A DNA stretch of 64,000 bases from Perna viridis (Eukaryota), in assembly GCA_037379345.1 (NCBI GenBank), contig CM074525.1:3729170-3793169 (forward strand), read 5' to 3'. A program made the translations under genes and the position numbers. The notes below the pieces were generated by a model. That model saw nothing but the letters and a program-made list of their open reading frames with translations. It was not told the origin of the DNA and did no database searches. Below, one piece after another: positions 1 to 64,000 of this stretch. Position 1 is the stretch's first letter, and every line of letters begins with the position of its first letter.

Positions 1-41
1 GATGTAAATAAATAGCGTGGGCGTGCACCGAGCTGTCATCT

Positions 42-302
42 CTCTACACGTTGACGTACTCCAAGTTGTTAGAGTGGGGAAACGCTCTCGGACCCAAGTG
101 GAGTCTGGGAGTAGTCCAGGGCGTCAACACAATAGCCTAGCCGCTAGTAGGACATACTCTGACTGAGTTCTTCGGTCAGGTATCCCGAAGGCAGGGCTCC
201 GCTACCTTCTACTATTAACTTGCATTACTAACAGAATCCCCGTAAGGGGCGGTTGTGCGAGATCCGTAAGGATAGTCAAGACCGCAAAATTCCCCCAATC
301 AT
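42..302 (+). mobile_element. 261-bp GC-richer, highly structured insert (unclassified non-autonomous retroposon or retrocopied structured RNA)
   Basis: Perfect 16-bp direct repeat CACCGAGCTGTCATCT at 26-41 and 303-318 (TSD). Multiple hairpins with G-U pairs and GNRA loops on + strand. Ends in a stem-loop followed by AAAATTCCCCCAATCAT. Confidence 0.75.
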
Positions 303-3076
303 CACCGAGCTGTCATCTGTTCCTTTGATCTTTTGACAGACAGTCGGAGAAGCAAATTAGCATACTACGCAAATTATGGTTCAAAGTCAAATGATTAGTC
401 TTGGCCAAAAAATGGTAATTTCTAATTACTTGTAAACTTTTATAATGTTATTGTTTATTACTTGCAGACTGTTCTGACGTCTGCTGGGGCTTACTTTTCG
501 AGGAAATTACTCCAAGTAAACCTTTGGCAACACCAATTAAAAGTGTTTGGTGCTGCACCAAGTGAATGACTTGGTGCACAAATTATTACTTAAATTCTTA
601 TAGAGTTACGGGATATTGAGTTTTTATTTATTAACTTGGTCACCTTTGTAAAATGCTTTGATCCTGCACCAAACTGCCCCAGGTGCAGTTTGCACCAAGT
701 ATATGTATGTCGAAGATTTCTGTGATTAGGATCCACTGTATCATCATATTTAATTTATCATATTGTTATAACCTATGTATGCAGAATTTAAGTTATTTAT
801 ATAAATTATTGGACTTCCATCCAATCTTTAGTATTATTTCCTACACCAGGGAATAGTTGGGGCGTTACAATACTGTACATTTTCTACATTGATTTAAGAC
901 TATATAGGTACACTGGAAGTGCTCATCCTTTGCTAAAAATTGCAATGGGATCATGATCACGACGAGCTCTATATAACTGTAATTTCTGTGTAAATTTTGA
1001 AATCCAAAAGATTTTTTTTCCTAATCGGATTAGCTAACTGACATTAGGCACACAGTTTTCATTATTAATCGCTGACTTCCTGTTCTAAATTACGTCACAA
1101 AGAATAGAAAGATTTAGTGTCAGAGGGTATGACTGTTTAGAACAGCTTTTCGTTTGTCATTTTCACGATCTAGGACTGTCAGGATTTCTGTTCAATCTAC
1201 TATCGTAGGTTAGAAGTCATCGCAACTGTCGAATTAAAAACTTTAATTGAAATCATGATAAAATAAGAAACTTTTCCATGTGTATTTAAGCTTTTCACTT
1301 ACGTGACCGAGGGTCCAATTGTAACTTCAATTCGAAGACGAATTTTCTTGCCAAATATGAAGATTTGTAACTTTTATGGACCTAACGATTTTTAACCCTA
1401 GACTCTTTTTGAATCTAACGTTTTGACAATGAACCTTTAAGAATCTTACTGTTTTACTATGGAATTGTCACTTGAAGCCTACAATTCAACGATAACAATA
1501 AAATCACCGAAAGAACAATGGGAGCTGTACGAAATAAGTGATTAGTCATTGATAGAGTCTGTCGTAAACAGGTGACAAAAACTTATTCGATGATTGATTC
1601 GTCTTCACTTGTTAAAGTAAAAATCTAATATACGTCTTGATTGGGAATAACAATTGTGTAGAGGAAAAAAGACAATAAAATTTACTAAACTACATTATTT
1701 TACAATTGTCTTTGATAAGCTCGGCGTTTAGTTTAACACAGCATAATCACCATGATGTTGCCATGTTTTTGTTTAAATTGTGTTGGTAATCAATAGGGAC
1801 CATTGTAAAATATATTGCATCTGTTTTATTTGAAAGAAGCAATCAGGCCGGTCAAGTATTCCTAAGAATCTTAAAACAAAAACATCGATTCAACAGTTAA
1901 AATATCATTGCGCTTCATTTCCTTTGGAAAACTTGTACAGCTTTAAGTTCTTTCACAGAGTTAACATTCTACAGAAAGTAGTTTTTCTACCAAAAATATT
2001 TTCTTGCACGAAATCTGGATTTCCACAAATTTTGTCACAAAATGTTTCTTGTCTCGCTTCATGCGGCCTTTCATTCTATTTAAACGTATATTTGTAATCT
2101 CTATTCCTGACCCCCTCTCTGTGATCCATAACTTTAAACAAGCGGAATGCACAAATCTATTTTATTTAGATTGAACAGGAAGGTTTTGTTTATGTAAATA
2201 ATAATTTAATACTATAATGGAATGTTATTGTCCTTAAATATGAAAGCGTATTTTGATGTATATGATTGATGGCATCACATCGTATAAATTCAACGAAATG
2301 GTATATTGTATGTATTGGTGCCAATATTTTAAGCCATATAGTGAATGTCACCGAAGAGTTATGTTGTAGATCAACATTTTCATGTTTGTTTTTACCATAT
2401 TCAGATGATGCCGATTTTGAAACAAATATTTCAATATATTGAAAACTTAAAACTATTTTCACTTAACCGAAAAGTAAGAGGCAAGAATGGGCTTGAAAAA
2501 TTAAGTTATTTCAAAGTATCCAAGAACTTACCGTAGTTATAACAATTCAATATTTTTAATTTGAAGTCAACTGCTGTTCATTATTCCAACTAGACAGTAA
2601 ACCAGTCTGTCGGATAGGAGAGTTACTCCCCTTTGTTTAAAAGTATAAAAAAAACAAGTCAGTGTCCGGAATATTAAAAAAATGACTTGTGATAATTTTT
2701 TTTTATTTACTGTTCTCTAAATGTAAAGCGAAATTACCAGACAGGAATGGAACTTTCTTTTCAAATATGGTCAATGTCAATAGAAATGGTCAGTTCATGT
2801 AACAGCTATCAATACTGACCAAATTTAGTTACCATTTTCTTTTAACGACATTCGAAAATCGATCTATTATAGTCATTTCAATGTCTTTATGTGCTATGGT
2901 AGATGCGAATAATTGCTATGATTTACCTAGATAGGACTACAGTAGCACTCCGGCTAAGAATCATGCAAAATGTGAGCCAATATATTTTTATTGTTGATTT
3001 TGTTTAAAATGCTTCAGTAAATAGAATATAGCATGTTGCTTTTCATAAAACCCTAGAAGGCTTGTTCATAAGAGAT

Positions 3077-3079
<3 letters not shown>

Positions 3080-3140
<61 letters not shown>
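3080..3140. repeat. (TA)n microsatellite
   Basis: About 30 consecutive TA dinucleotides. Confidence 0.98.
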
Positions 3141-3142
<2 letters not shown>

Positions 3143-3519
3143 GCACTGTAAAATTAACGGGCGATAATTCTGTACATGACACTAAAATACAATAGAAACT
3201 GTTGAATTTCCAATGTGGATTATCTCTTAAGAGCAGACAAATTGGAATGAATAGTTACACATTTATCATATAGACCTTTAAAGCAACGCAATAATAAACT
3301 TAAAAATGTGTAGAGATTATCACATTTTACAGAGTTTTCATGATTCTTACAAAGACTTGTTCGCACGTTAGTGGCATAATTGTAAATTTCTTTAACCTTT
3401 AACTTTTATTCGTGATTTTGTAGTCTGTAGTCTAGTATATGTTGTGTCCGGACGATCCAAGTGAACGAGAGGTACATCTTATTTAGAGATCCCGTATATC
3501 CGAATTTCCCCAGTTGTAT

Positions 3520-3720
3520 AATAAATGCTTACCCTACCCGTCCACCTTGTTTATGCTCCCAGTTTTGTAATAATCTGGTTTGCTTATTTACTTTTTGTTT
3601 CTATTTTAGTGATATATGACCGTATTTTGGTGATACATGACCGTATTTTTGTTATTTCATTTTCTGTTTTTTTTTCTTTGTCCAGTCGTTTTCCATGTAA
3701 CTTTAGTTTAATAACTGTGA
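3520..3720 (+). mobile_element. Degenerate 3' UTR fragment of Penelope-like element
   Basis: gcttaccctacccgtccacct...atgctcccagtttt matches the 3' UTR of the PLE copies at 17190-17430 and 39750-40030. Confidence 0.55.
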
Positions 3721-4460
3721 TACTTTAATCAAACTCCTACAAAAGAACGGTGCTCCATGCATGTCCTGCTCAGCCTACGTCACTCGTCAGTTTATCACTG
3801 TTATCATGGTTCCTTTGCTTTCCCTTACCTACACGTATCTGATCAACTTACAAAAATTGCAGATGAAGTTGAAATTTCTTACAAGTATACACTTACATGT
3901 TTGTGTTCATTCAGTACTTTGGTTTAATGCTATATTCACTGTCTGTTCAGCTGTATTGGGCAGATCATTCTATATTTGATGACTTCCGGTCAATATTGAC
4001 CAATCGATCTCCTCTATATACCGACTAACCATACGTCTGGTTTACATGTTATTATCCGACAACTATGGCGACCAATATGTTATAACTGGTTATATAACTA
4101 AGCTATCGTTTACATTCCTAATTAAACTTATACTGAAGGGACTTCCTAAGTTCTGTTCATCAATAGTTTTGATATCAAGTCCAACGCATTTTGCTTATTT
4201 ACGTTACTATTTTTATCTCGTCCTAGCTCTAAATCATAGTTTGTTTTAGAAAATGACTAAAACTTCAATTTCCTTTTCAATATATCATTTCTTTGTTCTA
4301 TAATAAAAAGACTCTATTGGGCCAAAGGAAGTAATTTTAATAGGGTTCTGTATCTAAAACTGCTGAACAAATCGTCCTGCTTAATGTCAGGGATATCGCT
4401 ATCGGAAAAATAACAAATTCTTCAGCCATTCTCTCTTCTCTAAAATTCTTTAATTCTTTA

Positions 4461-4629
4461 AAACAAGCTTTAGACCAAGACCTGAAAATTAATTATTTTT
4501 TTCTCGTTTATTCCATCTGGAGAATTTGTTTGTAATTTTTTATCCATAAGCTTTCAAGCAAAATCTCCAGCTGGAATTAATAAACGAGAAAAAATAATTC
4601 ATTTTTAGGTCTTGGTCTAAGGCTGTTTT
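4461..4629. mobile_element. Foldback/MITE-like inverted repeat (~170 bp)
   Basis: ~70-bp imperfect arms: ttagaccaagacctgaaaattaattatttt...ctggaga / tctccagctgg...aaaataattcatttttaggtcttggtctaa. Confidence 0.7.
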
Positions 4630-6296
4630 GATAAAAACACCCCGTTCTTGTTTTCATTCACATTCCTTATCATTTGCTTATGTGTGCCTTTCATAAAGGT
4701 ATAATCACCCACAGAGCTTAGCCAAAATAACGGCTGTTCCGTTTAACCTCCCTCGTATGGAAGTTGGATTTATTAAGAAATAAACCACATATCCAAGTAA
4801 AACAGTGCGCAGGTGCTAAAGATGGGGTTGTACCGACATATACTGTCTGACGGTATGAAGACGTCATATCAGAATGTAAATTTTGCCATCATTTGGTGAT
4901 TTTAAACATATTTAGACGTTTATACAGGAGACAGAAAAGAATGCTCCTTGAAATAGGTATTGTCTATCTTATGTTTTCTTGGATTCCACCTTTTTTAATA
5001 CAGAGACATATTCCTCATGTTGTCTCCTATTTAAAAATCTATAGTCGTGGTAACCTTTTATTCTACAGCTCAAATGTGTAAGGGAATATTTGAAATGTGG
5101 AAGAAAGAATTCTGTTCGTGTGGGGGAGCAAGATTTAGAAAAGGAAGAACGGGAAAATCGGCTCTAAGATATTTTCTTTTTCGAGTTTTTAATAATTAAT
5201 TACTGTTAAACATTGGTTAAAATTTAAGAAAATCAAAAAAGTATTGGTATTGTACTAATGTGAGACGTGATGATGGGAATAGGGGCAGTAAATGGTGTTA
5301 TTGGAAGTCTATTGGTTCCAGGATTCCAATGTAGACTTGGGGGCATGAAAAGAATTAAGGTCTGAGCAAAGAAAATTGGGGTAGGCAGAAATAGTATAAG
5401 ACACGGGTTCATGCAAAATAATTATTTCCCCAATTTTAGAGGGGCATACGCATGAATCCGCGTCTTTTACATTGTATACCATGTTTGTGCTGTAGACGTC
5501 AAAAAGTAGTCAGTATTCCACGAGTACAAAAAAATAATATAACATCCTGTCAAACTTAATCATAATAAAGATTTTGGAATCAATCATTCTCATTTTATGT
5601 TTCAGTTTGAACGTTTCAAAGAATAACAATACTGATTGACGTTGCAAAAAAAAGTTATGTGTCGTACTAAAGAAAGACAAACGGTTTATAAGTAGATGGT
5701 TCTAATTGTGCTAGATCTCGTCTGATGTGATGAGATCTTTTCAGTAGTAATTTAAGACAGGAACAGATGATCAGGGACTCGGTACCAGTGTAACGAGGAC
5801 ATGAGCTAAATATAAAGCTGATGTAATCACAGATCCCTAACACTTCGAATATCTTATTTTGCTATACAATTCTGTGTTTCATTCCTTGTAAAAAGTGGTT
5901 AAGCGGAGGTGGAGAAAACGTCCCTGGCTCAATAACTACAGTATAGAAATTAAATTCTGATTAGAATTAATCAGAATTTACTACATGGCTAAGTCTACAC
6001 AGCAAACTGTGCCACATATGTTAATCGCTTGGTGCTCGACTCATTTGCATAATCATAATTGCGATAATTTACTAATGATAGTCATATGATTATCACGAGA
6101 TTCTCATATGTTAAAGTTTGCCTTGGAAACATACATTGTATGATAATCATATCGCATTCGTTTCATATGATTCTTACGTACATACCTTCAATATGGAGAG
6201 TGCGTTAACTAAAATGACATCGGCTCTTATAGTTTGGACCATTACGTAGGGATGAGAATCACGAGGTACAAACGTAATGACAAAAAAAAAAAACTT

Positions 6297-6487
6297 GTAG
6301 TAGAGCATGTAGATAACAGCGAATAATACAGTTAATAGTCTTTGTTAAATTGTAATTACCTGGTGAACTTCCGTAGGATTGAAAAAGAGATTTAAACTTT
6401 CAATCAAACTTTCACCAGGTAATTACAATTTAACAAAAACTTTCAACTATATCATTGGCTGTAATGGCATGTACATGATCTGCTATA
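6297..6487. mobile_element. Foldback/MITE-like inverted repeat
   Basis: Perfect 27-bp inverted repeat 6341-6367 / 6411-6437, extending imperfectly outward. Confidence 0.65.
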
Positions 6488-8064
6488 TGACAAAGACACT
6501 ATTAACATAGTGCCCCGACAGCAAACATATACTATGACTGTCCTTTAAAGCTGTAAGTACCAAAAGGTCATACATCAATCTTGATCAAGGTTGTACGTTA
6601 TATAACATATAAAGAAACTAAGAAGAAAACAAACTTTAAGAAAAACTACCGTACAAACATCCATACTGAGGCTATACAACTAATGTCCTCCTTTTATCTT
6701 CGTTACCGTGTAATCGATGTAGTTCTATGGCGCTGTTATGCAGTAGACACCTGTATCATTATTAAAAACAGACATAACATGAGAACAGGCGAAAACTTTG
6801 ACGCAGAAACCATTGGTCTAAAGCAGTAGAGACACAAAAAGCCAAAAATGGTTCAATCTCAGTTTTTTAATTTATTTATGTAATTCATTAACACAAGATA
6901 GAAACAACAGCTGAATCCAGTCGAGAGCAACGTGATGAACAGTAAAAGTCATTAAAGACTTTCGTTTTCAATCCTCGAGTACCGTTGTAGAGCCATTTGT
7001 AGCTGTACTCCTTCATATATATTAACTTTTTTTCATATAGTATGTCGTCCTTCTCGGTATTTGCAAAGTCAAATGTAAATAATTATGTAATATATACATT
7101 TCTCTTTATATAGCCGCTGTTTTATGCGTTAGGGAAAGAGAAATCTCACCAAAAAAAGATAAATATACGATTATTGTTTCTTTCCTACTGCTTTCTATGG
7201 GAGTAGACCGATATTTTCTATAAAAATCGATTAGAAACTCAGTCGTAGAAAGTTATCTCCTGATACTTTGTTTTTTTTTTTCAATTACAATTGAGTTTTA
7301 TGCTTTAAATCCAATAGAAAGTTCACGTCATTTTTGATGAATGGGAGATTTGAAAAATAGCATTTAAAGAAATTTATTTCGAGAAATCAAATTTTGCAAA
7401 ATATTCCTGATAAATTTGTCACATTGACATGTAACTTGCTAATTACGTTACATTCCATGGAGAAAGCTCATTACTGACAACAGTCTCCAGATTTATTTTA
7501 TTTCATCATATTTTCTCTAATTTATCAGTGATTATTTAACACAACAATTAGTGGTGAACAATGTCGACTAAAGTATTACAGCGAACCTGGAAAATATGGT
7601 AATAATGTCAAGTTTGGTGTTCTAGCCATATTATCTCATTATCTTTTTCCCAAATTTTAATGAATTAATAATACAAAAGTGGGACCCCCTCTGGATCTAT
7701 TACAGAAATATCAAATCCATGACATGATTTGTGTCTTTATTGTATGACTTTGGATGTATAGTGATTCTCAATCCCACTTGGAAAGAATGTATCACTTCGC
7801 TTGTTTGTAGGTTCTGTGTGTTCCGTTTCCACCATTAGCTTATTTTTTTATGTTACTTGAGTATATAGGGGCAACTCCTTCGCTGTACCTGTGTAGAATG
7901 ATGTTTTGGGGCCATTTGCAGCCTGCCCTGTGGTATGAGGATTTCTTTGTCGTTAATTGAAGACCGATGGGTGGCTTTGGACTGACATTTTCATACCGAT
8001 GTGGTTGATGTCACTTTGAAATATACACGTACACTACATGTAATATCACTCAAGGATACTTTCT

Positions 8065-8300
8065 TTATTTGAAAAGACCATTATTTGATTTCTGTAGCAC
8101 TGGCTTTGCGCAGAAATTTTTCAATAGAATCTTAGAAAAAATGAGGTATTTGACAGAGTTATCTTCCCTTGAAATGTTCACTTTCAGTGCATTTCAATGA
8201 AATTTTAACTCAATGATCCGGCATGATATGAACAATCTTGTCTGTTTCCCTTGATTCTGATGGTCAAAGTCAAAGTACACTATCAAAATGATGGATTTTT
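8065..8300 (+). repeat. Interspersed repeat (probable non-autonomous DNA/Helitron-type element fragment)
   Basis: Homologous to 23660-23885 (+) and 58360-58495 (-): tatttgaaaagacca...agagttatcttcccttgaaatgttca...cagtgcatt. Confidence 0.6.
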
Positions 8301-9054
8301 TTTCCATACCATGTTTCACCGATTGCCCGATTCTTACAGAGACTGACACTAAATAAACCATCTATCTATCTGTACTATAGAAAAATCTACTCAAAAACTT
8401 GTCGTGGTTTATTAACAGTAATTTAGATATTAATCAAATAACTAAATCTACTAATTGACACGCAATGGGAGTTCTATAAAGACAGATTATCTACTTTGTA
8501 TCTGATGCACTGTCATTACTCGTTATTTCGTAATCTTCTCATTTATAACAAAGCTTGTTAATGTCACAGACTACCAGACTATATTAACTAGCAGTAGAAC
8601 TGACAAATGCGTACAGATTGCCTAAACTTTATGGAAATAAAATTTCAATAGTGTATCCGTCACCAACTACGATACAATGCCTGTCTGTCAGCGTCAATGA
8701 TTGTGTCCAACATTAAATGTGAAATTCGACTATCTGCATGTCTTTGATTTCGATGTAAGCCACGTTGAAAGTCCGTCTGTCACTGACGACGATGTAAGCC
8801 TATCTCTCATCGATTACGATGTAAGCATGTCTGTCAATAATAACGAAGATGAATCTGTCTGTCTCAGACTATGCCTGTCCCCAATACTCATTCCGAGGTT
8901 CGAATGACAGCCCGTTTGTCTCTGGCAACGATCTGTGCCTTTCCGTCGCCGACTGAGATATTTCGTCCTTTCGGCTAAGACTATGCTGTAGGCCCGATTG
9001 TTATCTAATAATATTTATGTCAATTATCGTCCTTTGGTCTTTATTGTGACAAAC

Positions 9055-9870
9055 AGCCAGTAAGTCTCATGTTGTGAAAAACAGCCTGTTAGTCTTTGTT
9101 GTGAAAAACAGCCTGTTAGTCTTTGTTGTGGCACAGCCTGTTAGTCTCCTATTGTTTCCTATTGTGACACACATCCTGTAAGTCTTCTATTGTTTTCTCT
9201 TGTGAAATACAGCCTGTAAGTTTCCTATTGTAAAACATAGTATGAAAGTCTCCTAATGTTTACTACTGTGAAAAACAGCCTGTTAGTCTCATTTTGCGAC
9301 TCTTAGCCTGTTAGTTTTTATTGTGACGCACAGCCTTGTTAGTCTCCTATTGTGATGCACAGCCTGTAAGTCTCCTATTGTGACACACAGCCTGCAAGTC
9401 TCCTATTGTGATACACAGCCTGTTAGTTTCCTATAGTAAAACACATTTAAGTCTCTTATTGTGATGCACAGCCTGTCGATCTCCTATTATGACACGGAGC
9501 ATGTTAGTCTCCTATTGTGATGCACAGCCTGTTAATCTCCTACTGTGACACACAGCCTGTTAGTCTCCTATAGTGAAACACAGGTAAGTCTCTTTTTGTG
9601 ACGCACAGTCTGTTAGTCTCCTATTGTGACACATAGCCTGTATGTCTCCTATCGTGACGCACAGCCTGTTAGATTCCTATAGTGACACACAGCCTGTAAG
9701 TCTCCTATCGTGACGGACAGCCTGTAAGTCTCCTTTCGTAGCACACAATATGTTAGTCTCCTATTGTGACACAGCCTGTAAGTCTCCTATCGTGACACAC
9801 AAAATGTTAATCTCCTATTGGAAAACACTTGTAAGTCTTTTATTGTGAAATATAGAATGTAAGTCTCTTA
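9055..9870. repeat. Minisatellite, ~28-bp unit (acagcctgttagtctcctattgtgacac)
   Basis: Tandem periodicity of 28 (e.g. agcctg at 9361 and 9389); degenerate related units from ~8640. Confidence 0.95.
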
Positions 9871-12800
9871 TTATAGTGTGAGGTCTGTATGTCTGTCTTC
9901 TTTTCTGATACAGTTGCGATCTTTTTATTCTCTCTTAAATTCTGCCAGAACCTGTTAGGAAAACTATTCTATGACAGCAGATAGAAGATGAATCTAGCTG
10001 ACAGATCCTGACAGAAGCTCTCCTTAGAGGGGATATTCTCACAACAGCTGTTATGGGTCGTGACAAAGATGTGTTCTGAGCTGTCATACCTACTGACACA
10101 AGCAAAATATACTGCGTGAAGAATAATTAATTAAAATAACACGTCCGTTTACAAATAACTATTTTAAAATGTACGGTGTATTACTCAACTTCTGATTTAG
10201 CGCTAATCCCTCAATATTCAATTATCACTCTCTCAATCAATCATGTTTCATTTTTCATCCCTCGGCACTCATAGCTCAATCACTGGTGTCTTATAGTTCA
10301 AATCGTTATTCAGTACGTACTGACAGAGAGTGTCACGACCTACAACAGATTATGACCGAGTTAGTCCAAAGTCATGGCAAGTTCTGACAAGATGTTTCGC
10401 GTGTCAGAAGAGTTTCTGACAGTTTATAACTATGACAACAAACCCTGACAGATTAGAAAAGAGGTTAGAAGTGATCGCTATTGTAAATGTCTGGCTAAGA
10501 CACAAATTATAAATATACAGTCAACTGTTTGTTTCAATAAATATCATAAAGAATGTGACAGCACCTTTCTTATTTTAACAGTGTAGATATCCTCGTGAAA
10601 TGTAACCTTTTTCCAAAGCAGCTTCCTCCAAGCATGCTAAGATAAATGCCAGTCTCTATAAAAATCGGACAGTTGGTGAAAGATGGTATGAAATAGGCCA
10701 CAAATTGGAAATTGTAATTTGTGTAATGATTTTTTTCAACCGACAAAGTCATAAACCTTCCTTTAAGTCTGCTGAGATAAAATCCAGTCTCTATAAGAAT
10801 CGGGCAGCTGGTGAAACACGGTATTAAATTATTTGCAACTTTGACAGCGTGTTACGTGTACCGAGCGTTTATGTAAAAACATAATGTTTCTCATTTCTGT
10901 ATTTCTCAAAGGGTTCTTTTAGGGGTCTTCATTTATTCTTAAGTTAAACTGTTCTCGACGCCAGAACAGGAAAACTTATTTATATAAACACAATGATATA
11001 ACTATTCTCTTTACTCAGAATTAATCTAACTAAATCAAAATCAACTCAATAGGTGTTATCTAAACCCTTAATAGAAACTTCCCACTGAGTATAAACCCTT
11101 AATATAAACTTCCCACTGAGTATACTCAGTGAGTTACTCAATGGAACATTTACTGAAACGAAATGAGCAAAGTACCTAATTCAATTTTTACTTAATCGTC
11201 ATATAAAAAACACAATTATCTTAATGGTATCTAGACGATGTCTATCGCTGAGAACGAGGCTCTCGCCAAAAAGATTATCTGATACTTAATACTACTTCTC
11301 TGTAGAAGTATCCTTTATATAACACAATTAACTTTGTATCACAATTTAGACGATGTCGATCGCTATGCGAGACTTTCTTCTAAGCTCTGTGACCACCAGA
11401 TCTAAAAGAGAGCGAATTACATGTATCAGTGGCTTACTTCAAAATCGTACACTATAACTTCTAATGACTATATATAGAATGGACTATATTTAAATCTCTC
11501 GCGATGGTCAACGTAATTGTTTACATAACAGATTAGAGGGATTCAACTGATGTATTTTGCTGATAAAAGGGTCATATAATTTGTCTAACTTTGAACAAAA
11601 TTGTTGACAGTATAATGGACAGTTGACCATAAATCAATAAATCAATTTCATTACAAGTGTAACTTGATCATTTAGCACCAAATTTAAGGAATGAAGAAAT
11701 TATAAATTTAAAGTTCTATCGAAATGCGTGCCAAATGAAATGATCATAGAAAAACAAAAACAAAAAGATTTAAAACGGAAAAAAGCGTAGAAACTCATTT
11801 TTATCTAACCTTCTAATAGGAATGTACCCATATATCCAGTGATGCAGAGATCAAATATTTAATATTATTGAAAAGAAAAAGTCTTTTTTCACATTCTGGT
11901 GACTGAAATTAGAGCATCTGATCAATGGGCTTTTCACATGCATGTTTCAGTATTTTATTTCTATTTTGCTTCAGCACGTGTATTACTTTTACGGTGACGC
12001 TTGTTTTATTCCAATTTATACACGACGAAAAGTCTGGACCCACTGTCTTGTCAATAATGGTACATTTAGACATGTTGTGTTGAAGATTATTTCGTTTTAT
12101 CTTTTTATTTTACCGTAGAAAAATAACGACAATACGATCATTATCTTATTTTTGTCAAATAAGTTATCAATAGTTATAAATATGAAGTTCGTTGGCCTTA
12201 TGAATTCTATTTTGTAGAAGATCGTCTTAAAACAGCGATTAATTTGAAGGTATAGCTGAATGGATACATTGTAGTACCTAAGGGCTTACAAATGTCGTCT
12301 CCTGACCCTGTGAATAATTGGAATTACTCCCTATTATCAACGAAACTTTTTGTTTGTAAATATAATGACAGAAATGAGACGCTTGAGAGGTTGTCCACGT
12401 AAAAAAACAGGCAGATCCTTTGATATACATGGCACATGAAAAATTTTATTCAAAAGAATTTTTTCTTCCAAATAATGTTTTGTTTATATGTTTGTATGTC
12501 CAAGTAGTAAAAAGACTTTTTAAAGCGACAATGGAAAAAAATTAAAGTTCCCTGATAAAATAACCAAGAAAAAAACCCGTAATTTTTAATAGAATTCTCA
12601 TTTTATCAACACAAAATAAAAATACATGTTGTTGGAAAATAGCCACAATTTTCGTCAAAATCAATTTATCATAGCAGCATGATACCACTTGTTTTAGGTT
12701 CAAGCTTGGAATTCGATTATGAGTATTTAGCAGCCAATAAAGCTGCCAATGAAGCCTTTCAGATAAAAGATGGTATATAAAATCATATATGATGCAATAA

Positions 12801-12984
12801 AAATGTAATTTTGTGTTAGGATTATACTGTTCCTCGAACATCAGGTGTTTATAATGCAGACAAATAAATCGATCTGAATTATCTTCTATATAATAGAACA
12901 TAACAAAGAAGAATACGTTTTGTGTATATCATCATCGATGCATCTCCGCGGAAGCCCATAGAGCACATATTCCTGAACCAAAAT

Positions 12985-13136
12985 TTTTACTTTCGCGTGT
13001 AATAACGCGAAACTAAAAGTGCGATATTTCGCGTAATAAAGTAAAATTTTCGCGTAATATTGCGATATTTTCCCATAATAAAGCAATATATTTGCGTAAT
13101 AAAGCGATACTTTTGCGTAATAACGAGATACATTAG
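12985..13136. repeat. Short degenerate ~20-bp tandem array (gcgtaataaagcgatactttc), split by the LINE insertion
   Basis: Array resumes at 16784-16830 on the far side of the LINE. Confidence 0.65.
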
Positions 13137-14168
13137 TTTGGATCTATTTTATTTCAAATGAATACATCAGTCGTAATTAATACAACAGTAATACATCGTA
13201 AAGATTCGGAAACCAGCCCAAGCTTGGGCTAATCCGTCTCCTACCATATAAAGCACATTGAGTCACCATGTTCTGTTCGTTTTACATATATTTATGCAAT
13301 AGTGAAAAGGAAGATATAAATATAGGTAAAAGAAGAAGGAATATGATGAAATGCATTAGAAAAAAAAACATACATAACTTGTGTTAATCTAAAATCGTTT
13401 AATTTTTAAAATTTAAGAATAATTCAGTATTTTGTTCTGATGTAAGATGCTTAAAGAACATTAATACTAGTATCAATCTGAAAAATGAAAGTTTGTATAG
13501 TGTTAAGCAGGATTTCTGAGTACTTGTTGCATTAAAGTAAGAAATGGTTCTTTGTCTCTAGTTGGCCACAGTAACAGTTCGGACTGGCTACCAGGTTACA
13601 CCTGAACAGACGCTTGTTGAGAGAGCTGTTGTTCATGCGCGACCTGGCATGCAAGATCTGACCAAGTAATAGTACGATGGTCGTATGATATTATTAGATA
13701 CATTAATACACGATTTAAATATGCTCAGTGATCTCGAATTACGAGTGGCTACGGGGAGTTCACTCCACAATCTTCATAGTAGACGATAGGAAATGGTTCG
13801 AATATAAGACGTCCTTGTACGTATCTCGGATACCTTATTTGACTGACGCGTGAAATGGTTGTGGAAGTCTGACCGCGCATACATTTGGTAATAGGGTCCT
13901 TAAATATTCGGTAGTATTACCTTTGATCATCTTGTACATCTTCACGAGATAATGTTTTCCCTTCCATCAACGAGTTTTTCCCATCCGGTTTCACGATATA
14001 AAGTTTCTCGTGATGTTAAATTCGTGCCACTAGTCACGAAATGCACAACTTCTATCTGAATTCCCTCGATCTTGTTAAATAAAATTCAAATACGTCCCCG
14101 TATTCCGTAATCTCTCTAATATACGAAATATACATTTTTCTCGAGTGTAAACCGATCAATCGTACACG

Positions 14169-14672
14169 ACGATTGATTGATTGATTGATTGTTGGGGTTT
14201 AACGGCCGAGCAGCAAATTTCACCTATATTCAGGCGATGAACATGAAGTGGATGATAAAATGAACATGAAATGATGATGAAATGAAAAATGGGATGGGAC
14301 ACAAGGATAATGGGGTCGACGAATTTTTATTGCCACCGGAAATAGGTAGAGGTGGGTAGGGTCGGGCAATTTAGCCTCCTGTGACGGAGCCCTATGGTTC
14401 CTACTCCTGGGGAATACCACAGTAGGGTTTTTTAACGTGCGAGGAACTTGGCATCTTTTCCAACACGACCCACCACCATTATAGCCTGACAACCCCAGCA
14501 TGTAACACACCAGGGGTACCCCATTCCACCACCTGGGGCACACATCCCAGTTGCTCTGTGGGAAGAGCGCCCTAGCCCCCGGCTAAGGTTCTGAGCACTA
14601 CTTAGTCGCCTTTTACGACAAGCTTAGCGCGGCTGCAGGCCTGTTCTTTTGACACCCGGACCTGCACGGGTC
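14169..14672 (-). mobile_element. Nin/Deu-core SINE-like retroposon, copy 1 (nested in LINE)
   Basis: (AATC)n tail; 10-bp TSD ATCGTACACG 14159-14168 / 14673-14682; family match. Confidence 0.92.
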
Positions 14673-15523
14673 ATCGTACACGGTGAAGAACACTGATCCT
14701 AATGTAAGCTTTTTTTTAACGATAAAGCTCAATATGGTCATGCTAAGAATCGTCACCCAGGTGTTTGTGACTAAACACTTCAAAATTGTTCATCTGTAGA
14801 GCGGGGTGAATGTGTCGGGTAGGTTTACGCTATATCAGCATTGCTTCTGTTGTTTTTTTAAGATTAAATCTAATATGCCACTCCGTAGCCCATTAGTGGA
14901 TTTTTTTTCAGATGTCTATATTCAATGCAAGTGCTGTAATGTATGGATTCTTATTATAACATATAGACTAGTGTCATCGGCAAATAGATACATGCATTGG
15001 AATCTTTCACTTAAATAGCTACATGTACTAAACCAGGGCTAAAGGCGCCCGGTTGTACCATACTGTTGTAACTTAAACAATTAACTGTTATGCCAGACAC
15101 GATAAAAGGCCTTGGAAATGTCACAAAAGATAACGCAAATTTCCTGACCATTGTCCAAAGCCTGGCCGAACGAATTTGGTATATCGGTCAATTGATACAT
15201 GTATATAGCCGAATCTCCGTGAGTGAACCCAAACTGGTGCTGAGTAATAATTCGATTGTCTCTCAAATAACAGTTAATGTGTATGTTAACACAACGTTCC
15301 ATACAATTTGAAATTATACTGACAAGTGAAATATGATGATATTTCTTGACTTTTCGCATAACTTAACAAACAGAACAGAAATTTTTTTATTTATAGTCAG
15401 ATGCACATTACAGAAAACATAAGCTCTGTAGAGCTTTTATAGCGACTCGCATAAACAAATCAACACATACAAGTACACAAAAGTCATGCAGACATACAGA
15501 TACATAATTAGACGCACGTAATA

Positions 15524-15873
15524 TACAACGTCTCAGAATGTGACGACTCTATTCGCTACACTGCTCCATCGGATCAAATTGATACAGGGAAGATAACGTA
15601 AACTTATAGAAGGGTCTGAAAAATTCCCAACGATGTTAGAACTGTCAAATTTGCGAAATTGGTCTTTCCCTCCCTTTGTTGCCATAGATGTCACAGCGGT
15701 ACGAGTTCGAGTCCCGCGGAGGGAACGACCAAAAATTTGCATCGCAAATTTGACAGTTCTAACGTCGTTGGGAATTTTTCAGACCTTTCTATACGTTTAT
15801 ATATCTTCCCTGTATCAATTTGATCCGATGGAGCAGTGTAGCGAATAGAGTCGTCACATTCTGAGACGTTGTA
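15524..15873. mobile_element. Head-to-head pair of 5'-truncated tRNA-derived SINE copies forming a ~350-bp palindrome
   Basis: 15524-15677 is the reverse complement of the SINE 3' half; 15678-15873 is a forward copy with B box; flanking TAATA direct repeat. Confidence 0.85.
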
Positions 15874-16038
15874 TAATATTGATTTGTTGTGACAAGCATC
15901 ATTAATTTGATCTTCTATCCTACATAATAACATCTAAATGAACTGTCCCGTACTTCCATACATCGTGTACTAAGTTACAGCCCTAGATCAATCCTACGAG
16001 GAGGAATAACCCGGCCAGCGAAAGCTATATTTTATATA

Positions 16039-16281
16039 GCCTAGCCGGCCGAGTGGTCTAGGGCGCTGAACTTTGTGCAGGCGGTGTTGCCATAGATGTC
16101 ACAGCGGTACGAGTTCGAGTCCCGCGGAGGGAACGACCAAAAATTTGCATCGCAAATTTGACAGTTCTAACATCGTTGGGAATTTTTCAGACCTTTCTAT
16201 ATGTTTACATTTCTTCCCTGTATCAATTTGATCCGATGGAGCAGTGTAGCGAATAGAGTCGTCACATTCTGAGACGTTGTA
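16039..16281 (+). mobile_element. tRNA-derived SINE, full-length copy
   Basis: A box cGGCCGAGTGG 16046-16056 and B box GTTCGAGTCC 16113-16122; body shared with 15524-15873 and 48395-48508; inserted in a TA-rich site. Confidence 0.85.
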
Positions 16282-16921
16282 TATATCATTTACATACAGA
16301 CAAATTTAAGCACATGCAATGTTAAAGCACTACATAAAAGCACATTGATAAACCGATCGAGCAAGCTAATAGCTTGCACAACGGACTTCTCGGTTCGGAA
16401 TATGCGGCTTCCAAATGTCGCGGGCTAATAAAGTCGAGACCGGATACCTTTCCAACGTTAAGATTCATGAGTACATTTTCTACTCCTAAAACAAAAGGCG
16501 TATGTACTCTAAAGTGTAACGGAGAAACCGCGATAGCCATTGGACGAAATTCAGGCCAAAACTTGGTAACTATACAATGATAACTACCAATCGACGAAAT
16601 CATTGGTGGCACATATACATGTACAATCAAGTATTACAAATGAAATAATGTCAATCAGGGATGCCATGGTAACCTTGTCACCGACGAAACAGTTAACGCA
16701 GACGAATTCAACGACTTCTTCGTTCTACAGACTGAATTAATTATTCTAATTCTCATGGAATCGATCAATTTGCAATTACAGAAGAGATACTTTCGCTTAA
16801 TAAAGCGACAGTTTTGCTGAATAACGCCAAAAATATTTTTTCAAAGCAGTGTGAATATACGCACTTTGGGAGAGACATTTCCGATTAAAAAAAAAACTAC
16901 TAGTGTACAAGTATACTTTTA

Positions 16922-17428
16922 CTGCGTATGGAGTGTTCATATCACAACTCATGTCTTATGCCAGAGCTTACTGAAACTACGCAGATTTTTTGTATCGCGC
17001 TAGAATTCTATCAAATAGGCTTCTGGAACAGGAGTTTATGTTGCTAAGATTGAAGTCATCACTACAAAAGTTTTATGGTCGTCATCATGAACTCATGGTT
17101 CGTTACGATGTATGGATCTGCGCTATGAAAATTGATTTGTTCATGGTTTTCCTTTCCTCTTTCGACTACACCCCCCAATTGACTTTTTATGAGCAACTCG
17201 GCGGGTGTTTCTAGAAAAGCAGAGGACGCTTACCCTACCGATGCACCTAGTCCATGTTCCCAGCTTTTAGTGGTGTTCGGGTTGCTCGTATGCTTTTGTT
17301 ACTTTGTATGTATGATTTTAGTTACTTTATGTTCTTTTTTGTGTATGTCTGTTTTCCATGTCTGATCTTTGTCCCTGGATTACATTCTTTTGATTACCAC
17401 TATAACCTTGGTTTCCTTGATTACTCTT
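16922..17428 (+). mobile_element. Penelope-like (Naiad-type) element 3' fragment: RT C-terminus plus 3' UTR
   Basis: AYGVFISQL...LLEQ...RLKSSLQKFYGRHHEL; near-identical to the 39750-40755 element. Confidence 0.88.
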
Positions 17429-18344
17429 ACTGCTTTATCCATTTAAAGTATATCAATGCTATTGTGCGCTTTATGCGAGATTCGTTTGAGAACAAAATTA
17501 TTATTAAAATTATCCAATGTTTAATCATCACCTCAACTGTAATCAATAATATGTAGTTACAAAATCGTATTAGTGTATTGCCTATGAGTAATTGGCAAAA
17601 TTATTGGCCCTTTGGCAAACAACAGATGACCATATTTATTGCCATTTGTCAGAAAAAAAATGGTTCGATTCGTTACTCTACGGATGTGATCGATATCTTT
17701 ATCAAGAATAAGGTCTACGCGTACGAAAACGAGCTCAACAGGCATTCGTACATCTCAGCACCATAATAGATATATTTCCAAGATAGATACTTAAGCTGGC
17801 ATGTTTATATTTAGTAAGGGATAGTTAAGAGTATTATAGTCTAGTTGAGAAAATACTACCGCCTATAAACCAGTCACAAATAATCTGTTCATGTGTAATA
17901 TTCCAGATGCATTCTGTGTTGTGGTTAGCATGATTCAAAGATGATGGTATCTTAGGTAATAAAACTATTTTCTTTTCGGTTACATTTATATAATCAAATA
18001 CGTTAAATGGTCATCGGGAAGTTATTGAATATTGATGTGATTTGAATCTCAAAGCATTAAACATTAACCGTTATAAGTCTATTGATGAACATTGAAGCGG
18101 ATATGACGGTACACTGGAAACTAAATTGGATTTGTTTCCGTCGAAAAACGTGACCGACGTTACTAAAATATAATATATGTTTCACACAGCAGTTTTTCCA
18201 TATATCTCCAAAACTGTTGTAGGTTAAGCCAAATTCTGATACAGAGAAATCTGTTGAGCCATGTTCATGTTGAAGTTAAATCCCTTTTTGGACGTATTTT
18301 TGCTATTTTCAATATTATTTATATCAAAATTCTTCTCAACTAAT

Positions 18345-20670
18345 GTACACCTCACATCAATGTGATCGGTTGTACATCCCACATCAATGTGACATGTTGT
18401 ACACCTCACAACAATGTGACATGTACATCTCACTGCAATGTAACATGTTGTACACTTCACAGAAATGTCAAATGTTGTAAATCCACAGCAATGGAACATG
18501 TTTTACATTTCACAGCAATGTAACATGTTGTACACCTCACAGCAATGTAACATGTTGTGCACCTCACAGCAATGCAACATGTTCTACACTTCACAGCAAT
18601 GTGACATGTTCTATACCTCACAGAAATGTCACATGTTGTAAATCCACAGCAATGTAATATGTTGTACACTTCACAGCAATGTAACATGTATACCTCACAG
18701 CAATGTCACATGTTGTACACCCTAAAACAATGTGACACGGTGTACACATCACAGAAATGTAACATGTTGTACACTTCACAGCAATTCAACATGTTGTACA
18801 CTTCACAGCAATGCAACATGTTGTACACTTCACAGCAATGTAACATGCTGTACACATCACAGCCATGTAACATGTTGTACACATCACAGCCATGTAAGAA
18901 ATTGTACACTTCACAGGAATGTAACATGTTGTACACCTCACAACAATGTGACATGTAGTACACTTCACAGCAATGTAACATAACATGGTGTACACTTTAC
19001 AGCAATGTGATATGTTGTACACCTCGCAGCAATGCAACATGTTGTACACTTCACAGCAATGTAACATGTTGTACACCTCACAGCAATGTAACATGTTGTG
19101 CACCTCACAGCAATGCAACATGTTCTACACTTCATAGCAATGTGACATGTTCTATACCTCACAGAAATGTCACATGTTGTAAATCCACAGCAATGTAATA
19201 TGTTGTACACTTCACAGCAATGTAACATGTATACCTCACAGCAATGTCACATGTTGTACACCCTAAAACAATGTGACACGGTGTACACATCACAGAAATG
19301 TAACATGTTGTACACTTCACAGCAATTCAACATGTTGTACACTTCACAGCAATGCAACATGTTGTACACTTCACAGCAATGTAACATGTTGTACACATCA
19401 CAGCCATGTAACATGTTGTACACATCACAGCCATGTAAGAAATTGTACACTTCACAGGAATGTAACATGTTGTACACCTCAAAACAATGTGACATGTAGT
19501 ACACTTCACAGCAATGTAACATAACATGGTGTACACTTTACAGCAATGTGATATGTTGTACACCTCGCAGCAATGCAACATGTTGTACACTTCACAGCAA
19601 TGTAACATGTTGTACACCTCACAGCAATGTAACATGTTGTGCACCTCACAGCAATGCAACATGTTCTACACTTCATAGCAATGTGACATGTTCTATACCT
19701 CACAGAAATGTCACATGTTGTAAATCCACAGCAATGTAATATGTTGTACACTTCACAGCAATGTAAAATGTATACCTCACAGCAATGTCACATGTTGTAC
19801 ACCCTAAAACAATGTGACACGGTGTACACATCACAGAAATGTAACATGTTGTACACTTCACAGCAATGCAACATGTTGTACACTTCACAGCAATGTAACA
19901 TGTTGTACACATCACAGCCATGTAACATGTTGTACACATCACAGCCATGTAAGAAATTGTACACTTCACAGGAATGTAACATGTTGTACACCTCACAACA
20001 ATGTGACATGTAGTACACTTCACAGCAATGTAACATAACATGGTGTACACTTTACAGCAATGTGATATGTTGTACACCTCACAGCAATGCAACATGTTGT
20101 ACACTTCACAGCAATGTAACATGTTGTACACCTCACAGCAATGCAACATATTGTACACTTCACAGCAATGTAACATGTTGTACACATCACAGCCATGTAA
20201 GAAATTGTACACTTCACAGCAATGTAACATGTTGTACACCTCACAACAATGTGACATGTAGGACACTTCACAGCAATATAACATAACATAGTGTACACTT
20301 TACAGCAATGTGATATGGTGTACACTTTACAGCAATGTGACATGTACACCTCACTGCATTATGATATGTTATACACCTCACAGAAATATCACTTCTTGTA
20401 AATCCATAGCAATGTAACATGTTGTACACTTCACAGCAATGTAACATGTTGTACCCCTCACTGCACTGCGACACGATGTAGACCTCACAACAATGTGGCA
20501 TATTGAAGACCTTACAGCAATGTAACATGTTGTACATCTCACAGCGATGCCACATGTTGTACACCTAACATCAATGTAACATATTGTACACTTCACAGCG
20601 ACGTGATATGTTGTACCCCTCACTTCAATGTGACAAAATCTATACTTCATCACAATGTGACAAGATGTAC
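18345..20670. repeat. Satellite, 27-bp monomer (acacttcacagcaatgtaacatgttgt) with 541-bp higher-order repeat
   Basis: Diagnostic variant monomers recur at 18720/19261/19802 (spacing 541). Confidence 0.97.
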
Positions 20671-20851
20671 ACGTAGATTTTGAGATTTTCATAATTATAA
20701 TTGATTACTTAACTAAGCATCTTATTACTGATTTCTCATTTTTCAAATATCTTTTATAATTATGAAAATCTCGAAGTCTACGTGTACATCTTGTCACATT
20801 GTGATGAAGTATAGATTTTGTCACATTGGTGTGAGGGGTACAACATATCAC
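20603..20851. repeat. Inverted duplication of the satellite end (98-bp arms, 53-bp spacer)
   Basis: 20603-20700 is the reverse complement of 20754-20851 with few mismatches. Confidence 0.9.
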
Positions 20852-21149
20852 AAGTGTCCTGGCGGCAATACTTTTTTTTTGTTTCTGTTTTGTCATTTGT
20901 AATGATACTGTAACGAAATTGGTATTTTTTCCTTTGACGTCATACAAATTTGTTTTGCTATTTCTAGAAAATTGTATATGACAGATTGGAATTAGTCATC
21001 AAATTCAGCACGAAATTGATTTACGTCAAGCCATTAAATGATTTGGAAATTATAAACAGATAACTCAGTCTTTTCCGCTTTTTTCTACCTACTTATTTGG
21101 AAGAGCAATTAAAGAAACCAAGACTCCAGCGAAAATCAAAAGAATGGCT

Positions 21150-21670
21150 GATTGATTGATTGTTGGATTTAAAGCCCGAGCAGCAATATTTCAGCTATAT
21201 TTAGGCGATGAACATGAAATTGGTGATAACATGAACATGAAATGATGATGATGAAATGGAAAGAGGGACGGGACACACGGGTGATAAGGTCGACAAATTT
21301 TGATTGCCACTAGAAAAAGGGAAGGATGGGTAAGGTCGGGCAATTTAGCCTCATGTGGCGGAGCGCAAAGGTTCCTTCTCCTATCGAATAACACAGCAGG
21401 GTTCTTTAACGTGCGAGGAACCTGGCATCATTCCCAACACGATGCTCCACTATGGTTTGCGGTCAGGTTTTCCGTATTGTAGCCAGACAACCCCAGCATG
21501 TATCACGCCAGGTGTACCCCATTCCACCACCTGGGGCACACATCCTAGTTGATCTGTGCACAGAGCGCCTAGCCCCCGGCTAGGTTTCTGAGCATTATTA
21601 AGTCGCCTTTTATGACAAGCTTAGCGCTGCTGCAGGCCTATTCTTTTGACACCCGGTCCTGTACGGGGCT
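21150..21670 (-). mobile_element. Nin/Deu-core SINE-like retroposon, copy 2
   Basis: (AATC)n tail, full body, head ...cccggtcctgtacggggc. Confidence 0.9.
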
Positions 21671-21890
21671 CTGGCATCCAGGAACAAAGACCAGACATGG
21701 AAACACAACAAAGAACATAACACTACCAAAAACAATATATGAAAAGTAACAAAAGCAAAAATAGGAGCATGAATCAGGTGTACCGGTAGGGTAAGCCTAT
21801 GCTGCTTTTTTTTAGAAATACCCGTCAAGTTGCTCATACATTTGTAAAAAGTCAAGTTCAGGGTAGACGAAAGAGGAAAGGTAATTACGT
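21671..21890 (-). mobile_element. Penelope-like 3' UTR fragment
   Basis: ggagcatg..caggtgtaccggtagggtaagc...cccgtcaagttgctcata matches the PLE 3' UTR. Confidence 0.75.
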
Positions 21891-22559
21891 GTTGGAAGAT
21901 CTTAACGCTTGATTTTTCAAGCCTATGGAAATTTCACAAAAAATCAGTCATGTAAAAGAAAAAAAAAACGAGAAAAACAAACAAACAATTAGATACTTTT
22001 TTGCTTCTTATTTTGCCAATGAGATAAATAAGTAAAATTATTGTACGGTTTGCTCAATTGCTACTAAACATAGAAATTTGTTTTTGTTTTGCTTTTTTTT
22101 TGTCTTTTTTGTTTGTTTTTTTTTATCGCCGTTGTTGTGTGAAGATTTACATATAGCATACCATACCTTAAATATCATACATGTATATAAGATTTGTATT
22201 TTTTGTAATATAAAATTTGTTTCGACTTTTGACCAATAATGTACACACTAATGTTTCATGACATCCATCAGTTAAAAAATAACATATAAAATATGATTTT
22301 TTAACAGACATCACTAATAATACTATACGTAAAAATAAAGGTAGGATAAGAACTCGTTTTCAGAAATCATCGGTGCGATCCTATCGAGCAAGACTACCAA
22401 ATGATATCGTCATAGGTTGTCATACGATTGTAAAATCTACAACGAGTGTTTATAATTCGTGTTATGACACAAAATGCAAATGGTCCACAGAAGCAGGCTT
22501 ACACTGGCTATCGAATGTTTATTTGACTGAGTATAAGGCTATTTTATGCCTAAGAACAC

Positions 22560-22723
22560 CAGGGGCGGATCAGGGAATTTAGGTTGGGAGGGGTGCGTAC
22601 ATAGAATTGTAAGATGAGAAAATCAAGATTAGAAAATTCGGGGGTAGATTTTGTAAGAAATCAAGATTTCATAAAAAAAATCCATTCTATATGGGGGTAC
22701 GATCGTCCTTGGATCCCCGGTTG
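22560..22723. mobile_element. Degenerate MITE with CAGGGGCGGATC...GGATCCCCGGTTG termini
   Basis: Imperfect terminal inverted repeats; similar termini at 23228-23343. Confidence 0.4.
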
Positions 22724-23659
22724 TTCATGTACAAGAATAAAAACGTAAATTGTAGTACTCAATCATTCTTTTCAGGCAAACTAAAATTAAAACAAACAAA
22801 TCGCATGTAATAATGAAAATATAAATATTTGAGAATGAAATTTTATCAATTTTGTATTTCTATAATACATATTGATAATAAACAGCAGCTATAACAATAT
22901 AACAAAAAATAACGTGATAAGACAAAGAAGACATGAAGCCAGTCTAACTTTTACTCTCGTACTACTACTATTTTTTCTTAGCTACTCTCTTCGCGCCAAA
23001 ATTCTTGAAGCGTTACTGTTCTTGATTTCTAGTGATATCTGACTAATTTATTGGGGCCAATTGGCGGATGAAACTACTTTGACCCGCGTATCACTAAAAT
23101 TCCGGCAAATACATGTAATTCAAGAAGAAATTATCCTGTCTGCAACCGAATTTTTTTATCAAGTGTAGCCGAAAAGGCCGATTAGTTACTTATGCACTGA
23201 AAGTTACATTAAATGCTTTACCGAATTCAGGAGCGGAGCCAGAGATGTAAGGGCGGTCCAGGTTAATTTTAGCTCATATTTGCAAATATTTTGTAAAAAA
23301 AATGTGGTCCAACCACTCTTAACCCTCTCTCTACATCCGCTACAACAATATAAAATATGATATAAATTGGAGGAAGCGACTCTTAACTATCCTTATACGT
23401 AAAAATAACAGAATATAACAAGATTTTGATACAGGAATATTATTCAAAACATGTTTCGGCAACTGATATGGTATAACCTTGTGAAAGGACCAAGTCATAA
23501 ATTTAAAAGGGCGTTATCATTCTATATCTAAGTAGACTTGGGTTAATTTGTTTTAGATCGAGTTGCCAAATATTTTTACACAATTTCGGATTTCCGTATT
23601 GGCATCAAAACCCCAACGACCTGATAATATAATTTCCCTTATTTACTCAATTATGATTT

Positions 23660-23885
23660 TGTATTTGAAAAGACCACTATCTGATCTCTGCATTACTGAG
23701 TTTGTTCAGAAATTTTTCAATAGGATGTTTGAAAAATGAGGTTTTTGAGAGAGTTGTTCGCCCTTTAAATGTTCATATTCAGTGCATCTCAATAAAATTA
23801 TAACTCAATTTACCAACATGATGCATGTATGAAAAATCTTGTCTATTTGTCATTGCTTCTGATGGTGCAAATAGTCAAAGTGGTG
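23660..23885 (+). repeat. Interspersed repeat, same family as 8065-8300
   Basis: Colinear similarity over >200 bp. Confidence 0.6.
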
Positions 23886-26149
23886 TTTTTTTTTACCAAT
23901 GTTTCATCCACTCCCTGATTCTGACAGATGATGACACCCAGCAACCACTTCCTGTCAGACTTCTAATAAATTCACGTTTTAAATTTAAAAAAGTTTTGGC
24001 ATCTTTAATTTCTGAATATAATAGTGTAGTTGCCTCAGAATCAGAAATAACAAGGAACAAGATATGCACAGATCACTACAAAAAGCTTTTGGGTCATTTA
24101 ACGCTTAGAAATGTTTTTCATTAAATGCCTTTGGTCTTTAATTTGGATCATACCTTATCCTTGGATCGTTTAAAACCATTGTAATTTGACTCAGAGTTTA
24201 TCGACTTTTCTGAAAAGTCATGACATTACGACTATAATCCCATGCTGGTCATTAAAATATTTAATAAAGACAAGACATTCCCTTAAAGACATAACCTTAA
24301 AGTAAATTAAACGAAATAAAAAGAGCTGGTTAAAGAAAATCAGACAGAAATTGCGTTGAAAAACAAAACAACAAACAAATGACCAAATTAAAATGAATCT
24401 CTAATGGAACCCAGTATGGAACAGAATCAATAGTAATCATTTGATTTAACATCAAAAGGCTAGTTATCTTCTATTGACATCTTGAATATATAAGTATAAC
24501 AATATTTCTCGTGTTCATAACTCTCGAATAGAATTTGTTATGGGTTCCGTGGTAATGTTGGCATACTGCGGTCGATTTAAAAAATAATCTTATGGAGGAG
24601 AACTACGAATAGAACCTACTTATTAAAACAAAACAGTCCATAAACGTATAGCGACGAAAGACATTTATAAAATGAGATTTTGTTGTTACAAAAAAAAAGA
24701 ACACGATACTTTAACTGATATATCAAAATTAATCCAATTTTGATTAAATATTGTAAAATTTGAAATGCCGTACAGGTGGTTCAATGAAGTAATCTCTCAT
24801 CAGTACACTTACTGAAATCCAACACTAAATAGTATTCAAGAATTACACAAAACTAAAAAGTATCTGATCAGGAAGCACCGACAAGTTCACCAAGAGAAAA
24901 ACCAGACACAAAGCTTCATGATCAGTGTTTTATGGGATATTTGAATTTTGTGATAAAACATTATTTTAAAATCTAGTTAAAAATAGAGATGGAAGGATTT
25001 CAGTTGTAACGTTATAGTTATGCCATGCTTCCCTTATCGCTACATTGAGAATTTGTCAATTGTGCAAATTAAGACTAAAGTTCTCCTTTCTTGTTAATAT
25101 TTTCTGTAGAAATTCTCCTTATATAATGAGAATATGTATGGTGTATATGTCAAAGCGATAACTCCACCAGGACGAAAATTTCAACCCAAGGCCACCCACT
25201 GGTTTTCAATAAACGACGAAGAAACCCTCATACCACAGGCTGCCATCACATAGCACAGACTGCCATCACATACCACAGGCTGTCAATGATAATTCTATGA
25301 ATTGTTGATTTCTGTTTTTATTTTAAATATTTTGTTGCCGAATCCACTCTTTTAATACTGTTGTTAAGTGTTTATTGTATACTGAAGTTTATTTTCTGTA
25401 GTAAATATCAATGAAACCTGTCTAAACTGAACCCTGAATAATAAAAAAAACTGTCTTAACCAGACACCATTTAAAACCCCTTTATATCACGTTAAATTTA
25501 TTTTGATAATCCGAAAGCCTATCTATAAATTGTTTAGCCCTGTTTATAACAGAGTAAATATATTTGAACCTTTGTAAATCGGACACCTGTCTTAACCGGA
25601 CACCTGTATTAACCGAACCAAGTCTACAGTATAAAATGACTTTGGTTTACTAGACAGGCTTGACAACATCCAGTTGACAGATAAACAACTTCAAAATTCT
25701 TGTACTGAACGTTTTTACACGATACACAAATATGAGGAAATCGCAAAAAATATGAACTCATGATCAGATCAGCATAAACTACAATTATTGAATTTTATCA
25801 ATGGCTAAATACAATACAAATAGAAAGAGATAACTTCCAGCAGGTTGAAGCATCTGGTCTTAACAGCTTGCCAATGTTTACTGAATCTAATTAAAATGTA
25901 TCGACATCGTAAGTGTTGAAATCTTTTAAAAGAAAAATAGATATTTATGTTAGTCAGACTGACAGAAAGCGGTCTGTACATTTCTATCATTATTTATAAT
26001 GAAGCATTAGGAAATGTATACTTCATCAATGGCATAAATATTCCAGTATCATTGTTAGGAGCAGGAGGCGTTGAGAAAAGTCAGGTATGTACCACTTTTT
26101 ATTATTATAAAATAATTCCATTGCTTTCTTTCCGATTCTTCTATAAATG

Positions 26150-26560
26150 CTTTGATTATTCTAGCGCAAGCGATTATCATTAAGTTTTTTTTTAGGTTTT
26201 TTTACGACTATAGTAGAATCACACTGTCAGTCCGTCCGTCAGTCCGAATTCTGTCGCAATTATCAAGACTTTCATTTGATGGATTAATTTCAAATTTGGT
26301 GTCTTGCTTTATACATATGGGGCATACGTTGTAAGCAATTTTGGGCGCTGTCCAATATTAACTTCCTGTTTCGTGGGGCTTGGCCATTTTCCCTATATGG
26401 AATGACAGGGATAATTATCGTCACAAAAGTCTTGGCTCTTACTGAACGGATCGATTTCAAAGTTGGTGTGTTGCTTTATGTAAATTGGGGAAATTTAGGT
26501 TACTGTCCAATATCGACTTCCTTTACGAGTGTTCGTATACCTAACACGATAACGCATGCG
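26150..26560 (+). mobile_element. Possible Helentron-associated (HINE/DINE-like) element remnant
   Basis: gtcagtccgtccgtcagtccg microsatellite followed by two internal direct repeats (tttcaaa(t/g)ttggtgt...tgtccaatat...acttcct). Confidence 0.4.
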
Positions 26561-53400: not shown

Positions 53401-54444
53401 ACTGTTTACTTATATTTTAATTTGGCTTCCACATCATTAATCAACATTAACTTGATTTTGAATAAAGTTGACGTTTAGTTTTGAAAAGAGAATTTTAACG
53501 CATTTATATCTTCGGACTTTGTTGTCATCTGTATGAAATCTCATTTCTAAATTCCTCTTGTGCGTATCGTTTACAACCGCACAAGACAAGCAGCTGTTGG
53601 CATGTCATGTGAGAATTATCGTCTCAAAATGGTTGCTGACCACAAACTGTTTCTCTGGAAGTCAACACAGAGAGATAATATTTTCCCAGACACGCGCAGA
53701 ACATTGTCATCATTCAATTATCCGCAACAAAAATAATCACTGTAATAAATCGTGTCTTTGTCCTAACCTTCTTATGACAAATCTAATTTCTTTTGTTCCC
53801 ACAAATCTAATCATTGTTTATATTACGGCGCTTTACCATGGAAATCTTTACACGTAAATATGAAAGTCTCCATTTCTGGACAGTATTAAAATTGAATTAA
53901 TAAATAGCGAAATAATTGTCTATCGGCGACATTCTTGGTATGAAAGCTAATCTAGGTCAGAAATCTGTTAAAAATACAAAAACGTTGTTACCACTTCTTT
54001 CCTTTCTGTTTTTTATTTATTTTATTTTATTTTTTTTTGCATAAAAGGGCTTTCATTTTACTCAGAACTCAATCCGGCCTCTTTATGCAAATTAGCAAAG
54101 TTCAAAATGAACAACTTTCAGATATGTAATGAGTAGAGTTCATGCCTTGTGATTCTTTTTTTTTCTCATCCAGTATAGAAGGATTTATAAGTTGGCGAAG
54201 TGATATGTAAATAATCAGGAAGCGGTTATAGGTCCGCGGAAGGAGATTGTGAATAATTATAAACCTTTACGATTGCATGTTAAACCATTACAATATAGAC
54301 CTTGTAAACAATCAGAAAGACAGCAATCAGCATATTTCAGGAGTGGATACAGAAATTTTCCAGACGGGAAATTGGCACATACTGTCGCGATTAATGCCGT
54401 ACATTTTAGGGGGTTCTTGTTTTTTCTTAAACAACAATTGGTTG

Positions 54445-54612
54445 CTGTGAAGGTACTTTTATTCGTGGATACCAATTTTCGTGGTTTAGGGAAAAATATA
54501 AGTTCGTGGATTCTTGATTTCGTGGATCTGAAACTTGGGAACAAATTTCATGGTTTACCAGACCCTCGAAAACCACGAAAATTGATACCCCACAAACAAT
54601 AACACTTTCACA
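54445..54612. mobile_element. MITE (~170 bp)
   Basis: TIRs tgtgaaggt...taccaattttcgtgg / ccacgaaaattgata...actttcaca. Confidence 0.7.
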
Positions 54613-54689
54613 TTAAGTTAAATCCCAATACATTTCAGCTTTGTTTGTTATTTACAGTTATTACAAGATAAAATGTTATTGACACTAAG

Positions 54690-55194
54690 TTTGTTGGGGT
54701 TTAACGCCCGATCAGCAATATTTCAGCTATATTCAGGCGATGAACATGAAGTGGATGATACAATGAACATGAAATGATGAAATTAAAATGGGATGGGACA
54801 CAAGGATAATGGGATCGACAAATTTTGATTGCCACCGGAAATAGGGAGAGGTGGGTAGGGTTGGGCAATTTAGCCTCCTATGGCGGAGCCCTATGGTTCC
54901 TACTCCGGGAGAATACCACAGTAGGGTTCTTTAACGTGCGAGGAACGTGGCATCTTTCCCAACACGGTGCACCACTATGGTTTGCGGTCAGGTTTTCCGT
55001 ATTATAGCCTGACAACCCTAGCATGTTACATGCCAGGGGTTACCCATTCCACCACCTGGGGCACACAACCCAGTTGCTCTGTGGGCGGAGCACCCTAGCC
55101 CCCGGCTAGGTTTCTTGAGCACTATTCAGTCGCCTTTTACGACAAGCTTAGCGGCTGCAGGCCTATTCAGTTGACACCCGGACCTGCACGGGTC
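54690..55194 (-). mobile_element. Nin/Deu-core SINE-like retroposon, copy 11
   Basis: TSD TATTGACACT 54677-54686 / 55195-55204. Confidence 0.94.
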
Positions 55195-55529
55195 TATTGA
55201 CACTGAGACAATTTCAATTTAAACATTTTAAGCGGAAATCTTAAATTAAATTCTAAAATTATTAGAGACGAAAACTGAATTACCACTTTATATAGTATAC
55301 CAATTAATAATACAAAAAATCTCATAAAAGCTTGTTTTTTTTTTAATCGTGTGGATTATAAAATCGTTAAAGTACATAGAAAGAAAATATATTTCAAAAT
55401 ATTTTAGTTGAAAATCCATTTATTAGTTAAAACATTCGTGTTTTCCTAGCGTGTATATTCTTCTCAAATGGTTATTGTAATATATATTGAATCGGAATGC
55501 TACACAGTTTTACTTCAAAATATTCTTTT

Positions 55530-56363
55530 GTTTGTTTAATGTTTAACGTCCGAGCAGCAATATTTCAGCTATATTCAGACGATGAACATGAAATTAATGA
55601 TAAAATGAACATGAAATGATGATGAAATGAAAAAGGGATGGGACAAAAGGACAATGGGGTCGATAAATTTTGTTTTCCATTGGAAATAGGGAGAGGTGGG
55701 TAGGGTCGGGCAATTTAACCTCCTGTGGCGGAGCCCTATGGTTCCTACTCCGGGAGAATACCACAGTAGGGTTCTTTAACGTGCGAGGAACGTGGCATCT
55801 TTCCCAACACGGTGCACCACTATGGTTTGCGGTCAGGTTTTCCGTATTTCATGTTTGTTTGTTTGTTTGTTGGGGTTTAACGTCCGAGCAGCAATATTTC
55901 AACTATATTCAGACAATGAACATGAAATGGATGATAGAATGAACATGAAACGAAAAAAAAGGATGGGTCACAAGGATAATAGGGTCGACAAATTTTGATT
56001 GCCACTGGAAAAAGGGGGAATGGGTAAGGTAGGGCAATTTAGCCTCCTGTAGCGGAGCGCAAAGGTTCATACTCCTATCGAATACCACAGCAGGGTTCTT
56101 TAACGTGCGAGGAACGTGGCATCTTTCCCCACACGGTGCACCACTATGGTTTGCGGTCAGGTTTTCCGTATTATAGCCTCACAACCCCAGCATGTAACAC
56201 GCCAGGGGTACCCCATTCCACCACCTGGGGCACATATCCCAGTTGCTCTGTGGGCAGAGCGCCTAGCCCCCGGCTAGGTTTCTGAGCACTATTTAGTCGC
56301 CTTATACGACAAGCTTAGCGCTGCCGCAGGCCTATTCTTTTAACACCCGGACCTGCACGGGCG
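55530..56363 (-). mobile_element. Nested SINE-like copies 12 (55530-55846, 5'-truncated) and 13 (55852-56363, full-length)
   Basis: Outer TSD TTCAAAATATTCTTTT 55514-55529 / 56371-56386; inner TSD TCCGTATTTCA 55841-55851 / 56364-56374. Confidence 0.93.
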
Positions 56364-57329
56364 TCCGTATTTCAAAATATTCTTTTAACCCATTACCAAT
56401 TTTTAAGTGATGTATAAAATATTCGGTGCTGGCCTGGTGCTTCCCTTTCGGTCAAGGTTAATAACAAAAGCTCCCTTTTGCGATATTGGTTTAGCGTACT
56501 TCTAGGATACAATGTATTTTTGATCTTGAACTTCCTATATAAGTAGTTGGTTCTAATCCGGCTTGGTTAGAGGTTACACCTTTAACCACGTGTACAACAT
56601 ACCGAAATGTGCAATATCTATAAAATTGGTATTTTGCATTAAGATACATCAAAATGCAAGTACATGGCTAATATCACAAAACATACAATACACCATACAA
56701 AGATGATGCTTTCAATATATACGTTTTCAGCATCAAAAGATAGTATTAACCTCTGATCGATATAGACCTTAATATCGCAGTTCTATTGACTGTTTTATAA
56801 ACTCATTACGCTTCGTTTTCCCACCAGACAAGTAGTACTAAATGTAATTGATTATAAGAGCAGTTCTCTTTGTAATCATTGTTATATTTTGACAAGAAAT
56901 CTGTAAGCGACGGCTCAATGGTGATACCCCCGCCTTTTCAGCACACAGGGAGATGTCATAAACGAGTGCGAAAACACATTCCACTATTCAGTATACCCAT
57001 ATAAAGCATAGTATGAAATATCAATATCCTGCGGTAATTTTAACGAAAGAATATGGACTATGTTATGGACTATAATTGAGTGTACAAGTGTTTGTAAAGA
57101 TCAGGCAAATGGAAAACATCTTACGCTCGCATATCAAAAGCCCACTGATCTGCAAATATCGCCTTATTATACGATTTTTATTTAGAAAGAAAAACTCTAT
57201 TTGATCTCTGCATCTCTGGATAAGTCTGAACGTTTTTATTGGGATGTCACAAAATATTATTTTTCGATGAAATAGTCCTATGGCTATTTCCAGTGTTTAT
57301 GTAAGTATACGATTTCACTGAAAGTTCAA

Positions 57330-57600
57330 GTAAATGTTTTATGTTTTTAGTTTAAGTGAATGCTTTATGTTTTCTGTTTAAGTGAATGTTTTCTGTTTAA
57401 GTGAATGTTTTGTTTTTAGTTTAAGTGAATGTTTTCTGTTTAAGTGAATGTTTTGTTTTTAGTTTAAGTGAATGTTTTCTGTTTAAGTGAATGTTTTGTT
57501 TTTAGTTTAAGTGAATGTTTTCTGTTTAAGTGAATGTTTTCTGTTTTCTGTTTAAGTGAATGTTTTATGTTTTCTGTTTAAGTGAATGTTTATGTTTTAA
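57330..57600. repeat. Low-complexity minisatellite (gtttaagtgaatgttttct, ~19-25-bp variants)
   Basis: Tandem copies visible. Confidence 0.9.
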
Positions 57601-58043
57601 TATTATCACACAGGACGCAATAATAATACAAATACCAGAAAACATCATATTTTCTCTTATCATTAGATGTAGATTAAGCATTTTCGTTGCTCTGTTTAAA
57701 AATACGTGTAACACGGATTTTGAAGTGCTTTGAAATAATTTATTACCAAGATTGTTTATGATAGAACAATATGAATAGAAAAAAATGCTGGGTAAAAGTG
57801 CTCTTTTTTAGATATAAGTATTTGAATAAATTGGCGGGATAAAAAATTCTCTGGAATTTCCTTAGGTTCTGCTATGAAATGAATAAAACCAGAGGAGTCC
57901 GAAAATCTGACAAAAATGACTGAACATGAGCAGCGATCATCCTTAAACACAAATAACATTTACTTCTTATTTTGCCAAGTTGTTCTTGAGGTCATTATTT
58001 TATACTTATTTGTATTATCTCTTCACAGGAAAACACCAAACTG

Positions 58044-58089
58044 ATGAACATGGAATTTAACTCCACAAATGAGACATTAAACGCAATTG
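58044..58089 (+). CDS. GPCR N-terminal coding exon (MNMEFNSTNETLNAI-G)
   Basis: Acceptor tctcttcacag|58029 and donor 58089|gtaagt. Phase 1 joins the 60801 exon in frame. N-glycosylation sequons NST and NET are typical of GPCR N-termini. Confidence 0.75.
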
Positions 58090-59519
58090 GTAAGTTGAAA
58101 AGTCTCGTAAAGTGCCATTAAAATGCATTAAAGAATCTACATTTTAATAAGAAATCTTAAATTAATCGGCTATCTTGGTCGTTTGCGTTTGAAAAGTTCC
58201 GATCACCGACTCTCAATATAATTAATTGTCGATATATGTAAGAATTAGACAGTGAGTATAAAAAAATACAATTTCGAAAGTTTAATTTGACTATTTGCTC
58301 CATAAAAATCAAAGAAAAAAAGACGTGATTTTCCACATCATTTTGGTGAACTGACTAATAGTTCCATTGCAATGCACTGACAACGAACATTTCAAGGGCA
58401 GATAACTCTTCAAAAACCTCATGTTTCTAACATTCTATTAAAGAAATTCCGAGCAAATCCATTGATGCAGATATAAAATAACGGTCTTTTCATATAGATG
58501 ACGCATCCATGACAGAAGTTATATCGTCAGATTGGTGTGTTTGCATTTTTCTGTTTTTCCCATTTTGCCTCATGATTACAATTACAGTGTAATTGTGCGT
58601 ATAAAAATATTGAGTGTTCTAAACCTCAATTAGCGTAGATATATCAGCCTTACAAGCGCAGCACGCATTTCAAGTGACATTGGTTAAACGTACTTGACTT
58701 GACCTTTTAGGACTTAAATAATTTGCTTTTTCGCCACAGAAACTTCAAAAGGCCATAAAACGAAGAAAAACTGCTATTTTCGACTAAATTATGTATATGT
58801 AATCTTTTGTTCGATTTAATTGTCCTCTTCCCATGTTCTTGTTTTATTGTATATTGCCTTCTTCCAATTTTTCATACAAGGACACTGATGTTTCTTATTT
58901 CATATCAGAAGAGTTAGATATTCTTATTGATTAAACATGGTCATATAGTATTCAATAATTTGTTATAAAATGTCTGGGAATAATACCCGGGTCATTATCA
59001 CATAAGAATGCCCTCTTTAGATTCTTCAATGAAATAAAAATAAAAGTTGCGTATGTAAAGGGCATTTTCGATAAATCGACTACCTTTGGGAAGTGGCATC
59101 GCCTTCAACATTGGTAATGTTCTCGCCTGCGGCTCAGAGCATTATCAACGTTTCAGGCAATATCATTGTCCAATGGGTATGCAGTAAATTTATAATGATA
59201 ATGCCCTATTTATTAAAAGCACAAAGTGTATATTTTTTTTCAGAAAATTGTCATTCAGTTGGAACAATAGTCTGGTGTCTTGAGTCAGGATACCAACGCG
59301 TCTTATTCGGAACAATAGTCCTCTTTCCATGTCGCTATTTTTTTATTCGAATACAATCCTCAGTATTGAGAACGGCGATAGTCTCAATAACGTTTGTAAA
59401 CGGCTAAAAAAGAAGAAACCAGCACAGAATGTTTCCTTGGTCAAAAAGATCGAATTCTTAAGTATTTTCATTTGCGAAAAGGTTATACTATGAAAGTCTA
59501 TATCGAGTTTTAACTTAGT

Positions 59520-60190
59520 TCATTAATATTGGCATTTTTTCCTGGTGTCTTGAGTCTGGATAACGTGTATTGTTTCGGAACAATAGTCTTCTCATTTTTC
59601 CTGGTGGCTTGAAACAGGATAACAACGTGTCTTATTTCGGAACAATAATTTTCTCGTTTTCCTGGTGTCTTGAGTCAGGATAACGTGTCTTATTTCGGAA
59701 CAATAGTTTCTCATTTTTCCTGGTGTCTTGAGTCCATATAACGTGTATTATTTCGGAACAATAGTCTTCTCATTTTTCCTGGTGGCTTGAATCAGGATAG
59801 CCCCGTGCATGTCCGGGTGTTAAAAGAATAAGCCTGCAGCAGCGCTAAGCTTGTCGTAAAATGCGACTAAATAGTGCTCAGAACCCTAGCCGGGGGCTAG
59901 GGCGCTCTACCCACAGATAACAACGTGTCTTATTCGGAACAATAGTCATTTTATGTTTCCTGGTGTCTTGAGTCAGGATAACGTGTCTTATTCCGGAACA
60001 ATAGTCTTCTCATTTTTCCTGGTGTCTTGAGTCAGGATAACAACGTGTCTTATTCGGATCAATAGACTTCTCATTTTTCCTGGTGTCTTGAGTTAGGATA
60101 ACCTGTCTTATTCGGAACAATAGTCTTCTCATTTTTCCTGGTGGTTTGAATCAGGATACCAACGTGTCTTATTGGGAACAATAGTCTTTT
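59520..60190. repeat. Intronic minisatellite, ~59-61-bp unit (tttcctggtgtcttgagtcaggataacgtgtcttattcggaacaatagtcttctca)
   Basis: cctggtg at 59541, 59600, 59661, 59719 and onward; an outlying unit at ~59260-59330. Confidence 0.93.
59800..59916 (+). mobile_element. Head-only fragment of the SINE-like retroposon inside the minisatellite
   Basis: gccccgtgcatgtccggg...gctagggcgctctacccaca, then satellite resumes. Confidence 0.88.
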
Positions 60191-60363
60191 TTGCACGCTT
60201 TGCAATATTCATCTTTGTTAAAAACACATAGATGTTTTCAAAAATTATATAAAAAGAATAAAATTAATACAATCCACACCATAAACATGCGTATTGCTTT
60301 GTAAGAATCTATCACAGTCCTTATCGCATATGAAGTTCTCCTATATGTAGTCGGAACATTTTT

Positions 60364-60767
60364 TTAAGGAATAGTCTTTATAAAAATCATACAGGAGGTG
60401 ATTCATGCAAAACCCACCAAATTAACTTTTATTTCTTGTTCTGTAACAGTTACCGATCACATAACCAGTCTTAGTTTTCCGTTTGGTTGTTGTGCTTTTT
60501 AGATAAAAATATATATATATATATATATACATGAATTTGGCACTTTGCAAGAGTTATTGTTCTTGATTTTGTTTGATTTGGTTGATTTTAGTGGGTAATA
60601 AATGTATGATTTTCTCAAAGAAGCAGATCTGAGTACAGAAATAATTAACGTTATGTGAATGTATAGCATATTTAGACCGAAAAGCATCATTTGTTTGATG
60701 GGTTTTTCTACACCACGAATCTTTTTACCTTTGCCCGTGTCTAAATTTTATATGGACTGGTATTTAA
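60364..60767. mobile_element. Second copy of the TTAA-flanked non-autonomous DNA transposon (Kolobok-like)
   Basis: Colinear with 26931-27338; ends ~35 bp upstream of the GPCR splice acceptor. Confidence 0.65.
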
Positions 60768-60800
60768 TTCATCAGTGACGTGTTCCTTTCTCTGTTTTAG

Positions 60801-61771
60801 GCCGTCAACCTGAACGTTGGGGATGGTGGATACAGCAGATTATCACACCATTTATAGTTCTGATTGGGATCAGTGGAAACATTATATCGTTCATGTTAAT
60901 GAAGACCAAATCACTGCGCAAGAAATCTTATAGCCACTTTTTATGTGCCCTCGCCGTGTTTGACAGTCTCTGCCTGATAGACCGCCAGATATTCTTGATA
61001 CACAAAATATACACGGAAGAGAAAGGGGTTGACGGAATATTTACCCACTATAGTGACCTTAGCTGTCAGATATACAGTTTCTGTCAACACGTCTGTATGC
61101 TAATGTCCTCTTGGCTTATTGTTGGTATGGCTGCCGAGAGGGTTGTAGCCATGTGTTTACCCTTCAGGAAAACGTTGCTTCGTACACAAACAGGGGCGAT
61201 AATTATGATCATATCAACTTTAGTACTGATGTGTTTGACGCAAATATTTCGTTTTATCATGGTTAAAAACAAGGGTGGAAAATGTGGTGGCGACGAGGAA
61301 AGACATCCAGAGTATATCAATCTCCATATCTATTTTTACCAATTTACCCTCGTTTTGACATTGCCATTTCTCATTGTATTGGTATGTAATGGACTGGTGA
61401 TCTACCAGATCTATCGAGTCAGAAAGGCCGCTACTAACACAAGGTCTAGAGTACTGGAACGGTCACATAAAACAACGTTAATGCTATTGGCAATTTCAAT
61501 CACCTATCTTATTACAATGCTGCCACTTGTTGTCATAGCATTTGCTTTTCATGTTTCCTTGAAAACAATGAATGTAGACTTATTTATCTCATTAATACCT
61601 GTCATGGATTTAGTATCTGTCGTATCGTATTGTAACTATGGTGTAAACTTCTTTATCTACATTCTCTCTGGACGATCGTTCAGATTGGAACTAAAAAGAG
61701 TATTCAGGCGCGAACGATTCCATAGTATGTCTTCAACTAGAACCAGGGAGGAGGTTCTCAAACTACAATGA
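60801..61771 (+). CDS. Rhodopsin-class (class A) peptide GPCR, FMRFamide/myosuppressin/sex-peptide-receptor-like; main exon TM1-TM7
   Basis: Acceptor tttctctgttttag|g and seven hydrophobic segments. Motifs: GN (TM1), LAVFD (TM2), C..., AAERVVA (TM3), LPF (TM5), LP (TM6), NYGVNFFIY (TM7), FR helix 8. Spliced protein 338 aa. Confidence 0.92.
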
Positions 61772-62217
61772 GATTTTAAAAAAAAAATCGATCGATAAAC
61801 GGGATTTTCAAAAATACAATAATGTTTCATAACATTTTCAAAATCGAACGATAGATGGGGTTACAAATATTATCATTAATATTATTGTCATTATTGTACA
61901 TGTATGCCTTGGAATGGTATACTGGATTCTCCAAGTACAGCACCGCAGAACAACATTCTTAAAATCGAAGTACAGACAAGGATTTTAAATTACAGTGACA
62001 ATATATATTATTTTTCTTTTTCAAAATCGAAAGAAATCAGAATAATTAACATGCTAACAGTGTTTACATTTTACTTCAAGAATTATTGACATGATCCAGC
62101 GGGGACATTGCACTTCCAGAATTTCTTGACTTGTAACAGCAGAGATATTTAACTTAATTCAAAATGGACTGGTTTTTAAGTTACAGTGGTCCATACAAAG
62201 CTTTTGCGTGTCTATTA

Positions 62218-62223
62218 AATAAA
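62218..62223 (+). promoter_or_regulatory. Candidate polyadenylation signal AATAAA for the GPCR
   Basis: AATAAA ~450 bp after the stop codon; motif only. Confidence 0.25.
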
Positions 62224-63089
62224 CAATATTATTACAAGATAAACGATTTCATAATATTTCAATGCATATAAGGAACTGGAAACATTATGAGACTAACGAA
62301 CATTTCCGCCAGTTCCGAAAATAATATAAAATTTGTTTCTATACTCTTCTACTCTCGATTAATATCAGCTGCCCAAAAATAGGATTCCTGTTCTATTCAA
62401 AGAGAATTAAATTGTTTATATTTCGACAGGTTACTATTGTAACTGAAATAGTAGTTAATAAGAGGTTGGACTTATTTGGTCACTTGATTATATAGCGTCG
62501 TCTACACGTCTGATACGAAAACAGTTTGTAGGTTGGTATTGCCTGCCATATGGTGTTTGTCTTTGACTTATATTTCACAACTCAGATACCACTGTTACTT
62601 ATTCAATCAACACCGGGTCACTGCAAGGTTCAATAAACACAAATACTAACAGCTAAAATATACCATATGACACATGGATTTAAAGTGTAGAAAGATAGAA
62701 ACACTATCTTAAATGACATAATCCCATATATGAAAAATAAATAAACAACATTCATGAAATACCTGAATACAAAACTGCCTATACACAAAACAACTAATTT
62801 TGAAAATTAAAATATATGACACAGCGAAGTACTCCATAGCCTTTTTGAAAGCTTATGATAAACTTTTACTGTTATTGTCTTTATATTGCGAACAATATCA
62901 TTTTTGAAAAAAATTAATTGCTAGTTTAGTTTTTATGTGACATGTTTAATGGCATAGAAGTAGTGGAGTCAGAGTGTCATACACCCCGTCTGTCAGTGAC
63001 ACTATATCATCGATAGATGTTAGCAATACATCTTGGTTGCACGGAGACTTTAACAGAGAAGAAAGAGATTTAAGCTCGCTATCAAAAGG

Positions 63090-63330
63090 TTAATCAAGGG
63101 AACCAGTAATCAAAGGGCAAATATGGGGAACCAGTACTTAAAGGGTAAATAATGGGAACCAGTAATAAAAGAATATATAATTTCTATGGTTCTGACGATA
63201 CGGGAAAGAAAAGTAAATGATTCGGACTCCTCTAAAAACTGGAAGCATGTACAAATAACCAATCTAAAACATGCAAAGAAACAGAAGTAAATGAGCAACC
63301 CGAACTCTTAAAAACTATAGGAGCATACAT
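63090..63330 (-). mobile_element. Degenerate Penelope-like 3' end with triplicated terminal motif (gggaaccagta)
   Basis: taatcaagggaacca...aatgagcaacccgaactc...ggagcat. Confidence 0.5.
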
Positions 63331-63641
63331 TAGATCAAGGCACATTTATTCTTCCCATTTTACTCACTATAATGAACATAGGGGAAATAGCATTTGATTT
63401 CTTATAGAATCCTATATTGCCATGGATATCATGTTTTGTTTTGGTATCTGTCCTGAATTTGAAGTTTATCTATTTATTTATTTGTAAAATGCCCTCTTAT
63501 AACTACGATTGAGTTGACAAAAGCAATTCGATGCAAAAATACGGATGAAGATAAAATAAAACCTGTCATTTTAGAAGTAGCTCTGTCCCGATTAAAATAG
63601 CAAAAAAATGAGATGACACAATGTAGTACTTTACAAGCAAA

Positions 63642-64000
63642 TACAGTGACACCTGTCTAAACTGCACCCTAAAAGCCGAAAACATGTCTAAACCAATCCT
63701 TGAAACAGAAAACCTATCTAACCGAACCGTGAAGGCAGAAAACATGTCCAAAGCGAACTGCGAAAACAAAACCTGTCTAAACCAAACAATACACGCCAAA
63801 AACCTGTATAAACCGAACCATAAAATACCATGAACCTGTCTAAACCGAAGCATTAGTCGAAAACCTGTTTAAACCGAACAGTGAAACATAAAACCTGTCT
63901 AAACCGAACCATAAAGGTCACAAATCGTATGAATCAAACCGTGAAAACAGAAATCATGTTTAAACCGAACCATGAAACAGGAAACCTGTCTAAACCGAAC
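63642..64000 (+). mobile_element. TA-CAGT-starting non-autonomous mariner-like element with internal ~30-bp tandem array (acctgtctaaaccgaac), running off the window
   Basis: tacagtgacacctgtctaaac then tandem units; related degenerate pieces at 25410-25665 and 26595-26870. Confidence 0.6.

Follow-up and report, generated by a model that had tools for sequence, protein, structure and literature searches.

HDV-like ribozymes have been described in R2, RTE, R1, R4, LOA and Ingi elements (PMC5786205, PMC3774820), and Nimb is absent from the six clades given in the accessible part of PMC5786205. Active trypanosomatid L1Tc-type ribozymes cleave at C1 (PMC4035085). The U.G pair in loop L3 counts as a hallmark of HDV-like ribozymes, and search descriptors incorporate it. 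When all 16 U23/G28 combinations of the antigenomic HDV ribozyme were assayed, C23/A28 was the sole active double mutant, cleaving 40% in 2 h with a k2 of 0.0075 per min, 232-fold slower, and the paper describes it as unknown from nature (PMC3386971). G25 has been described as rigidly conserved, and in one wasp R2 ribozyme and one nematode ribozyme the single change G25A removed cleavage or impaired it badly (PMC3774820, PMC13635239). Nimb partners have been reported for bivalve SINEs (PMC11481361). For the LP-SINEs of molluscs, the accessible text of PMC4758252 puts forward a promoter and brings in ribozymes solely as an analogy; this was the only paper found in a literature search on Nimb-type non-LTR elements with ribozymes.

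We analysed a 64,000-nucleotide stretch of Perna viridis DNA (the window), in which an earlier, sequence-only reading had pointed out an insert within a target-site duplication (TSD). The insert is flanked by a perfect 16-bp direct repeat on the + strand, at window 26-41 (5' TSD) and 303-318 (3' TSD), as that reading had stated. It belongs to a family of SINE-like retroposons 265 nt in length; this copy (window 40-304, +) has tail type A and is 93.6% identical to the family consensus. The element starts with the CACTCT of the consensus, the first two bases of which fall at window 40-41, two bases before the start first given; the last two bases of the 5' TSD overlap consensus positions 1-2. 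The proposed check for an empty site was borne out by contigs in which the flanks are joined with a single repeat copy between them, 277 bases being skipped and 16 bases fitting either side. These contigs came from two of four sequencing runs, both of the same sample. They are covered about 4-5 times as deeply as single-copy contigs, so the flank is possibly paralogous and allele and paralogue are indistinguishable; the empty site may thus represent a paralogous flank and not an allele. The flank itself (window 1-25 and 319-740) appears to be a low-copy repeat, with a contig depth several times that of single copy, and short inverted repeats occur in the 3' flank near window 552-590 and 664-697.

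All eight of the claimed helices that were checked can pair in the window copy. The fold had also been held to be strand-specific. This is true of the 4-bp GNRA hairpins, of which there are two on the + strand and none on the - strand, and the folding bias was weaker than claimed, with z scores against shuffles of -2.16 (+) and -0.70 (-) for the window copy and of -3.1 (+) and -1.9 (-) for the consensus. The absence of a tRNA-type promoter was confirmed, as no A or B box was present and ARAGORN found 0 tRNAs. The suggested Rfam search left the window copy unmatched except for one 12-nt chance match (E=5); the near-consensus copy and an LP-like SINE of the window had none, and the single match of the head of LINE D (described below) was likewise at chance level. 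The element does not resemble a Pol III SINE derived from tRNA, 5S or 7SL, having no A/B boxes and no tRNA or Rfam match.

To the earlier suggestion that further copies be sought, the 723-Mb genome, in which the window lies at G000:C15, gave 1315 first-look candidates and hence a dispersed family. Of these candidates 40 were scored and 30 retrieved; the 40 scored copies, the window copy itself excluded, were 88-92% identical to it. A 29-mer from the head had 79 exact matches in the genome (reversed control, 0), and mean identity to the consensus was 92.6% (38 of 50 head-selected loci). By our own arithmetic, 79 exact matches at this identity correspond to roughly 700-1000 copies, and the genome likely holds about a thousand. 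The consensus is 265 nt long, begins with CACTCT and ends in (CAT)n. Among 74 loci examined, 71 had the head and three lacked it, and 59 of the 71 heads reached base 1-3; when loci were selected by the tail instead, 34 of 44 were full-length, that is, reached the 5' end. TSDs of at least 8 nt (8-18 nt) were found in 49 of the 59 full-headed copies, a count that comes from a lenient search (at most one mismatch) and stands without a chance control. The TSD ended exactly at base 1 in 19 of these 49 copies, overlapped base 1 in 16 and left 1-6 extra bases in 14; an additional G preceded base 1 in only two of these 14. The same head and middle hairpin are followed by one of three tail types (A, C or E). 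The idea of a non-autonomous retroposon is therefore upheld by many dispersed copies, the lack of an ORF, fixed ends, TSDs of variable length, an empty site and a 3' end shared with a LINE: the family is a genuine retroposon, non-autonomous and high in copy number, whose tail is of LINE type.

Several further observations concern the distribution of copies. Tandem or same-site insertions of the SINE were seen at four loci (L058, L160, L156 and L131) and as joints in empty-site contigs, copies lie directly behind LINE B tails at three others (L013, L019 and L086), and two heads occurred within 600 nt in three of 98 strand hits. An internally deleted copy (L019:467-592, -) has its first 16 nt joined to a type C tail and carries its own TSD. 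Contigs of four sequencing runs guessed to be RNA contain the element; its start, strand and level cannot be read from contigs. The metagenome contigs gave a single match with unrelated flanks, which was taken as chance.

Downstream of the head, the middle hairpin (window 134-198, +) is common to the three tail types and folds with a z score of -4.2 in the consensus. The loop-E-like AGUA (146-149) opposite GAA (187-189), noted in the first analysis, is present in the consensus, as are the two GUAA-capped hairpins. The GNRA-capped hairpin at window 238-249 (+) has GUAA in type A and GCAA in type C. It is followed by a 3' stem-loop of LINE type (250-284, +), in which the internal loop is conserved and which shows covariation with the 3' terminus of LINE family B. 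The A/C-rich run and (CAT)n end of the consensus come next (285-304, +). The tail is 82% identical to the 3' end of LINE B over 51 nt. We compared the tail stems of five sequences (the window copy, types A, C and E, and LINE B): 97.8% of 45 cells were paired and three of nine pairs had changed on both sides, and none of 500 shuffles scored as high, although relatedness may inflate this score and slid controls reach 22-51%. The internal loop was nearly invariant across the five tails.

LINE B, an old element some 7 kb long, aligns with ORF2 of a second family, LINE D, across endonuclease, RT and RNase H, and is of similar age to the SINE family (pairwise identity 88% versus 85%). LINE D (L111-L124, for example G000:C15:5529011-5535083) is a young, intact 6.07-kb LINE with copies 98-99% alike, an ORF1 of 491 aa and an intact ORF2 of 1247 aa that includes endonuclease, RT and RNase H. 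Both families are probably of Nimb/I type, judged from their EN-RT-RNase H architecture and the features of that clade. No autonomous LINE with this head or the exact tail was found among the 50 head-selected loci, in families B and D or in a partner search. In that search, made with RNase H and RT pieces of LINE B, the best 150 of 680 and the best 150 of 4312 candidates were scored; the matches listed separated into two groups by identity, one being family B and the other lying at 30-41%, and the 16 retrieved from the latter proved to be family D. RT fragments lay downstream of the head at three of the 50 head-selected loci, all of them partial. These results suggest that a Nimb/I-type LINE is very probably the mobilising partner, and mobilisation itself almost certainly proceeds by target-primed reverse transcription, in which the LINE protein would bind and copy the 3' stem-loop.

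The window also contains an abundant LP-SINE-like family, at 34990-35500 (-), 14170-14680 (-), 21140-21680 (-), 36360-36800 (+), 38880-39410 (+) and elsewhere. It presumably carries a Nin/Deu-like motif. It has a head of LP type (as in the accessible part of PMC4758252) and a stem-loop tail, and is distinct from the family of the insert. A stem-loop and then an A/C-rich run close both the insert and the LP-like SINE; the tail likeness that had been suggested between them was not significant, since 364 of 500 shuffles scored as high. Alignment of the middle hairpin (134-198) with the LP-like SINE body (35201-35260) was not significant either (229 of 500 shuffles); both segments close with GGGCTCCGC(T/C)AC, preceded by a stem that carries GAA on its 3' side. 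Minisatellite arrays with units of 19-60 bp lie at 9036-9902, 18301-20041, 28548-29631, 38170-38401, 49207-50499, 57346-57579 and 59538-60173.

Descriptor and folding predict that the head of the element (window 40-128, +) forms, in its consensus version, an HDV-type nested double pseudoknot; in the window copy this fold is broken. All of its parts lie on the + strand. The 5' strand of P1 (40-46), with an Inr-like start, pairs with 70-76, and the segment 70-78 comprises this 3' strand and the GG of P1.1 (77-78). The 5' strand of P2 (50-57) pairs with 121-128 at a probability of 0.87-0.99. P3 and L3 occupy 58-69 (ACT-CCCAAAY-AGT in the consensus), and a DPE-like AGTTA of the consensus (67-71) overlaps their end. 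In the consensus, the P4 hairpin (84-112) is 12 bp long, 84-95 pairing with 101-112 at a probability of 0.71-1.0, and J4/2 (113-120) contains C117, the predicted catalytic cytosine. In consensus numbering, P1 is 1-7/32-38 (seven Watson-Crick pairs), P2 11-18/83-90 (8 bp), P3 19-21/29-31 (3 bp), L3 22-28 (7 nt), P1.1 C23-G40 and C24-G39, and P4 46-57/63-74 (12 bp), with C79-A80-G81-A82, a CNRA, directly before P2. A topology descriptor without sequence rules for L3 matched the consensus only at base 1 and nowhere on the other strand. It matched two of 3000 shuffles anywhere and 0 of 3000 at bases 1-3, a looser descriptor matched 10 of 3000 shuffles of the consensus head, and with P2, P4 and CNRA fixed and the rest shuffled, P3, P1 and P1.1 arose in 2 of 200000; these figures overstate the case, because the descriptor was written after the sequence had been seen and shuffling destroys the three pyrimidine and three purine quasi-repeats of the head. 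P2 and P4 are part of the MFE structure, and P1 and P3 have a pair probability of 0 in the pseudoknot-free ensemble. The HDV core was kept in 23 of 64 aligned copies under lenient rules. No covariation was seen for the head, whose three subfamilies are too alike to reveal it, differing only at positions 7 and 28, and the A7T variant (18 of 64 copies) breaks the last pair of P1. On balance, the head probably adopts, or descends from, an HDV fold.

Relative to the consensus head, the window copy carries A2T, a lost C, A27G, A29T, G64A, G77T and A82G. The lost C and two of the substitutions fall in P3 and L3, P3 and the CNRA adenine are lost (CAGA has become CAGG), and A2 of P1 is T. Because of these changes, the window copy is predicted not to cleave. 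The sequence-only reading could not fit the insert to HDV, which holds for this mutated copy, as it matches no descriptor, and fails for the family consensus, which fits the HDV topology from base 1. Its suggestion of a possibly catalytic 5' domain gains support from the same predicted fold.

The active-site loop is unusual. Compared with the published descriptor as far as PMC4870747 was accessible, the head agrees in its helices, the purine after P1 and CNRA, and departs from it in the first pair, C1-G38 where R:Y is specified, and at L3 positions 1, 5 and 6. L3 reads CCCAAAY instead of UYYHCG(N)Y with its U20.G25 pair, so that U20, C24 and G25 are all missing and positions 1 and 6 are C and A. 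No genomic copy matched a canonical L3 loop. We do not class the head as an HDV-like ribozyme, because it lacks two defining sequence features and its activity is predicted only. As modelled, its self-cleavage may be slow or absent, and we put cleavage by the master RNA at slightly below even odds.

Two other heads were compared. LINE D begins with C1, and its first 144 nt are predicted to fit an HDV-like fold with a G-C P1.1, a loop UUGUCGU(G) and ACUAA; seven of 10 copies fit the looser descriptor, as did 22 of 3000 shuffles. The head of the LP-like SINE resembles, by eye, a minimal HDV-type ribozyme without P4 (7-bp P2, loop UUGUCGU, GACUAA), and it did not fit our HDV descriptor.

A Pol II core promoter may combine an Inr at the start with a downstream DPE of consensus RGWYV. 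The consensus has an Inr-like start, and its AGTTA at base 29 lies at +28 if A2 is taken as +1. LINE B starts at CA and has AGTCA at base 29 in one of three copies and at bases 30 and 35 in the two with insertions, and none of the three copies has an HDV fold at its 5' end. Since the DPE-like spacing thus matches that of LINE B, which has no HDV fold, the constancy of the 5' end does not in itself prove cleavage; an Inr/DPE-like promoter could account for it alone. Judged from these motifs, the head is somewhat more apt than not to act as an Inr/DPE promoter for Pol II. A frequent 4-base deletion removes both the 3' strand of P3 and the DPE, with 20 exact matches versus 79 for the intact sequence. 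The 20 deleted heads are spread over tail types A (4), C (3) and E (5) and unassigned tails (8); both alleles at positions 7 and 28 are represented among them, and private variants were not seen. This distribution speaks against a single deleted master as the source. The middle hairpin has a second recurrent 4-base deletion. Recurrent slippage during copying is favoured, because both deletions lie between short direct repeats; mosaic masters are a possible alternative source of the 4-base deletion in the head. RT stops at P1 have been reported for L1Tc-type ribozymes (PMC4035085). If deleted masters are active, neither P3 nor the DPE element would be needed.

The strongest rival explanation keeps the same retroposon and makes the head an internal Pol II promoter (Inr and DPE) only, with the HDV-type fold a leftover, no longer active, of a 5' ribozyme from a LINE, its loop having drifted. 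The AGTTA of the consensus and the AGTCA at the same base in one LINE B copy speak for it, as do the A7T subfamily variant, the loss of U20, C24 and G25 from L3 and the existence of correctly folding yet inactive SIDER heads (PMC4035085, in the part accessible). Five helices and CNRA remain intact in the consensus, however, which is unlikely for a long-dead relic, and the loop carries the one double substitution reported as tolerated (PMC3386971). The chance of a 5-base DPE match, about 0.02 per position by our own arithmetic from RGWYV, also weakens the promoter argument, and we regard this explanation as unlikely, if still a serious competitor.

Another possibility is that the head is a nested junction or a degenerate tRNA-like cloverleaf, formed either by the three-way junction first proposed as domain 1 or by an 8-bp helix 18-25/68-75, and that the HDV match is a by-product of the quasi-repeats. 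The nested junction lies at -34.6 kcal/mol against -35.8 for the MFE structure, 1.2 apart, the helix 18-25/68-75 has eight Watson-Crick pairs, and the 7-bp outer stem of the cloverleaf resembles a tRNA acceptor. Yet the proposed domain 1 is not the MFE structure: its CUGGG/UCCAG helix has only four of five pairs in the consensus, and helix 58-63/99-104 gains a G.U in the consensus and sits on a deletion specific to the window copy. The nested helices have a pair probability of about 0.24 against 0.71-1.0 for P4, and stacking sums, added by hand without loop terms, are -58.8 for the HDV fold and about -52 for the junction. The head has no A/B box, tRNA or Rfam match, and this reading leaves unexplained why P1 starts exactly at base 1 (2 of 200000), making either structure improbable. 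A retrocopied cellular ncRNA or viral UTR, as the sequence-only reading had alternatively proposed, or a hammerhead retrozyme would suit a compact structure with loop-E and GNRA motifs but is largely refuted by the LINE-derived tail and copy structure of a dispersed family whose LINE-type tail is exchanged among three types, by the absence of any Rfam match, by 0 matches in viral contigs and by the lack of the hammerhead core CUGANGA on both strands, and is very improbable.

The explanation we prefer, at a probability of roughly 0.55, is that the insert is a decayed copy of a retroposon with a LINE-copied tail and a head in which a promoter overlaps a predicted slow HDV-type fold. The head would define the RNA's 5' end by way of this internal promoter, and the overlapping fold would cut slowly, just before base 1. 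A broader and more tentative proposal, based on the modelled folds, is that a natural, active HDV-like ribozyme with a C.A pair so far reported solely from laboratory mutants, together with a Pr77-like Inr/DPE promoter, heads an animal SINE family, and that Nimb-type LINE and LP-SINE heads carry HDV-like ribozymes too, forming a widespread class of ribozyme-headed SINEs missed by standard descriptors. Were C.A present in a successful retroposon, it would be a natural alternative active site, and current searches would overlook some ribozymes. Such a finding would also touch on the question, raised for LP-SINEs, of how 5' ends arise in SINEs that lack a Pol III head, and it would add Nimb-type elements to those with 5' ribozymes. 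If there is no cleavage, the family is an ordinary SINE headed by a promoter, though an undescribed one. Neither this family nor a naturally occurring C.A variant was found described in the largely open-access literature searched; the family or the LINE ribozymes may already be recorded in subscription papers or in Dfam/Repbase.

Among known systems, as described in the accessible parts of the papers, LP-SINEs of molluscs (PMC4758252) are likewise about 255-265 nt long with TSDs, a tandem-repeat end and no tRNA head, and for them, as here, Pol II transcription and a Nimb link are proposed. By eye, the present head is unlike the 68-70-bp Nimb-17-like (Nimb-17_LMi) LP head of Fig. S2 in that paper, and of six motifs sought in its supplements, as far as these were available, five were absent and one was a chance match. 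The R2, RTE, R1, R4, LOA and Ingi ribozymes (PMC5786205, PMC3774820), with which bipartite non-autonomous LINEs (PMC3414825) may be grouped as a close system, have the same predicted topology, helix lengths and 5'-end position as the present head, and likewise CNRA in J4/2; here, by contrast, L3 and the first pair fall outside the PMC4870747 descriptor and the tails are exchangeable. The engineered C23/A28 antigenomic HDV ribozyme (PMC3386971) shares the C and A at L3 positions 1 and 6, but is a laboratory mutant, and position 5 is also changed here, A for C. A further close likeness is to NARTc, RIME and SIDER with Pr77 (L1Tc/ingi; PMC3185411, PMC4035085, PMC4748587), which are also short and non-autonomous, with an HDV-like fold from C1, a promoter with a downstream core element over the ribozyme and an I-group partner with RNase H. 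The present family differs from these in its animal host, in a Nimb-type stem-loop tail with (CAT)n and not poly(A), in C.A instead of U.G in L3, in an activity that is only predicted and in having no parent LINE found. By analogy with these elements, the retroposon is one that would work like NARTc and RIME, with a predicted head of Pr77 type.
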